Assembly (NCBI GenBank): GCA_963783885.1
Contig: CAWAPJ010000025.1
Location: 1 to 64,000 of the forward strand
Length of the DNA: 64,000 bases
Source of the DNA: Waddliaceae bacterium
GTDB lineage: Bacteria > Chlamydiota > Chlamydiia > Chlamydiales > SLFE01
Direction: 5' to 3'
Below the pieces are notes generated by a model, which was not told the DNA's origin, searched no databases, and was given only the letters and a program-made list of their open reading frames with translations. A program made the position numbers and the translations under genes. Shown piece after piece: positions 1-64,000 of the stretch. Within the stretch, counting starts at the first letter, position 1. Each line of letters opens with the position of its first letter.

Positions 1-112
1 TGAGGGTTGTTTTGCCAACTTGGCGGGCGCCGATAATGGCTACGACGGGAAAATAATTGAGAAATCTTTGCATTTTGTTTTCTGCATACCGGAAAATTCC
101 ATTCAAATCCAT
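1..112 (-). CDS. AAA+ ATP-binding protein (AAA_14/DUF4143-type), N-terminal part, runs off the window
   Basis: Manual translation from the ATG at 112: MDLNGIFRYAENKMQRFLNYFPVVAIIGARQVGKTTL, with Walker A GARQVGKT typical of this family. Not in the ORF track. Confidence 0.75.
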   Translation of the reverse strand, partial: MDLNGIFRYAENKMQRFLNYFPVVAIIGARQVGKTTL

Positions 113-172
113 ACTCTGTCTCCGAATTTTACTGGTATCTTATCTTATTTTTCCATTTTTATGCAATAAGCA

Positions 173-964
173 CTAAAAAAACAGCATCCGTATGCCGACT
201 ACGAAAAGGAAGGCCGCAAAGATCTTTTTAAGGGCTTGAATCGGCAAGAGATAGGCGACTTGAGCTGCTCCCCACGAAAAAAAGGGGCTTGAGAGGTTAA
301 TGCCCAGCACTGCCGGCCAGTAAATATAGCCGCTTGTCCATTCTGGATCGCCAGTTTGATAAGTCCCTGTAAAGTAAAATGTTAAGGTTCCAACTAGCGA
401 GACGATGAATGAAAGGGCAGCGCAAATTCCCACCGCTTGGTAGATCGACAGTTTTCGATAGGAGATCAGAAATGGAACTCCCATAGACCCGGCTCCGATA
501 CCCAAAAGAGATGAGAGTGTGCCGATTATGAGAGAAAATGCCCGTGTCACCTGATCGTTGGGTTTTTCTGCTCGGGATTGCCACTCGATGTTAAAAAATA
601 TTTGCAAAGAGATCAGGAGGGCGAAAATGCCCACAGAAATGCTCAGAACTTTTGATTGAAAAAATCCCGCTACGATGCCGCCTAAAATAGAGCCGACGAT
701 AATCCCCCCTGCCATCAGTCTAAGGACAGGGATGACGACAACCCCGTTGCGGTAGTGGGCCCAGGTAGAAAAAAGAGTTGTCGTCACCATTGAGGCTAGA
801 GAGGAACCGATGGCGAAATGCATGAGGCTGCCGGAGGGAAATCCCATATAATAGAAGGTCGTGGAGAGGAGAGGGACGACCACGAGCCCCCCGCCAACTC
901 CTAAAAGGCCCGCAAAAAGACCCGCCAGAGCCCCGATGCCGAGATAAACCAGTAGTAAAATCAT
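173..964 (-). CDS. TauE/SafE family sulfite/organosulfonate exporter
   Basis: 263-aa polytopic membrane protein with N-terminal GLFAGLLGVGGGLVVVP and a second-half repeat SSLLGIGAG. Confidence 0.85.
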   Translation of the reverse strand: MILLLVYLGIGALAGLFAGLLGVGGGLVVVPLLSTTFYYMGFPSGSLMHFAIGSSLASMVTTTLFSTWAHYRNGVVVIPVLRLMAGGIIVGSILGGIVAGFFQSKVLSISVGIFALLISLQIFFNIEWQSRAEKPNDQVTRAFSLIIGTLSSLLGIGAGSMGVPFLISYRKLSIYQAVGICAALSFIVSLVGTLTFYFTGTYQTGDPEWTSGYIYWPAVLGINLSSPFFSWGAAQVAYLLPIQALKKIFAAFLFVVGIRMLFF

Positions 965-972
965 CTTTTACA

Positions 973-1001
973 TTGAAAAATAGTGTTATAACTGTTAATA
1001 T
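973..1001 (+). promoter_or_regulatory. Putative sigma70/sigma66 promoter for the leader-peptide/brnQ transcript
   Basis: TTGAAA (973-978), 17-bp spacer, TAATAT (996-1001), with TG at 993-994. Confidence 0.4.
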
Positions 1002-1046
1002 GAGGTTTATACGAATTAGTTGTACAATTCAAGGTGTGATTTAACT

Positions 1047-1088
1047 ATGCCAAACCTTTTTACCAATCGATGTTGTTGTTGCCTCTAG
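1047..1088 (+). CDS. Cys-rich leader peptide MPNLFTNRCCCCL
   Basis: ATG at 1047 to TAG at 1088, four consecutive Cys codons TGT TGT TGT TGC, SD-like AAGGTG at 1031-1036, ends 43 nt before the brnQ start. Confidence 0.7.
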   Translation: MPNLFTNRCCCCL

Positions 1089-1124
1089 CGGCAGGCTCAT
1101 TCTTAAACAACAACAAAAGAGGTT
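1053..1124 (+). promoter_or_regulatory. SD-sequestering RNA structure (putative translational attenuator)
   Basis: TGTTGTTGTT (1071-1080) is the exact reverse complement of AACAACAACA (1106-1115). AACCT (1053-1057) pairs with AGGTT (1120-1124), which overlaps the brnQ SD. Inner pair GCCT/AGGC. Confidence 0.65.
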
Positions 1125-1131
1125 AAATCAC

Positions 1132-2241
1132 ATGTCAAAAGCAAAAACATTTTCTCCCTTTACAATAGGACTTGCGTTTTTCTCGATGTTTTTCGGATCG
1201 GGAAATCTAGTCTTTCCTTTATTTCTCGGTCAATATGCCGGGGATAAATGGCCTATCGTAACAATCGGATTTATTCTATCGGGTGTGATCGGCCCCCTTT
1301 TCGGGGTTGTGGCTATGGTGGCCTATCAAGGGGATACAAAGAAATTCTTTTCTACGATCGGTAAGCGGAACGCTTTGATTTTTGTTTCGATTTTGATGAT
1401 GGTCTGGATTCCCTTCGGCGCGGCTCCAAGGTGCATACGGGTCGCCTATGAGTCTTTCAACGCGGCTTTTCCCATCCTGCCCCTTTGGTTTTTCGGCATT
1501 TTGTATTCGGCTTTAGTCTACTTTTCTATTGTCCGCAAAAACAGAATGATCGAGGTTCTCGGCTATTTCCTCACACCTGCCCTTTTGATTTGCCTGGCGG
1601 TTTTATGGATCTTTGGGATGATGACAGCGGAAGCGCCGGCCCCTGCAGACCGGACCGCTTTGAATGTCTTTCACATTGGACTTGCCCATGGTTATGAGAC
1701 CATGGATCTGATCGCCTCTTTCTTCTTTTCGATATCCATTATCAGTGTGATCCAGGCGGAAAAAAAATCTGTGGTCAAAACAATGAAAAAGGCTCTTCTT
1801 TCCGGGTTTATCGGCATGTCGGTTTTGGCCTTCGTTTATGCCGCCTTGATTTTTATGGCTTCTCGAAACGCCGCCCTTCTCGCTCCTCTTGCGAAAGATC
1901 AGCTTCTTCCCTTCATTTCCATGCAGTTTTTGGGCCCCAAACTCAGCCTGATTCCTGTCGGGCTGGTCTTCCTTGCCTGCATCACGACATCTGTTGCCAT
2001 GCTTTCGGTATTTGCCGACTTTATCAAGGAAAATTACGTGAAGCGAGGCAAGTCGAACCTTTCGGTATTATCGGGAGTCGGACTTACCTATTTCCTTTCT
2101 CTGATCACCTTTGACGGCCTGATGGTTGTCACAACACCTATCCTGGAAATCAGCTGCCCTCTTCTCATTCTTTTGGGGATCTACAATCTGGCTAAAAAAT
2201 TCTTTTTCAGCCCCTCTCTTGAAGATGTAAGTATTCAGTAG
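1132..2241 (+). CDS. brnQ: BrnQ/LIVCS family amino acid:cation symporter
   Basis: GLAFFSMFFGSGNLVFP and GYETMDLIASFFF signatures; multiple TM segments. Confidence 0.85.
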   Translation: MSKAKTFSPFTIGLAFFSMFFGSGNLVFPLFLGQYAGDKWPIVTIGFILSGVIGPLFGVVAMVAYQGDTKKFFSTIGKRNALIFVSILMMVWIPFGAAPRCIRVAYESFNAAFPILPLWFFGILYSALVYFSIVRKNRMIEVLGYFLTPALLICLAVLWIFGMMTAEAPAPADRTALNVFHIGLAHGYETMDLIASFFFSISIISVIQAEKKSVVKTMKKALLSGFIGMSVLAFVYAALIFMASRNAALLAPLAKDQLLPFISMQFLGPKLSLIPVGLVFLACITTSVAMLSVFADFIKENYVKRGKSNLSVLSGVGLTYFLSLITFDGLMVVTTPILEISCPLLILLGIYNLAKKFFFSPSLEDVSIQ

Positions 2242-2389
2242 AACTCAAACCGCAGATTATGACCCTAATCCGCTGTGAGACATCTCTAGAAAATAATTAT
2301 TTTTTTCATCTTCTTCGTCATTCATGTCAAAAGACATGACTTCCAAGGAAATAATTGAATGTTTGTTTCCCTGTGGAGAAGGAAAGTTT

Positions 2390-3508
2390 TCAACGCCTTT
2401 TGTGTTCTTCGTCGATTTGTTCGGCAAGGGCGAGGTAGGAGTCGTAGCGAAGGGCGGAGAGCTTGCCCTTTTCAACTGCTTCGATGACGGCGCAGCCGGG
2501 TTCGTGTATGTGGGTGCAGTTGGGAAAGCCGCATTCGGGCAGGTAGGGTTGAAACTCTTTGAAGTAAAAGGGAAGCTCCTCTTTTTCGAGATCCCAGACC
2601 CCAAAGCTTTTGATGCCGGGCGTGTCGATGACAAAGCCGCCGAATTCAAGGGGGATGAGGGTGGCGTAAGTTGTCGTATGAGCCCCTTTGCGGGTACGCT
2701 GCACAACATCGCCAATTTCAAGGTCAAGTCCTGTCAGCCGGTTAATAAGCGATGATTTACCAACCCCCGACTGTCCGGAAAAAACCGAAGCTTTGTCCTT
2801 CATAACCTGTTTGAGGTCCTCCATCCCTTCTCCGGTATCCGCGCTGACGGCGATGACCGGAATTTCGGCTTTTTTGTGGGCTTCCAAAAAATCTTCGAGC
2901 AGCTCTTTTTCTCCATCGCCCCCGAGCAAATCGATTTTGTTGACGACGACGATCGGCGCCATGTTCCCTTTTTCCGCGGCGATAATATAGCGGTCGACAA
3001 GAGGCGGTTTCAAAGGGGGATTGACAACGGAGGCTGTAATAAGAACCTGGTCGATATTGGCGGCGATGAGCTGCTGTTTTTTGTGGGAGATGGTTTCGGC
3101 TCTGGAAAGAGTGGATTTTCGGGGCTGAACGTAGTGGATAAACCCCTCTTTTTCATGGGTGGGTTCGAAAAGGACGAAGTCGCCGACAGTCACAAGGTTT
3201 TTATATTGGGTTTTTGTCTTTTTTAAGAGTCCCCGGAGCTGGCAAAGATACTGCTTTCCCTTTTCGTCAACGATAATCCCTTCGGATTTGATGGAGATCA
3301 CGCGACCCCGCTTAAGCTTTTCCCTGTCGAGCTTAGAGAGGATTTCTTTGGAAAGATCCTCCTGGAATTTTTCAAAATCGGTTTTTTTATACTTGGAGCG
3401 GTCTTTGGCCTCGGCTCGTTTTCTCTGCTGTTTGGAAGTTTTTTTGTCCTTGCGGTAAAACTCTTCCTCGAGATGGCCGGCATCGATTTTTTTCTTCTTT
3501 TTCTTCAT
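2390..3508 (-). CDS. rsgA: Ribosome small subunit-dependent GTPase A
   Basis: Circularly permuted GTPase motifs NKID, GQSGVGKSS, HTTT, DTPG, plus the C-terminal CGFPNCTHIHEPGC zinc site. Confidence 0.95.
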   Translation of the reverse strand: MKKKKKKIDAGHLEEEFYRKDKKTSKQQRKRAEAKDRSKYKKTDFEKFQEDLSKEILSKLDREKLKRGRVISIKSEGIIVDEKGKQYLCQLRGLLKKTKTQYKNLVTVGDFVLFEPTHEKEGFIHYVQPRKSTLSRAETISHKKQQLIAANIDQVLITASVVNPPLKPPLVDRYIIAAEKGNMAPIVVVNKIDLLGGDGEKELLEDFLEAHKKAEIPVIAVSADTGEGMEDLKQVMKDKASVFSGQSGVGKSSLINRLTGLDLEIGDVVQRTRKGAHTTTYATLIPLEFGGFVIDTPGIKSFGVWDLEKEELPFYFKEFQPYLPECGFPNCTHIHEPGCAVIEAVEKGKLSALRYDSYLALAEQIDEEHKRR

Positions 3509-4215
3509 AAAATATACATCAGGATACCACCTGCCACAGCAACATTCAAGGATTCCATGGTTTTCGACATGGGAAGAGAGACCGGCTGTCCGAGGGTGGT
3601 TAATTCCTCGGAAACCCCTTTTGCTTCGCTTCCAAGTATGAGCAGCCGTTTTTCAGAGGGTTTCACTTTTTCGGGAGGGACTCCGGCAAGGTCTGCGATC
3701 AGGATCTGGAAATCGTTTTTTTTGCAAAAAGCGGTGAAGTCATCGAGCTTTCCCAGGGTATAAGGGAGTCTGAATGTCGCTCCTTTGGCGGCTCGAAGGG
3801 CCTTTTCGTTGAAGGGGTCGCAGCAGCTCGCCAGCAGATAAATTCCCTCCCATCCGAAGGCAAGAGATGTACGGAGCAGGGTTCCAAGATTTCCGGGGTC
3901 GTTGATCCCGTCGAGAACCAGAATTTTACTTTTCGTTTCCAATGAAGATTCCGGCGGCATTTCCGCAATGGCTAAAATTCCTTCGGGATTTTTTGTGCGG
4001 GAAATTTTCTTCATGACAGTTTCGGTAACAAGAAAAATTTCATCTGCCTCAAGGGATTTCGGAATGAGAGCCTTATCGACAGCGAGGAGTGTTTTGACAG
4101 TTTCCATCTCGCGGATGATTTTGATTCCCTCAACGACCACTTCCCGGTGCTCGTAGCGGTATGGACGTTTGTCTTGAAGTTTGACAATATGTTTGACCAA
4201 GCGGTTTTTAATCAT
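3505..4215 (-). CDS. TrmH/SpoU family RNA methyltransferase
   Basis: LDGINDPGNLGTLLRT, ILGSEAKGVS and ESLNVAVAGGI SPOUT motifs. Start set at ATG 4215; the ORF track extends to 4305. Confidence 0.9.
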   Translation of the reverse strand: MIKNRLVKHIVKLQDKRPYRYEHREVVVEGIKIIREMETVKTLLAVDKALIPKSLEADEIFLVTETVMKKISRTKNPEGILAIAEMPPESSLETKSKILVLDGINDPGNLGTLLRTSLAFGWEGIYLLASCCDPFNEKALRAAKGATFRLPYTLGKLDDFTAFCKKNDFQILIADLAGVPPEKVKPSEKRLLILGSEAKGVSEELTTLGQPVSLPMSKTMESLNVAVAGGILMYIL

Positions 4216-5428
4216 GCGCCAGATTCCAGAGATTTGTCTTTTTGAGGCTGTCGATGACCTCCTTTGTGGTGTGGAGCTTTTCATCGATAGCGACCCTTTC
4301 GGCAAGCTTTAGAAGTTCTCCCATGCGCTTGCCCGGTTTTATTCCTTCCTGCATCAGGTCTTTTGAGGCGACGACAGGAGTCTTTTCTATGATTCTGTTG
4401 ATGTGGGGAAGAAGCCCCTGCTTTCGCATCCGATGCTCTTTGAGAAAGGAATCGGGCTTTTCTTGTTTTGCTGCCAGGATTTTTAGGCAAAGGTCGGAAT
4501 CCGGGTGGGCGTAAACATGGCTCCAGTCATAGGCGTCGGGCTTTTCCAAATGTTCAATATCATAGAGGAATTGAGCGAATCTAAGATCCCGTTTGCTTGT
4601 TTTCAATTTGCGGCATAAATCTTCGACCTCTTCTCGATTGATATCGGGAAAGAGCTGGAGGAGATAGGCGATTGTCGGAGCTTTTTCGGGCATTTTGCGA
4701 AAAGATGCAGTTCGTTCTTTGATTTCGTTTAAGTGAACATTTTGAAGCCAGGGAAAGATTATGCTCAAAAGCCCAAGCCGGTGCATTTCGACAAGCGCCC
4801 AGTCAAACGAAGGATAAGCAGCCATTTTATTAAATTCCTGCCAAATCCTTTCAATTGAAACGGCAGGAAATAGGGATTCGGCATTGGCGACTATTGCGTT
4901 TTCAGTTTCCGGGTCGATGTGGAAGCCGAAGCGGCATGCGAAACGGACAGCCCGGACCATTCTTAAACGGTCTTCAAAAAAACGTTCGTACGGATCGCCG
5001 ATTGTACGGATCATCCCCCGACTTAAATCTTCCTTTCCGCCGACAAAATCTAAAATCCTCTCATTCAGCGGATCGTAAAACATGCCGTTGATGGTAAAAT
5101 CGCGCCTTTTGGCATCTTCTTCGGGAGTGGAAGGTTCGACGGCCGTCGGTGAGCGCCCATTTTCATAGCCGATATCCTTTCTGAATGTGGCGATTTCGAA
5201 AGCGCGGCCTTTTTCATGAATGATGACAACGCCGAAGGCAATGCCGACAGTGACAGTTTTCGGAAACAGCCCGACAATCGTTTCAGGCTCTGCGTCAGTG
5301 GCAATATCGATATCGTCTGAGGGGTGCCCGAGCAAAAAATCGCGGACGCAGCCCCCCGCAAAATAGGCCGTATGCCCTTCATCGACCAATTTTTGCACAA
5401 TTTTAGTTGCTATTTCTTTGGTGACCAT
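4208..5428 (-). CDS. cca: CCA-adding tRNA nucleotidyltransferase / poly(A) polymerase family
   Basis: AGGCVRDFLLG, DIDIAT, RRDFTINGM and EDRLRMVRAVRF motifs. Start uncertain (5428-5467). Confidence 0.88.
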   Translation of the reverse strand: MVTKEIATKIVQKLVDEGHTAYFAGGCVRDFLLGHPSDDIDIATDAEPETIVGLFPKTVTVGIAFGVVIIHEKGRAFEIATFRKDIGYENGRSPTAVEPSTPEEDAKRRDFTINGMFYDPLNERILDFVGGKEDLSRGMIRTIGDPYERFFEDRLRMVRAVRFACRFGFHIDPETENAIVANAESLFPAVSIERIWQEFNKMAAYPSFDWALVEMHRLGLLSIIFPWLQNVHLNEIKERTASFRKMPEKAPTIAYLLQLFPDINREEVEDLCRKLKTSKRDLRFAQFLYDIEHLEKPDAYDWSHVYAHPDSDLCLKILAAKQEKPDSFLKEHRMRKQGLLPHINRIIEKTPVVASKDLMQEGIKPGKRMGELLKLAERVAIDEKLHTTKEVIDSLKKTNLWNLAHD

Positions 5429-5554
5429 ACCCTTATGATACACTGGCGGGTATTTTTCCATGTGCAATTTTCATACTTTCATAAAAAGAAGAGACTTTGA
5501 TATAGTTCCTCTATGTTTTTTTCTAAATTATACAAGATTTTAGGTATTTAGTTT

Positions 5555-6187
5555 ATGGAAAACTTAGCATTAATTGAAGGGAGCAGCACAAGCGCAGGCC
5601 TGCTAATTGCGATTGGCGCTCAGAATGCCTACGTTCTCAAACAAGGCATTCTTAAAAATTATGTTTTTACAACTGCGCTTTTTTGCTCTGTTGTTGATGC
5701 AATTTTGATTTCTATAGGCGTAGGTGGCGTTGGGGATCTCATTTCGATGAATCGAGTGGCGCTCTACATTGCCGCATGGGGTGGGGCTGCTTATCTTTTT
5801 TGGTATGGTTTTAGGGCATTTAAATCCTCTTTGAGCTCTGAGGGACTGCAAGTCAGTCAAGATAATCCGATGGTAAAACCTTCTTTTAATCAGACATTGC
5901 TGACCCTTGCCGCAGTTTCATTGTTGAACCCTAATGTGTATTTGGATACTGTTGTTCTGCTTGGCACCATTTCTTCGCAATTTTGCTTTCAAGATCGCAT
6001 TTATTTTGCGATTGGGGCGATAGCTACATCTTTTATTTGGTTTTTCAGCATTACATATGGAGCGCGGTTCCTCGCGCCTTTGTTTGAAAAGCCGGCCGCC
6101 TGGAAAATCCTGGATTTTTTTATCGGATGTATCATGTGGAGCATCGCCGCTTCTTTGATTCTCAATATTGATAAGCAATGCAGTTAA
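5555..6187 (+). CDS. argO: LysE/ArgO family basic amino acid exporter
   Basis: LLIAIGAQNAYVLKQG and LLNPNVYLDTVVLLG motifs, plus a C-terminal WKILD..IG..MW segment. Confidence 0.85.
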   Translation: MENLALIEGSSTSAGLLIAIGAQNAYVLKQGILKNYVFTTALFCSVVDAILISIGVGGVGDLISMNRVALYIAAWGGAAYLFWYGFRAFKSSLSSEGLQVSQDNPMVKPSFNQTLLTLAAVSLLNPNVYLDTVVLLGTISSQFCFQDRIYFAIGAIATSFIWFFSITYGARFLAPLFEKPAAWKILDFFIGCIMWSIAASLILNIDKQCS

Positions 6188-6198
6188 AGGAGTAACAA

Positions 6199-6933
6199 AT
6201 GAGTCCCGATTCCTACTTGAAATTTGCTGATCGGAAATTGATTTCAGTAAATGAAAATAGCACGCCGTCCCAAAAGGCCTTTCATATTCATTCGCAATTA
6301 CGTTCGATGGTCATGAGCAGACATTTTCCTTGCTCGGGAGCGAAGACTGCGTTTAGCCAGGGAACTTACCGCTATGGTGTTTTTCAAAAAATGGGTGAAC
6401 AAGCTTCGACAAGGGAACTTGGCTCTGCCCTAAAGGCATTTATCAAAGAACGCCCCAATCTCAACATCGGCTACAATACGTTTATTGCCTCATTTTTGGA
6501 AAAGCCTCCTGGCTCATCTTTGGAATTTACGGAAATGCTTTGGCATCAGCTCCAGGTGCTTCACGACATTGATGATGCCGAATGGGATTCGGCAGTTTCT
6601 TCAGATCCCGAGTCCCCTGAATTTTCATTCAGCTTTGGAGGATGTTCGTTTTTTGTTATTGGACTGCACGCCTGCAGCCCTCGCTACGCACGTCGTTTTG
6701 CCTTTCCGACTTTGGTGTTTAATCCTCACGATCAATTCGAGCTGTTAAGAAAGAAAGGGGATTTTGAGAAGTTTAAAGAGATCGTCAGGAAACATGACTT
6801 TGCCCTTCAGGGTTCATGCAATCCAATCCTTGAAAATCACGGGCTTTCATCCGAAGCCAAACAATACTCGGGCGAACCTCTCGACAGTGAGTGGAAGTGC
6901 CCTTTCAAACACAAAGCAAAAAAAGGAGATTAA
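6199..6933 (+). CDS. YqcI/YcgG family protein (DcsA/GntA-like heme-dependent guanidine N-hydroxylase)
   Basis: FPCSGAK, DPESPEFSFSFGG.SFFVIGLH...PRYARRF..PTLVFN.H.QFE and EAKQYSG segments, characteristic of the family. Confidence 0.8.
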   Translation: MSPDSYLKFADRKLISVNENSTPSQKAFHIHSQLRSMVMSRHFPCSGAKTAFSQGTYRYGVFQKMGEQASTRELGSALKAFIKERPNLNIGYNTFIASFLEKPPGSSLEFTEMLWHQLQVLHDIDDAEWDSAVSSDPESPEFSFSFGGCSFFVIGLHACSPRYARRFAFPTLVFNPHDQFELLRKKGDFEKFKEIVRKHDFALQGSCNPILENHGLSSEAKQYSGEPLDSEWKCPFKHKAKKGD

Positions 6934-6934
6934 T

Positions 6935-7678
6935 ATGACAATGGCAATCAAACAGAATACCTGCGGACTCAGATTAGTTGTTTCGGAAAATGTACAGAAG
7001 CTCGGCATTCTTCATCCCATTGCCTGTCTAATCAAAAATGTCACTGTACAACCGGGGAAAGCAGTAGCTTTGGATGAAGAAATAGAGACCTTAATGGGCA
7101 AAATCGCAACTCAGAGGGATCAATTTCTCAATAAACCCGAAGTGCAGGGATTTCGCTCCCTTTTCAACGCGATGGGATATGCTGATCAAACGCCTGCAGG
7201 AGAACGTCTTTTCGATTCTTTTGCCCAAAGAGGATTTAAACGCATCGACAATATTGTCGACGCCTATAATGTTGTTGCTCTTGAGACTGTTTCGGGTTTA
7301 GGGATGCATGACGCAGATAAATTCCTCGAAGAGTCCAAACCCTTGTATGTTTGGCGCGCAGAAGGGGGGGAAAAGATAATTCCCATGTTTGATAAGAAAT
7401 ACAGAAAAGTCAAAAAAGGGGACATTCTTTACGGAATGAAGGATGAAAACATGGCTCGTCCCATTGCTTGGCTGGGAAAACGCGACAAGGATAGTGATGA
7501 ATTTAAGGTGACTAAAGACACTACTTCGCTTCTGTTTGTTGTCCTTGGAAACGAAAAGACTACCAAAGAATACAACAATAATATTTGCCAGCGCACACTT
7601 GATCTGATCAAACTCAGCTGCCCTGAAGCTGAAATGGAAATGGTTAATGTAGAAAAAGACGGGTCATCTTGTAATTGA
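6935..7678 (+). CDS. Stand-alone B3/B4 (PheRS-beta editing-like) domain protein
   Basis: PAGERL...IDNIVDAYNVVAL....LGMHDADK...AEGGE and KVTKDTTSLLFVV pattern. ATG 6935 follows AAGGAG; the ORF track start at 6764 overlaps the upstream gene. Confidence 0.75.
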   Translation: MTMAIKQNTCGLRLVVSENVQKLGILHPIACLIKNVTVQPGKAVALDEEIETLMGKIATQRDQFLNKPEVQGFRSLFNAMGYADQTPAGERLFDSFAQRGFKRIDNIVDAYNVVALETVSGLGMHDADKFLEESKPLYVWRAEGGEKIIPMFDKKYRKVKKGDILYGMKDENMARPIAWLGKRDKDSDEFKVTKDTTSLLFVVLGNEKTTKEYNNNICQRTLDLIKLSCPEAEMEMVNVEKDGSSCN

Positions 7679-7692
7679 GGATTAACACTGAT

Positions 7693-7739
7693 AGCAATCC
7701 CTCTTTATAACAGTTAGGAATAAAGAGGGAATTGCTTTT
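7693..7739 (+). terminator. Rho-independent terminator closing the argO-YqcI-B3/4 operon
   Basis: Stem AGCAATCCCTCTTTAT / ATAAAGAGGGAATTGCT (one bulge) followed by a short T run. Confidence 0.65.
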
Positions 7740-7839
7740 GCGCTGACGGACTAATTTTTACTTTCTCATAAACAATAAGTTATATTTTTAGCAAATAACA
7801 AAGCTTTATTTTCTTTCAAAATTCGGATATCCTTGCCGT

Positions 7840-9531
7840 ATGGGATCTGTGATTTGCGTTTTAAAAGACGATGTCATCAATAAGATTGCCGCCGGAGAAG
7901 TGGTCGAGAATCCCGCATCGGTTGTGAAAGAGCTTGTCGAAAACTCCCTTGATGCCGGGGCAACCGACATCTCTGTCGAAATCAAGGGGGGCGGCCGCCA
8001 ATTGATTCGCGTGACTGACAATGGCGTTGGCATGAGTCCAGACGATGCGCTCCTTTCGGTCAAGAGGCACGCGACGTCGAAAATTGCCAATATCGATGAC
8101 TTAAATCAATTGAATACCATGGGGTTTCGGGGGGAGGCGATAGCTTCGATCGCCTCCATTTCCAAGCTCACGCTGATTACAGGCCAAGGCGGAGGTTCGG
8201 GAACCCTTGTCTTTGTCGACGGAGGCAAAGTTGTCAAGCACGCTCCTGTCGCCGCTTCACAAGGGACGGTTATTGAGGTCAAGTCCCTGTTTTTTAATGT
8301 TCCCGTGCGCAAAAAATTTCAGAAATCCCCCGCCAGAGACAGTGCGGAGATATTTAAAATCGTCAGTATGATGGCGCTCGGCAATCCGGGGGTGAAATTT
8401 CAGCTTATCCGTGACGGGGAGACAGCTCTCGAGGCTTCTGTCTCGGCAGGATCATTTGACAAGCAGCTTCAGGAAAGGATCTCTTCTGTGCTGAGCCGGG
8501 ATTTTTTGACATCTTGCCTCCCCCTGAAAAGTGAAAACATTGAGGGATTTGTCGGCAGCCCTTCGACAACCCGGCACAACCGTTTGGGACAATACCTGTT
8601 TATCAACAGGCGCTGTGTTATATCCCCTCAGATTTCCCGGGCTGTCAGGGAAGGGTATGGAACGACCATTGCTCCTCAGAGATATCCGGTTTTTGTCCTC
8701 CACATGACCATGCCCGGCTTTGATGTCGATGTCAATGTTCACCCCCAGAAAAGGGAAGTGAGACTGCGGGATGAAGAATCAGTGGTTGGTTTAGTTAGGG
8801 AAGCTGTCAGCCAAGCTCTTAGAAAAAAAGAGGCGAAAATGGTCAGCGTCTCACCAAGGTTCACTTCTTATACCCCCAATTTTGAACCGGTTTCCAAAGT
8901 TGAAGAAACCGTTAGCGCTTACTCCGTACCTCTAGAGGTGAGTCATCCAGAATTCGATTTTGCCGAGACTGCCGGGGAAACAGAACATCTGCGTGTGATT
9001 TACACGCTCCCGGGGTATATTCTTGTAGAAAAAGGAGGAGAACTCCTCATCATCGACCAGAGGCGCGCACATCACCGCGTCCTGTTTGACAAGCTGACCG
9101 AGACGAAAGGATGCCCCTCGGAAAGGCTCTTAATTCCCCAGAATATCGAGTTGACAAAGATTGAAACGGAGACTTTGAGGGAGAGTCTTTCCCTGCTCAA
9201 GTCGCTGGGTTTTGAAATCAGGGAGTTCGGGCCTCAAGTTTTTGTTATCGATTCTATTCCTCCGAGCTTTTCAAATAAGGATATTCCGAGTATGATCAGA
9301 GAATCCCTTGAGGATTTACGGGAGTTTCCAGCGCTCTCTGTTGCTCAAAAGGCTGCGCTGGCGGCAAAAATTTCCCTAAAAGGAGCTGTTTCAAGCCGCG
9401 CACGTTTGGGACAAGTCGAGGCGGAAATGCTCGTAAAGGATTTGTGGAAGACGACCTCGCCGGATCAAAGTCCCAAGGGGAAGAACATTTGGACGGCGGC
9501 CACACCCGAGGCAATCGGCGGATTATTGTGA
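7840..9531 (+). CDS. mutL: DNA mismatch repair endonuclease MutL
   Basis: IAAGEVVENPASVVKELVENSLDAGA, GFRGEA and DVNVHPQKREV motifs, plus a C-terminal DQRRAHHR endonuclease-like motif. Confidence 0.95.
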   Translation: MGSVICVLKDDVINKIAAGEVVENPASVVKELVENSLDAGATDISVEIKGGGRQLIRVTDNGVGMSPDDALLSVKRHATSKIANIDDLNQLNTMGFRGEAIASIASISKLTLITGQGGGSGTLVFVDGGKVVKHAPVAASQGTVIEVKSLFFNVPVRKKFQKSPARDSAEIFKIVSMMALGNPGVKFQLIRDGETALEASVSAGSFDKQLQERISSVLSRDFLTSCLPLKSENIEGFVGSPSTTRHNRLGQYLFINRRCVISPQISRAVREGYGTTIAPQRYPVFVLHMTMPGFDVDVNVHPQKREVRLRDEESVVGLVREAVSQALRKKEAKMVSVSPRFTSYTPNFEPVSKVEETVSAYSVPLEVSHPEFDFAETAGETEHLRVIYTLPGYILVEKGGELLIIDQRRAHHRVLFDKLTETKGCPSERLLIPQNIELTKIETETLRESLSLLKSLGFEIREFGPQVFVIDSIPPSFSNKDIPSMIRESLEDLREFPALSVAQKAALAAKISLKGAVSSRARLGQVEAEMLVKDLWKTTSPDQSPKGKNIWTAATPEAIGGLL

Positions 9532-9538
9532 GGAAAGT

Positions 9539-10648
9539 ATGGATTATCAGAAACGGCTTTATGCTTTAGGTGAAATCCTCGAGGAAGACTCCATCGACGG
9601 CATTCTGATTGAAGAGCCTATCGACATTTATTATCTCACCGGCATCGAGCTGTCGACAGGCCGGTTGATTGTACACAGCCGAGGAGCTCATTTGGTTGTT
9701 GACGGCCGCTATTTCGAGGCCTGTTCCGAGGTGAATTTTCTCAATGTCGTTCTTTGGGATCCCGATGTCCTCTACGATTTGCTTCTCGATGATTTATCCC
9801 ACATCAAAAGCTTTGCTTTTGTCAGCGAAAAAACTTCTTATCAGCGCTACACTGATCTCAAGAAAATTGTCGACAGAGTCTTGCAAGAATCCCTTAAGCG
9901 GGAACTTGAGCTGATGCCTTGCGATGATTTTGTCCTTCAGCTTCGCAGTGTGAAGAATCCCGAAGAGATGGATCGTCTGGCCGAAGTCGCCGAGCTTGGA
10001 TCGAAAGGTTTTGATTTCATTTGTGAATACCTTAAGGAAGGCGTTACCGAGCTGGATGTGGTCAGGGAGCTGGACATTTTTTGGAAGAATCACAATGCCA
10101 AGGCCTTTGCCTTTGATCCCATTATCGCCTTTGGTCCCGGAAGTTCCATGCCCCATTATCATCCGACAAATCGAAAACTCGAAAAGGGGATGCCTGTTTT
10201 AATCGATATCGGAGTGACGCTCAATCATTATCATTCGGATATGACCCGCGTTGTTTTCTTCGGGGAGCCCGATCCTAAAATGAAAGAGATCTATGAGATT
10301 GTCAAAGGAGCTCAGGAAGCAGCTCTTAGGATATGCAAACCGGGAACCCGGGCAGGCGATCTTGATATGGAAGCGCGCATTTGGATTACCGACCGAGGTT
10401 ACGGAGAAAATTTTAGTCACGGCCTAGGGCACGGCATCGGACTTGAGGTGCATGAGCTTCCTGTGATCCGCAGCGCTTCCCAATACGGCGCTGTCGTTTT
10501 GCAGCCGGGAATGGCAATTACGGTCGAACCCGGCATTTATCTTCCTAAGTTAGGAGGCGTTCGTATCGAAGACACCATAATCATCACCGAAGAGGGCCAC
10601 CGCAACCTCACTAACCGCCCCAAAGAATTCAAAGTGCTCACACCATAA
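9539..10648 (+). CDS. pepP: Xaa-Pro aminopeptidase (M24 family)
   Basis: YHSDMTR, HGLGHGIGLEVHE and TVEPGIY...GGVRIED motifs. Confidence 0.9.
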   Translation: MDYQKRLYALGEILEEDSIDGILIEEPIDIYYLTGIELSTGRLIVHSRGAHLVVDGRYFEACSEVNFLNVVLWDPDVLYDLLLDDLSHIKSFAFVSEKTSYQRYTDLKKIVDRVLQESLKRELELMPCDDFVLQLRSVKNPEEMDRLAEVAELGSKGFDFICEYLKEGVTELDVVRELDIFWKNHNAKAFAFDPIIAFGPGSSMPHYHPTNRKLEKGMPVLIDIGVTLNHYHSDMTRVVFFGEPDPKMKEIYEIVKGAQEAALRICKPGTRAGDLDMEARIWITDRGYGENFSHGLGHGIGLEVHELPVIRSASQYGAVVLQPGMAITVEPGIYLPKLGGVRIEDTIIITEEGHRNLTNRPKEFKVLTP

Positions 10649-10649
10649 A

Positions 10650-11951
10650 CTAAAATTTACGCCGCCCAATGTCATTAAACTTGAGGGTTTTTAAAGCGTC
10701 CCACAATTCTTTGTTTTTCCATTCCACCTTGTAAATACCATTGGTGTAAGTCAAGATCAAAAGATCTTTTACTTCCGTAAGTTTTTTCCGGGGTCCCGGG
10801 TAAGTGATTTTTTGGAGTGTCACCTTTCTGGGTTTGTTCTGTTCCACCACGAAAAAAAGAGAGTCGGGATTTTTGCAACGAAAGCCAAAAAATAGACTTT
10901 TTGCGCTTTTCAGGAAAGTTTTGTCTTCAAAGTGGGAATGGGTGATCAAATCAGGAGTATCTGCATCGATAGATTTACAGGACTGCTGTGAATATTTCTT
11001 TTGAATTTTGTCCCAGAGGGATTCAACGATGGAGGGGGACGCCATCTGTCTGACGATACCGTCTGCCCAAAGGTAAAGAGGTTTTTTTTCCGATTTAGCG
11101 GCCATAATTTTGAGCACTGCTGGCCCTTGACCAAGAATTTTCCATCTATTATTGACTTGTTGCACATTGGCAAGATCACCTGGAGAAAGAAAGGAAAAGA
11201 TATGGACCATGATTTCATTTGGTATCTTTGCCTCAAGGGGATAAGACAAAGTGACTTTGTAACTTATAGAGGAGAAAGTCAAATGGCTTTTCCCTGTTGT
11301 GATAAGAGTTAACAGATCCTTCCAGTTTTTTTCCTGATGTAAATAAATGTTCTCATGTTCAAATTTTGTCGTTAAAAAGAGATTATTATAACGAGATGAA
11401 TCTTTAGAAAGAGTAATGCTTTGTTGCCAATGGGGACTTCCAATTTTGTTCTCAAAGAGAACATACAAGGCTCTCTTAAGGAATTCATCACCATATGCCC
11501 AAAGGCCAATTGCAGGTCTATCCTTATAGGTCCCGAATAAAAAAGTCTTGTGTGAAAAATCCATATCCCAAGGATATTGGAAGGGAGTTGTATTCATCCT
11601 AAAGTTGTCGGGATGGCAGAGTTTGATCAGTTTTTGCAAAATTTTGATCGCTTTGCCATTGATTACTTCATTAATATCTGCCTGACTATCGTCTCGAGTC
11701 AATTGGAGAATATGGTTCACTACTTTTTTAATTGTGGGCAATTTTCTCCAGTCTTCTCGGGAAAAGTCGGAAATATCAAAGGCTGATTGGCCTAGGCCTT
11801 TATTTCTTAAGAGGAGGCGCCAATTCTTGCTCACAAGGTCGAGCGGCACAAGATCTAAAGGGTCGAAATTGGAGAAAATATGGAAAAGCGTTTTGGTCGG
11901 CAGTGGAAAGGAAAATATTTTTTTGGGATTAAATACGGAATTAACAGTCAT
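10650..11951 (-). CDS. F-box protein with two F-box motifs (candidate effector)
   Basis: LPTKTLFHIFSNFDPLDLVPLDLVSKNWRLL near the N-terminus and IPNEIMVHIFSFLSPGDLANVQQVNNRWKIL mid-protein. Confidence 0.75.
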   Translation of the reverse strand: MTVNSVFNPKKIFSFPLPTKTLFHIFSNFDPLDLVPLDLVSKNWRLLLRNKGLGQSAFDISDFSREDWRKLPTIKKVVNHILQLTRDDSQADINEVINGKAIKILQKLIKLCHPDNFRMNTTPFQYPWDMDFSHKTFLFGTYKDRPAIGLWAYGDEFLKRALYVLFENKIGSPHWQQSITLSKDSSRYNNLFLTTKFEHENIYLHQEKNWKDLLTLITTGKSHLTFSSISYKVTLSYPLEAKIPNEIMVHIFSFLSPGDLANVQQVNNRWKILGQGPAVLKIMAAKSEKKPLYLWADGIVRQMASPSIVESLWDKIQKKYSQQSCKSIDADTPDLITHSHFEDKTFLKSAKSLFFGFRCKNPDSLFFVVEQNKPRKVTLQKITYPGPRKKLTEVKDLLILTYTNGIYKVEWKNKELWDALKTLKFNDIGRRKF

Positions 11952-11964
11952 AATTTTTGAAAAG

Positions 11965-12657
11965 TTATATCAAAAAATACTCTTTATTATCAACGATAAC
12001 GACCGGAAGATCGGAGAGTCTGATGTTTCCTTTGCTGAGCATTTCCAGGGCAGCAGGAAAAAGAGTATGCTCAAATTTTATTTTAAGTTTTTCATGGATT
12101 TCCTCATGAGAAAGTCCGGGAAAGTGAGAAAGATGGAGGGGGGCAGAAATTGCAATCGGGGCGCCGCAGTCGACATTTCTATCGACAATATGAACAGTGC
12201 TGGCAACCGTTTTTTCTCCATTCTCGATAGCCAATTGCACCGCATTGATTCCTTTGTAACGAGGTATGCCCTGATTGTCCTTGATGGTCAGGTCAGCGGG
12301 ATGGATGTTGAGGCCGGGGAATTTTTCAACGAAAAATACTGGAGATATTTTCATAAAGCCGCTGTAGATGAGCGCGTCGATTTTGAGCTTTTCTAAATAG
12401 GCGGCAATCTCCTCAAAACGCTTTTGTCGGTTTTCCTTTCCTTTGTACGCCCCGGGGAAACACTTCCAAAGCAGTCCGAACTCTGCTGCCAGAGTTTCGG
12501 CGCTGCTGTTTGGGTTGTCCGTGACGATCGCGGCAAAGTTCAGGTTGAGATACCGCCTTCGGTTTTCCAAAAGGACTCGGGCATTGCTACCTGCTCCCGA
12601 CATCAGAATGGCGAGCTTTGGCTTTTGCTTGAATAAGTTTAACAGTTTTTCCGGCAT
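11965..12657 (-). CDS. purN: PurN-like formyltransferase
   Basis: LAILMSGAGSNAR, SGFMKI, LNIHPADL and STVHIVDRNVDCGAPI motifs. The true start is probably ATG 12657 because the extension to 12765 lies in a MITE. Confidence 0.75.
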   Translation of the reverse strand: MPEKLLNLFKQKPKLAILMSGAGSNARVLLENRRRYLNLNFAAIVTDNPNSSAETLAAEFGLLWKCFPGAYKGKENRQKRFEEIAAYLEKLKIDALIYSGFMKISPVFFVEKFPGLNIHPADLTIKDNQGIPRYKGINAVQLAIENGEKTVASTVHIVDRNVDCGAPIAISAPLHLSHFPGLSHEEIHEKLKIKFEHTLFPAALEMLSKGNIRLSDLPVVIVDNKEYFLI

Positions 12658-12669
12658 GTCGAGGTAAAT

Positions 12670-12776
12670 GTAAGCATTCGGCGATATGCGTTCCCGGATA
12701 ACTTGCAGGGGCTTTGGTCTGCTTTGTTGCCCTGCTTCGACAACCCCTGTAGGGGTTGCCTCCACCGAACACTTAC
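12670..12776 (-). mobile_element. MITE copy A (107 bp, internally deleted relative to copy B)
   Basis: Imperfect TIRs GTAAGCATTCGG / CCGAACACTTAC, flanked by AGGTAAAT (12662-12669) and AGGTAAAC (12777-12784). Homologous to 13600-13758 in inverted orientation. Confidence 0.8.
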
Positions 12777-12808
12777 AGGTAAACTATGCCACTTTATAGG
12801 AAAAAAAG

Positions 12809-13483
12809 CTATAATATGATACCCAGGCCGCATCCTGTGAGAAGAGTTCCCGCGAGCATTTCAACGATTCCGGTCAGGACACGTAAGGGCCGTTTTTGAA
12901 CCTCTCGCTTAATATCCTTGACTTTAACCTGTTTCAAAAGACCCCCTAGTCCGATCCTATTGTTGGAGAGAGGATGTTTTGTTTTGTATGCAGCAGAGCC
13001 ATAATCATAATCATTTTTAAAAATATTTGGAATTTCTTGGTGTCTGTACATAAAACGGACTGTCGGGCAAAAGAAATTGGCCAAACCCCAAAACACTTTT
13101 AGGGTGACTTTGGTGATGACTCTTTGCTTTTTTACTTCGTAGGTTCCAGTCAATACAGCGTGGAGTCGAGGCATAGTCTGCTTGAAGAGCTGACCTGCAA
13201 GTTTGCTGTTGAAGGCTCTTGCTTCACAGTCTTTAAAAACATGAAAGTAGTTTTTGGAATTTTCCACATAACTTTCTTTGATTTTAGATGAACCTTGCCC
13301 TCCTCTTTTTGGATCCGCTCCCTGTCTTAAAATGCTGAAATAGCGCGGAAAGGTGGTGCCATGTCTCAAAGTTTCAAATCCGCACACCTTTCCCGCCCCT
13401 TGAGTCAAATAGGATGAAATGGGGAGAGTCATTAAATGCAATCCCCAGTGAAAATGGTTTCTCTTTACATTATTATGAATCAT
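12809..13483 (-). CDS. Hypothetical protein with HGT motif and C-terminal hydrophobic tail
   Basis: 224-aa ORF filling the space between the two MITEs; LRHGTT...SILRQG segment. Start uncertain. Confidence 0.6.
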   Translation of the reverse strand: MIHNNVKRNHFHWGLHLMTLPISSYLTQGAGKVCGFETLRHGTTFPRYFSILRQGADPKRGGQGSSKIKESYVENSKNYFHVFKDCEARAFNSKLAGQLFKQTMPRLHAVLTGTYEVKKQRVITKVTLKVFWGLANFFCPTVRFMYRHQEIPNIFKNDYDYGSAAYKTKHPLSNNRIGLGGLLKQVKVKDIKREVQKRPLRVLTGIVEMLAGTLLTGCGLGIIL

Positions 13484-13599
13484 GTCCGACTCCTGTAAGT
13501 TGATAGACGATATTAATTAAATATTGTTAGGATTTTATAAATATTTACTTTTAAAAAAAACTTTAATTATGTATAATATTTACGATATAGTGTTAAATA

Positions 13600-13758
13600 G
13601 TAAGTGTTCGGTGATAAATGTTCCTGAGAGCGCATCGCGGGCGAAGGACTGCGAGGCGCCTGATACAGGCAACCTTTCCAAGGGTTGTCGAAGCAGGGCA
13701 ACGAAACAGACCAAAGCCCCCGCAAGTTATCCGGGAACGTAGATTGCCGAATGCTTAC
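13600..13758 (+). mobile_element. MITE copy B (159 bp)
   Basis: TIRs GTAAGTGTTCGGTGAT / ATTGCCGAATGCTTAC, with a perfect 8-bp direct repeat GTTAAATA at 13592-13599 and 13759-13766. Confidence 0.85.
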
Positions 13759-13774
13759 GTTAAATATAGGTAAT

Positions 13775-15529
13775 ATGTTCAATTTGACCCTAAGAAAAAA
13801 GATTTTTTTAAGCTATTTTGTCCTTTTTTCAGTGTTTATGCTGCTGATGATCCCTTTTGCCGACGCCCTAGTGAAGCGGATTATCGTACAGTCAATGGAT
13901 GACCAGGCCACCGAGCTTGTCCAAAAGATCCATAAGGCGCCGAACGAAGAGGCCCTTGTCCGCTATTTGAAGGGGCAGAAGCCATTGATTTTTTTCAGGG
14001 TAGGAATCATCACCAACGAGCACAAGGTTTTATACGATTCGCACACGAAACGCGTACTCGGCCCGGAATTCAACCAGCAGTTCGTCATCCACCATCCCGA
14101 GGTGCAAGAAGCTTTTGAAAAAGGAACGGGATATCATGAGGAATATTCGGATATTCTGGGACAAAAGTTTGCCTACTACGCCAAAGCTTTCGATTTTCAC
14201 GGCAAAACCTTTGTCTTAAGGACCGCTTTTCCCTTTCAGTATGTTGAAAATCTGCTCGATGACTTTCAGGCCGGATTTTTAATGCTGGCCTTTTTGGGAT
14301 TGCTTCTCTTTTCCCTTCTGACATGGTATGCCATTCATCGGCTGACAAGGCCGATTGAACAGATCATCAGCGCCATCAAGCCTTATGAACAGGGACTGAC
14401 CGCGACCATTCCTGAAATTGTGATCCACACGACAAATCCCAAAGATGAGTTTGGCCGGCTGGCTCATACTTTGAATTCACTTTCAACGAGGATCCAGCGG
14501 CATATTGCCCGCCTGGTTGAGGAAAAGAATGAAAAAGGGGCGATTCTTGAGTCTCTTGTCGAAGGGGTTGTGGCAGTCGATAATGATTTGAACGTGACAT
14601 ATGTGAACCATATGGCTTTAGATCTTTTGGGCTTGGAACGGGATAAGCTTATGGGAGCGAATCTGAAAATTGCCGATCAGCCGGTGTGCGATGAGCTTCT
14701 TTTGGAATGTCAGACAGATGAAGAACCTAAGGTTCACTCGGTGCAGCTCGGAGAAGGAGCCAATGCCCGTTTCTTAGACCTTATTGCCGTGCCGATCAAA
14801 GACAAGCATGGCATGGTTCTAGTCCTTCAGGATAAAACGACTTACCATAAAATGATGCAAATGAGAAAAGATTTTGTTGCCAACGCTTCGCACGAACTTA
14901 AAACCCCTATTACAATCATTATGGGCTTTGCGGAAACTTTGCACGATATGCCCGGTATGCCTGTGGAAAAACTCAAGGACATCACCGGTAAAATCGTGAA
15001 AAATGCCGATAGGATGAACAACGTGATACAAGATCTTTTGATTCTCTCAGATATCGAGAATCTCCCGACGTCAAGGCTGGGAGAGGTCAATATGTATGAT
15101 CTGGTGATGAATTGCCGCGAAACTCTTCTAACAGTTTTTAAAGACGCAACTGTCGATGTTGTTAATAAGTTTGAGGAAGGGCCGTTTATCGTCTGCGACC
15201 AGTATCTTATGGAGCTGGCTCTCAACAACCTTCTCAATAACGCGGCGAAGTACTCCGATGGTCCAGCGGAAATTACTGTGACTCTCGGCCGGAAAGGGGG
15301 CTATTTCACGCTGTCTGTCTCAGATAAGGGGATCGGGATTCCCGAATCCGATATCGAATTTTTATTCCAGAGATTCTACACAGTGGATAAAGCCCATTCA
15401 CGTAAAATGGGGGGATCGGGTCTCGGTCTTTCTATCGTCAAAACCATTATCGAAAAACATTTCGGTATGATCTCCGTGAAGTCGAAAGTGGGTGAAGGAA
15501 CGACTTTCACGTTTAAGTTGCCAGAATGA
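13775..15529 (+). CDS. PhoR-like sensor histidine kinase (TM-HAMP-PAS-HisKA-HATPase)
   Basis: DFVANASHELKTP H-box, NLLNNAAKYS, DKGIGI and FYTVDKAHSRKMGGSGLGLSIVK motifs. Start ATG 13775 lies just after the MITE. Confidence 0.9.
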   Translation: MFNLTLRKKIFLSYFVLFSVFMLLMIPFADALVKRIIVQSMDDQATELVQKIHKAPNEEALVRYLKGQKPLIFFRVGIITNEHKVLYDSHTKRVLGPEFNQQFVIHHPEVQEAFEKGTGYHEEYSDILGQKFAYYAKAFDFHGKTFVLRTAFPFQYVENLLDDFQAGFLMLAFLGLLLFSLLTWYAIHRLTRPIEQIISAIKPYEQGLTATIPEIVIHTTNPKDEFGRLAHTLNSLSTRIQRHIARLVEEKNEKGAILESLVEGVVAVDNDLNVTYVNHMALDLLGLERDKLMGANLKIADQPVCDELLLECQTDEEPKVHSVQLGEGANARFLDLIAVPIKDKHGMVLVLQDKTTYHKMMQMRKDFVANASHELKTPITIIMGFAETLHDMPGMPVEKLKDITGKIVKNADRMNNVIQDLLILSDIENLPTSRLGEVNMYDLVMNCRETLLTVFKDATVDVVNKFEEGPFIVCDQYLMELALNNLLNNAAKYSDGPAEITVTLGRKGGYFTLSVSDKGIGIPESDIEFLFQRFYTVDKAHSRKMGGSGLGLSIVKTIIEKHFGMISVKSKVGEGTTFTFKLPE

Positions 15530-15555
15530 TCCCGACTCTGCTATGAAGTTTAAGT

Positions 15556-16545
15556 ATGAGTGTCGATACGAAGGCGATTACCGAATCGGTATCCAAAGCC
15601 GTCCCCAAGTTTCAGGAGGCGGAGCAAGAGGTCCACAAGGTTATAGTGGGCCAGTCCCATCTTGTCAGGAGTATGTTTGTGAGTCTTCTTGCCGACGGGC
15701 ATTTGCTTGTCGAGGGGGTTCCAGGGCTTGCGAAAACCATGGCGGTGAATACCCTCTCCAAAGTCGTCTCGTGCGATTTTAAACGGATTCAGTTTACACC
15801 CGACCTGCTCCCTGCCGATCTGACGGGAACGACGATCTACAATCAGTCTGAAAATAAATTTACCGTCAAAAAAGGCCCTATATTCACTAACATTCTGCTG
15901 GCCGATGAGATCAACCGCGCCCCGCCTAAAGTTCAATCGGCACTTCTCGAAGTGATGCAGGAGCGGCAAGTGACCATAGGGGGTAAAAGGTATGAGACGG
16001 GAAACCCTTTTTTGGTTATGGCCACGCAAAATCCCATTGAACAGGAAGGGACATATATTCTTCCCGAAGCTCAGACCGACCGGTTTATGCTCAAGGTGCT
16101 GATCGACTACCCTTCAAAAGAAGAAGAAAAAGAGATCATGGCCAGGATGGGCAAGATCTCCGGCCTTCCGGTTGCCGGACCTATAATCAATGGCGACGAT
16201 ATTCTTGAAGCGAGGAAGCTGGTTGACAAAATTTACATCGACGACAAAGTTGTGGGCTATATTTTGGACCTGGTTTTTGCGACGCGGAACCCTAAAGAGT
16301 ATGGGATAGACATCGAAGGGCTTTTGCAATTCGGAGCGTCTCCAAGGGCCAGCTTGTCCTTGCAAATTGCCGGCAAGGCAAGCGCCTTTTTGGAAGGCAG
16401 GGGCTACGTCACACCTCAGGATATCAAAAATATCGGGCCCGATATTCTCCGCCACCGCTTAAGGCGTTCCTATGAAGCGGAAGCCGAAGGGATCACTCCG
16501 GATGATATTTTGGAGAGAATTTTTTCCACACTGCAAGTTCCTTGA
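15556..16545 (+). CDS. moxR: MoxR family AAA+ ATPase
   Basis: GVPGLAKT, RIQFTPDLLPADLTG, LADEINRAPPKVQSALLE and ATQNPIEQEGTY motifs. Confidence 0.92.
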   Translation: MSVDTKAITESVSKAVPKFQEAEQEVHKVIVGQSHLVRSMFVSLLADGHLLVEGVPGLAKTMAVNTLSKVVSCDFKRIQFTPDLLPADLTGTTIYNQSENKFTVKKGPIFTNILLADEINRAPPKVQSALLEVMQERQVTIGGKRYETGNPFLVMATQNPIEQEGTYILPEAQTDRFMLKVLIDYPSKEEEKEIMARMGKISGLPVAGPIINGDDILEARKLVDKIYIDDKVVGYILDLVFATRNPKEYGIDIEGLLQFGASPRASLSLQIAGKASAFLEGRGYVTPQDIKNIGPDILRHRLRRSYEAEAEGITPDDILERIFSTLQVP

Positions 16546-16546
16546 G

Positions 16547-17434
16547 ATGGAAAGAGCGACAAAAGAAATCTTTGCCAGGATTCAGCAAATTGAAATTACC
16601 ACGACGCGCCTTGTCGAAGAGCTATTGGGCGGCGCCTATCGTTCCGCATTCAAAGGTAACGGTATCGAATTCGAGGAAGTGCGCGAGTATGTTCCCGGAG
16701 ACGATATTCGGACGATCGACTGGAATGTGACTGCCCGCATGAATCACCCTTATGTCAAAACATTTCGGGAAGAGCGGGAGCTCACCGTCATGCTGCTCGT
16801 CGATATATCGGCTTCTTCGAGATTCGGGTCGAAGGATCGTCTCAAGAGCGAGCTGATCGCTGAGATTTCCGCAACTCTCGCGTTTTCCGCCATCAAAAAT
16901 CAGGATAAGGTGGGCCTCATCCTGTTTTCGGATGAAGTTGAACACTACCTGCCGCCGAGAAAAGGAAAAAGGCATGTTTTAAGGGTAATCCGCGATATCA
17001 TGGTTTACAAGCCCAGGCATCGAAAAACCGATATCGCTTCGGCTCTCCGCTTCCTTGGAAAAGTGCAAAGCCGGATGGCTGTTTGCTTTTTGGTTTCCGA
17101 TTTTTTTTGTGAGTCCAATTACACTCAAGAGCTTAAAGTGAACGCCAAGCATCACGATCTGATTTTACTTGGCGTCAAAGATCCCTTGGAGAGAACCTTC
17201 CCTCAATTTCCCCTTGTAACCTTGCGCGATTTGGAAACCGGAGAGCTTCGGGCGCTCGACACCGGCGATGATGACGTGCAAAAGAGATTCAGTGAAGAAG
17301 TTGCGAAAAAACAGGAGGCACTCAAACAACAAGTGAATCGGCTGGGTATTCAATTCGTTGAATTCGAGACTGACAAACCTTACGCGTCGGCCATTCGCCG
17401 ATTTTTCAAGAAAAGGGAGAAAATGAGACGATGA
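16547..17434 (+). CDS. DUF58 domain protein
   Basis: GIEFEEVREYVPGDDIRTIDWNVTAR signature; follows moxR; start ATG 16547. Confidence 0.9.
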   Translation: MERATKEIFARIQQIEITTTRLVEELLGGAYRSAFKGNGIEFEEVREYVPGDDIRTIDWNVTARMNHPYVKTFREERELTVMLLVDISASSRFGSKDRLKSELIAEISATLAFSAIKNQDKVGLILFSDEVEHYLPPRKGKRHVLRVIRDIMVYKPRHRKTDIASALRFLGKVQSRMAVCFLVSDFFCESNYTQELKVNAKHHDLILLGVKDPLERTFPQFPLVTLRDLETGELRALDTGDDDVQKRFSEEVAKKQEALKQQVNRLGIQFVEFETDKPYASAIRRFFKKREKMRR

Positions 17435-18051
17435 GGTTTTTTTGCCTTTTGCTTTTTTTGCCTTTGCTTGTTTTCGCCGATCAGCCAGATCCCCCTTTAA
17501 TGTTTTACAAAGAGCCGGTCATGAAGATTGATCCGGAGATTCAAAGCCGGTGGATGGACGGTCCGCAGGCTTTCAAAAAAGAAATCACTCGAAACCACCG
17601 CCTTCTTGACGAGCATCGGTTTCCCCTCATACAAGCCGTGCTTTTTTTTTCGACGGGAATCGCTCTTATTCTCATTTTTGTTTTTCAAAAACTGCTAATC
17701 AATCTGATAAAAGGGCTTTTTTCCAAACCGCCAAAACCCGAAGAAATATCTGAGCAGGAGTTGGGCCGGCTAGAGGAGATTCAGAGCTGGAGCGACCGCT
17801 ACCTCCAACTGGGCCATGTTGTGCGAAAGTATATGCAAAACAAATATCAAATCCCTGCGGTTTATCAGACAAAAGAGGAGTTGTTATTTAACCTTTCCGA
17901 GCTTAAAACTGTGAATCAGGAGGGGCACGAGAATTTGCGGCATCTCTTCGATGAAATCGAGCGGGTTGTCTATGCGGGAAGTCCTCCAAACGAAGAAGAA
18001 TACCAAAAATCGCGGAAGATTGTAGAAGATGTTGTCAATCCCAAATTATAA
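17431..18051 (+). CDS. Membrane protein of the MoxR/DUF58 operon
   Basis: Signal peptide, one internal TM segment, ATGA overlap with the DUF58 gene. Confidence 0.65.
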   Translation: MRFFCLLLFLPLLVFADQPDPPLMFYKEPVMKIDPEIQSRWMDGPQAFKKEITRNHRLLDEHRFPLIQAVLFFSTGIALILIFVFQKLLINLIKGLFSKPPKPEEISEQELGRLEEIQSWSDRYLQLGHVVRKYMQNKYQIPAVYQTKEELLFNLSELKTVNQEGHENLRHLFDEIERVVYAGSPPNEEEYQKSRKIVEDVVNPKL

Positions 18052-18739
18052 ATATTATGAATCCTTCCCAAGTGTGCATATAAAAAATAAGCTTAAAGAG
18101 CTTGGCAAACACAGCCTTTTGCAAAAAATTGCCGACATTGTTCAGCAGGCACTCAAGTACATTGCCGATTTCTGTATTTTATCTGGAGGCATGTTCATTT
18201 GTTTCGGCACGGGATTCTTAAATATCTCTTTTGTCTTGCTTGGAGGGGCCGGGGTTCTTATCGGCGCTATTTGCAGAAAATGCGGAAATACTCAAACTCG
18301 GGCTGTAAAACTGGAAAAAGCCGCAAGCTGCTTAATCAGGGCATCATCTTTGGCCGATGAAGGGCATTATTACAAAGCCGTCGATGAGATCGAAAAAGCC
18401 CGAGATATTTTGCCTGAAAGCGACGTTCCCCATACTCACATTTACCTCAATCAGTGTCTCAAACATCTTCGTCTTCGAAATAAAGAGAAGGCAATATCTG
18501 CAGCAAAACAATTGATCCAACAAACAGAGGAAGAGATTGATTATTTTTCCCGCCAAAAAAATATTTGGCCCAAGCTTATCGACTATTTGCAAAATCGAGT
18601 CCGGTTTGGAAAGGCTGTTAGAGACCGATACGATATGATTTCCCAATCACTGGATACACTTCTAATCTGTAAAAAAAGGGAATTCAGGCATCTTTATCAA
18701 GAACTTGCGGAAAGGGGGATTTTCCAAGGTCTGACATGA
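18029..18739 (+). CDS. Hypothetical protein with long bilobed hydrophobic segment and TPR-like helices
   Basis: 236-aa ORF; hydrophobic stretch FCILSGGMFICFGTGFLNISFVLLGGAGVLIGAIC. Confidence 0.6.
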   Translation: MLSIPNYKYYESFPSVHIKNKLKELGKHSLLQKIADIVQQALKYIADFCILSGGMFICFGTGFLNISFVLLGGAGVLIGAICRKCGNTQTRAVKLEKAASCLIRASSLADEGHYYKAVDEIEKARDILPESDVPHTHIYLNQCLKHLRLRNKEKAISAAKQLIQQTEEEIDYFSRQKNIWPKLIDYLQNRVRFGKAVRDRYDMISQSLDTLLICKKREFRHLYQELAERGIFQGLT

Positions 18740-19557
18740 ACTGGGAATTTTCTTTTCTTTACGCCTTGCACTCTCTTCGCAGCGATTATCTCAATCCCGT
18801 TTTTATTTTTCTCAACTATTTGGATACTGAAGAGCTTTGGCTGCTTTTGGTTCCTTTCATTTACTTTGCAGTGGACAGAAGGTGGGGCATCAGAATATTT
18901 TATCTTGTTCTCCTCAATGTTTTTGTCAGTTATTTTCTCAAGGATATTTTTCAAAGCCTGCGTCCCAGCCATATTGACCCTTCTATGGGGCTGGTTTCAT
19001 TGGATAGTTTTGGATTTCCAAGCGGCGCTGCGCAAACAGCCGCAATAGCCTTTGGTTTGATCGTTTACTTGTTCTGCAATAAATGGGGGTGGATTGCGGG
19101 GGTCAATGTTTTCTTTTGGCTGTCGTTTTCACGCCTTTGGCTGGGCGTGCATTTCCCCACCGACTTGATGTTTGGCTGGCTGGTAGGAGGAGTGCTTATA
19201 ACCTGTTTTATTCTCTGTTATCAACCTTTGGAAAAAAGGCTTTCCCGAATCCATTCTCAAATCATTCCCCCTCTGTTTTTTCTCTTAAGCCAAAGCACCC
19301 TGTCAATTCGTCTTTGCTTCATTGCCATGGGATTTGGTCTTTTTTTGAGACCTTGCGGCCTGTTTCCCAAAAGCGGCATTTATGCCTGTGCGATGATTGC
19401 AGTTTTAGCCGGGATCATCTATGGAGGGGAAGCCTTCTTACAGCAAACAGGTTTTTGGCAATACGTCCTTCCCTTTTATTTTGCCGGTTTTGTAATTTCA
19501 CTTATTGACAGTAAATTAATTGCTCTTTACAATTTTCGAAAACCTTTAAAAGAGTAG
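18736..19557 (+). CDS. PAP2 family membrane phosphatase
   Basis: K......RP, FGFPSG and SRLWLGVHFPTD motifs. Confidence 0.85.
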   Translation: MNWEFSFLYALHSLRSDYLNPVFIFLNYLDTEELWLLLVPFIYFAVDRRWGIRIFYLVLLNVFVSYFLKDIFQSLRPSHIDPSMGLVSLDSFGFPSGAAQTAAIAFGLIVYLFCNKWGWIAGVNVFFWLSFSRLWLGVHFPTDLMFGWLVGGVLITCFILCYQPLEKRLSRIHSQIIPPLFFLLSQSTLSIRLCFIAMGFGLFLRPCGLFPKSGIYACAMIAVLAGIIYGGEAFLQQTGFWQYVLPFYFAGFVISLIDSKLIALYNFRKPLKE

Positions 19558-19562
19558 GGATT

Positions 19563-19892
19563 ATGATTCAAGATACGGGCGATATTTATCGGAACACTTT
19601 TCAAAAAGCCGTTCAGGAAGCAAATCTTTATGCACAAAAACTGGGCTACGGTGGTATCAAGGTTCAGACTCATTGCGAACAAGATGTCAGGGCCAAAAGA
19701 ATTATTTACTTATATAGAAGGAACCTTGGATGGAAAGAGATAGGGGCGACCTACCTCTATTCCAAAAGTTTGGAATCCCTTGTCAATGAATCCGCCACAA
19801 AACTAGATGTTCAAGCTATTTTTATCAATATGCTTGAGGAACTCAAGTTATATATCGACAATCCCACTTATAATATATATAAATTAATTTAA
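19563..19892 (+). CDS. Hypothetical protein
   Basis: 109-aa ORF starting 5 nt after the PAP2 stop. Confidence 0.55.
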   Translation: MIQDTGDIYRNTFQKAVQEANLYAQKLGYGGIKVQTHCEQDVRAKRIIYLYRRNLGWKEIGATYLYSKSLESLVNESATKLDVQAIFINMLEELKLYIDNPTYNIYKLI

Positions 19893-19968
19893 TAATAATC
19901 AGTTCTTTATTTTTTCTTAAAATAAATCAACTATAATCTTTTTGAAAATTAATAGTTAATATCTATTT

Positions 19969-21120
19969 ATGAATATAAATAATTCCGTAAAAAAAGCTTA
20001 TCTGGAAATTGCCTCTACCAAAGGATTTTCATGTGAAGGGGGCAAAGATAAAGAAGAATATGGCACAATAGGGGAAACCCAGGGGACCTTGGAATTTCGT
20101 GAAAAGGTCAGTGAATGGGTTTTGAAAAATCCCGATCTCTTAAATTCTGAAAATCGCCAAAATATTGAAGCAGATTGGCTTAAAATCGCCAAGTGGAAAT
20201 ATTATGGCGGGCATATCTCCCACATGGCGGGTAAATTTACTGTTGATGGGTCCGAATACGATTTAGAAGGGATGTGTGAAGATCTCCTCCTCCCTTGGAT
20301 TTGGGCTGATTTATTAAAATTTTTTAATGCCGATGTTTCTGCTCTGTATACTGATAATGAAAGAAAGTGGATTTTAGAGAAGTATTATGAAACATTGAGT
20401 CATCATCGGGCGGTGGAAATAGATTTTGCTGATTTGGCTGCAAAGATTAATTCAGGAGAAGATGACCTGCCCATTTCTATTATCGGAGGCCACCCGTGGC
20501 ATGGAGCGGCCTTTGTTTTTATTCACAGTATTTTGATTTATTGGAATTCAAACAACCCCTTCATGCAAATTAACAAACTGGAAAAAGACATCACACCTAA
20601 TCTCCTTAAATCATTGATCCGAAGACATGATCTAACAGAGAAGAAGTTTGGGAAATTGCTAGAGAAAATTAAAGCTCTTACCAAAGAAGAAAAAGGGAAG
20701 AATTTTAAAAAGAAAAAGCAAAAATGCGGCAATTGTGTCTATAAGGCGTCGAAAGGCGTGGTCCAAATTCTCACCGCCTTATGTTATGCACTACAGAATA
20801 CGAAAGAAGACTTAACAATCCAAGATATTAAAGAAGCTCTCGAAAAGACTAAAATGAAATTCCAAGGTTTTTCAGGTTTTTTAGTCAGGAATGCCGTAAA
20901 AGAGCTAAGAGAAGATTATGACACACTCAAAAGAAATCGAGAATCACCTAAGGATCGCGCTGTCATCGGAAGAATTCTTAAACACTTTTATCTCAATGAA
21001 CGTGAGAGAAGGAAAAAGGGCATGGCAGTTTTTTCCAATTCAGAGAGAGTAAATCTTCTAAGAGGCGTCTTACTTTTTCGACGGTCGGTTTTTTATCCTT
21101 CTCCGGCGGCCTTTTCGTAG
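19969..21120 (+). CDS. Hypothetical protein, possible cysteine protease-like effector
   Basis: 383-aa AT-rich ORF with GGHPWHG...YWNSN and QKCGNC motifs. Confidence 0.6.
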   Translation: MNINNSVKKAYLEIASTKGFSCEGGKDKEEYGTIGETQGTLEFREKVSEWVLKNPDLLNSENRQNIEADWLKIAKWKYYGGHISHMAGKFTVDGSEYDLEGMCEDLLLPWIWADLLKFFNADVSALYTDNERKWILEKYYETLSHHRAVEIDFADLAAKINSGEDDLPISIIGGHPWHGAAFVFIHSILIYWNSNNPFMQINKLEKDITPNLLKSLIRRHDLTEKKFGKLLEKIKALTKEEKGKNFKKKKQKCGNCVYKASKGVVQILTALCYALQNTKEDLTIQDIKEALEKTKMKFQGFSGFLVRNAVKELREDYDTLKRNRESPKDRAVIGRILKHFYLNERERRKKGMAVFSNSERVNLLRGVLLFRRSVFYPSPAAFS

Positions 21121-21872
21121 GCGGCGAGGATCGTGTTGATGATGCCGGCGCGGACTGAAGAGTCTTCCAACTCGAGGATGCCGGCGATGGTGGTGCCTCC
21201 GGGAGAGGTGACCTGCCACTTGAGATCGCTTGGACTTTTTCCCGACTCTTTCATAAGTGTTAGCGATCCTTCCCACATTTCCAGGGCAAGCTGTTTAGAA
21301 AGACCGGCGGTCAGTCCCATCGCAATGCCGGCGTCGATCATCGACTCGATAATTGCAAAAGCAAACGCGGGGCCGCATCCCGCAAGGGCCGTGAGGCCGG
21401 AGATCTGGTCTTCGTCAATCCAGTGGATAAATCCAAGTGGTGAGAGGGATTTTTGAACCTTTTCGCGTATTGCATCTGTGAGGTTTTCGGTTTTGACGAG
21501 TCCGATAACACCCTTCCCAAAGGCGCAGGCAATGTTGGGCATGGCCCGGACGGTAAGAACCTGTCCGAAGAGTTTTTCAAGCTGAGCGAGCGGGACGCCG
21601 CCGGCAACGCTGATAACAATTTGCTCTTGCGTCAGGTGATCACTCATTTGACTGGCGGCTTCTTCGATGTCTATGGGTTTTACGGAAACAATGACAAAAT
21701 CGCAGCCGGAAATGGCTTGCTGCATATTTTGAAAGCCTTTTGCCTTGATCTCACCGGCCAGTTTTTCCACTTTTTCAGCATAGCGATCAAAGAGATTCAC
21801 CTGATGATCTTCGGCTAGTTTTTTGGCCATGCTGCCGCCCATGGCGCCGCATCCGATAATGCAAAACTTCAT
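21093..21872 (-). CDS. proC: Pyrroline-5-carboxylate reductase
   Basis: IIGCGAMG, RAMPN, GCGPAF and VTSPGGTTIAG motifs. Confidence 0.95.
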   Translation of the reverse strand: MKFCIIGCGAMGGSMAKKLAEDHQVNLFDRYAEKVEKLAGEIKAKGFQNMQQAISGCDFVIVSVKPIDIEEAASQMSDHLTQEQIVISVAGGVPLAQLEKLFGQVLTVRAMPNIACAFGKGVIGLVKTENLTDAIREKVQKSLSPLGFIHWIDEDQISGLTALAGCGPAFAFAIIESMIDAGIAMGLTAGLSKQLALEMWEGSLTLMKESGKSPSDLKWQVTSPGGTTIAGILELEDSSVRAGIINTILAAYEKAAGEG

Positions 21873-21873
21873 A

Positions 21874-23124
21874 TTATTTCCTCACGTGGTAGTTGCCTTC
21901 AACCACCCATTTATAACTTGTCAGCTCTTTTAATCCCATAGGTCCGCGCGCGTGCAGTTTTTGCGTGCTGATCGCTACTTCAGCACCCATTCCGAACTGG
22001 CTGCCATCGGTAAATCTTGTCGAGGCGTTGACATAAACGGCCGCTGAGTCGACTTCATGCACAAAATGCTGAGCTTTTTTTCTATTTTGCGTTAATATTC
22101 CATCGCTATGGCCGGTGCTGAAGGTGGTGATGTGGTCGATGGCAGCCTCAATATTTTCGACAACTCTGATCCCTAAGATAAGATCGAGCCATTCCGTGTC
22201 CCAATCTTGCTCTTTGGCCTTTTGTCCCCATGATTTCTGCTCCTCATTGATAAGATTCCATGAAGCCTCATCGAACCGGAAGGAGACATTGCCTTCTTTT
22301 AGCCGTTTCAAAGCCATCGGAACTAATGCCGGAGCAATATCTTTGTGTACAAGCAGGGTGTCTAAAGAGTTGCACACGGTGGGACGCTGGGTTTTGGCAT
22401 TGTAGATGACTTCAAGAGATCGCTTAAGATCGGCCGACTGTTCGACATAGAGGTGGCAGATGCCAATTCCGCCGGTAATGACAGGAATTCGGCTGTTTTC
22501 CCGGCAAAATTGATGAAGTTTGGCCCCGCCGCGCGGAATGATCATATCGACAAATTCATGCAGGTGCAAAAGTTCTTTAACCAGGGATCTGTCGGGACTC
22601 GCAATAAACTGAATCGCTTCGGGAGGCAGACCCGCTTCCTTTAAAGCTTTTCCCACAACGCTCACCAAAGCTTTGTTTGTCCTAATGGTTTCCGAACCGC
22701 CGCGCAAAATGGCGCAGTTGCCTGTCTTAATGGCAAGCGAGGAGACGTCGATTGTCACATTGGGACGCGACTCATAAATGACTCCTAGAGTGCCAATAGA
22801 AACTCTTTGTTTGGCGATTGCGAGGCCGTTTTCCAGTTCTTGCTGATCGAAGCGTTCCCCAATCGGGTCGCTAAGAGACGCTACCCGCCGGGCGTCGGCG
22901 CAAATTCCCGAGAGCCTCCCCTGTAGAGAGAGTCTGTCGATCATCGCAGCACTCAGACCGCTTTTTTTCCCTTCGTCGATATCTTTTTGATTTTCGGATA
23001 AAATCAGATCCTTTTCGGCATCGATATGCGAGCTCAAAGCGATAAGCGCCTCGTTCTTTTGAGAAGTTGCGGCTCTCGATAGGAGTTTAGAGGCTTTTTT
23101 TGCCTTTTGTCCGATTTCATTCAT
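21874..23124 (-). CDS. proA: Gamma-glutamyl phosphate reductase
   Basis: IYESRPNVT, RPTVCNSLDTLL, NASTRFTDG and STQKLHARGPMGL motifs. Confidence 0.95.
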   Translation of the reverse strand: MNEIGQKAKKASKLLSRAATSQKNEALIALSSHIDAEKDLILSENQKDIDEGKKSGLSAAMIDRLSLQGRLSGICADARRVASLSDPIGERFDQQELENGLAIAKQRVSIGTLGVIYESRPNVTIDVSSLAIKTGNCAILRGGSETIRTNKALVSVVGKALKEAGLPPEAIQFIASPDRSLVKELLHLHEFVDMIIPRGGAKLHQFCRENSRIPVITGGIGICHLYVEQSADLKRSLEVIYNAKTQRPTVCNSLDTLLVHKDIAPALVPMALKRLKEGNVSFRFDEASWNLINEEQKSWGQKAKEQDWDTEWLDLILGIRVVENIEAAIDHITTFSTGHSDGILTQNRKKAQHFVHEVDSAAVYVNASTRFTDGSQFGMGAEVAISTQKLHARGPMGLKELTSYKWVVEGNYHVRK

Positions 23125-24221
23125 AAGATAACCATATTATCGCGATGAACCACTTCTGGTCCAAACGTATACCCTAAAATTTCTTCGATTTTCTCAGAAT
23201 GGGTCCGTTTGATTTTATCGATTTCGTCATGGGAATAGTTGGAAATCCCGACTCCCATAAGCTCTTCTTCTGTTCTGATTTGTATGAGCGCTCCCCGATC
23301 GAATTTTCCTTGTGTCTCTGTGATGCCGATAGGAAGAAGGCTGGCTCCGCCGGTCTTGAGTTTGTTTGCGGCTCCTTGATCGACAAAAACTTTTCCCTGG
23401 GGTTTTTCTGACAAAAGCCACCGCTTGCGGCTTTCGCGGGGAGACTCTGTCGCGGCGAACCTTGTGCCGGCCATTTCCCCTTTGGCGAGTTTGAGGAGGA
23501 CATCGGGAAGATCCATGGAAGTGATCTCTGTCGGAGTGCCGCTGTGGGAGGCAAGCTGAGCAGCTTCGATTTTGGTCGCCATTCCTCCCGTGCCTAGCTT
23601 TGTCGACGTGTTTTTTGCCGCTTCGACAACTTGATCGTTGATCGTTTTGACAAGCGGGATCATTTTTGCGTCGGGATTGAATCTGGGGTCTTTGTCGTAG
23701 AGTCCTTTTTGATCGGTCAGAATCACGAAGAGGTCGGCTGCAATCATGTTGGCGATATGCGCGCCGAGATTGTCATTGTCTCCGACAAGGCTTTTCTTGT
23801 TGGCGACGGTGTCATTTTCATTGACAATGGGGAGGATGTTGTGGTCAAGCATGGCATGCAGCGTGTCACGGATGTTAAGGTAGGCCTCTCTGCTTGTAAA
23901 ATCGCTTCTGGTAAGCAGAATCTGCCCTACATGGATATCGTGGAGTCCGAACAGCTCGGTCCAGATTTCCATCAAGCGCACCTGTCCTATCGAGCAAAGC
24001 ATTTGTTTGGAAGGGACCGATTTATCCTGCCTGTATTCGGGAATGACTTCCCTTCCGGCTGCCAAAGCGCCCGATGTGACCAGGACGACTTCGACTCCTT
24101 CGGCATGCAGCTTGGCCACTTGTCTTGCCGCCTCGAGCATTGCAGGGCGCGACAAATTCAGCGTTCCCTTCGTTAAGGTGCTGGTTCCCAGTTTGATGAC
24201 GATTTTTTTAAGTCCTGACAT
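23121..24221 (-). CDS. proB: Glutamate 5-kinase with PUA domain
   Basis: VIKLGTS, NENDTV, GDND and GTGGMATKIEAA motifs, plus C-terminal VVHRDNMV. Confidence 0.95.
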   Translation of the reverse strand: MSGLKKIVIKLGTSTLTKGTLNLSRPAMLEAARQVAKLHAEGVEVVLVTSGALAAGREVIPEYRQDKSVPSKQMLCSIGQVRLMEIWTELFGLHDIHVGQILLTRSDFTSREAYLNIRDTLHAMLDHNILPIVNENDTVANKKSLVGDNDNLGAHIANMIAADLFVILTDQKGLYDKDPRFNPDAKMIPLVKTINDQVVEAAKNTSTKLGTGGMATKIEAAQLASHSGTPTEITSMDLPDVLLKLAKGEMAGTRFAATESPRESRKRWLLSEKPQGKVFVDQGAANKLKTGGASLLPIGITETQGKFDRGALIQIRTEEELMGVGISNYSHDEIDKIKRTHSEKIEEILGYTFGPEVVHRDNMVIL

Positions 24222-24272
24222 TTTTTCAGATTTGATTTATCCTCATCTTACCAAAACAGTGGAGATTGCACC

Positions 24273-24757
24273 ATGATTACCTACGATGATTTCACGAAAG
24301 TCGATATTTGTGTCGAAAAAACTTTTGGGACTGGACACTAGCGCTCTGTCACCCTTAAATTTACGGCATCTTCATCGATCTTTTTATCCCTGGCTTTCAA
24401 GCTCGATCTCGCTAACTTTACTAAGTTTGCTTCGATCTCCGCGCTTCGCCAGGAATAAAAATCTCGATAAATCTACCGTAAATTTAAAGGTGACAGAGCG
24501 CTAGACGGCCCGCTTATAAATTAAAAGTAGATTTTGGTGGGGACCTTGGAGTCAAAAAATCTTCGGCTCAGATTACCAAACATTATGGTGTCGACGACCT
24601 TGTAGGAAGACAAGTCATTGCTGTTGTGAATGTTCCGCCAAAGAAAGTTGGCTCTGCTCTTTCCGAAATTCTTGTTTTAGGCTTGAGCGATGAGGAGGAA
24701 AATATTATCCTTTTAGGCCCTGGCAAGAAGGTTCCAAATGGCAGTAAGATGCATTAA
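24273..24757 (+). pseudogene. csaA: csaA / tRNA-binding chaperone pseudogene interrupted by a MITE
   Basis: 5' part MITYDDFTKVDICV from ATG 24273; 3' part RRPAYKLKVDFGGDLGVKKSSAQITKHY...VIAVVNVPPKKVG...EILVLG...KVPNGSKMH* (24503-24757) in a different frame. Not in the ORF track. Confidence 0.85.
24338..24504. mobile_element. Palindromic MITE with CTAG at both ends
   Basis: CTAGCGCTCTGTCACCCTTAAATTTACGG ... CCGTAAATTTAAAGGTGACAGAGCGCTAG (29-bp TIR, one mismatch) with further internal pairing. Net insertion 163 bp. Confidence 0.85.
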
Positions 24758-24783
24758 TCGCAGAGTTGCGGTAAGTCTAAAAA

Positions 24784-25002
24784 ATGGAAGACCAAGAGTG
24801 GCTGCTTAAAATATCCAAAAGAGTCGGTACTGGCATTTATATTCTGGCAAGTTTCATTTTCGAATCGGGAACAGAATATATAGGACTGTTTCTCTATCCC
24901 GCAGTACTTTTATTTGCGACAAGTTTTCTTGTCATCGCTTTAGGGACTTATCAGCGGCTGAGTATTTTGACGGAAAAAGATGACTGGGACGAATCATCTT
25001 AA
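24784..25002 (+). CDS. Small hypothetical membrane protein
   Basis: 72-aa ORF with two hydrophobic stretches. Confidence 0.4.
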   Translation: MEDQEWLLKISKRVGTGIYILASFIFESGTEYIGLFLYPAVLLFATSFLVIALGTYQRLSILTEKDDWDESS

Positions 25003-25509
25003 TATATCTAGGATGCTTTTGCAAAACACCGGCAAGTCTTTGGGCATTCGGCTTGAGACTAGGTTTTTATCCACCACGACAGGTTCGTCCGACCAGTCGG
25101 CTCCCGAGTTGATGATATCGTCTTTAATCGTGTGGTAAGAGGTGCACTTCCGCCCTTTCAAGATTCCCGCTGATGCCGGAACCCAGCCGGCGTGGCAGAT
25201 AAAGGCAACGAGTTTGCCCTGTTCATCGAATTTGCGGGTCAGGTCGAGGGCTTTCGGCATCGCCCTCAGTTTGTCCGGAGCGTATCCTCCCGGTATGACG
25301 AGGCCTTGAAAGTCATCGGAGGACATATTTTGTATTGCCACTTCCGACTTGCAGGGGTAGCCGTGCTTGCCTTCATATTCCGTATTGGATTCAGGACCAG
25401 CGATATGAACCTCAAAGCCTTCTTCGATTAAACGAAGGCGAGGATAATGAAGCTCCAGCTCTTCATAGAGGTGATGGACAAAGATTAGGATTTTTTTGGC
25501 ACTCGGCAT
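24994..25509 (-). CDS. PfpI/DJ-1 family type 1 glutamine amidotransferase-like protein
   Basis: YEELELHYP, IPGGYAPDKLR, ICHAGW and SSRMPKDLP motifs. Confidence 0.9.
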   Translation of the reverse strand: MPSAKKILIFVHHLYEELELHYPRLRLIEEGFEVHIAGPESNTEYEGKHGYPCKSEVAIQNMSSDDFQGLVIPGGYAPDKLRAMPKALDLTRKFDEQGKLVAFICHAGWVPASAGILKGRKCTSYHTIKDDIINSGADWSDEPVVVDKNLVSSRMPKDLPVFCKSILDILR

Positions 25510-25674
25510 AGCCGTGATAGTGTCAGATTGTCCTTTTATTTACAAAAATTTCTTGAGATAAAGAAAATGATAAATATTTATTTAATTTGACACCATTGGG
25601 TAGCAATCAGTCTGAGGCTCAAGGGTCTTAGTAACTCCTCGTTGAATTTTTACCGGAATTGCTGTTGCGCTGTC

Positions 25675-27807
25675 CTACCAGAATCTTTGGTTGTAGATGG
25701 TTTCGTAGAGGCGGCGGCCGGTAGAGGCGCGGTAGCCGACGTCGCGAAGCCAGGCCGATATCGAATAATTCCAACGCTTGCGGCAGCAGTAGGTATAGAA
25801 GAAATCAAGCGGCATGCTGATGCCGATCCCCTTGTCGAAATAGATCTCCCCATTGACCATGTCGTGGCCGTTGGTCCTGGTATACCAGCCGAAGAGTTCC
25901 AGGCCATTTGAGAAATAGCGGGTGCATTCGCAGCGGATGCCGACATCGCGGGCCAGGAAGCGGCCGATACTCATCTTAAACCTCGTCTGCCAGTCCTGCA
26001 TATCATAGTAGAGATCGACAAAGTATTGCAGGCCTGTAAAGGGAACATATGTCGGTACAAAGCCGTCAAACTTGCGGATGGTATTCGTAAAGCCGAGTCC
26101 TGTCGTCGTCCTTTTTTTCAGGAGGGCGGCTTCAAAACCGGCGGCAAAACAGCTGTTTACAGGATAGTAGAGAACTTCGACAGCGGCGCCAATGTAGTTT
26201 TGCTCAAAGTAACCGAGCGACAGTTGTCCAAACCAACCGTGGGATAAGTTGACGTTTTTTTGCAGATACAGCTGGTCGAAAGTGATTCCTTTTTGTTGAA
26301 AATAACAGACGAGGTCTGTGTGGACATTGATGAGCTGCGAAGGGTTGAGCCTATCGACCCCGATCATGTCTTCCAGTTTGGTAATGCCGATCCATCCTAC
26401 TTGGAACTGATAATAAATGTCATAAGGGAGATAGCCGCAAATTCCGGCGCTAAGGCCGAGGGTGTATTTGAATTTTCCTGTTGTGCTGCCGAAAAAGGTG
26501 TGGGCTTTTGGCAGCAGTGTGAAACAAAAGAGGGACCTCTGCTGTTTAAAAATCTGCTGCGTCGAGCATGTGTCGGGATTTTGCACTTCCTGCACTGGAC
26601 TGATCAGGTCGAGTTCCGAGTTCCCGATGCAGCGCCCTGCGTACATTTGAAGAAAACAGTTGTGGTAATGATATTCCTGAACGGGAAACCCTTCAGCTTC
26701 GAGAACGACGACGACTTTGTCGATATTCGAGGGGGTCAGGTTTCCGAGAATGTGGTTGATGCGGCATCTCACCTGACTTTCAAGAAGATAACGGCAGTTA
26801 TAAATGTTTAATCTGAGGACTCTCCGGCAGCACTCATCCATTGTCAGATAAGCCCCCAATAGCTCAAAGCCCTGTTCTCCGAAGGCGTAAACGAAGTCTT
26901 GCACCGCAACTTCTTCCGGCCTCAGCCAGCCGATGCGTTGCGTATTCTTCGGAGCGTTGTATGGCAGGGGATCGTCAATTTTCGGCAAAAACCCTTGAGT
27001 CTTTCCAAAATTATAGTAGGTCGAAAGTGCAAACGAATATTCTTCTCCGCGGACATAGCTGGCCATGAGATCGAACGTGTTCCACAAACGGTATTTGAAT
27101 CCGTAGTTGACTTTGGATTTTTGATTGCGGCCGTCGGGGTGAGGCTCTCTTTCGGGATTTTTATAGTCTATGGCGTCATATTCGATTGTCAGGGACAGGT
27201 TTCGGAAGGGCGAGCACCACGACCGGCCAAAAGGATACCAGAGCAATCCTCCGAACCACTGCTTGATGCGGCCGCTGCCGTAGCCGACGCTGATTTCGGC
27301 ATTGAACTCGGGAAGAACCTGGGTAGCGACGATATATTGCGACTCGAATGCCCTGGTACCCAGAAAATCGTCCCACCCAATTGAAATTCCGGGGAGAATA
27401 TAATCGGAGTCTTCAGGGCGTATCAGAGCCAGTTTTATATTCGCTCCTTTGTCGGAAAATTCTCCAAAGCCCATATGTCCGAAAACAGGATCCAAAATGC
27501 CGCAGAATACGCGGTAGTTGGCAGTCACCTCGAGATTTTCAAAGATCTGGGCCCGGGCATTCCAGTTTCTGTACGGAGGTACTTTGGAAAAACCCAGTCC
27601 GATTTCCCCTTCCTCCCCCATCAATGCCGAGGGCATGTTGATATACCCTCCCTGAAGAGTGTTGTTGTAGGTTGTGGGATAACGGTATTCAAGCTGTCGG
27701 TTGACCCAGTCGACGATCATCAGGTCCCGCAAGAGCTCTTCATTGGCCGAAAGATAGGCGCAGCCAACAAACAGGTAAATAAGTAGTAATGATTGGACAA
27801 GCTTCAT
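25675..27807 (-). CDS. YjbH-like outer membrane / exopolysaccharide-associated protein, Cys-rich
   Basis: Signal peptide; GGYINMPSA, DFLGTRAFESQYIVAT, GRFLARD.G and FDKGIGISMPLD segments resemble the YjbH family. Confidence 0.75.
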   Translation of the reverse strand: MKLVQSLLLIYLFVGCAYLSANEELLRDLMIVDWVNRQLEYRYPTTYNNTLQGGYINMPSALMGEEGEIGLGFSKVPPYRNWNARAQIFENLEVTANYRVFCGILDPVFGHMGFGEFSDKGANIKLALIRPEDSDYILPGISIGWDDFLGTRAFESQYIVATQVLPEFNAEISVGYGSGRIKQWFGGLLWYPFGRSWCSPFRNLSLTIEYDAIDYKNPEREPHPDGRNQKSKVNYGFKYRLWNTFDLMASYVRGEEYSFALSTYYNFGKTQGFLPKIDDPLPYNAPKNTQRIGWLRPEEVAVQDFVYAFGEQGFELLGAYLTMDECCRRVLRLNIYNCRYLLESQVRCRINHILGNLTPSNIDKVVVVLEAEGFPVQEYHYHNCFLQMYAGRCIGNSELDLISPVQEVQNPDTCSTQQIFKQQRSLFCFTLLPKAHTFFGSTTGKFKYTLGLSAGICGYLPYDIYYQFQVGWIGITKLEDMIGVDRLNPSQLINVHTDLVCYFQQKGITFDQLYLQKNVNLSHGWFGQLSLGYFEQNYIGAAVEVLYYPVNSCFAAGFEAALLKKRTTTGLGFTNTIRKFDGFVPTYVPFTGLQYFVDLYYDMQDWQTRFKMSIGRFLARDVGIRCECTRYFSNGLELFGWYTRTNGHDMVNGEIYFDKGIGISMPLDFFYTYCCRKRWNYSISAWLRDVGYRASTGRRLYETIYNQRFW

Positions 27808-27914
27808 GAGAACTCTAAAAATAACTCATCAAGCATAACAAACTAATTTCAGAATGCCTACTGAAAAAGGTAAGCATTCAGCCATTGCTGTGAATTTATT
27901 ATTTGAAAAATTTC

Positions 27915-28003
27915 AACGCGGAGGCGCGGGGTCGCAGGGATGCGGAGAGAGGAATGAAACTAAAAACAGCCTCCAAAACCCTGCGCCCCCGCGCCTCCGC
28001 GTT
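27915..28003. repeat. GC-rich REP-like inverted repeat
   Basis: AACGCGGAGGCGCGGGGTCGCAGGG ... CCCTGCGCCCCCGCGCCTCCGCGTT in an AT-rich intergenic region. Confidence 0.75.
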
Positions 28004-28080
28004 AAAATTTTATGAAAAACACTTATTAAAAATTGATTGTAAGCATTCTGCGATCCTGTACATCTTGGTAAATGATTACA

Positions 28081-29463
28081 TTATTCTAAGACTTCAGCGG
28101 CGTAGCTTCGAAGGCCGTCTCGGATAATTTCGACCATTTCCATCTTGGAGGGGCAGACGAATGTAGCCGGGCCGAAATCTTCGGGGGCTACCTCAAGAAG
28201 GCCGTACTGCTCGGCAAGATCGAAATCTTCGGCCATGACCGATTTGACAAGGTGCATAGTGGGAATATTCATCGGCATGACATTGTCATAGGGCTTGGCA
28301 ATGATAAACGCCCGGTGTTCGCCGTGAAGGCTGGTTGTGAAGTCGTACTCGCGGTTTGTGTTGTCAAGGTATCCCGAAATGTAGGTTTTGCTAGCGGTAT
28401 ATTTATCAATTCCCAGACGGAAAAAGTGGAGAAACTCACGGGAAACGCTAACAGGGATGGCGCAAAACTCGAAATCATAAAAGCCAAGGAAACCGTCGGT
28501 TTCGACTTTTGTTCCCGTATAAATATTTCCTGATACAAACCGCATGCGTCCTTTATGCACTCTTCCGGCGATGAGATTTTCCACAGGCGAGCCTGTTCTC
28601 ACTTTAAAATAGCCGGTTTTCTCCGGCAAAATTCCCGGACCGGCGATGCTGACAACCCGCTCATTCAGATATTTTCCAGTGCGCAGGAGATGGCCGATGC
28701 AGACGGCGTCATAGGCGGTGAGTGTCCAGACGACATCTTCGAAATGATTGATCGGTGAGATAAAATGAATGTGAACCGAGGAATTGCCAATGGGATGAGG
28801 ACCTTCGGTTGTGTGTTTTTCGACTCCCTGGGCATCAGTGAAAGCTTTGCAGTCCGATCCCGATGGATAGACCAGGTGAACAGGTCCTTCGGTGAGTTTT
28901 GCCAAAGCAAAAAGTCCGGTTTGAAAATCTTCTTCGCGTCCGGCAATATGCATTTCCGCCGGCGGGGCAAAAGGGGTCGAAGCAGAGGCGTTCACAAATA
29001 TGCATCGGGGAGTTTTGGCTGTATCTGCTGTGATATCGAATGGGCGCTGGCGAATATGGGGGAAAAGCCCCCCCTCTTTCATCCTCAGGAGGATTTGTTC
29101 GCGGTTTGTCGAATCGACGTCAAGGGGATTAAACTCGTGGTTCTCCTCGCGCTCGGAGACTTCAATAACAACATCGAGAAGGCGTCTTTTTAAACCCCGG
29201 CGGACTTCCTTGATGACTCCTGCGGCGGGCGAGACGAAAAGGCGTCCTTCGCATCCTTTGTCTTCAATGATCGGCTCTCCGATTTTGACAACTTCGCCCG
29301 CTTTTCTCAGCAGGCGGGGCTTGCTTTCGTAGAAAGGGTCGAAATTTAGAGAAACTAGCTTGGGTTTGACGTCGCGTCCATTCGCCTCAAGCCGTTGGAC
29401 TGGTCCTTCAGGCTTGCCTATAATGGGAATGTCGAGCCCTTTTTTAGTCTTGATTTCTGCCAT
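28081..29463 (-). CDS. nqrA: Na(+)-translocating NADH:quinone reductase subunit A
   Basis: IKTKKGLDIPI.GKP, FVSPAAG and EVAPEDFGPATFVCPSK motifs. Start set at ATG 29463. Confidence 0.92.
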   Translation of the reverse strand: MAEIKTKKGLDIPIIGKPEGPVQRLEANGRDVKPKLVSLNFDPFYESKPRLLRKAGEVVKIGEPIIEDKGCEGRLFVSPAAGVIKEVRRGLKRRLLDVVIEVSEREENHEFNPLDVDSTNREQILLRMKEGGLFPHIRQRPFDITADTAKTPRCIFVNASASTPFAPPAEMHIAGREEDFQTGLFALAKLTEGPVHLVYPSGSDCKAFTDAQGVEKHTTEGPHPIGNSSVHIHFISPINHFEDVVWTLTAYDAVCIGHLLRTGKYLNERVVSIAGPGILPEKTGYFKVRTGSPVENLIAGRVHKGRMRFVSGNIYTGTKVETDGFLGFYDFEFCAIPVSVSREFLHFFRLGIDKYTASKTYISGYLDNTNREYDFTTSLHGEHRAFIIAKPYDNVMPMNIPTMHLVKSVMAEDFDLAEQYGLLEVAPEDFGPATFVCPSKMEMVEIIRDGLRSYAAEVLE

Positions 29464-29509
29464 AGAATCATAAATTACTCGATTCTGGGCATTATAGGCA
29501 AGCAGGGTC

Positions 29510-29965
29510 TCAGGGTTTCGCTTCACCGAAAAGGAGAAACTTGATTCCAATTGCTGCGACAGCGCCTAGACAATACGCCGGCGCTCCTATGAAAAACCCG
29601 ATGGCAACGCCTGTTAGTATAATCACTTTTACAACGCCTTCCGTTTCGAGATACTCGTTAAAATTGCGAAGCCAGTGGATGACTGTGTCGGCGAAATAAA
29701 ATCCGGCAACAGCTCCGATGATCAGTCCACCCCAAAAGGCCTGAAAAAATAACAGGATGATTCCAATGAACAGGGCGACATAGGCCAGGGTGTCTCTGGT
29801 ATTGGTTTTGGCAAAGGTATAGACTTTTTGAACATGCTCGTGTTTTTTTAACTCTTCAAAGCGTCCGGAAATTTGTTCGTGTATGGGCTTTTTCTTCTGC
29901 TCGCCCTCTTTTTCAGCTTCGGCTTCTTCGTCGGGTTTTTGTTCGGGTTCTTTAGGTTCTGTCAT
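29510..29965 (-). CDS. Hypothetical membrane protein upstream of nqrA
   Basis: 151 aa, charged N-terminus followed by two hydrophobic hairpins; AGGAG SD upstream. Confidence 0.7.
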   Translation of the reverse strand: MTEPKEPEQKPDEEAEAEKEGEQKKKPIHEQISGRFEELKKHEHVQKVYTFAKTNTRDTLAYVALFIGIILLFFQAFWGGLIIGAVAGFYFADTVIHWLRNFNEYLETEGVVKVIILTGVAIGFFIGAPAYCLGAVAAIGIKFLLFGEAKP

Positions 29966-30194
29966 AAGTTGACTCCTTTTTAAATCTAAGGATATAGTAG
30001 CATATATTTGAATTTTTCGTAGAACCTAAACATAATTTATTGAATCTTAATGTTTTTATTCTACACTCAGCGGAGCTGGAGAGGCATTTGCCTTTAATTT
30101 AATTTAGCGACTATAATTGCGGTAAATATATATAATAAGGGACTTGCAGTCTCAAGAAAATACTAATCAATTAATTATTAGGAGTTTGTGAAGT

Positions 30195-31535
30195 ATGCCT
30201 AAAAAGTGGCTAATGCTTCTTACCTTTGGCATTTCGGGATTGGCGCTCTTTATCTTGTTAATTGCAGGGGGAATGTCTTTTTCTCGGCCTGCGTCTATTA
30301 CCGTTTCCGAGGCAAAACCGAAACCTCGCCTGCTGCCAACGAGCGCTTTCCGTTCACAAAAATCAGGATACGACGCTATAGGAACCACTTTGTTCACACT
30401 CAAGTTCGCCCCTCCCAAGATGCAGCTTCCCGATTTGAGAAAACTACTGACTTATTACGGACCCAACGGCCGGCCGGACGCGAACATCGACTCCAATGCT
30501 GTTCATTTCGGACTGGCCAACAATCAAGAGCAGGGCAGTGTTTCGGAGGGCGAAAGGCTTTATTTGCTTTTTGATAGAACCCAGCTTCCGCCCCGCTATG
30601 TGTTCAGCCCCGCCAACAGTCCGACAACCCTTTGGATTGAATCGGAACCCGAAGACAAATCCGCAAATATCTCTGTCTATATGGTCAACGAAGAGGACGA
30701 AATCGTTCAGGAGCCGGCAAGCAGGGCCAAGTTTTCTTTGGCTCAAAAAGAATTTACTAGATTCAACCGCGGCAAGCCGTGGAATATCGGCTCAAACCGT
30801 GTCGATGGCACTTTATTGGCCCGCCAAAAAGCCAAGTGGTATGGCTCGGACAAGTTCTTCGAGAGACACGGCGGCGAGGAGTACAGCGAGGAAGGGAAGA
30901 AACAGCGCATAGATTTTGGAGAAAATGAGGGGACCTATTCGGTTTTTCTGGAAGAAGGAGATGTTCTTATCTGGGATGAAACCAGATGGATGGAGGCCAA
31001 ACCGGGAGCCGATACCTTTGGGAAGCCTCTGATGCAATTAAAAAAAGTGGCCGAGCGTCTTTTGACATTTGAACTCTGGAATCCGGACGGCTCGAACAAA
31101 GTGGCATTGAACCTGCTGAAAAACAGCGAACGGTGGCTGCCAGAAAAGCTCAAGCAAAACTTCAAATTTATATCAGCAAGAACCCGTTCCCAATATATTT
31201 TTGAAGTGGACAAAGAAAGAATGACGCTCGTCCCCAAGGATTGGCTTGTCAAAACGGAAAATGGATGGGAGAAACTCGACACCGTCGATGAAATCGATGC
31301 TTATGTTCAAAGAAAACTTCAAGGCCCTTTGTTTGTCTTTGACGGGGTGGAGAATCAGGGAGACAGGCAGGTGCTGGTCGGAACGCTTTTCAACGCCTCA
31401 AGGACCGATATGAAGCAAGTTGAGCTCGATGTTCCTCAATCAACGATTACGGTAATCACTTTGCCCAAAGTTACCGACAGAATGGTGGGCAATGGAAACG
31501 AAACTGAAATTAAGGCTCATTACAATGAAAATTAA
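30195..31535 (+). CDS. Chlamydial T2SS-associated protein preceding gspD
   Basis: N-terminal TM anchor, AGGAG SD, overlaps the gspD start. Confidence 0.7.
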   Translation: MPKKWLMLLTFGISGLALFILLIAGGMSFSRPASITVSEAKPKPRLLPTSAFRSQKSGYDAIGTTLFTLKFAPPKMQLPDLRKLLTYYGPNGRPDANIDSNAVHFGLANNQEQGSVSEGERLYLLFDRTQLPPRYVFSPANSPTTLWIESEPEDKSANISVYMVNEEDEIVQEPASRAKFSLAQKEFTRFNRGKPWNIGSNRVDGTLLARQKAKWYGSDKFFERHGGEEYSEEGKKQRIDFGENEGTYSVFLEEGDVLIWDETRWMEAKPGADTFGKPLMQLKKVAERLLTFELWNPDGSNKVALNLLKNSERWLPEKLKQNFKFISARTRSQYIFEVDKERMTLVPKDWLVKTENGWEKLDTVDEIDAYVQRKLQGPLFVFDGVENQGDRQVLVGTLFNASRTDMKQVELDVPQSTITVITLPKVTDRMVGNGNETEIKAHYNEN

Positions 31536-34035
31536 AATGTTCATGTTATTCATCATGGCTTTTTGCACCGTGGTTCAGGCGCAAACCATTGCTGAAAAGA
31601 AAAAAGGACTGGCCAAAGGGGTTACCGACTTGGGGCCGAAGCTTGAAGCGGAATTGATTGAGGTGAATCAACAGCTTCAGCTGAAAAGGGAAAATTTAAA
31701 AGAGCTTTACGCCGACGTTGACGAGCTTTACAAACTCGAGGCTCCTGAAGAATGTTTCGAAGAGCTTGTTCAATCGATCAACAAAACGCGAAGCGAAATC
31801 AGGGAAATCAACCAAAAATGGCAGGAGATTGCCAGCCAATCGGCCAAAACTGACATTTACGCCCTCTGGCATCAGCCGGAAGCGACAATTGATCAGCTTG
31901 TCATCGACTATGGCTCTCAGGACTTTGTATATGTCATGCCTCCGAATATCGCCGAAATGAAAATCAGCGTCAATTCGAACATACCCATTCCCCAAGCTTC
32001 TTGGGAGACAATGCTCGATCTGATTCTGACTCAAAACGGTATCGGAACTCGTCAGCTGAATCCCTTTTTGCGCGAGCTATATCTTCTCAATGAAGAAAGC
32101 AGCCCGGTCAATTACATAACAGACAATCCCTCTGACCTCGAATACCTTCCTCAAAATCAGCGGATCGCTTTTCTGATCACCCCCGATCCCTCAGATGTCC
32201 GCAGGTCCTGGACTTTTCTGAACAAATTTATCAACCCCATGACGACAAAAATCGAACAGGTCGGCAGGGAAATCCTTATTGTTTCACAGGTCGGCGAGAT
32301 TCAGGATTTGCTCAAGCTTTATAACTTTGTCGCGACGACTAAAAACACCAAAAGCTATAAGCTTGTCCCACTCTCTAAAATTAAAGCGGAAGAAATGGCG
32401 AAAGTCATTTCAGCCATGTTCGACCAGATGTCGGAAGAGGCAGTCGTTTTTGAAAAAGGGAAAACCCCTCCAAAACAATCCGGATCGGACCTTGTCAACG
32501 GGCTGAAGATTATCATATTGGACACACTGTCCCAGGCTGTCTTCCTTGTGGGAACCGAGGAGGAAATCAGAAAAGCCGAGCAAATGATTTGCAATATCGA
32601 AAGCAAAATCGGCGGCGGACGGGAAAAAGTGATCCATTGGTATCGCGCCAAACACTCCTCTGCAGAAGAGCTTGCCGATACTTTGCAGCAAGTTTATATC
32701 GCTATGGTGACCCAAAGGATCGGATTGGCCGTAGGGCCGAGGCAAAACGGACTGCCCCCCTATCCCGGCTCCGACGTCAATCAAAATGTCAATTTCAATG
32801 AATTTGAAAGGCCTGAAGAACCTTTCCCGATTTTCAACGACAACTACTATGTTTACGGAGAACCGGTTGTTTACGCTCCTCCGATAGATCCGGCAGCGGC
32901 TGTCAACGAACCGCCTCCTCCCCAAAAACAAAACCCCAACTTCATTGTCGATGAGAAAACAGGTTCGATTATCATGGTTGTCGAGAAGGAATTGCTCCCC
33001 CGCCTCATGGATATCATTTTCAAACTCGACGTTCCCAAGAAGATGGTACAGATCGATGTTCTTGTATTCGAAAGACGCACGAGAGAGCAGACCGATTACG
33101 GCCTCAACCTCCTCAAGATCGGCGGCTGCGCCAGCCAGACAAGGCTAACCTGCATTGACTGGGACCAACCGGCGGCGCTCGGCCTCTTTGAATTTTTGCT
33201 CAGCCGGCCCAAAACTTGCGGAGGATTTCCCGCGTTTGATCTGGTTTACAAATTTCTGCTGACTCAGGAAAATTTGACAGTCAATGCCAACCCGTCGGTA
33301 GTGACGATCAACCAAACTCCTGCCGAGATCAGTATCCGGGAGGAAATTTCAATACAGACAGGAATCAACTTCATCGCCACCACCAATGCCAATACCCCGC
33401 AAGATACGTTTAAGCGGGAACAGTTCGGGATTACAATCAAAGTGACGCCGACAATCCATCTGTGGAACGAGGATGAAGAGTTTATCGACGGCGACGATGT
33501 CGACTATATCACTTTGCAAACCTATATCAACTTCGACACGATCGAACCCACACCCCAGTCTCCAAGCCGCCCTAATGTTTTGCGAAGGGAGCTTGAAAAC
33601 GAAGTGCTCATCGCCGACGGACAGACGGTGGTTATGGGCGGCCTCAGAAGAAAAATCAGCAATGACGCCAAACAGTCGATTCCCTTTTTCGGCGAAATTC
33701 CCGGATTTGGAAAATTGTTCAGCATGAATGAAATGGAAGACAGGACCACCGAGTTGATCATTTTCATGACTCCGCAGATCATCCACGACCCGTGCGAGGA
33801 TATCGAAAAAATCAAGTTTCAGAAAGTCAGCGAGAGGCCCGGCGAGCTGCCCTCCTTTTTATGCCGCCTAAACGAGTCTCTCGAGTGCTATCAACGCCGC
33901 GCGTTTGCTCAAACGATCAAGATTTTGTGCGGCAATCCCCACACCCACTATTACCCGACGCAAATCGGATGTGTTCCCGCGCCCGTTAAACGAGGGGAAT
34001 GGTCCTGCTTTTGCGGAGACTACGATGGACGTTAG
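31525..34035 (+). CDS. gspD: Type II secretion secretin
   Basis: Signal peptide; LDVPKKMVQIDV, GITIKVTPTI, DGQTVVMGGL, IPFFGEIPGFGKLFS and TELIIFMTPQII motifs. Confidence 0.9.
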   Translation: MKIKMFMLFIMAFCTVVQAQTIAEKKKGLAKGVTDLGPKLEAELIEVNQQLQLKRENLKELYADVDELYKLEAPEECFEELVQSINKTRSEIREINQKWQEIASQSAKTDIYALWHQPEATIDQLVIDYGSQDFVYVMPPNIAEMKISVNSNIPIPQASWETMLDLILTQNGIGTRQLNPFLRELYLLNEESSPVNYITDNPSDLEYLPQNQRIAFLITPDPSDVRRSWTFLNKFINPMTTKIEQVGREILIVSQVGEIQDLLKLYNFVATTKNTKSYKLVPLSKIKAEEMAKVISAMFDQMSEEAVVFEKGKTPPKQSGSDLVNGLKIIILDTLSQAVFLVGTEEEIRKAEQMICNIESKIGGGREKVIHWYRAKHSSAEELADTLQQVYIAMVTQRIGLAVGPRQNGLPPYPGSDVNQNVNFNEFERPEEPFPIFNDNYYVYGEPVVYAPPIDPAAAVNEPPPPQKQNPNFIVDEKTGSIIMVVEKELLPRLMDIIFKLDVPKKMVQIDVLVFERRTREQTDYGLNLLKIGGCASQTRLTCIDWDQPAALGLFEFLLSRPKTCGGFPAFDLVYKFLLTQENLTVNANPSVVTINQTPAEISIREEISIQTGINFIATTNANTPQDTFKREQFGITIKVTPTIHLWNEDEEFIDGDDVDYITLQTYINFDTIEPTPQSPSRPNVLRRELENEVLIADGQTVVMGGLRRKISNDAKQSIPFFGEIPGFGKLFSMNEMEDRTTELIIFMTPQIIHDPCEDIEKIKFQKVSERPGELPSFLCRLNESLECYQRRAFAQTIKILCGNPHTHYYPTQIGCVPAPVKRGEWSCFCGDYDGR

Positions 34036-35752
34036 AGAGTGGTATGAGGAGGGCAGAAAATGGCTGGAAAAACTCGCCAAAAAGCCTTCAGAGAAACGGG
34101 TCCCTGAAAAAGATCCGGAGGAGAATGCCGCCGGGGGGCTGAGCATCGGAGACGAGCTTGTGCGGCAGGGAGTTCTCGGAGGCGATGATGTCAGCGAGAA
34201 TTTAGCCAAACAATTCGGCATGCCGATCATTAAAGACGCGGCCATGATCAATCTCCCCCGCGAGCTTTACAAAAAAGTTCCCTACAGCTTCGTAAAAAAA
34301 CACAACGTCATTCCTATCGACAAAGACAACGGGGAAGTCGTTGTCGCCGTTTCCGATCCTCTCAATTTAGAACCTCTTGAAGAGCTGCAGATGATTCTCG
34401 AAACACCCGTAAGGGCCGTCTACAGCCCCAAAGATGTCATTTTATCCGCAATCAACGACTGCTACAATACCGAGCACGGCGCGGCCTCGCAGCTTCTTGC
34501 CGACCTTGGAGAACAGGAAGGGGAAGGAGAGGGCGAGACGGATTTTGAATCCTACGACCTTCTCGACGATACATATGAACACTCGCCCATCGTCAAGCTT
34601 CTCAATTTGATCCTGACAGAAGCAATCCAGCAAAACGCTTCGGATATCCACTTCGAGCCTTTGGAAGATTCTCTCCGCGTCCGTTACAGGATCGACGGCG
34701 TTTTGCACACGAGGCACACTCCCGCCTCTGAATATCAATCGCAGCTTTTGACTCGGATCAAGGTGATGGCAAAATTAGATATCGCCGAAAGGAGGCTGCC
34801 CCAGGATGGCCGGATCAAGCTCAGAATGGGAAGGCGCGACATTGATTTTCGGGTGAGCACCGTTCCGATAGTCAACGGCGAGAGGATCGTCCTCCGAATT
34901 TTGGACAAAGGGAACATAACGCTCGGACTCAATCAGCTTGGCATGCTCGATTCCACTTTGAAAGAATTTAGAAGGCTCATCCACCTTCCCGAAGGAATCA
35001 TTCTGGTTACCGGCCCCACCGGAAGCGGAAAAACAACCTCTCTTTACAGCGCCGTCAGCGACCTCTATTCCGAAGAAACAAATATTATGACCATTGAAGA
35101 TCCGGTGGAGTATAATTTAAAAGGGATCGCCCAAATCGGCGTCCGTCCTAAAATCAACCTCACGTTTGCGGCCGGTCTGCGTCATATTCTCCGGCAGGAT
35201 CCCGATGTTGTGATGGTTGGAGAGATTCGGGATCTGGAAACAGCTGAGATCGCGATTCAGGCCTCTCTTACCGGCCACCTCGTGCTGAGTACCCTGCACA
35301 CCAATGACGCTCCGTCGGCGATTACCAGGCTTGTCGACATGGGAATCGAACCCTATCTGCTATCTTCTAGCGTTGTCGGCGTGATGGCCCAGCGCCTTGT
35401 CCGGAAGATTTGTCCTCGTTGCAAAGAATCCTACCACCCGACCGATGAAGAGCTGAAAGGGATCGGAATTGTTCGCGGCATGATCCCCGGAGGAAAACTT
35501 TATAGGGGAAAAGGATGTCCCGATTGCTATCAGTCGGGTTATCAGGGGCGCCACGGCGTTTACGAGCTGCTGACGATAAACAGTTTTTTGCAGCAGCAAA
35601 TCGTTAAGAGTCCCGATTCTGTTCAAATGCGGCAGGAGGCAGTCAAGCATGGGATGGAGACGCTTCGCTGCCATGGGGCCGAGCTAGTTCTTCAGGGTAT
35701 TACGACAGAAGCGGAAGTGCTCAGAGTGATAAGAGGAGTGGATGAAGAATAA
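34025..35752 (+). CDS. gspE: Type II secretion ATPase
   Basis: ASDIHFEP, LDIAERRLPQDG, GPTGSGKTT, LRQDPDVVMVGEIRD and a tetracysteine motif. Confidence 0.95.
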   Translation: MDVREWYEEGRKWLEKLAKKPSEKRVPEKDPEENAAGGLSIGDELVRQGVLGGDDVSENLAKQFGMPIIKDAAMINLPRELYKKVPYSFVKKHNVIPIDKDNGEVVVAVSDPLNLEPLEELQMILETPVRAVYSPKDVILSAINDCYNTEHGAASQLLADLGEQEGEGEGETDFESYDLLDDTYEHSPIVKLLNLILTEAIQQNASDIHFEPLEDSLRVRYRIDGVLHTRHTPASEYQSQLLTRIKVMAKLDIAERRLPQDGRIKLRMGRRDIDFRVSTVPIVNGERIVLRILDKGNITLGLNQLGMLDSTLKEFRRLIHLPEGIILVTGPTGSGKTTSLYSAVSDLYSEETNIMTIEDPVEYNLKGIAQIGVRPKINLTFAAGLRHILRQDPDVVMVGEIRDLETAEIAIQASLTGHLVLSTLHTNDAPSAITRLVDMGIEPYLLSSSVVGVMAQRLVRKICPRCKESYHPTDEELKGIGIVRGMIPGGKLYRGKGCPDCYQSGYQGRHGVYELLTINSFLQQQIVKSPDSVQMRQEAVKHGMETLRCHGAELVLQGITTEAEVLRVIRGVDEE

Positions 35753-36939
35753 TGCCTCTTTATTACTACCAAGCGCTTGACGCCAAAGCTAAAAAAGAAA
35801 AAGGAGTGATCGAGGCTCAAAATGAAAAGGAGGCCAAACGAAAACTTCGCGACCGGGGACTTATGGTCAGCAGTCTTTCGACAAAAGTCAAAGTCTCCTC
35901 GAAAGAGAACCTCAAACCCGAAGCCCTTTTGACATTCACTATGCAGCTCTCGCAGCTGATCAATGCCGGCGTTCCCCTTTACCAGAGCCTTTTAGCCATA
36001 GAAGAGCAAAACAATAAAGAGCCTTATCACCGTATTTTGATCAGCCTTTGCGATCAGATCAAAGGGGGAAGCTCCCTTTCCGAAGCGATGCGCGCCTACC
36101 CGCGCAGTTTCAACCGCCTTTACACATCCCTCATTGCCGCCGGAGAAGCTTCGGGAGCTCTCGGCATGGTTCTCGAAAGATTAAGAGAGCTCTTTGCCAA
36201 GCAGATGAAACTGAAAAAAGACATCTCGACTGCCATGATTTATCCCTCGATTTTGGCAGGGTTTTCTCTTCTGGTTATTGGTCTGCTTCTCGGTTTTGTA
36301 GTCCCCTCGATTGAAGGGATTTTTGCCGACCGTAAACTTAACGGATTTACCCAATTTGTTTTGAACTTGAGTCATTTTTTCCGCGATTGGTGGATCGTGT
36401 ATCTCCCGCTCCTTATCGGCGCTGCAGGCTACGCTTATTGGCAATTCCGCACAGAGAAAGGGCGTATCAGGGTCGAGAAGCTGCTGATGAGAATTCCGAT
36501 CATTAACACTCTGATGATTCAGGCCGCTGTGGCCCGTTTTTCAAGAACCATGGCATCCCTGCAGCAGGGAGGCCTGACGCTTATCGAATCGCTCAGAATG
36601 TCTAGGGAGGTGCTAAACAACCGGCTGCTCGAAGGAGAAATGTCCGAGGCGGAAAAAAGCATCATTGACGGAAGTTCTCTTAGCGCCGAGGTCAAAAAAT
36701 CGCGCTACATTCCTTCGATGGTTTCCCGGATGCTCGCCATCGGAGAAGATTCAGGAAGCACTGTCGCCATGCTGAGCAGCATAGCCGATATGTACGAAGA
36801 GTCGCTCGACAAAACCTTAAGCCGCGTCGTCGCGCTTGCCCAGCCGGTCATCCTTATCATTATGGGAGGCATCATCGGCCTCGTCATGATGGCCATCCTC
36901 CTCCCCCTTTCGGACATCGCCTCATTTACAGCGGGTTAA
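35752..36939 (+). CDS. gspF: Type II secretion inner membrane platform protein
   Basis: QLSQLINAGVPL, AAGEASG, AMIYP and AIGEDSG motifs. Confidence 0.93.
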   Translation: MPLYYYQALDAKAKKEKGVIEAQNEKEAKRKLRDRGLMVSSLSTKVKVSSKENLKPEALLTFTMQLSQLINAGVPLYQSLLAIEEQNNKEPYHRILISLCDQIKGGSSLSEAMRAYPRSFNRLYTSLIAAGEASGALGMVLERLRELFAKQMKLKKDISTAMIYPSILAGFSLLVIGLLLGFVVPSIEGIFADRKLNGFTQFVLNLSHFFRDWWIVYLPLLIGAAGYAYWQFRTEKGRIRVEKLLMRIPIINTLMIQAAVARFSRTMASLQQGGLTLIESLRMSREVLNNRLLEGEMSEAEKSIIDGSSLSAEVKKSRYIPSMVSRMLAIGEDSGSTVAMLSSIADMYEESLDKTLSRVVALAQPVILIIMGGIIGLVMMAILLPLSDIASFTAG

Positions 36940-39900
36940 CGATTGGGGACGATAACGTAGAAGAATTTTCGCCCATCCGGCATTTTAGTACAGCCGATAT
37001 GAGCTGAAGGAGCGGTTCCTTTATGGTACTTGACCATGTACCAATTATTGTCCCTGCCAATGATGTGGATCTTGATTGTGCCGTCCGATGAAACATGAGC
37101 GCCGGTATGTTCTCTTCCGATCAAGATGAGTTCTTTTGCCCACTTTTTATGTTTGTCAGACTTGAGAGCATCCGGGATTTCCCCTCTCTTCACTGCCTCT
37201 CTGGCCTTGCGATTCATGTTGAGGACACCAAGGAACGAGCGGAAGGATTCATCCACCATCTTTGATGCGGCCCATTTTGCCGCTATGACCGTGGCGGCAA
37301 AGCCTTCGCCGGGAACAGCAAAATAGAACGCCTGCGATCGCTGGAAAGAGGGGATGGCTTGAGGGCAAGCGATCAGATCGCTATAGCCGATTTGGGGGAA
37401 TTTTGCTATTTTCTGCGGCTTTTCCGGAGAGATTTTGGCTTCGGGAGGTCTCTTTTGACCTTGCTTTGGATTTCTATTGGCAATGAGGGGGCCGCGGGGA
37501 GAGGGGTATTTCCGTTTTTTTGAAGCGACATCTTCCAGATTGATCGCTTCATCAGGAGTATCAGTCAGGGGATGAAGCCGCTCAAGAATTTTTATATAGG
37601 TATCTTTAGCTGTTGCCATTTCTTTAAGGACAGCAGATTCTATGGGACAGGGCGTATTCAGATTTATCTGTGCCGCGTTTTTATGGTCAAGAAATTGAAT
37701 GTGGGCTTTTTCGCATCTGAGAACCTTCAGGAATGTGCCTAGTGGATCCTGAGATTGTTTTTTCAGCAGATAGTCAAGCCAAATCCCTTTCTGTTGTCTC
37801 ATTAGCAGGGTATGGGTGTGCATGAAAGTGTCGAAGCTGACTTTGACTATCGCTTTCGTGCCGACAGTGTTCACGCGGGCAATTCTGGCTTCGGCCTGCG
37901 ATTCGATTCCAGGGTTGTAGCTTCCGGGTGTGAGGAAGATAATCATATCCCCTTCGGGAATATCGAGACCGACACCTCCTGATTGGAGAGTCAATATCAG
38001 AACTTTTGCTTTCTCGCCATCTCCTGATTTGAAGCGGTCCACCATAGCGTTTCTATCGGAGGCGGCCAGTCCTCCGTAGTAGTGAAGCACTTCGGGTTGA
38101 TGCTCATCAAACTGTTTTTCGATAATGGCTTTTGTCAGCTCTCCTGCCGCAACTAAGGTCGTGTAGATCAAAACCCGCTTTTTGTGCTGTATAGCCTGAT
38201 GGAATTGGGGGAGATGACACAGCGCCGAAGCACTTGGGAAATGATGGATGTGATTGTTTAGCCAGCCCGGGGTTTCAGTGATCTTTCTCATGAAGCCGGA
38301 GATTAAGCATTTGGATTCAAGACTGGTTATCTTGATATTTTCAAACTTATGGTGTATGAGCACCCTTTCGGTTTTTGAATTGCTGCTAAAAAGGCTAGCT
38401 TCATTCTTTTTGGCGGAGTCGCTGGCTTTTTTTATCGCCTCGAAAGCTTCTTGGGAAATTTTGTTAGAAAAGGTTTTGCTTGCGTCAATATCAAGACGGA
38501 CAACTTTGGGAACTCTTCCGTTCCAAGCGGCAGACACTTGCCGATCGTTCATATTTTTGACAATCACGAGCTTCTCAATCAGCGCCCTGAATGACTCGAA
38601 ATGAAAAAATCCAAAAAGAATGTCTTGCGGCTTGCTGTTTTTGTCATAAGCGATCATAGCTTTTTGCCAAAACAAGTTCATCGCCTCTTTAGCGTTGTCG
38701 GTAAAGATGTCGGTATTGCAGACTGCCATCAGCTCCCACAGTTCATCATAGTTGTTTTCGAAAGGGGTTCCTGTCGAACAGAGTCTTCGAAGATGGGGAT
38801 TTGTTTGTTGAAGGCGTGTTAAGACACTTTTAGCTTTTTTATTTGTTTCATTACCTGCTGTATGGAGCGCCTGGGCTTCATCGAAAACAACAGTGTCGAC
38901 CTTCAAATAGCTTAGCTTGTCGGCCAACCATCCACGCCCTGTTATCATGGGATAGGTGGCGACATAAATTTGATGATTGCCTCTCGCAAGCGGGAGTCTT
39001 CGCTGCTCGTCAAGATTGACAATGTCTTCGGAGTTGAAATTCAGAAGAGCATAAATTGTCTTTGAGTCGATCGGTTTTATTTCTGCAGGCAGATCATCAG
39101 CTAAGTTCAGCTGTTTGAGGATATCGGCATTCACCGACCTTTCAAGAAATTTTCTTCTCTCACTAACAAAAGGATGGCGGCGGGCAAGGTCAAGTCCCTT
39201 ATCCAGATTTTCTCCACTTTTTAAAGAGGGAATAATCAACCTGTTCCAGATGAGTTCGAGGATTTTGTTCTCGTATTCGTTCAACTCCAGATAACTTCTG
39301 CTAGCATTGAATTGGGCTGTCAATAGATAATTTTTCATGTTGCGCGCGGTTTGAACGGCGATGCTCTTGGGCACAACGATGAGATGGCAGCTCGATTCGC
39401 TTTTTACTGACTTTTCGAGAAGCGCGGCGGCGATGGTGATGGTCTTGCCAAGACCCATCTGGAAGGCGAGAATGGGACTTAAGCCTTTGTGCCACAGTCT
39501 CAAGATGTCCTGGACCCCTTCTTGCTGATAAGATTTCAACCCCAAGGGCACTTTGAGTTTTTGTTTTGGAGGGAGGAGGTTTAGGGCTGCTGTTTTTATC
39601 GGAAAAAGTTTTGCGTTCTTCTTGAACAAGAATCCGTATTTGTTCAGCTTGTTAAGGAAAGATTTTAACGCGTTTAAGGAATCGCTTTTATAGAAATTGT
39701 TTCCCCATCTTTCGTTTCGAGAGCTCAAAGAAAGAGAACTTTCTGAACTCTGACGATTTTTTGGGGACGTAAGGATCTCTTTTACCGTTTGAAACGAACC
39801 GAATCGGGCTCCGTCGCCGAAGTCTAATCCCTCGGCGATCTGCTCCCATCCAGGAGCGATGAGGCTCCTTTTCAGCAATAAGAAAGGGAGGTCGTCATTG

Positions 39901-42900
39901 GCCCCTTCTATCGTTGTTCGGAGGCATTTCATTTGGTCTTTGTTGATTTTATACAAGGTGGTTTTTAATTCCAGATCGTCTGTGCTGCTTGTTGGATGCC
40001 CTGCATAGGATATTAGGGTTTTTAATGACTCCTTATTGAAATCTTTTAAATACATGACAGGGTGGTTCCATTCATTTAGGACCACTTGCAATGGAAGGAT
40101 CATAATGCCGTCTTGATCCTGCATCGTGTAAAATACCGGAAGTAAACTGCAGCATGGGTTGTTAATCGATGATTCTTTAGAGATTTCTTTTTTGAATCTG
40201 ACTGAACGGTATCTGAGGTATCTCATTCTCTGTTGAATGACCGAGTGGGAAATTTCAAAAAGTACCTCCGAGTTTAGTATCAATTTTCTTGGGTCGGTGC
40301 CTGTTTTCTTTTTGAGAAACGCGATGACGTTATTTTTGACACTTTGGTTGTGTTTGAAAACTTGATAATAAGCATCAGTTTGCACTGCATTCGGGAAGGC
40401 AGCGCCAAACATGATCATAACATCCCGCTTAACTGAATCCATCAATTCCACATTCATGCCATGCTGAAATGGCTTCGGAGCGATTATTTGGAAATGATCA
40501 TTCGGAAACTCCAGGTAGCCTTCGCTTCTTTGATAGCTTTTCGATAGATACTCATAATGATTTTCCATATTCATTTTGAGGTGCTTGAAATAATTGGAAT
40601 AAACTGTAGAAATTCGAAATTTATCACTTTCTAGTTGTCTATGGAAATTGATCATGCGATGAGTGCCGCGGCGTAAAATATCACCCCATCCGATAGGAGT
40701 ACTATCGTCTGATAAGTCATATAACTTCCGTGTATTCAAGATGAATTTATCAGTGATATCTTTTTGCTTGTGCTTGCTTAGCATGATTTGCAGTTGTTTA
40801 AAATAATGGCGGCTATTGTTGGAGTAAAGATCGCTTTGATTGATCTTTGTTAAAAGGGCAAGCCATGATTGATGCTGCTCTTTTGTTAATGCGACCTTCT
40901 TCTTGAATTTGAGCTGCACCAGTGCAAAGAAATCGATAAAATGAATATTTTTGTTTTCGCAAATCCCTTCAATTGTAAGAAGGCAGGAATCAGGTGCATT
41001 GATAAAATTATTCTCATGTATGTATTTGTCTTTTCTGATAGAATCAAGGAATTCAAAAAATGTTTTCTTTCTGTTTTCATCGACTTCAAGGATACAAGGT
41101 TTTGTCCAAGTTAAAGAGCGCACCACAAGCTTCCAACGGCCATTTTGCCTATTTTCAAAGCAGCTGATTCCTATTGGGTGATAGGGGAACGGTAAATAAT
41201 GATATTCATCGGGAAGAGATTCATCGGCGCATTTTTCCTCAAAAATTCCGTTTTGGATGTCTAATCTGACATCCAATCCCTCCTTATGCCAACGTAATTT
41301 AGGGACATTTTTTTCTATCAGTGTTTTGCATACAGCAATTGCTTCAGGGTGTTTTTCAGTAAACCCCTGATAAAAAAGCGGCACAGGCCTTAAGAATGTA
41401 ATCGGCGATTTGTGAGAGAGAGCCTCTTCGGGAATGCGGGATAAGATTTCTAAGGCCGAACAGTAGAATCCCTTAACGAGGGCTCTGCTTAAAATATCGC
41501 ACTGATCTTGATAACTAAACAGGGTCAAAACACTGCTCTTGCAAACGGCTAATTTTTGAAGAAGCGCCTCATCGTTTTGGGCATTCAGACAGACCTTCAA
41601 GAGGGAAAAGTTTTTGTTGTGAAATTTCTCGAAGTCGAAGATGTATTGTTTGAGAGAAATCTTCCAGGAAAAATCTTTTTTGCTATAGGGATATTTTTTG
41701 AGGAGGGCCTGAGCCGCATTGTAGCCGAGTCCCTTTTCGATCAGCTTTTCTTTAATCCTTTGACTTTTTAAAGCAAAAGGGATAATGGCAGCAGAGAGAT
41801 TTTCTTTATCTTCGCACCACTCAGACAATGCGGTATTGAACAGTTGCCATTCCCGGTCCGTTCCTTCTCTTCTGATAAAAATTTTCGAGAGACTGAAAAC
41901 GGTAGCGAAATTCTTCCACTTGATCAGGGAGCAGTGAATTTGTGTCACTGGTTCTAGACCGAGAATATAGTAAGGAGTTATCGAATCGAAAGAGGTGCTT
42001 TCTTTTCTTATGGTCATAGTTAGGGGTGTATAAAATCCTTCCTGAAGATAAGGAAGAGTCTCTTTTAATTCCTCCAATTCTCTTATTGCCTGTGCCCATT
42101 TTTGCAGTGTGTGCTCTCCGATCGGAATATTTCGTTTTTGTACCCATTGTATCCCTGCTGCGAGGCACTTCAGACCGGTGTCCACAACTTTTTCGACAAA
42201 ATAAAATTCTTTTTCAATTATTCTCTGATAGCTTTTTTTTGATTTGTAATCGTCGATCAAATTGAGAAGCTGGTCAGGATCAAACATAGTGAGTCCTATA
42301 GCGCGGCCCCCATGCATTTCCCATGGCAGAAATACAAAATTGTAATTATCAACACTAAACTTCATGCTCCCAAGACTTAATTTTGAATCCACGTGAAGTG
42401 CTTTGATATTTTTAAAAGTTTTATCGTCGGTTTTTATGGCGATAGGAGTTTTAAAAGCCGGCGATTCAATAATGGCGATTCCTTGTTTACTAAGCTCTCT
42501 GGCTAAAAAAAAGAGCCCCCTTCCTCTGGGACTGACGGCTTTATCTTTGTAAGGAAAAATATTGAAAATTTCAGGTACCAGCTGAAGGTCCCCATTTTTG
42601 TCTTGTATATATAGAGTCGCGCCTTTGATCAGCAAAAGATTGACGATATTGATAGTAGAATATTTTGGCTCATTTTGATCTAAAAGTTTCTCCAAGGCTA
42701 AGGGGAGCGGTTTGGGGGCTCCTGCAGATTGATCGGGATCGACCCCTTTCTCGAGAAGATAGGAAACGGCTTGTTCCGAGTCGATCTTGACAGCGTGGAC
42801 CAGAAGGGTTGAATTTCCGCAGCCAAAATCTGCGTTGATTTGACCGGTTTCTATCAGATTTTTAATATTTTCAAAAAAAAGTTGAGGGTCTTTGTATTCA

Positions 42901-43082
42901 AATATGTTTAATGGGTTAAAACTTGGGGGAGGAGGAATCGTGAGTTCCGAAATCGGTGCATTATCCGGCTCATCGGATACGCTAAAAAAGTTTAATAACT
43001 CCTCATTGGTGATCTCTTGATCAAAATTCAATCCACTGTGCTTCCAGAAATCTAAATAACTATAATTATTTGTTGGATTCAT
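36936..43082 (-). CDS. 2048-aa protein with N-terminal ankyrin-like segment and C-terminal SNF2-family ATPase
   Basis: TLLVHAVK...VSYLLEKGVDPD (ankyrin-like); LKSYQQEGV, QMGLGKT, VFDEAQ, TGTPFEN, GGVGLDI and QAEARIAR SNF2 motifs. Confidence 0.8.
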   Translation of the reverse strand: MNPTNNYSYLDFWKHSGLNFDQEITNEELLNFFSVSDEPDNAPISELTIPPPPSFNPLNIFEYKDPQLFFENIKNLIETGQINADFGCGNSTLLVHAVKIDSEQAVSYLLEKGVDPDQSAGAPKPLPLALEKLLDQNEPKYSTINIVNLLLIKGATLYIQDKNGDLQLVPEIFNIFPYKDKAVSPRGRGLFFLARELSKQGIAIIESPAFKTPIAIKTDDKTFKNIKALHVDSKLSLGSMKFSVDNYNFVFLPWEMHGGRAIGLTMFDPDQLLNLIDDYKSKKSYQRIIEKEFYFVEKVVDTGLKCLAAGIQWVQKRNIPIGEHTLQKWAQAIRELEELKETLPYLQEGFYTPLTMTIRKESTSFDSITPYYILGLEPVTQIHCSLIKWKNFATVFSLSKIFIRREGTDREWQLFNTALSEWCEDKENLSAAIIPFALKSQRIKEKLIEKGLGYNAAQALLKKYPYSKKDFSWKISLKQYIFDFEKFHNKNFSLLKVCLNAQNDEALLQKLAVCKSSVLTLFSYQDQCDILSRALVKGFYCSALEILSRIPEEALSHKSPITFLRPVPLFYQGFTEKHPEAIAVCKTLIEKNVPKLRWHKEGLDVRLDIQNGIFEEKCADESLPDEYHYLPFPYHPIGISCFENRQNGRWKLVVRSLTWTKPCILEVDENRKKTFFEFLDSIRKDKYIHENNFINAPDSCLLTIEGICENKNIHFIDFFALVQLKFKKKVALTKEQHQSWLALLTKINQSDLYSNNSRHYFKQLQIMLSKHKQKDITDKFILNTRKLYDLSDDSTPIGWGDILRRGTHRMINFHRQLESDKFRISTVYSNYFKHLKMNMENHYEYLSKSYQRSEGYLEFPNDHFQIIAPKPFQHGMNVELMDSVKRDVMIMFGAAFPNAVQTDAYYQVFKHNQSVKNNVIAFLKKKTGTDPRKLILNSEVLFEISHSVIQQRMRYLRYRSVRFKKEISKESSINNPCCSLLPVFYTMQDQDGIMILPLQVVLNEWNHPVMYLKDFNKESLKTLISYAGHPTSSTDDLELKTTLYKINKDQMKCLRTTIEGANDDLPFLLLKRSLIAPGWEQIAEGLDFGDGARFGSFQTVKEILTSPKNRQSSESSLSLSSRNERWGNNFYKSDSLNALKSFLNKLNKYGFLFKKNAKLFPIKTAALNLLPPKQKLKVPLGLKSYQQEGVQDILRLWHKGLSPILAFQMGLGKTITIAAALLEKSVKSESSCHLIVVPKSIAVQTARNMKNYLLTAQFNASRSYLELNEYENKILELIWNRLIIPSLKSGENLDKGLDLARRHPFVSERRKFLERSVNADILKQLNLADDLPAEIKPIDSKTIYALLNFNSEDIVNLDEQRRLPLARGNHQIYVATYPMITGRGWLADKLSYLKVDTVVFDEAQALHTAGNETNKKAKSVLTRLQQTNPHLRRLCSTGTPFENNYDELWELMAVCNTDIFTDNAKEAMNLFWQKAMIAYDKNSKPQDILFGFFHFESFRALIEKLVIVKNMNDRQVSAAWNGRVPKVVRLDIDASKTFSNKISQEAFEAIKKASDSAKKNEASLFSSNSKTERVLIHHKFENIKITSLESKCLISGFMRKITETPGWLNNHIHHFPSASALCHLPQFHQAIQHKKRVLIYTTLVAAGELTKAIIEKQFDEHQPEVLHYYGGLAASDRNAMVDRFKSGDGEKAKVLILTLQSGGVGLDIPEGDMIIFLTPGSYNPGIESQAEARIARVNTVGTKAIVKVSFDTFMHTHTLLMRQQKGIWLDYLLKKQSQDPLGTFLKVLRCEKAHIQFLDHKNAAQINLNTPCPIESAVLKEMATAKDTYIKILERLHPLTDTPDEAINLEDVASKKRKYPSPRGPLIANRNPKQGQKRPPEAKISPEKPQKIAKFPQIGYSDLIACPQAIPSFQRSQAFYFAVPGEGFAATVIAAKWAASKMVDESFRSFLGVLNMNRKAREAVKRGEIPDALKSDKHKKWAKELILIGREHTGAHVSSDGTIKIHIIGRDNNWYMVKYHKGTAPSAHIGCTKMPDGRKFFYVIVPNR

Positions 43083-43219
43083 GATACTGTATTTTTATAA
43101 TGTAAAAAATAATAATATCATATTATTGAATTAATGTAATTAAAATTTACAGTATCTTAATAAAATGATTTCTAGAAAAGAATGGGGTTTGATGTAAGAT
43201 TCAGCAATGGTGATTGTGT

Positions 43220-43636
43220 TTAGTTATCGACTGCTTTTTGCCATTTAAAAAATTTATTTACTACATCTTGAACGCACCCTTCATATTTTTTTTGGATTTT
43301 GGAATTTTTACGCCAGTTCCAAGCTTCTACCTCTTCTGCAAATTCACTTTTAACCATTACCTTTCTGCACTTAAGGTTGAACTCTCCGACATATTGTAAA
43401 AGTTTTCCGGGTTTTATAAATCCACTTTTATAAATAGGAATTGGCGCATTGCCTGATTCTACATTTCCCGGGTTCTTCACAATGATTTCAAGGACGGTAT
43501 TATATGAAGGAAGAAACAGAAATCCGAAATCATAAAGAAATTCATCATCAAAGCTTTCGCTAATTGTGTAGAGATGGGCTTGAGTTGTTTTGTCATTGGG
43601 GGACATTGGAATAGGATCGACTTTCAGATGATGCAT
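43220..43636 (-). CDS. Hypothetical protein
   Basis: 138-aa ORF with GAGG SD upstream. Confidence 0.55.
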   Translation of the reverse strand: MHHLKVDPIPMSPNDKTTQAHLYTISESFDDEFLYDFGFLFLPSYNTVLEIIVKNPGNVESGNAPIPIYKSGFIKPGKLLQYVGEFNLKCRKVMVKSEFAEEVEAWNWRKNSKIQKKYEGCVQDVVNKFFKWQKAVDN

Positions 43637-43815
43637 AATGGCTCCTATTTTTTGAATTTAAGCAAGAGTATATATAGAAAAAAATATTTGACAATGGAAG
43701 GATGTTCGAGCAGAAAAACAGATAAATTAAAGTTTGTCTTACATATAAGATATTTATAAAAAACCCGAGATAGTGTATAATTAAACTTTCTCATTTAATT
43801 AAGAGGTATTTCACT

Positions 43816-44217
43816 ATGAAGAAAGTCGTTAAAAGATTTGTCACCCTCATTGAAATGATGATCGTTATGTTTTTAATCGCGCTCATCATCGGCGTCGTGG
43901 CATATAACTATCAGGGAACCCTTGAAGAAGGGAAGGCCTTCAAAACAAAGGCCGGAAAGGAGAAGCTCGAAACAATTCTTAATCTCGTTGTATCGGAAAA
44001 ACCCGAAGCCGAAGACGATATTGAAATTAGGTGGACCGATTATGTCAAAGCCTCGCCGCTTGTTCAAAATGCCGATGCATTGATGAAAGACGGTTGGGGA
44101 CAAAAATACGTTGTGAAATATGATGACGGGAAGATAAAAGTTTCATCCAGGCGCTACGAGGAATACAAAAAGAAGAATCCCGCGACGATGTTCAGTGATA
44201 ATACTGAGAAAGAATGA
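43816..44217 (+). CDS. gspG: Major pseudopilin-like protein
   Basis: KRFVTLIEMMIVMFLIALI N-terminus and KDGWGQKY (DPWG-like) motif. Confidence 0.8.
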   Translation: MKKVVKRFVTLIEMMIVMFLIALIIGVVAYNYQGTLEEGKAFKTKAGKEKLETILNLVVSEKPEAEDDIEIRWTDYVKASPLVQNADALMKDGWGQKYVVKYDDGKIKVSSRRYEEYKKKNPATMFSDNTEKE

Positions 44218-44792
44218 TGATCCGTAAAAAATTCTTTACAATGGTGGAGGTGCTGATCGTTTTGGCCATCCTGACTCTTGTGGCAGGCGCCGCAGGGTAC
44301 AACGTTTTGAAGATGCGCCAGCAGCAGCAATTCCAAGCGGGAACCGTCAGGGTAGAACAGAAACTTCAGGCGGCTCTGGAAACCATGTTGATTCATCATA
44401 ATAATGTCCGCGTGGTCTTTGACGGGGAAGGGAAAAAGCTGAAAGTTACAGCCGAGACTGAAACTCCTCTGGAAAGAGGGATAGCAAAGCTTCTCGTTGC
44501 CAATCCGGTCATCGAAGGAGTCAGCCGGTCGGTTTGGGAGCCTTACGGCGGCCAGCGGCCAAGCGGAAAGCCGATTCTGTTCTTCTCTGCGGCGTCCGGA
44601 GCCATTCCAAAGGGCACCCTCTATCTCTTAGGCCGGGATGCCTCTGACAGAAAATCGATCGTGCTGAAAGGATATCCGCACCCGATTAAAGTCACAGATG
44701 ATGAGGTTTATGAACCGGGAGAGGAGTTTGCAAGCGAAGACATGTATCCTAAAGAAGTTCGTCAGCTTTGGAGATCGGAAATTAAGCAGTGA
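44214..44792 (+). CDS. Minor pseudopilin (GspH-like)
   Basis: KKFFTMVEVLIVLAIL prepilin-like N-terminus; coupled to gspG. Confidence 0.75.
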   Translation: MMIRKKFFTMVEVLIVLAILTLVAGAAGYNVLKMRQQQQFQAGTVRVEQKLQAALETMLIHHNNVRVVFDGEGKKLKVTAETETPLERGIAKLLVANPVIEGVSRSVWEPYGGQRPSGKPILFFSAASGAIPKGTLYLLGRDASDRKSIVLKGYPHPIKVTDDEVYEPGEEFASEDMYPKEVRQLWRSEIKQ

Positions 44793-45247
44793 AAATTAAA
44801 AAAAGACACATCCTTTTACTTGAAGTTTTGATCGCCCTTGTCCTGGTGTCCCTTTGCGCTTTTCCGCTTCTTGCCCCTCATTTTATGATGATTAATCAGG
44901 AAAAACTTCTGCTCGGCGAAATCGAAGCGGATCGTTTGGCCAACGTGGTTTTTGTCAACATCGCAGAAAAGATGTACACCGGAGAAATATCTCTGGAAGC
45001 GCTAAGCAGCCGGGAATCCAGAAGGGTGGATGGAGCTTTGCTAAGCGGAATCGACATTCCTTTGCATTGGCCTTATGAGATGACCTATCATTTTGACGAT
45101 CCACAAGTCAAACCTGATAAAGAAAATCCCCGGTTCGGTCTTTTTCCATTATGGATTGAAATGACGCCAAAAAAAGGAAAGCCGATCAAAGTGTTTTATG
45201 AAGTTTTTGTGGAAATGTCAGAGGCAGGTGATAAACATGCAGGCTAA
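44789..45247 (+). CDS. Minor pseudopilin (GspI-like)
   Basis: KKRHILLLEVLIALVL N-terminus; GTG start overlapping the upstream stop. Confidence 0.7.
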   Translation: MKIKKRHILLLEVLIALVLVSLCAFPLLAPHFMMINQEKLLLGEIEADRLANVVFVNIAEKMYTGEISLEALSSRESRRVDGALLSGIDIPLHWPYEMTYHFDDPQVKPDKENPRFGLFPLWIEMTPKKGKPIKVFYEVFVEMSEAGDKHAG

Positions 45248-45923
45248 AAAACGCTTTGTCACATTGCTTGAACTGCTGATTGCTCTTAGTTTGACTGCGG
45301 TTTTACTTGCGGCGCTACTTGGGTATTATCAGCAGGCGTCCTATGCCCAGCTTGAAGTCCATAAAAAGCAGGAGAAAAATTTTGAGCTTCTTTACGCCCA
45401 ATACCGCTTGAACCGCATCATTCCGACAATATTGAATCCCTCTCATCAGAATAATAAAAAGTTGGGAATTTTCTTTTACACAAAACCGGCCGAGACGCCT
45501 CGGGAAAGGTCCGGAAGCCTGATTTTCGATTATGATAACGGCACAGGGGCCGGATCGTTGTTTTCAAACGAGGTCTTGGCAAAGCTTTTTGTGGACAAGG
45601 ATGGGCAGCTCACGCTTCTGACCTGGCCCATTCCGAAGCGCTTTGAGGATCCAGAACCTCCCATGAGGCAGGAGGTGCTTCTATCCAATGTCGAAGATAT
45701 AAAATTTTGGTTTTACCGACCGGTTCCCAGAAATAAAAAAGGACTGGAAATCAACCCTGAAGCAAAAACCGGAGACTATAATCAGTGGTTTTCCGAATGG
45801 CCGGTTGAAGAGAGGGAGCTGCCTGCTCTCCTAAAAATAGTTGTGGCCATGAAAGGCAAAGAAGAGCCGGTCGTGTACGCGTTTATGCTGCCCAACGCCT
45901 CGGAGCATATTTTTTACCCATGA
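45237..45923 (+). CDS. Minor pseudopilin (GspJ-like)
   Basis: KKRFVTLLELLIALSL N-terminus; ATG 45237 after GAGGCAGG. Confidence 0.75.
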   Translation: MQAKKRFVTLLELLIALSLTAVLLAALLGYYQQASYAQLEVHKKQEKNFELLYAQYRLNRIIPTILNPSHQNNKKLGIFFYTKPAETPRERSGSLIFDYDNGTGAGSLFSNEVLAKLFVDKDGQLTLLTWPIPKRFEDPEPPMRQEVLLSNVEDIKFWFYRPVPRNKKGLEINPEAKTGDYNQWFSEWPVEERELPALLKIVVAMKGKEEPVVYAFMLPNASEHIFYP

Positions 45924-46819
45924 ATGTTTTGCCTATAGTTTTTTCTATTCTGATGCTTCTTTCGATTATGACCTACAGCCAGCTGCAGACATTTTTGCTT
46001 CGAAGCCAAATTCGTTTGGAATATACCTGCTATCTGGAAAACCGTTCCCGAAATTCTGTCAACTCCCTTCAGGAAAAGCTGTACGATTCTCTCCATGTAA
46101 AAGGCAAGGGCAATGAGAATCCCTCAGAGCATGCGGCAGCTTTAGGCTCAATTAGCATCCACTGGTTTTTGGATGAACCGCGCAGCGATCAGCATTGGAG
46201 CTACCTTCAGGCAAACAGGGAAATTGTCAGAAGGCTTTTTGACATCATCTATGGAGATCGGAAATTTTATCAGGAAGCTGAAGAGAAAAGGCCCGATATC
46301 GTCAATGAAGTCTGGCAGGCGGTGATTGAAGAACTCAAGGAAAAAAAAGCGCGCAATGAAACCCCGAAGAAAATTCAGCATATCGCCAATCTCAGTCTTG
46401 AGGATCCCGAGCTGGCACATTTTTGGTCTCAGATATTGAAGTATGATGAAACACCCGAAAGCATTGAGGCGGAATGCGGCTCGAAAGAGGCAAAGGATGT
46501 TCAGAAAACGGTTTCCTATTATCCCAACCTGCTCGATTTTTTAACGAGTAAAAAGATCACATCTCAGTCCTACCGTTTGTGGCTTCTTAAAAAACCGCTC
46601 CTTTTGGCAATTTTTCAGGATGAAGGAGTTGCCAATGACATCATCAGGGAGAGGCGCTCTTTGTATAATGAACTAGACAAAGCCGAAAAGAACCAAAGAG
46701 GGGAACGTAAACAGGATCTGGAGATAAAATTCGAAACCATGTTCAAAGACAAAATTCCCCCCGATATACCCAAAGGTATGGTGAATTTTCAGGTTTCTTT
46801 GTCTTATCCTCCAAAGTAG
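45920..46819 (+). CDS. T2SS cluster protein (GspK position)
   Basis: N-terminal hydrophobic helix, ATGA overlap, last gene of the pseudopilin operon. Confidence 0.6.
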   Translation: MNVLPIVFSILMLLSIMTYSQLQTFLLRSQIRLEYTCYLENRSRNSVNSLQEKLYDSLHVKGKGNENPSEHAAALGSISIHWFLDEPRSDQHWSYLQANREIVRRLFDIIYGDRKFYQEAEEKRPDIVNEVWQAVIEELKEKKARNETPKKIQHIANLSLEDPELAHFWSQILKYDETPESIEAECGSKEAKDVQKTVSYYPNLLDFLTSKKITSQSYRLWLLKKPLLLAIFQDEGVANDIIRERRSLYNELDKAEKNQRGERKQDLEIKFETMFKDKIPPDIPKGMVNFQVSLSYPPK

Positions 46820-47538
46820 ATTGTTTGGTCATAGTGCTTGGTTAAGCATTTAATTTTTCCTCGAATCGAAAAGCATTTCATATCTGAGGCGATCAATCTT
46901 AGTAATGTGACCGGACGATAAATCATGATTGAATCGTCGTTATCGAAGATGACCGTTTCTTTGATCCAGGAAGTTCTTATCGGCTTGATCTGAAATCCCC
47001 CTGTCAGCAAGACATTGTTCCGATAGCTAACTATCAAGCTTGGATCAAATCCATCAAAAGTGAAGTCATATCGGTTGCATTTCTTTTCACCTACCGTTTT
47101 GCTAATTTGAGAATGGATGCCATTCAAAAGCATTTTTTCTTTGGATTGCTGCTTCTTGAGAACTGCTTTAGCTGATGGGATAAGTTTATGTTTTTTTCTC
47201 GGCTGTTTTGTTGTAAGGCGGATTTGAAGAAATTTTTTTTCATTATCAATGACAGAATATCCTAATGACTTAAGTATCGTTTTCATTTTTCGAATGATCT
47301 TTTCATTATAGGCTCTGGATACATTTGTCATGATGGTTAATTTGAGATCATAAGGATCTTTGGCGGCTTCCCACGTTTTATAATACTTGTCAATACGCCA
47401 TTCTTTTTGAGACCAATAAGTTTGGATCTCCTCTGCAAGAGTTATCAGTGCAAATGTCAGCAGTTGGGTTTCGCGATCATTCAATTCCTTTCCCCTCATA
47501 CTGGCATCAAGAGAATGGCATCTATTTTCTACATTCAT
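46804..47538 (-). CDS. Hypothetical basic protein
   Basis: 244-aa ORF with GGAGG SD upstream. Confidence 0.6.
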   Translation of the reverse strand: MNVENRCHSLDASMRGKELNDRETQLLTFALITLAEEIQTYWSQKEWRIDKYYKTWEAAKDPYDLKLTIMTNVSRAYNEKIIRKMKTILKSLGYSVIDNEKKFLQIRLTTKQPRKKHKLIPSAKAVLKKQQSKEKMLLNGIHSQISKTVGEKKCNRYDFTFDGFDPSLIVSYRNNVLLTGGFQIKPIRTSWIKETVIFDNDDSIMIYRPVTLLRLIASDMKCFSIRGKIKCLTKHYDQTIYFGG

Positions 47539-47683
47539 GGCTGCCTCCCTGTTATCCGAAACATAACAAATCCGGAATTTTAACCTAATTGTAAGACATC
47601 GAGAGATTTAGTGAGTTTTAAGTGGACAATATATAGAAAAAAGCGCTACCATTTTTCTTTCATAAATCAACCAAGGATATGAA

Positions 47684-48316
47684 ATGAATGTAATACGTGA
47701 AACAGTGAAATTTGCCACCCCGCCTCTGGAGCTGGTCCAAAAAGAAGTAGCTGAGCAAATCGAACTGATTTTAGAAACTGCATTTTATAATGCCGCAGTT
47801 GAAATCGGGCCTTATGCCTTAAAAGAACTCATCTATCAAGTCGATTCATATATTCAATCATTAGAAAGTAATGTCAGTAAACAATATGCATCTCTTGTTC
47901 ACGATATGATATCAAACAAAATTAAAGAAAAGATCTCTGCCAAATTGTTGGACATTGCCAATATTCTGATGCAAGATAATGGAATCATCGGCGACATGTC
48001 TCTGAAAGTCAGCAGTTACGCTTGTCATCGTTTCGCCCTGCAAAATAAAATCCACGAAAAAGTGTCATCGCTATTATCAGATTTCTTAATACCTGCTGGG
48101 GGTAAATCTTCTTCACAAAAACCGAATAGTACTCAAAAAATAGCTGCATCGATTACCGCTCAAGCGATTGTCAATGTTTTTGCCGCCAACTTGGATTCTT
48201 TTGGAAACTCTTATCAGATTAAAGATATCACCCAAGAAAGAAAAGGATGTGGAATTATGATGTATCGGGGAGCCGATGTTGTCATGAATTGTGTTTCATC
48301 CTTCTTTGACACCTAA
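47684..48316 (+). CDS. Hypothetical protein
   Basis: 210-aa ORF with AAGGA SD upstream. Confidence 0.6.
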   Translation: MNVIRETVKFATPPLELVQKEVAEQIELILETAFYNAAVEIGPYALKELIYQVDSYIQSLESNVSKQYASLVHDMISNKIKEKISAKLLDIANILMQDNGIIGDMSLKVSSYACHRFALQNKIHEKVSSLLSDFLIPAGGKSSSQKPNSTQKIAASITAQAIVNVFAANLDSFGNSYQIKDITQERKGCGIMMYRGADVVMNCVSSFFDT

Positions 48317-49001
48317 CAGTTTTATTGCAGTGAATTTGCTTGGTATGTGCAGCGGCAATTGCGTCAAATATTTTTTCGCGAATACGATGCAGCGCCGCAA
48401 GCTGTCTGCGTAATCTTTCATATAAATTCTTTTGATGATTTGTTCGAGCTTGTTGAATTTTTTCTTTAAGCAGCTTTGTATTCAATTTCTCTCTTAGGAG
48501 TTTAACGGCTTTCCTACTCTCTCCTTTGTCAATATAAAATAAACAAACCCTTTTATATAATTTATATTCAGTCATAAGGTGTTGAATTTTACTTGCTCTT
48601 TCATTTGCTTTTTCAACTTGGTTGTTCTTAAAGTAATATTCGGCAAGCTGCTCGTACAGAGGATCCCGGCGGCTGATTGGGATTTTTCCTATAATAGCCA
48701 TAGCCTTGCGAATTTCCCCCATTTTATCATACTCGACAACTTGTTCACTTAACGAAAGATTTGCTTTTACGGATCTGATGCTTTTCATGTTGAGTTCCGG
48801 CATGTAGCCAGTAATCCGAACATTGCTAGTGACTTTGTTGTTCTCAAAAATTGGATTGCCATTGATGAGTGTTATACTATTCCTTAAATGCGACTGGTTT
48901 CGGCATCCCGGTTTCAGCTGAATGCTTTTGGCTCTCGGGAAAGCATCTCGTAGGCTATTCCTACTTTCACAAGGATCATGACCTCTAAGTGATATATTCA
49001 T
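48282..49001 (-). CDS. Hypothetical protein with TPR-like helices
   Basis: ORF track gives 48282-49061; probable start ATG 49001 after AAGGT. Confidence 0.55.
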   Translation of the reverse strand: MNISLRGHDPCESRNSLRDAFPRAKSIQLKPGCRNQSHLRNSITLINGNPIFENNKVTSNVRITGYMPELNMKSIRSVKANLSLSEQVVEYDKMGEIRKAMAIIGKIPISRRDPLYEQLAEYYFKNNQVEKANERASKIQHLMTEYKLYKRVCLFYIDKGESRKAVKLLREKLNTKLLKEKIQQARTNHQKNLYERLRRQLAALHRIREKIFDAIAAAHTKQIHCNKTVRCQRRMKHNS

Positions 49002-49038
49002 AGTTACCTTGAAGTAAATTTTTTTCGAATTATGATAT

Positions 49039-50055
49039 TCAATACAAAGTTTTCTCATCAAGAGCTAACTTGGCGCACCTTTTAGCGGCATAAGTGAGGA
49101 TGAAGTCTGCACCGGCTCTTTTTATTGAAAGCAAGTGTTCCATCAGCACTTTGTCCGCATCGAGCCATCCCTTTTCCTCAGCGGCCATGACCATCGCGTA
49201 CTCTCCGCTCACATGGTAGGCGGCGATGGGAAGGTTTGTTTTCTCTCTCACTTTCGCGATGACATCCAAGTAGCTAAGCGCCGGTTTGATCAGGAGAAAA
49301 TCGGCGCCTTCTTCCTCATCCAGGGCGCTTTCAATAAGGGCTTCTCTGATGTTTGCGGGATTCATTTGGTAAGTTTTTTTGTCTCCGAATTTCAGGCTTG
49401 AACCCAGAGCGTCTCGGAAAGGGCCATAGAGCGATGAAGCATATTTTGCCGCATAGGACAAAATGCCGACGTGCGTCAGTCCTTTTGCATCCAGGCGTTT
49501 TCGGATATGGCCCACTCTTCCGTCCATCATATCGCTTGGAGCGATCACATCAGCGCCGGACTCTGCGGCGAGGACAGACATGTCCGCAAGAACCTCAAGG
49601 GTCCTATCGTTATCAATTTCCCCTTCATCGGTTGCAAGGCCGTCGTGGCCGTGATCCGTATAGGGATCGAGGGCAATATCGGCCATCAGGCACATTTCGG
49701 GTATTTCGTTTTTCAGCCTCTTCAGGGATTGCTCCAAAAGGTTTCCCTGCCGCACAGCTTCGGATCCGGAAGCATCTTTTCTTTCGTAAGGGATAACGGG
49801 GAAAAGGTCGACCGCCCGAATTCCCAGCCTGTAAAGTTCGATGGCCTCTTTCACCAGTCCGTCAAGGGAATAGCGAAAAACTCCCGGAAGAGAAGCGATT
49901 GGCTCTTTGCCCTTGGAAATTTCGGCAACAAAAAGGGGAGCGGCAAGGTTTGCCGGAATCAATACCGTTTCCTGAGTGAGGGACCTGATCGCTGTAGACC
50001 TGCGGCCTCGTCTTGGGCGGCGTATGAGAAATTCGGGAGCTGAAGTTTTAATCAT
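49039..50055 (-). CDS. hemB: Delta-aminolevulinic acid dehydratase
   Basis: DIALDPYTDHGHDG, APSDMMDGRV, YGPFRDAL and AYHVSGEYAM motifs. Confidence 0.96.
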   Translation of the reverse strand: MIKTSAPEFLIRRPRRGRRSTAIRSLTQETVLIPANLAAPLFVAEISKGKEPIASLPGVFRYSLDGLVKEAIELYRLGIRAVDLFPVIPYERKDASGSEAVRQGNLLEQSLKRLKNEIPEMCLMADIALDPYTDHGHDGLATDEGEIDNDRTLEVLADMSVLAAESGADVIAPSDMMDGRVGHIRKRLDAKGLTHVGILSYAAKYASSLYGPFRDALGSSLKFGDKKTYQMNPANIREALIESALDEEEGADFLLIKPALSYLDVIAKVREKTNLPIAAYHVSGEYAMVMAAEEKGWLDADKVLMEHLLSIKRAGADFILTYAAKRCAKLALDEKTLY

Positions 50056-50072
50056 AGTCTGTTATACTCCGA

Positions 50073-50819
50073 GTGATGATAAGTATTACCATACTAACGA
50101 AAAATAGTGAAAAGCATCTAGAAAAAGTTTTAGATGCTCTTGTCGATTTTGACGAAGTGCTGATCTACGATACCGGCTCGATTGATAAAACATTGGAGAT
50201 CGCCTCGCGGTATTCCAATACTCGGACCTTTGAAGGACCCTTCGAAGGTTTTGGAGCCACTCACAACAAAGCTTCGCAAATGGCCGGTCACGACTGGATT
50301 TTGTCGATTGACAGCGACGAGGTTCTGACTCCCGAATTAAAAGAAGAGATCTTCAATCTGCAGTTGGATCCTTTAACCGTCTACTCATTTCCCCGTAAGA
50401 ACTACTATAATGGAAAGTGGATCAAATGGTGCGGCTGGCATCCGGATCGCGTTGTTCGTTTATATAACAAAAAGAAGACAAGATTCACCTCTTCCGATGT
50501 TCATGAAAGAGTGGTTGCCGACGGGTTCAAACACTGCCTGTTAAAGGGAGCTGTTAAGCATTATCCTTACGGCGGCACGGCGGATTTCCTCTCCAAAATG
50601 CAGCATTATTCGGAATTGTTCGCGCGCCAGAACGCCGGGAAAAAAAAGGCGTCTTTTTTTAAGGCTCTCTTTCGCGGCTGGTTTGCCTTCTTTAAAAGTT
50701 TTTTTCTAAAGCGGGGATTTCTTGGGGGAAAGGAAGGTTTTATCATCTCCCTCTATAACGCCAATACCGCGTTTTACAAATACGTAAAACTTAGCGAAAC
50801 GAATCAGAGAGAATCTTGA
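50073..50819 (+). CDS. Glycosyltransferase family 2 (WaaE/KdtX-like)
   Basis: DTGSIDKT, WILSIDSDE, VHE and KRGFLGGKEG motifs. Confidence 0.85.
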   Translation: MMISITILTKNSEKHLEKVLDALVDFDEVLIYDTGSIDKTLEIASRYSNTRTFEGPFEGFGATHNKASQMAGHDWILSIDSDEVLTPELKEEIFNLQLDPLTVYSFPRKNYYNGKWIKWCGWHPDRVVRLYNKKKTRFTSSDVHERVVADGFKHCLLKGAVKHYPYGGTADFLSKMQHYSELFARQNAGKKKASFFKALFRGWFAFFKSFFLKRGFLGGKEGFIISLYNANTAFYKYVKLSETNQRES

Positions 50820-51834
50820 GTATTTTCCGGTGTCCGGAAGAGAAGGGAAGGTACCCGATCTCATCTTGGGAAGCCCAGAAATAATCTGTGTATTCGGGAG
50901 TTTCCGGGACCTGATAAACGAGAGGGGTCAGTTCGGCGCGAAACCTGGTAAAAGAGTGTTTGACTTTCGGAAGTTTCTGTTTGAACCGGGGTGTAAGGCG
51001 CCATCTGTCTTTTATGTACGTCAATGCTTCGCTTGGCTCAAGGCCTTTTTCTTCGGTTTCAATATAGGGAAATTCATGCAGGTCCTGCATGACCTTTCCT
51101 TCGGCACCTTTTTTTAGGAGTATGCAGTTCTTTGATTGAAGAATGAAAACTGTGCGGTTTAACTTTTCATACTTAATTTTCGCTGTTTTTATGGGAAATT
51201 CATTTTCCCTTCCCAGCTTATAAGCCAAGCAGTCATTTTGCAAAGGGCATTCTTGGCAATCGGGTTTTTTCCGGCAGACAGTGGCCCCCAGTTCAATGAG
51301 CGCTTCCATAGCTTCCCAGGGCCCGTCTTCGGGAAGGAGGTTCAAGACATGATTTTTTATGGCAGCATACGTCTTCGGTTTGTCGATATCATCTTCGACA
51401 GCAAAAAGGCGCGCGATAACCCGTTTGACATTGCCGTCGACTGCAGCCTCCTTCTGTTTGAAAGCAAAGCTTAAAATTGCCCCTGCTGTATAATCTCCGA
51501 TACCTGTAATTTTTAGTAGCGCGTCCTTTTTTCCGGGAAGCTCGCCACCATGTTGCCGGAGAATCATTTTGGCTCCGGCGTGAAGATTTCTGGCTCTCGA
51601 ATAATATCCTAAACCTTCCCACGTTTTAATCACCTCTTCAATCGGCGATTCGGCTAAATCTTTGACGGTTGGATAAAGAGAGATCCATCTTTCAAAGTAA
51701 GGGATGACGACCGGCGCCTGAGTTTGCTGGAGCATCACTTCAGAGATCCAGACGCGGTAGGGAGTGGGAGAAACTCTCCAGGGAAAGGCTCGTTTATTTC
51801 TTTCAAACCATTTTTTTAAATTCTCGATTTGCAT
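50791..51834 (-). CDS. mutY: A/G-specific adenine glycosylase
   Basis: WISEVMLQQTQ, WEGLGYYSRARNL, VDGNVKRV and the C-x6-C-x2-C-x5-C Fe-S motif. Confidence 0.95.
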   Translation of the reverse strand: MQIENLKKWFERNKRAFPWRVSPTPYRVWISEVMLQQTQAPVVIPYFERWISLYPTVKDLAESPIEEVIKTWEGLGYYSRARNLHAGAKMILRQHGGELPGKKDALLKITGIGDYTAGAILSFAFKQKEAAVDGNVKRVIARLFAVEDDIDKPKTYAAIKNHVLNLLPEDGPWEAMEALIELGATVCRKKPDCQECPLQNDCLAYKLGRENEFPIKTAKIKYEKLNRTVFILQSKNCILLKKGAEGKVMQDLHEFPYIETEEKGLEPSEALTYIKDRWRLTPRFKQKLPKVKHSFTRFRAELTPLVYQVPETPEYTDYFWASQDEIGYLPFSSGHRKILKILSDSFR

Positions 51835-51953
51835 AAGGTCAAATGTTAACAATTGAAGAACTTTTTTTCTAAACATATTTCTGTTTGAATTTTAAGGATA
51901 TAAACGATACTCTCGTTAGGTAGTATTCCAAAAATTATTGCGAGGTTGTGTGA

Positions 51954-54110
51954 ATGCCTTATCTTGAGGAGTTCAAAAATCGAATCCATCAAAACGACTT
52001 TCCCAGGTTCTTGCAGCTATGGGAAGAATATGCAAATGGTGAAAGTGTCCACCCTGATGAATTTAAAGAGGTCCTTGATAGGATTTTCAACTCGGATTTT
52101 GTATCAAAATTCGGACAGTATGTCGAGACAGCTCTGCCGCTTTGGTCGACAATCGAAGATAAGGAAGCTTCATATGCGATTCTCAAACGGCTGATTGATT
52201 TGCAAACCACCAACACCCCTTTTTTACAAGAATTGTCCATTAAAGCTTTGCAGGAAAAGTACGGTGAGACTCCCCAGTTCGACACACGCCTACGCCTGGT
52301 TGGCCTAAGAGGCGTGGGAAATTTCCAGGGGGCCCTTTCCAATTTCGAACTGCTTGTTCATATGAGCAAAGGGAAATTTGTTTTTCATACCGCTGGCTGG
52401 GGAACCGGGGAGATTATGGAAATTTCTCTGATAAGAGAACAGCTGGTCATTGAATTTGAAAATGTTTTGGGAAAAAGGGATCTTTCATTTGAAAACGCTT
52501 TCAAAACATTGAGGCCCTTGCCAGACGATCATTTTCTCGCGCGCCGTTTTGGGAATCCCGACAAATTTGAGGAAGAGGCCAGAAAAGATCCGACTCTGGC
52601 AGTCAAGCTCATTTTGAAAGATCTCGGCCCGAAAACAGCCTCGGAGATTAAGGACGAGCTGTGCGAACTGGTCATACCCGAAGAAGATTGGGCGAAATGG
52701 TGGCAAAGCGCCAGGCAGAAGCTCAAGAAAGACACGATGGTGGCGGTGCCCGCCAGTTTGCAGGAGCCTTTTTTCTTAAGAGATGCGGAGATTTCCCATG
52801 AAGACAGATTCCATAAAGAGATTTTTCAGGCAAAAAAGGCAGGGGATATCATTCTGGCGACCTATAATTTTGTCAGGGATTTCCCGAATATGCTTAGCAA
52901 AGACGATGTAAAATCATCGATCAGGGAAAAACTCATGGAGTTATTGAATCTCCCCGATTTGACTACCGATCAAGAAATTCAGATATTGTTATTTTTCGAA
53001 AATTTCCTCAATTCTTCTGTTAAAGAGAAACCCTTGAAAGAAGCGGTTCAATCTCTAGATAATCCCGGAAAAGTTGTTGATGATATCCAAATACTAGCTT
53101 TAAAAAAACGGCTGCTAGCAGCGATTCGCAATTTCCGGCTCGATTGGGAGGAGATCTTTTTGGATGCTCTCCTCAATATCCAACAGAATCAACTCCGCGA
53201 TTATATCTTAAAAGAACTATCTGGCAAGGATACAATCAGAAAACTCGAGCACAAATTGGAAGAACTTCTCTATCATCCCGCTAAATATCCCGAAGCTTTC
53301 GTCTGGTATTTTCAAAAGCTTGTATCGCAACCCGGCGAGCTTTTTGCCGACAAGAGCGCTCAATGCGAATTTTTGGAGGCTTTCCTTATTTTGCTGCATC
53401 AGATCGAGCAAAAATTGACATATCGGGACCTAGTGAAAAAGATGTACCATATTCTGACTAACAAACGTTTTCAGGTCGTCCGCCAGATAATTGAAGGGTC
53501 GAGTCTTGAGTTTATACAAGAATTCATTCTTCTTGTGACGAAATGTCAAACATTTAACAGCCACGACCTTAAGATAATGAGAGCTCTTGCCGAAGTGGTC
53601 CATCCTTCGATCGCCGAAGATAAAAAGCAAGCCAGGCAGGAAGAGGAGCATTTCATCTGGACAACGGAAGAGGGGTATCTAAAAACCCGGAATAGAATCG
53701 AACAGCTTGGAACTGTGGAGATTGTGGAGAACGCCCGGGAAATTGAGAAGGCAAGGTCCCTCGGAGATTTGAGAGAGAATTCCGAGTATAAATTTGCTCT
53801 GGAAAAGCGGGCACGCCTCCAGGGGGAACTGAAAATGTTGTCAGACCAATTAAATCGTGCTAGGATCATAACCAAGCAAGATATTCCCTCAAATGAGATA
53901 GGAGTAGGCACGGTCGCTGAACTGGTCAATTCCCAGGGAGAAAAGTTGACCTATACAATATTGGGTCCCTGGGATGCCGATCCCGACCGAAATATTTTGT
54001 CTTTCCAGTCCAAACTGGCCCAGGAAATGAAAGGGCTCAAAGGGGGGGACAAGTTTACTTTTCGGCACGAAATATATACTGTGTCGGGTATTGAGAGTTT
54101 TATGAAATAA
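51954..54110 (+). CDS. greA: Chlamydial-type long transcription elongation factor GreA
   Basis: C-terminal ARSLGDLRENSEY GreA motif with a ~560-aa N-terminal extension. Confidence 0.92.
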   Translation: MPYLEEFKNRIHQNDFPRFLQLWEEYANGESVHPDEFKEVLDRIFNSDFVSKFGQYVETALPLWSTIEDKEASYAILKRLIDLQTTNTPFLQELSIKALQEKYGETPQFDTRLRLVGLRGVGNFQGALSNFELLVHMSKGKFVFHTAGWGTGEIMEISLIREQLVIEFENVLGKRDLSFENAFKTLRPLPDDHFLARRFGNPDKFEEEARKDPTLAVKLILKDLGPKTASEIKDELCELVIPEEDWAKWWQSARQKLKKDTMVAVPASLQEPFFLRDAEISHEDRFHKEIFQAKKAGDIILATYNFVRDFPNMLSKDDVKSSIREKLMELLNLPDLTTDQEIQILLFFENFLNSSVKEKPLKEAVQSLDNPGKVVDDIQILALKKRLLAAIRNFRLDWEEIFLDALLNIQQNQLRDYILKELSGKDTIRKLEHKLEELLYHPAKYPEAFVWYFQKLVSQPGELFADKSAQCEFLEAFLILLHQIEQKLTYRDLVKKMYHILTNKRFQVVRQIIEGSSLEFIQEFILLVTKCQTFNSHDLKIMRALAEVVHPSIAEDKKQARQEEEHFIWTTEEGYLKTRNRIEQLGTVEIVENAREIEKARSLGDLRENSEYKFALEKRARLQGELKMLSDQLNRARIITKQDIPSNEIGVGTVAELVNSQGEKLTYTILGPWDADPDRNILSFQSKLAQEMKGLKGGDKFTFRHEIYTVSGIESFMK

Positions 54111-54119
54111 AGAGGTTTC

Positions 54120-54725
54120 ATGGAAATTGTCCTAGCCAGTCGCAATGTTCACAAAATACGTGAATTTCGCGATATGTTGAGTGCCATTCTCGGTTTGGAT
54201 GTCGACTCGCTCCTAAGCTTTCCCGATTACTCCCCTCCTTCCGAAACAGGGGAAACATTTGAAGAGAATGCCGAGATAAAGGCGGTACATGCCGCTAAGA
54301 CTTTGGATAAAATTGTTCTTGCTGATGACTCGGGACTCGTTGTCCCTATCTTGCAGGGAGCGCCCGGAGTGTATTCAAGGCGTTATGCCGGCGATGAGGC
54401 TACCGATAGGGAAAATCGGCTCAAGCTGCTGGATAACTTGAAAGGAAGAACCGGAGTCGAGCGTCAGGCGTATTTCGAGTGCTGCCTGGTCCTAGCCGGT
54501 CCCGAAGGCGTGCTGAAAAAAGCCAGGGGCCGCGTTGAGGGGTACATTGCCGAAGAGGAAAAAGGAAGAAACGGCTTTGGCTATGACATGATTTTCATCA
54601 AGCATGATTATGATAAAACATTTGGCGAGCTTAGCGAAGATGTGAAAAACCGCATTTCCCACCGCAGCAAAGCCATTTCCATGCTATCTCCCTTCTTGGA
54701 AAACCTAGCGCTCCGAGAAGTTTAA
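54120..54725 (+). CDS. rdgB: Non-canonical purine NTP pyrophosphatase (RdgB/HAM1)
   Basis: ASRNVHKIRE, ADDSGL, GAPGVYSRRYAG, GFGYD and KNRISHR motifs. Confidence 0.95.
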   Translation: MEIVLASRNVHKIREFRDMLSAILGLDVDSLLSFPDYSPPSETGETFEENAEIKAVHAAKTLDKIVLADDSGLVVPILQGAPGVYSRRYAGDEATDRENRLKLLDNLKGRTGVERQAYFECCLVLAGPEGVLKKARGRVEGYIAEEEKGRNGFGYDMIFIKHDYDKTFGELSEDVKNRISHRSKAISMLSPFLENLALREV

Positions 54726-54970
54726 GTTGATGATATTTTACTACTTTTTTTTGGCGTTGTTGCATAAATCACCACCGAGTCGGGGGTGATTCCCTTTTTT
54801 TCTTCTTGCTTCGCGCTCGCTCTTGGCAATTTATTTAGTTTTCCCTGAAAAAGTCCCTTTGACCCTGATTGCTATCTAAACCTTAGCTAGAGCTTACACG
54901 AGCGGTGGTATCGTTGCAGGACCTATTTTCTGTTTCAAAAATCTAATGCAAGAAATTCAAAATCCTTATC

Positions 54971-55531
54971 TTAACCATCTGCACGACTAAGCCGTTGAAA
55001 CCGGTGCAATTTCGTCAGACCGTAGGTTCGGATATCGAGTAAATTTAATGTTTCAAGGGATTCGGGATTGATATCGGTTCCTTCTTCAATGAAGAGAAGC
55101 CCTTCTTTGGCAAGGAGGGAGGATTGGTCGAGCGCGTGGAGGAGCTTTTCCCCGATCCCTTGGCTGTAGGGAGGATCGGCGTAGATGATGTCGAAAGTTT
55201 CGGCCCCTTCCATCTTCGAGAGATATTTTAAAACATCACCGAATATTAACCTGGTTTGATCCCGCAGAGAAAGAGCGTCGATATTTTGAAGGATGCTGCG
55301 CTTCGCCTCGCGGCTGCTTTCGATAAGTACCGCAGACTCGGCTCCCCTGCTTAAAGCTTCAAAAGACATGATGCCCGATCCGGCGAACAAGTCCAAAAAT
55401 CGGGCGTGATCAATTTTCGCCTGACAGATGTTGAAAATCGCTTCCCGGACTTTAGATGGAGTGGGTCTGGTTTTCTGTCCCTTCGGGGTGTTGATTTTTC
55501 GATTCTTGAACCGGCCGGCTGTTATTCTCAT
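54971..55531 (-). CDS. rsmD: 16S rRNA m2G966 methyltransferase
   Basis: MRITAG, TRPT, LDLFAGSG, EALSRGA and DPPY motifs. Confidence 0.93.
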   Translation of the reverse strand: MRITAGRFKNRKINTPKGQKTRPTPSKVREAIFNICQAKIDHARFLDLFAGSGIMSFEALSRGAESAVLIESSREAKRSILQNIDALSLRDQTRLIFGDVLKYLSKMEGAETFDIIYADPPYSQGIGEKLLHALDQSSLLAKEGLLFIEEGTDINPESLETLNLLDIRTYGLTKLHRFQRLSRADG

Positions 55532-57743
55532 GTTTTTTTACGTCGAACTCAACTACTTTAGATTCTCCCGAAGGCGAGCTGATATGCAACCGATATTTTC
55601 CGGTCGGCCAGCCCTGGGAAGGCGCTGTAAACACATAGTTTACCACAGACTCTCCCGGTTTGTCGAGTACGGCCGTTACCGGCGGGATGCTCGAATTGGA
55701 TTTGGCATGCTCTAAAACGGCTTCAACTTGATCTCCCCTATTGCCGTTTTGTATATAAACGTTGACAGTGATTTCTTTATCCTGTGGAGAAAAAACAACT
55801 TTCGGATCGGTTACAATACCGTCGAGTCCAATTTCAGTTCCCATTTGCACTTTTGAAATCTCAAGGGGGTTTTGGTTTTTGCGAACGTCATCTTGATCCC
55901 TAAACATTTTTATACTCAGGATTTTCCACTGATTATTTTCACGAATTAGACGATATTGATATGTATTTTTGTCTCCTGAGAGTCCCTCAGCGACCACTGC
56001 CGCGGAGACGTAGGCTGGTTTAAAGCTAAGGTCGATAACCTGTGCTTCTTTATTATTTCCCAGTTCCGGATGTCTGGAGACATATTTCTGAAAGGCGTCA
56101 AAAGAGGCCGCTTCCTGAAACTGTTTTGAGGCAAAGGCGTAGTAGGCTTTGGACAGGTCGTCCGCTCTTAGGGCTTTAAATTGATCATCGATCAACTGTT
56201 TGATTTTTTCTTCATTTTCAGGAGTGTCTTGAACATTTGTCAGGATTTGTATGCCCCAGATTTTCCAGCTGCCGTCCTGCTTGATCAGCCGATAGTCGAC
56301 CTCGGAGGTACCTTCTTCAGATTGCAGAGCTATTCGGATCAATCTTAACTTTCCCTCCTGCACTCCATGGCCGATCGTGGCTTCCTTTTGTTTGGTAAAG
56401 ATAGGATAATCTTTGAGAAATGCCTGAAAATCTTCAAATGAGGTGTTATTTTGAAAGTCCTGAGAGGAAAAGGCATAGTAGGCTTTGGAGATGTCGCCTT
56501 CTCTTAAAGCTTTCAGCTGGCCTTCAATGACTTTAAGCAGCTGGGTTTTTTCCTGATCCGTAATCGGAGGATAATAGGCCGATTCTTCAACTCTGATTCC
56601 CCAGATTTTCCAATCCCCGTCCTCCTTTGCCAGCCAATAGTCGACATCGCTGTCTCCTTTTTCGGTAGTCAGAATAAGCATAACGTGGACTAAGCCGTCC
56701 TTTTCCGTCTGATTTTCAACTTTCATGGAACTGAATTTGGTAAATTCAGGGTAATTTTTGATGAATTTTTCAAAATCCTCTTCGGATGTCGCTTTCGTAA
56801 ATTCATGAGAGACATAGTCGCTGTAGGCTTTGGCAGTGTCGCCTTTTTTAAGATCCTGAAGCTGTTCTCGGATTATCTTGAGCGCGCCGCTCGTCACGCT
56901 TTGGGGTTGTTTCTCTACATCGGCTGTGTTGTCGCTCACTTCATAAGAATCTACCGGCGTCGGTCCGTTAACTTCGACGGCCCAAATTTTCCATTGTCCT
57001 CTGTCTTTTTCCAGCCAATATTGCAAATTTTGAATATCCTCATCCGATATCAACGATAAGCTAAGCTGTTTGAGTCCGTTGTCATCCTTGATTTCTCCAA
57101 ATCGAATTGAATCAAATTCAACAAGCTCGGGATTTTCTCGAACGATAGTCTCAAATTCTTCATAAGGCACAATTTTTTTAAATTCTCCCGAGAGGTAATT
57201 TTCATAAGCTCCCTTAATATTTCGATATTTTAAGTCCAGAAGATGGTCCTGAACGACTTTCACTAGATGTTCGTTGTTGTAATCTTGCGACTGTATCCGG
57301 GGCTTTTGTTCAAAGGTCATTGCGATCTGTTCCGACATTGTCTGGATGCTGTCGATTTTCCATTCCCCATACTCTTTGCTCATTCGATAAATAATGGGAA
57401 CTAAAGAGCCTTCATTTGTTTTAAGTTCTCCAGACAGAGTGGCGTGATCGCCCCGTATATTTTCTCCAAAGAAATCGACAGAGTCGTTATCAGTTAAAAT
57501 GGGGCGGGTTTTGACCCAATTTCGAAATTGTTCGAGGGTATTTTGTTCCTGATAATTATCCGAGGTGTAAAGGTAATATGCCCGGGAGTAATTGCCTCGC
57601 TTTAATGCAGTCAATTGATTTTTTGCTGTTTGCGTCAGGGTCTGTTTGGATTCCTCCAGTACAAAGTAGCCCGCGCCAGCCATGATCATGAGGGTGATGA
57701 TGGTGAATCCAAGCCATAAAAATGTATGTTTTTTCTGTTTCAT
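55452..57743 (-). CDS. Membrane-anchored protein with five tandem NTF2-like (DUF4864-type) repeats
   Basis: N-terminal TM segment; five repeats of roughly QL.AL..GD...AY....S..F.....F..F ... Y.L.K..G.WKI. Confidence 0.75.
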   Translation of the reverse strand: MKQKKHTFLWLGFTIITLMIMAGAGYFVLEESKQTLTQTAKNQLTALKRGNYSRAYYLYTSDNYQEQNTLEQFRNWVKTRPILTDNDSVDFFGENIRGDHATLSGELKTNEGSLVPIIYRMSKEYGEWKIDSIQTMSEQIAMTFEQKPRIQSQDYNNEHLVKVVQDHLLDLKYRNIKGAYENYLSGEFKKIVPYEEFETIVRENPELVEFDSIRFGEIKDDNGLKQLSLSLISDEDIQNLQYWLEKDRGQWKIWAVEVNGPTPVDSYEVSDNTADVEKQPQSVTSGALKIIREQLQDLKKGDTAKAYSDYVSHEFTKATSEEDFEKFIKNYPEFTKFSSMKVENQTEKDGLVHVMLILTTEKGDSDVDYWLAKEDGDWKIWGIRVEESAYYPPITDQEKTQLLKVIEGQLKALREGDISKAYYAFSSQDFQNNTSFEDFQAFLKDYPIFTKQKEATIGHGVQEGKLRLIRIALQSEEGTSEVDYRLIKQDGSWKIWGIQILTNVQDTPENEEKIKQLIDDQFKALRADDLSKAYYAFASKQFQEAASFDAFQKYVSRHPELGNNKEAQVIDLSFKPAYVSAAVVAEGLSGDKNTYQYRLIRENNQWKILSIKMFRDQDDVRKNQNPLEISKVQMGTEIGLDGIVTDPKVVFSPQDKEITVNVYIQNGNRGDQVEAVLEHAKSNSSIPPVTAVLDKPGESVVNYVFTAPSQGWPTGKYRLHISSPSGESKVVEFDVKKHENNSRPVQESKNQHPEGTENQTHSI

Positions 57744-57849
57744 ATGGGGAAAATCCTAATTTTATAAAAGGCTCTTTGGGTCATGTTTTTTAAAGTTTCA
57801 CGTATTTAGATAAATGCCGAAGGGCAATTAATTTTGCAAGGGGGGAAAG

Positions 57850-58869
57850 TCAAGAAAGTGTGCCTCCATAGTGCTGAATGAGCGCTTCTGCTTTCCCTGA
57901 ATCGATATTTTTGAGTTTTTCATAGATCGCAAGTCCTTTTGCGTTTTCGCCTTGCTGAAAATACAAAGTTCCCAGCTTATAAAGGATTTCATCCTCGCAA
58001 GGGAGCAGCGACAAAAGGATTTCATATTCTTTTATTTCTTCCTCAGGCATTTGCAGGTCATGATAGCTATAGGCGAGCTGTTGATGGATCCAAGGATCGT
58101 TCGGGGCGTATTCATTGAGTATTTTAAATTCTTCAATTGCCCGTTTTGATGCCCGGGTGAATTTTTCCTGAAAGATTGGGAATTTCCACGCTCCTTTATG
58201 GTGATAGAGTCCAGAGAGCATCACATAGGCGTTGGCAAGAGCTGCATGCAGCTCAAGATCGGTCGGTTCTTGTTTTATGAGTTCAATATACTCTTTAACG
58301 GAGCGATGCAATAGGCATTCTTTCATTTTATGGACGTCGTGCCAGTGCCACCAGAAACTGAGCTTCACCGAGGCGGGCGATAAAAACTTCAAGAGTTTTG
58401 GGACAGGGTAATATTTGTATTCTTTTCCATGAAGGGCTCCGGCCATGCGGACGAAGCCGTTTGCCAGTTCAATATGATACTCAGGTTCATCGGGGTGGTG
58501 GGATGAGTGGCGCGCAAATTCCTCAGAGAAGGTGTCGCAGATTTCTTCGAATTTGTCCTGCTTTTGCGTGAGTTTATAAAGGCGGAGAATAAAATAGGCA
58601 AAGAAGGTGGCGAAAATCAGAGCCAGGTTCACTGCAAGAATAGCCGATTCTACGAGAAAGGTAAAAAAAATGACAAAAGTGACCACTTCGATTGCCAGAA
58701 GAAGCCAGAAAAAATAATTAAAGAAGGCGTAGTTTCTCGTAAATCTGAAAAACCGGGTAAGTATTGGCGTGCGGATTTTCGTTTTGTCCGGTTTTATTCC
58801 GGAATGCATAGCGGCGTCCGGTTTGATGAGGGAATCTTGAATATCGGAAAGTGACATTTGATTAAACAA
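57850..58869 (-). CDS. Membrane-anchored TPR protein
   Basis: Two TM segments followed by TPR-like helices (WIHQQLAYSYHDL, ILYKLGTLYFQQG). Confidence 0.75.
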   Translation of the reverse strand: MFNQMSLSDIQDSLIKPDAAMHSGIKPDKTKIRTPILTRFFRFTRNYAFFNYFFWLLLAIEVVTFVIFFTFLVESAILAVNLALIFATFFAYFILRLYKLTQKQDKFEEICDTFSEEFARHSSHHPDEPEYHIELANGFVRMAGALHGKEYKYYPVPKLLKFLSPASVKLSFWWHWHDVHKMKECLLHRSVKEYIELIKQEPTDLELHAALANAYVMLSGLYHHKGAWKFPIFQEKFTRASKRAIEEFKILNEYAPNDPWIHQQLAYSYHDLQMPEEEIKEYEILLSLLPCEDEILYKLGTLYFQQGENAKGLAIYEKLKNIDSGKAEALIQHYGGTLS

Positions 58870-58921
58870 TCGCTGATATTACATTTTTTTTCCAGAAAAC
58901 CTTGCTCGAACCATTAACGCT

Positions 58922-59842
58922 CTACTCGGATACTCTGGTTTTGGAAGAATATTCCAATTTAAGCTCTTCCCGATGGAACAAGTAGAGGCCGGTAAAAACG
59001 ACAGCGGCGGAAGCAAAGAACGGCCATTCGGCTGACTCTCCGAGGAAAATCCAGCCGAAAAGTGCGGCAAACATCGGGGTTGTGAAGCCGGCAAAGGACA
59101 TAAAAGTCGGGCTGTAGCGCTTCAGCAAAAAGCCGTAGAGGTTATAGGCTAGGAAATTCGAGATAATCATCAGCATAAGGGCGCATTCAAAAAAGGGAAT
59201 GATATTTGTGACCGGAATAGGATTCCAATTTTCATAAGCTAAAGAGTGTCCAAGCGCAAGCACTCCGCCAAAAAGCATGCAAACTCCATTGATCATTAAA
59301 GGGGAATAGCCTTCTTTCATCATTTGGCTTAAGAGAATCCAGCCATAGACGCTGCTGAGAGCGGCGACGATGACGGCGATTTCTGCGGAGGATAAGAAAA
59401 AAAAGTTTCCTGAAAGCTCTTCGTTTCCTTGCTGGATGGCGAGAATGGGAATAAATCCGACAAATCCGATAAGCAGGCCAATCCATTTCATTTTGGTCAG
59501 TTTTTCTTTAAACAGCAAATAGCAGAGCAGAGCGGATGCAAAGGGTGAGAGGCTGTAAATGAAGCATGTTTTGAAAGAAGTCAGGTATTGAAGGCCCCAA
59601 AATTCGCAGACATTTGTCAAATAGATGGCAATAAAGCCTAAAAAAAGAATTTTTACTATATGCTGTTTTTTAATATAAAATTGTTCTCTTTTGAAAAACC
59701 ACTGATAACCAAGCAGAATGAGACCTGCCAAGGTCATGCGGGTCCCGACCAGGAAAAACGGGGCGGCATCTATGCCGAGGGCTGTTTTCCCCAAGGTGAA
59801 GACGCTGGCGAACAGAGCGTAGAGGACAAAAACTAAAATCAT
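58922..59842 (-). CDS. DMT/EamA family transporter
   Basis: About ten TM segments in two EamA-like halves; start between 59842 and 59869. Confidence 0.85.
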   Translation of the reverse strand: MILVFVLYALFASVFTLGKTALGIDAAPFFLVGTRMTLAGLILLGYQWFFKREQFYIKKQHIVKILFLGFIAIYLTNVCEFWGLQYLTSFKTCFIYSLSPFASALLCYLLFKEKLTKMKWIGLLIGFVGFIPILAIQQGNEELSGNFFFLSSAEIAVIVAALSSVYGWILLSQMMKEGYSPLMINGVCMLFGGVLALGHSLAYENWNPIPVTNIIPFFECALMLMIISNFLAYNLYGFLLKRYSPTFMSFAGFTTPMFAALFGWIFLGESAEWPFFASAAVVFTGLYLFHREELKLEYSSKTRVSE

Positions 59843-60003
59843 AACGTTTATTTTAAAGGATTTACCCATTAAACGAAAGACATTTTGAGAGCATGAGGCT
59901 CATTAAAATAATTGAATATTATAAAAGATTTTGATAAAATTCAAATAAATTGAAAATATATTAAGTGTTTAATATAATTTAGATATAAAAAAGGGGTTTA
60001 AAA

Positions 60004-60693
60004 ATGCAAAAGATCAAAGTTCTCTTGATCGAAGACGAGCAAGATATCGCCGATTTGATCAAAATGAATGCGGAACTATCTGATTTTAAAGTAGTTGTTG
60101 AAAATGATGGCCTCAATGGATATATGGCGGCTGAACGGGAAAAGCCCGATATTATTGTCTTAGACATTATGCTTCCGGGGATGAATGGGCTCGATGTTTG
60201 CCGAAAGGTCAAAAACAATCCGGCGCTTATGGACATTCCGATTATCATGATCTCCGCCAAAAGCGAAGAACTAGACGTGGTGCTCGGATTGGAACTTGGG
60301 GCCGACGATTATGTGACCAAGCCATTTTCTCCTAAAATTCTTCTATCCCGCATAAAAGCGGTTCTGAGGAGGAGAAGCGAGCCGAAAAAAGAGCCTAAGA
60401 GGCTTGGTTTTGGCAAATTCACGATGGATGTCGACAGCTACCAGCTGCGCAAGGGGGAAAAGCTTATTCCTCTGACGCTCTCCGAATTCGGAATCCTCAA
60501 GCGGCTGGTCGCCAATCAGGGCAAGGTCCTCACAAGAAACCAGCTTCTCGACGACCTTCATGGGGACGAATCTTACGTCGTCGACCGCAATATCGATGTG
60601 CATATCGCCTCTCTTCGTAAAAAATTGGGTCCTAATTTCAACTGGATCGAGACGGTACGCGGCGTCGGCTATCGCTTCAAGGATGAAGCTTAA
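60004..60693 (+). CDS. OmpR/PhoB family response regulator
   Basis: LIEDE, LDIMLPGMNG, GADDYVTKPFS, RNIDVHIASLRKKL and ETVRGVGYRF motifs. Confidence 0.93.
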   Translation: MQKIKVLLIEDEQDIADLIKMNAELSDFKVVVENDGLNGYMAAEREKPDIIVLDIMLPGMNGLDVCRKVKNNPALMDIPIIMISAKSEELDVVLGLELGADDYVTKPFSPKILLSRIKAVLRRRSEPKKEPKRLGFGKFTMDVDSYQLRKGEKLIPLTLSEFGILKRLVANQGKVLTRNQLLDDLHGDESYVVDRNIDVHIASLRKKLGPNFNWIETVRGVGYRFKDEA

Positions 60694-60708
60694 AATCCTG
60701 CTCTTCTA

Positions 60709-60750
60709 AAAAATAAAAGGGTTTAGAGTATTCTAAACCCTTTTATTTTT
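60709..60750. terminator. Symmetric (bidirectional-type) terminator hairpin
   Basis: 19-bp perfect inverted repeat AAAAATAAAAGGGTTTAGA-gtat-TCTAAACCCTTTTATTTTT. Confidence 0.75.
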
Positions 60751-60798
60751 AGTTTGTGGTATAATTATATTATATAAATTACTTTTTAATTTAAAATT

Positions 60799-63291
60799 AT
60801 GAGCCGTTTTGAAGAATTACAAGCGATTGTTAGGGAACAGGTAACATTCAAAACCCCTGCTGAAATGGCCTCTTCTAAGCAATTGGGGAAAACGGACGAA
60901 GCCGTAAGCAGCAAGGCTTTGGGGATTTTGGAAGATGCCGGCCCTGTCAAAGAGGCAAAACTCAATAGAAACCTTTTAGTTCCCGCATCCTTAAGTTCCG
61001 AAGCTGTCAAAGCGAGCCAGATCGGCAAAGACCTTTTCGGAGATAAGTTATTCCGTCTTGTTCGGACGGTGAGCCAGGCGTTTTCTTCGGTTTTTTCCTT
61101 GGTCTATAATTTTATCAGTGAAAAAATCGACGGCAGGGTTAGCAGCCAGCGTCTCAGTCAAAAAATGGGATCGGAAATCAGAAAGAGTGAGTCGCAAATT
61201 GCCAAAAATATTCGTGGATGGCCGGGCGAAGTAGCCCAATCGACTAGCATTTTTGAAGAAGCTGACAAACCCCCTCCCGGCCGTGGAACGTTGGATAAGT
61301 ATTTTGCTAAAGTTCTTGAGAAAGGGGTCGGCGAATTATTAGAGGAAATTCATGAGTTGAAAACCCGCCCTTTCAGCTCATCAGTCGGGAAGCCTTCACA
61401 AACAATGCAAAAAAACAATGCCGAGGAAGCCCAGCTTTGCTTGGATATTGTGAGTGGCGTAAGAACAATTGCCGACCTAAAAGAATCAGAAGACAGCTCG
61501 GGAGTTAAAACTTTGACATTCACTCATAAAGGCCGAAGCTACGAGATCAATCACAGTCAAGATCCCCATATCTATAATGGAGTTAAAAATAGAGATTTGA
61601 TCAAAAGGGCAGCGCTGATTTTCGATGCAGCAAAAGATTCTAAGTTAAATGACTTGAAAAAAGAAACGCTTGAGAAACTCTCCGGATTATGCCAAGACCC
61701 CAATCAAATCGATGATGACTTGGACCAAGGATTGAAAATACTGGCCGATGCTTTTTATCAGGTAGAAACTCATATGAAAAAGAAAAATCCCAATTTTGAT
61801 CTGGAACAGGCTGAAGCTGAACATATCAGGAGTCGAGGCAGGCCGATTATCGTCAACATTTTTGAAGTGGAAGCCGGAGGCGAAAGAAGAACGTTTGTGG
61901 GAATGCATAAACCGATGTCAGAGGTAACCATTCCCAGTTCAATGCAAAGCGAAAACAAGCTGGCCAACTATGTATCGACATCGGCGGGTGTCGTACGGGA
62001 TGGAAAAGTGGAGATGAAGTATACAGGAATTCGCCATTCACGCCCCTCTCCCATTGCGGTTAAAGATGGGTATCAAAGGCAGGCCATTGCCGCTTCGAAT
62101 GTCAAACAGTCGATTGGCGATATCGCCAGTAATATGGTAGTCAATGAAAATAATTCGGAAAAAAACCCGCTTCCGGTTCCACTGGCCCCCACGACGCTCC
62201 TTACGGCGAAAGTAGGGGACATCGTTCGAAACAGAAAGAAAATTGCCGGCAGTTGGTCAGGGGAGTCGGAATCCATGCAGCTGCAAGAAACCATGCAGGC
62301 CTATCGTCTATACGATGGTTGTGTAATGAATGTCAATGGCGTATGGATCAAACCGGTTGTCCACCATATGAATTTTGGGGTGAATCCCGCCGGAGCTAAT
62401 CAGGGCTTAAAAGGAATAGTTCCAGACGCTCCATTTCAACAGGAGCTCAACTCCCACGGCATGATGGCGCAGCATCAGCTTGTGAAAGATTTTTTTAACG
62501 AAAATATTCTCGATGAAGATTTAAAAAACCGGGTTTTTGAATTCTTGTCCGGCGATTTGATAAAACTGGAAGGTCAATACAAAGATCTCAAAGAAGTCAT
62601 CCATCGCAATTTGCAGAAAGATCAAAAGGCTCTTGCCTCTCAGTATGAAAGTTACAGCCTAATGCCTTCCGGAATAACAAAAAAAGAAATTGTCAAACTG
62701 GAGAAAAGAATTGCAGGCGAATACAAAAGATTGGACATCCTTGCAAGGGGGCTTGTCAAAGAGCAGAAAGAGGCTTTTTTGGGACAGCCAAATCGCCGTG
62801 AAGTGCTAAAGAGTTTAAAGGAAAAACTCAATCCCGTTCTCGCTTCTCTTCTTCAAGATCATGAGGACTTTAGACGCGCAATTTTTACGATGGCTCATAA
62901 AAATACCGCAACAGTTGTCGATGTTCCAGCGATGCGGAATATGATTTATCAAAAACTGGGGATTCTCAGTCTCTTTTACTGCAAGAGCGCCGAAGACCGC
63001 ACCGGCAATATCGAAATCAAAACTTGCGCCAGGATGATGTATGAAGAAATGTCAGGAGAACCTCCGGGAATTGTCGACTGCAAAGAAACGGGCATTAAGA
63101 ATGAGATATTCAGACAAGTCTTTAACGCCTCCCCGTCTTTAAACAACACCGAGCAAAATTCCGACTCCCGGGGCCTGCAGATCAGCCCCGAGGTAAATCC
63201 TCCAGATATGGAGCAGCAGATCAAGCAGCAAAAGAAAATGGCGGGATTTGCCAAAAAAGTTTCCCAAACGGCTAGAGAAAAGGTCCAGTGA
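60799..63291 (+). CDS. SopB/IpgD-like inositol phosphate phosphatase (candidate T3SS effector)
   Basis: C-terminal CX5R motif FYCKSAEDRTG, plus GIRHS and NFGVN segments reminiscent of SopB/IpgD. Confidence 0.7.
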   Translation: MSRFEELQAIVREQVTFKTPAEMASSKQLGKTDEAVSSKALGILEDAGPVKEAKLNRNLLVPASLSSEAVKASQIGKDLFGDKLFRLVRTVSQAFSSVFSLVYNFISEKIDGRVSSQRLSQKMGSEIRKSESQIAKNIRGWPGEVAQSTSIFEEADKPPPGRGTLDKYFAKVLEKGVGELLEEIHELKTRPFSSSVGKPSQTMQKNNAEEAQLCLDIVSGVRTIADLKESEDSSGVKTLTFTHKGRSYEINHSQDPHIYNGVKNRDLIKRAALIFDAAKDSKLNDLKKETLEKLSGLCQDPNQIDDDLDQGLKILADAFYQVETHMKKKNPNFDLEQAEAEHIRSRGRPIIVNIFEVEAGGERRTFVGMHKPMSEVTIPSSMQSENKLANYVSTSAGVVRDGKVEMKYTGIRHSRPSPIAVKDGYQRQAIAASNVKQSIGDIASNMVVNENNSEKNPLPVPLAPTTLLTAKVGDIVRNRKKIAGSWSGESESMQLQETMQAYRLYDGCVMNVNGVWIKPVVHHMNFGVNPAGANQGLKGIVPDAPFQQELNSHGMMAQHQLVKDFFNENILDEDLKNRVFEFLSGDLIKLEGQYKDLKEVIHRNLQKDQKALASQYESYSLMPSGITKKEIVKLEKRIAGEYKRLDILARGLVKEQKEAFLGQPNRREVLKSLKEKLNPVLASLLQDHEDFRRAIFTMAHKNTATVVDVPAMRNMIYQKLGILSLFYCKSAEDRTGNIEIKTCARMMYEEMSGEPPGIVDCKETGIKNEIFRQVFNASPSLNNTEQNSDSRGLQISPEVNPPDMEQQIKQQKKMAGFAKKVSQTAREKVQ

Positions 63292-63306
63292 GTGTATAAT
63301 TGAACC

Positions 63307-64000
63307 ATGTCTGATTATGAATTGCTAGACAGCGGCAACGGAAGAAAATTGGAGCGTTTTGGCCGGTATATTCTGGATCGGCCGTCGCTTCAAGCTCTAT
63401 GGCGTCCCAGGCTTCCCCTTGAAGAGTGGAAAAGAGCCCATGCCGCTTTCACTCGGGAGCCGGGTGGCCTTTGGAAAAAAAGGCAGGGGTTTGCCGAAGA
63501 GTGGACCATTGAAGTGGAGGGTATTCAATTTAAATTGTCTCCGACAGATTTTGGCCATCTGGGAATTTTTCCCGAACAGAGCGCCTCTTGGAAATGGATT
63601 CAGAAAACGGTTCCCAAAGGAGCTAATGTACTCAATTTGTTTGCCTACTCCGGCGGTTCGACGCTCGCTGCGGCGCTATCCGGAGCGAGTGTTACCCACC
63701 TTGACGCGTCAAAAAAGATGACAGCTTGGGCGCGGGAAAACGCTCGGATAAATGGGCTTGAAGAAGCACCCGTGCGCTGGATTGTCGATGATGTTAATAA
63801 GTTTTTAAAGCGAGAGATTCGGCGAAAGAATCGTTACGACGCGATCATATTGGATCCTCCGAGCTTCGGGCGGGGGGCAAAAGGAGAAGTATTTAAAATT
63901 GAAAAAGATATTCAGGGAATTTTAAGCGACTTGGCTCAGCTTCTCAGTGACCGGCCATTGTTTATCCTTTTGACTTGCCACAGCCCCGGTTTTACACCAA
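63307..64000 (+). CDS. Class I SAM-dependent (RlmI/RlmK-like) methyltransferase, runs off the window
   Basis: Manual translation MSDYELLDSGNGRKLERFG...GHLGIFPEQ...VLNLFAYSGG...ILDPPSFGRG. Not in the ORF track because it has no stop codon in the window. Confidence 0.85.
   Translation, partial: MSDYELLDSGNGRKLERFGRYILDRPSLQALWRPRLPLEEWKRAHAAFTREPGGLWKKRQGFAEEWTIEVEGIQFKLSPTDFGHLGIFPEQSASWKWIQKTVPKGANVLNLFAYSGGSTLAAALSGASVTHLDASKKMTAWARENARINGLEEAPVRWIVDDVNKFLKREIRRKNRYDAIILDPPSFGRGAKGEVFKIEKDIQGILSDLAQLLSDRPLFILLTCHSPGFTP

Follow-up and report, generated by a model that had tools for sequence, protein, structure and literature searches.

The window analysed here is a 64,000-nt stretch of a Waddliaceae bacterium contig (CAWAPJ010000025.1). 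Near its start, the plus strand encodes a 369-aa paralogue of the BrnQ/LIVCS transporter family (PF05525; 1132-2241, here brnQ), and a gene for a TauE/SafE-family (PF01925) membrane transporter is read divergently on the minus strand (173-964). A short upstream ORF (uORF; 1047-1088) of 13 codons and a TAG stop (1086-1088) precedes brnQ on the same strand and encodes MPNLFTNRCCCCL. An SD-like site, AAGGTG (1031-1036, plus strand), is located 10 nt 5′ of the uORF ATG and forms a duplex of -6.4 kcal/mol with the anti-SD motif. Both the uORF and its SD-like site had been claimed in the original prediction, and both are present on direct reading of the sequence. Codons 9-12 of the uORF are consecutive Cys codons, TGT TGT TGT TGC (1071-1082, plus strand). 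The same TGT run reads as Leu or Val codons in the other two frames, which had been overlooked. An extended brnQ N-terminus read in the GTT (Val) frame was considered and rejected: 29 codons are open there, and none is a start codon. Additionally, a consensus scan found a promoter-like site, TTGAAA-17-TAATAT, at 973-1001 on the plus strand. Transcription is predicted to start at ~1008, which would give a leader of ~124 nt with a 5′ UTR of ~39 nt before the uORF. The -10 element ends at 1001, ~45 nt 5′ of the uORF ATG, and by this predicted transcript start the uORF would not be leaderless. Among the sequencing runs found to contain this stretch, the 12 listed are of DNA and none is of RNA.

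Cysteine accounts for 1.29% of codons in the long ORFs of the genome, and TGT is the minority Cys codon (28%). Across all six frames of the 2.16-Mb genome, we counted 207 runs of at least three TGY codons and 12 of at least four; only 19 TGY runs are not contained in an ORF of 100 aa or longer. Of the runs of four, only the one in the brnQ uORF sits in a short ORF that begins with ATG and is followed closely, after 43 nt, by a long ORF. A second candidate Cys leader at G000:C29 (MSIMFCPNFQKTNPASCCC...) was rejected, as it sits within a broken or split P-type ATPase reading frame. A further candidate, on C28, is the TTG-led LVRNNSCRCCCINHH.

The brnQ protein matches PF05525 with 182.9 bits (cut-off 22.3; E 1.3e-53) over residues 10-360 and falls below the equivalog cut-offs of TIGR00796 (185.4 vs 243.4 bits) and NF011962 (86.3 vs 790). 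The genome encodes a second, ordinary BrnQ paralogue with 37% identity (G000:C1:37960-39036). Proteins encoded behind Cys leaders form a monophyletic clade (support 1.0) on a long stem, with 10 clade-specific replacements at otherwise conserved sites. Moreover, the TauE/SafE gene adjoins brnQ in all nine distinct loci of this clade and, within 1.5-kb flanks, at none of the other BrnQ-homologue loci collected. A sequence search for a solved structure of a brnQ relative found none. The genome carries cysteine-rich envelope genes, including an OmcB-like gene that matches PF03504; this gene, together with relatives that are Waddliaceae/Chlamydiae MAGs, agrees with the claim of a chlamydial host. 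No cysE was found in the genome, which is 89% complete. We know of no characterised LIVCS transporter reported to carry cysteine; cysteine is a plausible candidate substrate of this paralogue.

To assess conservation, we collected 115 BrnQ-homologue loci and, after dropping five with less than 120 nt of upstream sequence, examined 110. The clade comprises nine distinct orthologues (13 rows with duplicates; 62-100% protein identity), all from uncultured Waddliaceae-like MAGs or metagenome contigs; no cultured representative was found, and the source of L006 is likewise an uncultured MAG. As the original prediction would lead one to expect, a Cys-rich uORF stands before brnQ in all nine, 75-92 nt upstream. 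The peptides are MPNLFTNRCCCCL, MPTLFTNRCCCCL, MNKSCLNNRCCC, VKSLPIKRCCCPVCRQP, MFIKIYCCCCTCTH, MKSYLFTRCCWVCC, MKSCLFKRCCWVCCQR, MKSYLIKRCCWVCCQQ, and MKSCLIKRCCWVCCQR. Every one contains at least two consecutive Cys codons and four or five Cys in total, and together they amount to 39 Cys in 131 codons (30%), against 1.29% genome-wide. The Cys codons are all that the nine uORFs share; the remaining peptide, the length, and the stop position vary. The Cys run begins 18, 24, or 27 nt after the uORF start, in frame every time, and every leader has its last Cys at codon 12 or 14. Close relatives differ in synonymous Ser (TCC/TCT/TCA) and Leu (TTG/TTA/CTA) codons of the uORF. An SD duplex of -4.0 kcal/mol or lower precedes seven of the nine uORF starts, a level reached by 39% of the first ATGs and 19% of the internal ATGs when long ORFs of the genome are scored; the uORF of L006 has a weak SD (-2.3 kcal/mol). 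Furthermore, a TTGNNN-16/18-TANNNT site occupies the equivalent position in six of the nine leaders.

Among the other 97 BrnQ-homologue rows, none has an ATG-led short ORF containing CC, and five carry one that begins with TTG or GTG and lies at a different position. One such frame, the TTG-led LICCKCQ... at -70 of L010, was treated as a chance occurrence and has, by reading, no SD-like site. A search for an ancestral uORF among sister-clade BrnQ genes and at the genome's second paralogue found no comparable SD-led uORF; L008, a sister-clade locus, has a Thr-rich uORF. The nine leaders are not independent, because all come from one family. On the sequences compared, the presence of the uORF before brnQ is not due to chance, and the element is restricted to a single family with no cultured members.

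We then considered the fold of the leader, whose features are all on the plus strand. The predicted structure is built of three helices. The outer helix uses 1034-1045 (GTGTGATTTAAC) as its 5′ arm, between the uORF SD and the uORF ATG, and appears in both the MFE and centroid folds. The middle helix uses 1054-1061 within uORF codons 3-5, which serves as the anti-SD, and the inner helix uses 1071-1080 (TGTTGTTGTT) within the Cys codons. On the opposite side, 1106-1115 (AACAACAACA) is complementary to the Cys codons, and 1116-1133, the 3′ arms of the middle and outer helices, covers the brnQ SD (AAGAGG, 1117-1122), the spacer, and the AU of the start codon. The two pairings claimed in the original prediction are there: 1071-1080 and 1106-1115 are exact reverse complements on direct reading, and AACCT (1053-1057) is able to pair with AGGTT (1120-1124), with 1054-1061 paired to 1116-1123 in the MFE fold. 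The outer helix of 12 bp, formed by 1034-1045 and 1122-1133 (GTTAAATCACAT), had been missed; when it is included, the entire 3′ arm (1106-1133) is paired.

The fold of 1031-1137 has an energy of -28.8 kcal/mol (z = -3.27), and none of 200 shuffles is as stable. Over the nine leaders, the z-scores are -3.27, -2.79, -2.60, -1.79, -0.74, -3.20, -3.27, -1.29, and -4.18, of which three are weak (-0.74, -1.29, and -1.79). In all nine MFE folds, the brnQ SD and start pair with the uORF initiation region; a fold that leaves the SD open, which would have spoken against the proposal, was seen in no leader. The mean pairing probability over -14 to +3 of brnQ is 0.92 in the window, and RBS pairing probabilities range from 0.66 to 0.92 in the clade, whereas the 96 control loci have a median of 0.55. 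Similarly, cognate duplexes between the 5′ arm and the RBS reach -12.9 to -19.5 kcal/mol in the clade, compared with -6.3 ± 2.8 kcal/mol at the control loci (5 of 96 at -12 or lower), and 5′ arms set against the RBSs of the other type form mostly weak duplexes (-3.8 to -11.0 kcal/mol). Within the genome, the masking of the brnQ RBS is not exceptional: its opening cost of 10.6 kcal/mol ranks 184th among 880 SD-preceded long ORFs (mean 8.1, sd 3.4), a control set in which start calls are uncertain and upstream sequence is mostly coding. An Rfam cmscan of 800-1400 at E <= 10 returned a chance match to RF02860 alone (16.9 bits vs a gathering score of 99).

Alignment of the nine leaders with MAFFT and RNAalifold yielded a spurious 8-pair hairpin alone, because the 5′ arms lie in differing registers relative to the uORF ATG. 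We replaced it with per-sequence folds, the matrix of cognate and non-cognate duplexes, and a covariance-model alignment. The last of these is fitted to the structure and recovered six of the nine leaders at E <= 0.2, missing L004, L037, and L006. In these six leaders, 93.2% of cells pair, against 81.3 ± 2.0 in shuffles and 38-57% in slid controls, and 11 of 28 pairs are changed on both sides, against 4.9 ± 1.4 in shuffles, of which none of 500 reaches 11. A minus-strand match of the model in the window (1048-1155, 16.7 bits) is the reverse complement of the hairpin and was removed by a lower E-value threshold. In the outer helix, the window and L003 differ by three two-sided compensatory changes, and the window and L006 by a compensated 1-bp insertion. 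The pairing that masks the brnQ SD and start is conserved and covaries, in line with what the original prediction implied for related leaders.

The claim that no terminator separates the uORF from brnQ was nearly correct. None is convincing, while a simple scan detects one weak terminator-like site at 1076-1094, with seven pairs including G-T and the tail GCTCATTCTT; the region contains five such sites, compared with 2.1 ± 1.6 in shuffles. No competing alternative or antiterminator hairpin appeared in the constrained folds of the leader. As no intrinsic terminator is convincing, control would be translational.

To place a ribosome on the leader, we computed constrained folds with footprints from P-12, P-15, or P-18 to P+15. 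A stalled ribosome had been proposed to free the brnQ SD, and the folds divide on this point. With any Cys codon in the A site, the cost of opening the brnQ RBS of the window goes from 11.0 to 10.2-11.9 kcal/mol and is in effect unchanged; a single stall likewise fails to open the RBS in L002 and, under most settings, in L006. In six of the nine leaders, a stall on the first Cys codons cuts the cost by ~3-9 kcal/mol. When -15 to +15 around the uORF ATG is masked instead, the cost falls from 6.9-16.7 to 1.7-3.7 kcal/mol in all nine; in the model, occupation of the uORF start region frees the brnQ RBS. The idea that the Cys codons are the masking partner of the SD is not supported, as the SD faces mainly the 5′ part and initiation region of the uORF, and the Cys codons form the inner helix. 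Since a single stall fails to open the RBS of the window, the earlier mechanism is to be revised toward queueing or kinetic trapping; as the outer helix of the window lies upstream of the stalled footprint, the decisive step rests on a hypothetical queue or kinetic argument.

With moderate confidence, we read the element from its sequence as a ribosome-mediated, cysteine-sensing translational attenuator in the brnQ leader. The free leader would form one long interrupted hairpin, with the brnQ SD, spacer, and start codon in the 3′ arm (1106-1133). The uORF would supply the 5′ arm through the region before its ATG (outer), codons 3-5 (anti-SD), and the Cys codons (inner), and the RBSs of uORF and brnQ would be masked jointly. 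Because the uORF RBS emerges first on the nascent transcript, a ribosome could bind while the 3′ arm is still to be transcribed. If Cys-tRNA is plentiful, this ribosome would complete the 13 codons and be released at the stop (1086-1088), short of the 3′ arm, after which the hairpin would close and brnQ would be poorly translated. With scarce Cys-tRNA, the ribosome would stall on codons 9-12 and block the inner, nucleating helix, and the next ribosome or 30S subunit would be kept waiting at the uORF start, which lies roughly one ribosome length upstream of the last Cys codon. A second ribosome there would occupy the outer arm, so that the brnQ RBS would stay open and the transporter would be made. 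We infer translation of the uORF, stalling, the queue or kinetic step, and the direction of regulation from these folds and alignments, and the brnQ product would bring in cysteine or a cysteine precursor. A joint and more specific reading, put forward tentatively as a possibility we rather doubt, is that a ribosome stalled on the last Cys codon (12-14) detains another at the uORF start and thereby unmasks brnQ, that the RBS of the sensor uORF doubles as the anti-RBS of the transporter gene, and that the BrnQ paired with TauE/SafE is an importer of cysteine or a cysteine precursor.

The structure might also act without amino-acid sensing. The hairpin could limit brnQ or open in response to temperature, a protein, or a small RNA, while the uORF would serve purely for constitutive coupling, unmasking the brnQ RBS for short periods, with the UGU repeats as a handy helix arm. 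This would fit the observations that the conserved, covarying feature is the helix, that a single Cys-codon stall leaves the RBS of the window closed in silico, and that occupancy of the uORF start is by itself enough to open it. However, the needs of a helix alone hardly account for a Cys content of 30% in the uORFs when the genome has 1.3%, and all nine leaders encode Cys along the run in the SD-led frame despite spacings of 18, 24, and 27 nt. Moreover, codons 4, 5, 12, 13, and 14 provide further Cys beyond the paired run, and CCWVCC leaders keep their second Cys pair, though it is paired differently with the anti-Cys segment. We regard a structure of this kind as unlikely.

Within the run, (TGY)n in one frame equals (YTG)n in the next, so the run itself does not distinguish a cysteine frame from a leucine frame. 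The leader might accordingly sense leucine through frame B (1070-1126, plus strand; MLLLPLAAGSFLNNNKRG, 18 codons), which starts at an ATG inside a conserved CGATG, and TTG repeats would give rise to the Cys codons incidentally. Eight of the nine leaders have this ATG, and in those eight its A comes from an invariant CGA, a rare codon that makes up 10% of Arg codons; the peptides of frame B are rich in Leu, as in MLLGLLLAVTP and MLLLMLAI. L006, in contrast, has no frame-B ATG, and SD complementarity is found at none of the nine frame-B starts (+0.4 to +3.5 kcal/mol), whereas frame A reaches -2.3 to -6.8. In L002, which is 95% identical, a 1-nt indel extends frame B to 58 codons, out of frame into brnQ. 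Furthermore, Cys codons 5′ of the frame-B start (codon 4 or 5; L003, L038, and L039) serve frame A only. The regulatory codons of frame B would be positions 2-4, directly after the start, which is unlike any attenuator known to us. Sensing of Leu-tRNA would suit a branched-chain carrier, and the BrnQ-family carriers characterised to date move Leu, Ile, and Val according to PMC2494555, but the genome has a separate, ordinary BrnQ paralogue. Leucine sensing is, on this evidence, decidedly unlikely.

Two further alternatives are weaker. The uORF might encode a functional Cys-rich micropeptide, for instance one that is metal- or redox-active or a small transporter subunit, co-expressed with brnQ. 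The peptide is well kept in four metagenome leaders (MKS[YC]L[FI][KT]RCCWVCC...), with some synonymous codon variation among them; across the clade, however, only the Cys codons are common, the length (12-17 codons) and both termini vary, L003 stops right after CCC, and by reading there is no signal peptide or hydrophobic segment, which makes a micropeptide highly improbable. Least probable of all is an inverse logic, in which a stall at codons 9-10 blocks uORF initiation, the free upstream arm clamps the brnQ RBS, and cysteine shortage lowers synthesis: an A site on codon 9 or 10 does bring the trailing edge (+7 to +13) into the space of an initiating ribosome, and the outer helix of the window still forms in the constrained folds, but the stall on the first Cys codons eases opening in six of the nine leaders (by the ~3-9 kcal/mol given above), the last Cys codon at 12-14 in all nine leaves room for a second ribosome, and the amino-acid-codon leaders known to us, including those in 10.1101/834739 and PMC8632094, induce on starvation.

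The reading of the leader as a cysteine-sensing attenuator, together with the diverged BrnQ paralogue, offers a concrete candidate for cysteine-responsive uptake and predicts a new LIVCS substrate. If true, brnQ would be the first LIVCS member with a role for a sulfur amino acid. Chlamydiae make cysteine-rich, disulfide-cross-linked envelope proteins, and to our knowledge the way in which they secure cysteine is poorly understood. The locus would, if the reading is true, provide these builders of cysteine-rich envelopes with a dedicated cysteine-supply module. Additionally, the mutual masking of the sensor and target RBSs, which sets the element apart from both the mycobacterial poly-Cys attenuators and ermC, would allow queueing of ribosomes to be studied as a regulatory signal in a compact system.

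Similar to the trp, his, leu, and ilv attenuators, the element has a short leader ORF in which codons for the sensed amino acid follow one another and which overlaps an RNA structure. Those leader peptides govern a choice between terminator and antiterminator in biosynthetic operons. In ermC, drug-dependent arrest by the nascent peptide acts through a four-segment scheme of alternative hairpins. The chlamydial leader differs from ermC in that no alternative anti-sequestering hairpin appears in its constrained folds and the presumed signal is a hungry codon. The resemblance to ermCL/ermC is that an arrested ribosome on a leader ORF alters pairing and makes the downstream SD available, as outlined in 10.1101/834739. 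The Leu-rich attenuator peptide of S. aureus ilv-leu (PMC5794164) belongs with the trp, his, leu, and ilv group on both counts. Within the same phylum, tryptophan-dependent attenuation of C. trachomatis trpRBA is also amino-acid-dependent; it concerns a different amino acid and different genes and involves the YtgR repressor and transcription (PMC7755916), and is no RBS-masking Cys leader. The element described here indicates that leader-peptide sensing in Chlamydiota may extend beyond tryptophan genes.

Another similar system is uORFC-8-2 of Rhodobacterales, a conserved AUG-led uORF with tandem Cys codons in a stem upstream of cysS, which PMC8632094 proposes as a Cys-tRNA sensor. It precedes a cysteinyl-tRNA synthetase gene and ends in a U-run terminator, and is thus a transcription attenuator by that account, whereas the chlamydial leader masks an RBS and has no convincing terminator. 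Nearest of all are mycobacterial systems, in which the Cys codons of poly-Cys sORFs pair with a downstream SD and the sORFs serve as cysteine-responsive translational attenuators (10.1101/834739). Similar to Ms5788A of the 'Cys ribulon' of Canestrari et al., the chlamydial element has a short ORF with a Cys run upstream in the same mRNA, RNA of this ORF pairs around the downstream SD, control appears translational and terminator-free, and the proposed signal is ribosome pausing at low Cys-tRNA. Unlike the leaderless mycobacterial sORFs described there, the chlamydial uORF is SD-led behind a predicted 5′ UTR of ~39 nt. The SD and start of brnQ are masked mainly by the initiation region of the uORF itself, so that two RBSs are masked together, with the Cys codons in an inner helix of their own. 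The mycobacterial targets in the same source are genes of cysteine and sulfur metabolism and constitute a regulon, whereas the chlamydial target is a LIVCS transporter at a single locus of its genome, in the phylum Chlamydiota. Literature searches found no Cys leader described in Chlamydiota, and the poly-Cys sORF lists of 10.1101/834739 may hold SD-led or transporter-linked cases, which would lessen what is new in the chlamydial element. Collectively, Cys-codon leaders as a kind are already known, and what is new here is the phylum, the SD-led uORF, the transporter target, and the mutual masking of the two RBSs.

The BrnQ/LIVCS-family transporter gene brnQ is probably controlled at the level of translation by a conserved cysteine-codon leader. 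By direct reading, a 13-codon upstream open reading frame (uORF), MPNLFTNRCCCCL with a TAG stop, lies at 1047–1088 on the forward strand and is led by a Shine–Dalgarno (SD)-like AAGGTG at 1031–1036. On the same strand, brnQ has its own SD, AAGAGG, at 1117–1122 and opens a 369-aa ORF with the ATG at 1132, and a sequence scan places a promoter-like TTGAAA-17-TAATAT at 973–1001. In profile searches, the brnQ product scores 182.9 bits against PF05525 and 185.4 bits against the TIGR00796 equivalog, under the cut-off of 243.4. Across the six frames of the 2.16-Mb genome (44.8% G+C), there are 207 runs of at least three TGY codons and 12 of at least four; all but 19 runs lie within ORFs of 100 aa or more, and the brnQ leader alone combines a 4-codon run, an ATG-led short ORF around it, and a long ORF that follows after 43 nt. 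The one other Cys-run candidate of note, on contig C29, was rejected because it is inside a split P-type ATPase frame. Here (G000:C29:118500–119800, region L128, minus strand) the ATPase frame appears to be in pieces, L128 ORFs 396–956 and 1109–1300, separated by a stretch that reads CCC by chance in another frame; a frameshift or an assembly error would account for the split.

To assess conservation, we collected 115 loci from 41 genomes (a single representative of each family in the order, together with the window's own family), from contigs of Waddliaceae or Chlamydiae MAGs, and from one metagenome scan; five were dropped for short upstream sequence, leaving 110. A Cys-rich uORF is present 75–92 nt 5' of brnQ in all nine distinct orthologues (62–100% protein identity). 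The other eight peptides are MPTLFTNRCCCCL, MNKSCLNNRCCC, VKSLPIKRCCCPVCRQP (GTG start), MFIKIYCCCCTCTH, MKSYLFTRCCWVCC, MKSCLFKRCCWVCCQR, MKSYLIKRCCWVCCQQ, and MKSCLIKRCCWVCCQR. Among 97 other BrnQ-homologue rows (identity ≤43%), none has an ATG-led short ORF with adjacent Cys codons, and five have TTG- or GTG-led ones at other positions. In a tree of 107 proteins, which omits two truncated clade members, the Cys-leader BrnQ sequences form a single clade (support 1.0) at the end of a long stem, and a comparable uORF is absent from its sister group. One sister-clade locus (L008, G021:C3) carries an SD-led (−6.4 kcal/mol) 23-codon uORF, MFRPFSNSDFNLFASTGTTTRKG, 131 to 62 nt upstream, with three consecutive Thr codons, which may be chance or another amino-acid leader.

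The two pairings of the original prediction are exact: the Cys segment TGTTGTTGTT (1071–1080) is the reverse complement of AACAACAACA (1106–1115), and AACCT (1053–1057) lies opposite AGGTT (1120–1124). A third, outermost helix, not mentioned there, joins 1034–1045 (GTGTGATTTAAC) to 1122–1133 (GTTAAATCACAT). The fold of 1031–1137 reaches −28.8 kcal/mol (z = −3.27; 0 of 200 shuffles as low), with the 3' side, 1106–1133, wholly paired: the anti-Cys segment, the SD, the spacer, and the first two bases (AU) of the brnQ start all lie in helices. The uORF makes up the 5' side, where it is interrupted by two internal loops, and its ATG sits in one of them. The z-scores of the nine leaders are −3.27, −2.79, −2.60, −1.79, −0.74, −3.20, −3.27, −1.29, and −4.18, and the brnQ SD/start region pairs with the uORF initiation region in every minimum-free-energy fold. 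Pairing probability of brnQ −14 to +3 is 0.66–0.92 in the leaders against a median of 0.55 in 96 other BrnQ loci, of which four reach 0.8; the rank-test p value of 9e-6 overstates the significance, since related loci are not independent samples. Moreover, the uORF initiation region forms duplexes of −12.9 to −19.5 kcal/mol with its cognate brnQ ribosome-binding site (RBS), versus −6.3 ± 2.8 in the 96 control loci at the same distance.

The arms have co-varied, since 5' arms of one subtype (the window, L002, and L006) bind the other subtype's RBSs mostly weakly (−3.8 to −11.0 kcal/mol). By direct reading, three positions in each arm, every one compensated, distinguish window GUGUGAUUUAAC/GUUAAAUCACAU from L003 GUGUGAUGAAAU/AUUUCAUCACAU, and L006 has a compensated 1-bp insertion in the helix. 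With three leaders as its input, a covariance model retrieved six of the nine at E ≤0.2, missing L004, L037, and L006. In the alignment fitted to this model, 93.2% of cells pair (shuffles, 81.3 ± 2.0; slid controls, 38–57%), and both partners have changed in 11 of the 28 pairs (4.9 ± 1.4 in shuffles; 0 of 500 as high). Masking of the brnQ RBS is not extreme in the genome (rank 184 of 880 SD-preceded long ORFs). That this structure operates without amino-acid sensing is unlikely. Cys codons are the sole feature common to all nine leader peptides. The Cys run begins 18, 24, or 27 nt from the start, in frame in every leader, the last Cys falls at codon 12 or 14, and the stop comes 0–5 codons later.

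The original prediction held that a ribosome stalled on the Cys codons frees the brnQ SD. This simple form is not borne out in the window's constrained folds: with a footprint of P−12 to P+15, whichever Cys codon occupies the A site, opening brnQ −15 to +5 costs 10.2–10.8 versus 11.0 kcal/mol in the free leader, and wider footprints give 10.4–11.9. Upstream of the stalled ribosome, the outer helix forms regardless. In the six of nine leaders with an anti-SD (UCCU) at uORF +7 to +10, a stall on the first Cys codons cuts the opening cost by about 3–9 kcal/mol. When the uORF start region is occupied, the cost falls from 6.9–16.7 to 1.7–3.7 kcal/mol in all nine. By ribosome footprint sizes, codon 12 or 14 is at about the distance that allows a second ribosome on the start behind a stalled one. 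Because the RBS opens in silico upon occupancy of the uORF start and the last Cys codon lies about one ribosome length downstream of that start, we propose two mechanisms, possibly acting jointly. A stall on the Cys codons might hold the next ribosome, or a 30S subunit, at the start of the uORF; blocking of the inner nucleating helix might also delay closure long enough for a 30S subunit to take the brnQ RBS. Both trapping and delayed closure are inferences.

The (TGT)n run also reads as (TTG)n and (GTT)n. A leader translated in the Leu frame (1070–1126 in the window, peptide MLLLPLAAGSFLNNNKRG), opening at the ATG of a conserved CGATG present in eight of nine leaders, is a serious rival given that the target belongs to a branched-chain amino-acid carrier family, but we consider it quite improbable. 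Its starts have SD complementarity in none of the nine leaders (+0.4 to +3.5 kcal/mol), whereas Cys-frame starts score −2.3 to −6.8, seven at ≤−4.0, a level reached by 39% of first and 19% of internal ATGs. Furthermore, L006 has no ATG in the Leu frame, a 1-nt indel in a 95%-identical relative lengthens that frame to 58 codons, into brnQ, and additional Cys codons 5' of the run (codon 4 or 5, three leaders) occur in the SD-led frame only. The rare Arg codon CGA (10% of the genome's Arg codons; 1068–1070), directly 5' of the Cys run, is invariant in eight of nine leaders, and its A creates the Leu-frame ATG; it may act as a slow codon, contribute to the structure, or supply an alternative start. 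The Val (GTT) frame is brnQ's own and was rejected, having no start codon.

A divergent TauE/SafE-family gene (PF01925) adjoins brnQ in all nine clade loci and at none of the other BrnQ-homologue loci compared, within 1.5-kb flanks. The genome holds a second BrnQ paralogue without a uORF and a 513-aa OmcB-like cysteine-rich envelope gene (PF03504, Chlamydia cysteine-rich OMP6, plus DUF11 repeats). The latter is preceded by a 97-aa Cys-rich ORF without a Pfam match, OmcA-like by reading (G000:C6:37603–39629, L127:304–2330), and the two resemble the paired chlamydial genes for cysteine-rich envelope proteins. A 338-aa CysK/CBS-like PLP enzyme (G000:C38:17024–17938, L120:1444–2457, minus strand) falls between the models for cystathionine beta-synthase (391 bits, under the cut-off) and for cysteine synthase, and cysE was not found in the genome, which is 89% complete. 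The clade also carries ten specific replacements at sites conserved in 100 other homologues, e.g. Y342C, L290M, T315G, and G107E. Collectively, these sequence features make a sulfur amino-acid role plausible for this paralogue, with a cysteine precursor an equally possible substrate. The leader's reverse complement (1131–1048, minus strand) is also a hairpin, reading CCC in one frame with no start codon, 76 nt upstream of the TauE/SafE gene; depending on that gene's promoter, its 5' UTR may overlap the brnQ leader in antisense. Convergent to brnQ is an RsgA-type ribosome small-subunit GTPase gene (2390–3508, minus strand), which is downstream of brnQ in L006 too. Elsewhere, a repeated element recognized by the open frame NSKSYHFCVGHLRLRIVFNPQNSKDFFADDINCCCVSFHDAPFFWLRKYHRDYCR has more than 20 near-identical copies, on contigs C1, C2, C4–C6, C8, C10–C12, C14, C16, C17, C22, C28, C42, and C44 (e.g. 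C1:89923 and C2:146600), and probably represents a small mobile element or repeat in this genome.

The limited literature collection searched described no Cys leader in Chlamydiota and no leader-peptide control of any BrnQ gene. Mycobacterial poly-Cys short ORFs are experimentally demonstrated cysteine-responsive translational attenuators whose Cys codons pair near the SD (10.1101/834739), and Rhodobacterales carry a Cys-codon uORF and terminator 5' of cysS (PMC8632094). The mycobacterial ORFs are leaderless (10.1101/834739), whereas the brnQ uORF is SD-led. Cys-codon leaders as a kind are already known; new at brnQ are the phylum, the SD-led uORF, the transporter target, and the mutual masking of the sensor RBS and the target RBS.

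Follow-up and report, generated by a model that had tools for sequence, protein, structure and literature searches.

A hydroxylase and B3/4 gene pair linked to a LysE-type exporter in a Waddliaceae bacterium: a candidate system for making and proofreading an N-hydroxylated arginine analogue

The operon described here, located between cca and mutL in the genome of a Waddliaceae bacterium, is a conserved two-gene core plus a lineage-variable transporter. The core encodes a predicted thiolate-haem guanidine N-hydroxylase of the YqcI/YcgG family and a free-standing B3/4 protein with the fold of CtdA, and this combination also turns up in microbes of unrelated lineages. This suggests that organisms which make a toxic arginine mimic protect their own translation from it. 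The operon lies in a window of 64,000 nucleotides (the whole stretch of DNA analysed), and the original prediction had read it as a candidate minimal system in which an ArgO exporter, a YqcI/YcgG N-hydroxylase and a CtdA-like B3/4 protein produce an arginine analogue and protect the cell from it.

Organisation of the operon and its surroundings

The three genes are all encoded on the forward strand: gene 1 (5555-6187, 210 aa; open reading frame and PF01810) for a LysE/ArgO-subfamily amino-acid exporter, gene 2 (6199-6933, 244 aa; PF08892) for the predicted hydroxylase, and gene 3 (6935-7678, 247 aa; PF03483) for a B3/4 protein belonging to a small uncharacterised clade. The TAA stop codon of gene 1 (6185-6187) is separated by 11 bp from the ATG of gene 2 at 6199, and that of gene 2 (6931-6933) by 1 bp from the ATG of gene 3 at 6935. 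Both starts are preceded at 6 nt by an AAGGAG Shine-Dalgarno sequence on the same strand (6187-6192 and 6923-6928, the latter within the end of gene 2); the start of gene 3 was taken to be the ATG after this motif and not the in-frame TTG upstream at 6764. The operon is closed by an intrinsic terminator on the forward strand (7693-7739), consisting of a bulged hairpin of 16+6 bp at 7693-7736 and a U-run to 7739. Its folding energy is -21.5 kcal/mol (z = -3.65, equalled by 0 of 200 shuffles), and a simple terminator scan passes over it, since that scan admits only shorter loops. The flanking genes, recognised by Pfam, are cca upstream on the reverse strand (4208-5467) and mutL downstream on the forward strand (7840-9531). 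The predicted layout of three co-directional genes, with its gaps, Shine-Dalgarno sequences and terminator, is thus borne out by the reading frames, the sequence and the folding, and the LysE, YqcI_YcgG and B3_4 families assigned to the three genes all exceed the Pfam cut-offs.

The divergent spacer of 87 bp between cca and gene 1 contains a sigma-70-like promoter candidate on the forward strand (5478-5506, TTCATA-17-TATAGT with a TG extension), found by consensus scan only and not significant alone, because 4 such sites were found against 4.9 expected in shuffles. Rfam elements were not detected between 5300 and 7900 at E <= 1, and therefore no riboswitch leader is assigned; according to Rfam and the list of open reading frames, neither a guanidine riboswitch nor a regulator gene is present in the cassette. 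A repeat search around the cassette gave neither flanking repeats nor mobile-element scars. Near-identical DNA is present in Logan contigs from four runs belonging to three studies. Two of these contigs span the passage from cca to gene 1 (5356-5634 and 5369-5684) and another one spans the junction of genes 1 and 2 (5795-6284); among the matches listed, no contig spans 6926-6994, and other parts are also uncovered.

The cassette is absent from the cca/mutL site of the sister genomes. In the sister species G001, homology to the window breaks just beyond the start of cca, and an arginase-like gene, a TyrP-like permease and an EamA transporter stand exactly at this site. The window's own genome carries the same arginase-like/TyrP-like/EamA unit on contig C28, together with a TauD-family oxygenase.

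The predicted N-hydroxylase

The protein encoded by gene 2 matches PF08892 with an E-value of 2.3e-53 (181.6 bits, cut-off 27) and NCBIfam model NF041366 with 250.5 bits (cut-off 145). Cys45, in an FPC motif, and Cys234-Pro235-Phe236 (CPF) are shared without exception by the 24 relatives in the alignment. Scanning genome contigs with this sequence alone gave no relatives; alignment-based scans did. The AF2 model (pLDDT 87.3) has five PDB matches at E <= 0.001, all of them AglA entries, with TM values of 0.74-0.77 for four of the five and of 0.60-0.62 for 9uba, at an identity of 18-20%. AglA, ChmN, GntA and DcsA are thiolate-haem guanidine N-oxygenases, in which the N-terminal haem-ligating cysteine is Cys44 of AglA and Cys47 of ChmN, and the characterised members of the family, as these sources describe them, are all biosynthetic N-oxygenases acting on free substrates (PMC12866846; 10.1101/2024.01.24.577118). 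The identification of gene 2 as a YqcI/YcgG N-hydroxylase therefore stands at family level, on the hallmark haem-thiolate cysteines, the Pfam and NCBIfam models and the AglA-like fold; as a prediction from sequence and structural model, a thiolate-haem N-hydroxylase with this fold holds with limits.

The limits concern the substrate. In the tree, gene 2 sits in an unresolved polytomy with a large uncharacterised group of YqcI-DUF1989 proteins, and its nearest relatives outside the B3/4-linked group are uncharacterised YqcI-DUF1989 pairs from soil bacteria. Given this polytomy and the low identity to AglA, it is therefore only the context that points to arginine. GntA is the pre-guanitoxin N-hydroxylase, which acts on enduracididine and is encoded in the guanitoxin cluster. 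This name, given by NCBIfam, was rejected as over-broad for gene 2, whose neighbours are the exporter, B3/4, cca and mutL genes with no guanitoxin cluster; the model is wider than its label, because the GntA name is attached to relatives across many phyla.

The B3/4 protein

Gene 3 matches PF03483 (B3_4) with an E-value of 1.5e-12, above the Pfam cut-off. Its AF2 model (pLDDT 92.5) finds CtdA as the first PDB fold matches in Foldseek (9mkl and 9f7e), with PheRS beta next. The superposition on 9mkl gives TM values of 0.73 (query) and 0.79 (target) over 231 columns at 12% identity, the identity to 9f7e being 14%, and 231-237 aligned columns of 227-231 residues cover the whole CtdA fold. At sequence level the relationship is remote: a phmmer search with gene 3 did not match CtdA at E <= 1, and with the family profile the E-value is lower for PheRS beta (4.8e-7) than for CtdA (0.023 and 1.3).

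CtdA is a canavanyl-tRNA(Arg) deacylase that protects against canavanine, with structures from P. canavaninivorans (9f7e) and S. enterica (9mkl); Tyr104 and Asn105 are described as catalytic, together with Gly116-117, and the strictly conserved Cys166 tunes the specificity for canavanine against arginine (PMC10018355; PMC12449066). All 13 relatives share D109, Y111, N112 and G123 with the gene 3 protein, and alignment through a CtdA-1-like chlamydial protein equates Y111, N112 and G123 with Y104, N105 and G116-117 of CtdA. The position of Cys166 aligns to Ala174 within an indel-rich stretch, and no cysteine is conserved there across the 13 relatives. The original naming as a CtdA-like B3/4 protein was consequently right about family and fold and over-precise as to CtdA, given the lack of a sequence match and of Cys166. 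Judged from sequence and model, a stand-alone B3/4 protein with the CtdA fold and a Tyr-Asn/Gly core, but without the specificity cysteine, is a description that holds with limits.

A second clade, CtdA-2, has been described as retaining N105 and G116, having lost C166, including archaeal members and being about 20% identical to CtdA-1, and its specificity is stated there to be undetermined (PMC12449066). The gene 3 clade fits all four descriptors, and gene 3 may belong to CtdA-2, beside which it is set by this description and not by sequences. Distant relatives of gene 3 are fused to parts of MetRS, a class-II aminoacyl-tRNA synthetase, a YbaK-type editing domain or a tRNA_bind domain (from a domain scan of 10 proteins of unusual length among the 150 representatives listed), and these fusions tie the wider B3/4 family to tRNA. 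Representatives at E <= 1e-30 number 70. The idea that gene 3 substitutes for an editing domain that PheRS lacks was considered and rejected. Both the B3_4 and B5 domains of PheT are absent from the assembly, which is 88.9% complete, so that pheT is simply unassembled; relatives have frames of pheT length. A predicted complex of the gene 2 and gene 3 proteins scored 0.00 against a mark of 0.32, which weighs neither way.

The exporter

ArgO and LysE are basic amino-acid exporters controlled by the LysR-type regulators ArgP and LysG, and ArgO of E. coli confers canavanine resistance. Gene 1 matches PF01810 (LysE) with an E-value of 1.7e-33 and 116.2 bits (cut-off 25.6), and reaches only about 35 bits against RhtB/LeuE models. 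Its scores against the NCBIfam models for the L-lysine exporter (TIGR00948, 184.4 bits, cut-off 213.65) and for ArgO (NF006801, 172.7 bits, cut-off 298) fall below both equivalog levels. The family and the LysE/ArgO subfamily of the predicted ArgO exporter are retained, then, and the name ArgO claims too much; as predicted from sequence, the assignment of gene 1 to this exporter subfamily holds within those limits.

Homologues of gene 1 have an adjacent LysR gene in G021 and in the chlamydial genome G038. In the latter, the genes stand in the order LysR, a CtdA-1-like B3/4 protein that matches CtdA at 1e-13, and LysE, with no hydroxylase, and therefore editing and export have been paired independently.

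Linkage of hydroxylase and B3/4 genes elsewhere

Eight further distinct loci, no two of them near-identical, and one fusion protein contain the hydroxylase-B3/4 pair. In L002, L008, L025, L058, L148 and L150 a B3/4 gene of the gene 3 clade comes next after the YqcI gene in the same orientation (overlapping it by 4 nt at L002 and at L008), and one arylformamidase-like gene lies between them in L005 and L026; the gene order around this hydrolase varies in L005, L026 and L058. Within the phylum, PF08892 occurs in 3 of 400 scored genomes (G000, G288 and G398), in all three directly followed by the B3/4 clade. The fusion, P0135, joins YqcI and B3/4 in 508 aa; it is a single sequence on one contig of 3.5 kb and could be the result of a lost stop codon. 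Fusions of B3/4 to an arylformamidase-like Cyclase domain are represented by P0238 and its cluster mate P0282 (424 aa). Twelve weaker loci on genome contigs (L013-L024; 23-31% identity, mostly partial and mostly archaeal) were left out of these context counts.

The trio, as opposed to the pair, is not conserved: none of 80 metagenome loci and no genome locus has LysE beside the pair, and the transporters at other loci are TyrP-like, EamA or MFS proteins. Co-occurrence of all three genes thus failed for the exporter and held for the two core genes. That the system is minimal is also doubtful, because relatives carry an additional arginase-like or arylformamidase-like hydrolase. The arginase-like gene directly adjoins the B3/4 gene in L002, G288 and G356.

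SznF-type clusters carry out streptozotocin-like N-nitrosation of arginine derivatives, and SznF is a diiron/cupin enzyme. A member of the gene 3 clade is found in an Oscillatoria MAG in a cluster with an SznF homologue, a Rieske protein, a MOSC protein and EamA; the SznF homologue is full-length (E-value 4.6e-134 to SznF) with the B3/4 gene two genes away, an independent pointer to N-oxygenated arginine. In L003 a member of the clade adjoins a P450; L006 has one close to a GBBH-like 2OG oxygenase that is accompanied by EamA. Five haloarchaeal loci have the B3/4 gene with no adjacent oxygenase; all three of the genomes checked for it carry YqcI at another place, one of them in degraded form.

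Proposed model and alternative explanations

The preferred reading, about as likely as not, is that an N-hydroxy-guanidino amino acid is produced in the cell, that tRNA mischarged with it is proofread and that the compound is exported. The YqcI/YcgG enzyme, to judge from its family, would N-hydroxylate the guanidino group of free L-arginine or of a very close guanidino amino acid, with electrons from a redox partner presumably encoded outside the cassette. The product would be an arginine look-alike that arginyl-tRNA synthetase loads onto tRNA(Arg). The B3/4 protein, with the CtdA core but another specificity pocket, would hydrolyse the mischarged tRNA and so protect the producer's translation, and the LysE/ArgO-type exporter would pump out the analogue or surplus basic amino acid. 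Against this model speak the low identity of gene 2 to AglA and its place in the YqcI-DUF1989 polytomy, the absence of Cys166, the haloarchaeal B3/4 genes that have no oxygenase next to them, the lack of conservation of LysE with the pair and the absence from the window's cassette of the hydrolase found in relatives. A literature search found no papers on N-hydroxy-arginine as the product, on its charging onto tRNA(Arg) by ArgRS or on host modulation.

The fusions of B3/4 to the hydroxylase and to the arylformamidase-like enzyme fit a role within the pathway at least as well as proofreading. B3/4 could release a product made on aminoacyl-tRNA, cleave a small-molecule intermediate (an ester or an amide) by hydrolysis, or hand the substrate over to the hydroxylase, and the overlapping genes of L002 and L008, the 1-bp gap in the window and the changing order around the hydrolase would agree with this. 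We consider it unlikely as a whole: the clade occurs with SznF, with P450 and alone in haloarchaea, so that B3/4 is not a dedicated YqcI subunit, the one YqcI fusion has the weakness already mentioned, and the characterised YqcI enzymes act on free substrates (PMC12866846; 10.1101/2024.01.24.577118). Chance neighbourhood of three genes with unrelated roles, to which the variable exporter partner would lend some colour, is scarcely credible in view of the 11- and 1-bp gaps, the single terminator and the recurrence of the pair in eight further loci and in all three genomes of the phylum sample.

Two other readings keep arginine analogues at the centre. The cassette might detoxify an external analogue, such as canavanine or a product of a host or competitor, which the exporter would expel, B3/4 edit and the haem enzyme inactivate. 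The canavanine resistance due to ArgO and the G038 module, which has no hydroxylase, are in its favour. The protection against canavanine by CtdA itself (PMC10018355; PMC12449066) points the same way. It is quite improbable, nevertheless, since the characterised YqcI/YcgG enzymes are all biosynthetic (PMC12866846; 10.1101/2024.01.24.577118), the B3/4 clade adjoins producers of N-oxygenated arginine such as the SznF homologue, gene 3 has neither Cys166 nor a CtdA sequence match, and the cassette has no guanidine riboswitch or regulator. Alternatively, N-hydroxy-arginine would be only an intermediate, converted by an arginase-like enzyme into ornithine and hydroxyurea or consumed in an arginine-catabolic shunt, with B3/4 guarding against what leaks. 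DcsA and DcsB do produce hydroxyurea from arginine (PMC10214352), arginase-like genes adjoin B3/4 in the three relatives named above, and the arginase-like unit occupies the cca/mutL site in G001 and is present on C28. However, the arginase-like proteins are similar to typical arginases of bacteria (1cev at 2.5e-50; 194 bits with the RocF model, below its cut-off of 227.6), no N-hydroxy-arginine hydrolase is found among their 44 PDB matches, and a DcsB-type hydrolase is thus unsupported by the PDB ranking. Besides, G001 has neither hydroxylase nor B3/4 but retains the arginase unit, which therefore works independently of them, and the window's operon terminates without a hydrolase gene; we regard this reading as very doubtful.

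Implications

Production coupled to proofreading, if true, would be without precedent: a proofreading enzyme for aminoacyl-tRNA would be encoded beside the maker of the offending amino acid in order to protect the producer itself. A literature search, which did not extend to supplementary genome-neighbourhood data, found no paper describing the hydroxylase-B3/4 pairing. A clade with the CtdA fold and without the canavanine-specificity cysteine is linked here to arginine N-oxygenases of two types not related to each other, YqcI/YcgG and SznF. For the substrate of the second CtdA clade, a question posed in 2025 (PMC12449066), this linkage supplies a concrete candidate that is cheap to test, namely N-hydroxylated arginyl-tRNA(Arg). 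It also places a member of the large and mostly uncharacterised YqcI/YcgG family in a small natural gene context that is not an antibiotic cluster. The setting is that of environmental chlamydia-like bacteria of obligate intracellular type, where a metabolite active on arginase or NO synthase would be of biological interest. It is a long shot that B3/4 founds a new trans-editing specificity class, an N-hydroxy-arginyl-tRNA(Arg) deacylase serving as producer immunity, and that exported N-hydroxy-arginine, or hydroxyurea from the arginase-like enzyme, is a small-molecule effector with which the intracellular bacterium acts on the arginase, NO synthase or ribonucleotide reductase of its host.

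Comparison with known systems

Gene 2 has in common with AglA, ChmN, GntA and DcsA the FPC cysteine, the CPF motif and the AglA-like fold; unlike them, it is not surrounded by an NRPS, phosphonate, cycloserine or guanitoxin cluster, and its partners are B3/4 and an exporter. The DcsA/DcsB step, from arginine through N-hydroxy-arginine to hydroxyurea and ornithine, is matched by the YqcI-arginase adjacency in the relatives L002, G288 and G356, whereas the window's operon has no arginase gene and the flanks examined show none of the remaining dcs genes. One SznF cluster contains the same B3/4 clade, with a diiron/cupin enzyme where the window's operon has a haem enzyme. ArgO of E. coli and LysE of C. 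glutamicum belong to the same PF01810 subfamily as gene 1, but they are paired with LysR-type regulators, whereas gene 1 has no adjacent LysR and its divergent neighbour is cca. With CtdA, finally, gene 3 shares the free-standing size (about 230-250 aa), the entire fold down to the helical insert within the B3 part, the Tyr-Asn pair of the catalytic core together with the GG-motif glycine, and, by context, the link to arginine analogues. It differs from CtdA in its identity of 12-14%, the missing Cys166 and the missing guanidine riboswitch, and the neighbours of its clade are N-oxygenases, whereas those of CtdA form a canavanine-utilisation operon.

Organisation of the operon

The cassette consists of three head-to-tail genes on the + strand, coding for a LysE/ArgO-type exporter (gene 1, 5555-6187, ORF of 210 aa), a YqcI/YcgG hydroxylase (gene 2, 6199-6933, 244 aa) and a B3/4 protein (gene 3, 6935-7678, 247 aa). 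Gene 1 ends with TAA at 6185-6187 (+), 11 bp ahead of gene 2, whose ATG at 6199 is preceded by AAGGAG (6187-6192, +); the gene 2 stop TAA (6931-6933, +) is separated by 1 bp from gene 3, with a further AAGGAG (6923-6928, +) before its ATG at 6935. Folding energies revealed a bulged hairpin (7693-7736, +) followed by a U-run (-21.5 kcal/mol, z -3.65; none of 200 shuffles equally stable), which is absent from the simple terminator scan because its loop is long. The flanking genes, identified by family matches, are cca (4208-5467, -) and mutL (7840-9531, +), and no Rfam element was found within 5300-7900. The co-directional operon of the original prediction, with its spacings, ribosome-binding motifs, terminator and flanks, was thus confirmed from sequence and folding.

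Near-identical DNA is present on contigs from four public metagenome runs (three studies), which join cca to gene 1 and gene 1 to gene 2; among the matches listed, none of these contigs bridges 6926-6994. In two runs of one study the contigs stop at 6926, within the A-run and SD ahead of gene 3, and run on as G/C-homopolymer-rich letters dissimilar to the window. These ends are probably a sequencing artefact or, less likely, a variant junction.

The encoded proteins

Gene 2 matches PF08892 (E 2.3e-53), and its Cys45 (FPC) and Cys234-Pro-Phe are unchanged in 24 of 24 relatives. When its AF2 model (pLDDT 87.3) was compared with the PDB, AglA structures were the only matches (five entries), with TM 0.74-0.77 for four of them and 18-20% identity. 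AglA, ChmN, GntA and DcsA are described as thiolate-haem guanidine N-oxygenases, the haem ligands being Cys44 in AglA and Cys47 in ChmN (PMC12866846; 10.1101/2024.01.24.577118). The YqcI/YcgG assignment holds. The NCBIfam name GntA was rejected, because this label is given to relatives of many phyla and guanitoxin-like neighbours are absent.

Gene 1 matches PF01810 LysE (E 1.7e-33) and scores 184 bits with TIGR00948 and 173 bits with the ArgO model, versus around 35 bits with the RhtB/LeuE models, remaining under both equivalog cut-offs (213.65 for TIGR00948 and 298 for ArgO). These scores place it in the LysE/ArgO subfamily; the exporter had been predicted as ArgO itself, which the equivalog cut-off does not sustain.

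Gene 3 matches PF03483 (E 1.5e-12). The best fold matches of its AF2 model (pLDDT 92.5) are structures of CtdA, the canavanyl-tRNA(Arg) deacylase, over the whole length (9mkl, TMq 0.73/TMt 0.79; 9f7e). CtdA was not retrieved by phmmer at E <= 1, and the B3/4 family profile placed PheRS beta (4.8e-7) ahead of CtdA (0.023 and 1.3). All 13 relatives compared retain D109, Y111, N112 and G123. The clade includes haloarchaeal members and, compared by description only, it and the traits of gene 3 seem to match CtdA-2, presented as an uncharacterised clade in PMC12449066.

Linkage of the hydroxylase and the B3/4 protein

The B3/4 clade is rare. A word-indexed search of 5.8 billion proteins gave 12 non-self homologues (E <= 0.001), a set of 1.84 billion proteins gave 70 representatives (E <= 1e-30), and the genomes of ~185,000 species gave 11 full-length relatives. 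Beyond the window, a YqcI gene is followed by a same-strand B3/4-clade gene at eight loci, none of them near-copies, either directly (L002, L008, L025, L058, L148 of genome G288 and L150 of G398) or after one arylformamidase-like gene (L005, L026). Within the phylum, PF08892 occurs in 3 of 400 scored genomes (the window's own, G000, together with G288 and G398), directly upstream of a B3/4-clade gene in all three; a fourth genome of this sample, G356, has a B3/4 gene truncated by the contig start. Both domains are fused in P0135 (508 aa), possibly through a lost stop codon, since the protein is known from just one contig of 3.5 kb, and P0238 is a Cyclase-B3/4 fusion with a cluster mate, P0282, of 424 aa. 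A tree built from 84 YqcI sequences joins the window's hydroxylase to L002, L008 and L025, all B3/4-linked (SH-aLRT 100), with the other B3/4-linked sequences placed in the same unresolved polytomy; B3/4-linked YqcI may have a single origin.

Among 80 metagenome loci found through the hydroxylase, 70 carry a DUF1989 gene at most 2.5 kb away, mostly immediately downstream, three carry a B3/4 gene and seven neither; the two partners are mutually exclusive in this sample, and LysE is found in none of the 80. From the recurrent pair loci and the missing LysE it follows that the conserved unit is the hydroxylase with the B3/4 protein, not the trio; the original prediction called for a search for the trio in other genomes, and it is the pair that recurs. 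YqcI-DUF1989 is itself a widespread uncharacterised pair, in which the DUF1989 gene is UAAP-like; its loci (among L027-L104) often have an Orn/DAP-decarboxylase-like or GT2 gene upstream.

Other partners of the B3/4 clade

In an Oscillatoria MAG (L004, 377-5535) co-directional genes encode an SznF homologue (E 4.6e-134 to SznF, full length), a Rieske protein, a B3/4 protein, a MOSC protein and an EamA transporter. SznF is described as a diiron/cupin enzyme N-oxygenating methyl-arginine, and this cluster would be an independent pointer to N-oxygenated arginine. As MOSC enzymes reduce N-hydroxylated compounds, it may hold two protections against an N-hydroxy-guanidine product. The B3/4 neighbour is a P450 in Sorangium (L003), and upstream of the B3/4 gene in L006, from a Granulosicoccaceae MAG, are EamA and a GBBH-like 2OG oxygenase; YqcI is found in neither the Sorangium nor the Oscillatoria genome. 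An oxygenase is adjacent in none of five haloarchaeal B3/4 loci, and YqcI is located elsewhere in all three haloarchaeal genomes tested, one copy being degraded. These five loci share a ~310-aa HTH regulator with a homologue adjoining the L005 pair. HTH_3 regulators lie at 3468-4436 in L005 and at ~6700-7630 in L007 and L009-L012, with 28-32% full-length identity between the proteobacterial MAG (L005) and haloarchaea.

Ten proteins of unusual length, from 150 representatives listed, were scanned for fusions, and distant B3/4 relatives were found fused to MetRS parts, a YbaK-type editing domain, a tRNA_bind domain and a class-II aaRS, which ties the wider family to tRNA. The partners in the seven fused proteins (P0222, P0234, P0256, P0272, P0248, P0277, P0225) include a class-II Asp/Lys/Asn-type synthetase and a GFO/IDH/MocA oxidoreductase. 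To our knowledge, such architectures have not been described.

Genomic setting

PF08892 was found in none of 40 relatives, two same-genus genomes among them. The distance between cca and mutL is 44 bp in a genome of the same family (G004); in one of the same genus (G001), with colinear flanks at 86-89% identity, 5.2 kb replace the 2.3-kb cassette. This segment (L113, G001:C4:74000-90000, 7245-12393) encodes a PQQ-type propeller, a TyrP-like permease, an arginase-like protein and EamA. The pepP match in L113 is in three overlapping pieces and that to the window ORF at 10650-11951 is fragmented, which may reflect frameshifts. This 433-aa ORF (-) shows by eye two F-box-like stretches (LP..I...IFS.L...DL); F-box-type proteins are common in amoeba-associated bacteria.

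The same permease/arginase-like/EamA unit starts another contig of the window's genome, a second arginine-related island (L133, G000:C28:1-9000, 1-4559) with the TyrP-like permease (cut), the arginase-like gene, a TauD-family 2OG oxygenase, EamA and a MerR/TipAS regulator. The arginase-like proteins are most like ordinary bacterial arginases. The cassette and this unit are fused in relatives, in the orders YqcI, B3/4, arginase-like, permease (L002); MFS, YqcI, B3/4, followed by arginase-like and EamA in convergent orientation (G288); and B3/4, arginase-like, LysE-family gene, permease, EamA (G356). The cassette, with a G+C of 0.40-0.45, somewhat below its flanks (0.46-0.52), and no flanking repeats, is an accessory island of patchy distribution within the phylum. 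In the G000 assembly (88.9% complete) neither pheT domain, B3_4 or B5, was found, so the gene is apparently unassembled.

Proposed function and alternatives

The best-supported reading, to which we give even credence, is that the haem enzyme acts as an N-hydroxylase on arginine or a closely related guanidino amino acid, a substrate suggested by context only; the product would mimic arginine at ArgRS, the CtdA-fold protein would hydrolyse the mischarged tRNA, and the transporter, LysE/ArgO-type in the window, would remove the compound. No report of N-hydroxy-arginine charging by ArgRS was found in the literature, and the cassette itself encodes neither a redox partner nor a hydrolase; both points count against this reading. 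Small-molecule host modulation by the product is possible. Locus L129 of another chlamydial genome (G038:C17:78000-92000, 6041-8252) has a divergent LysR, a CtdA-1-like B3/4 gene whose product matches S. enterica CtdA at E 1e-13 and retains the specificity Cys, and an overlapping LysE/ArgO-like gene, the hydroxylase being absent. It looks like a canavanine-type edit-and-export module, and demonstrates an independent pairing of editing with export. The LysE match contains a TAA in one search.

The B3/4 protein could instead be a component of the pathway, which fits its fusions with pathway enzymes and which we consider rather unlikely; detoxification of an externally derived analogue is somewhat less likely still. 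N-hydroxy-arginine might also be an intermediate that an arginase-like enzyme converts to hydroxyurea and ornithine; this route has a precedent in DcsA/DcsB (PMC10214352), and we judge it improbable. Adjacency by chance, with the pair recurring beyond the window, is very hard to credit.

Comparison with known systems

Among the main texts and abstracts searched, no paper was found that describes a conserved coupling of a CtdA-fold clade with arginine N-oxygenases. Each of the three parts is of a known kind, gene 2 coding for a YqcI/YcgG enzyme, gene 3 for a CtdA-like B3/4 protein and gene 1 for a LysE-family exporter. Gene 3 had been proposed as a CtdA-type protein, and the family, the fold over the whole length and the residues agree with this: through a CtdA-1-like chlamydial protein, the invariant set was matched to CtdA, Y111, N112 and G123 corresponding to Y104, N105 and G116-117, which are reported as important by mutagenesis. 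The proposal falls short in the sequence, where phmmer gave no match, identity to 9mkl and 9f7e is 12-14%, and the alignment shows no counterpart of Cys166, described as strictly conserved in CtdA.
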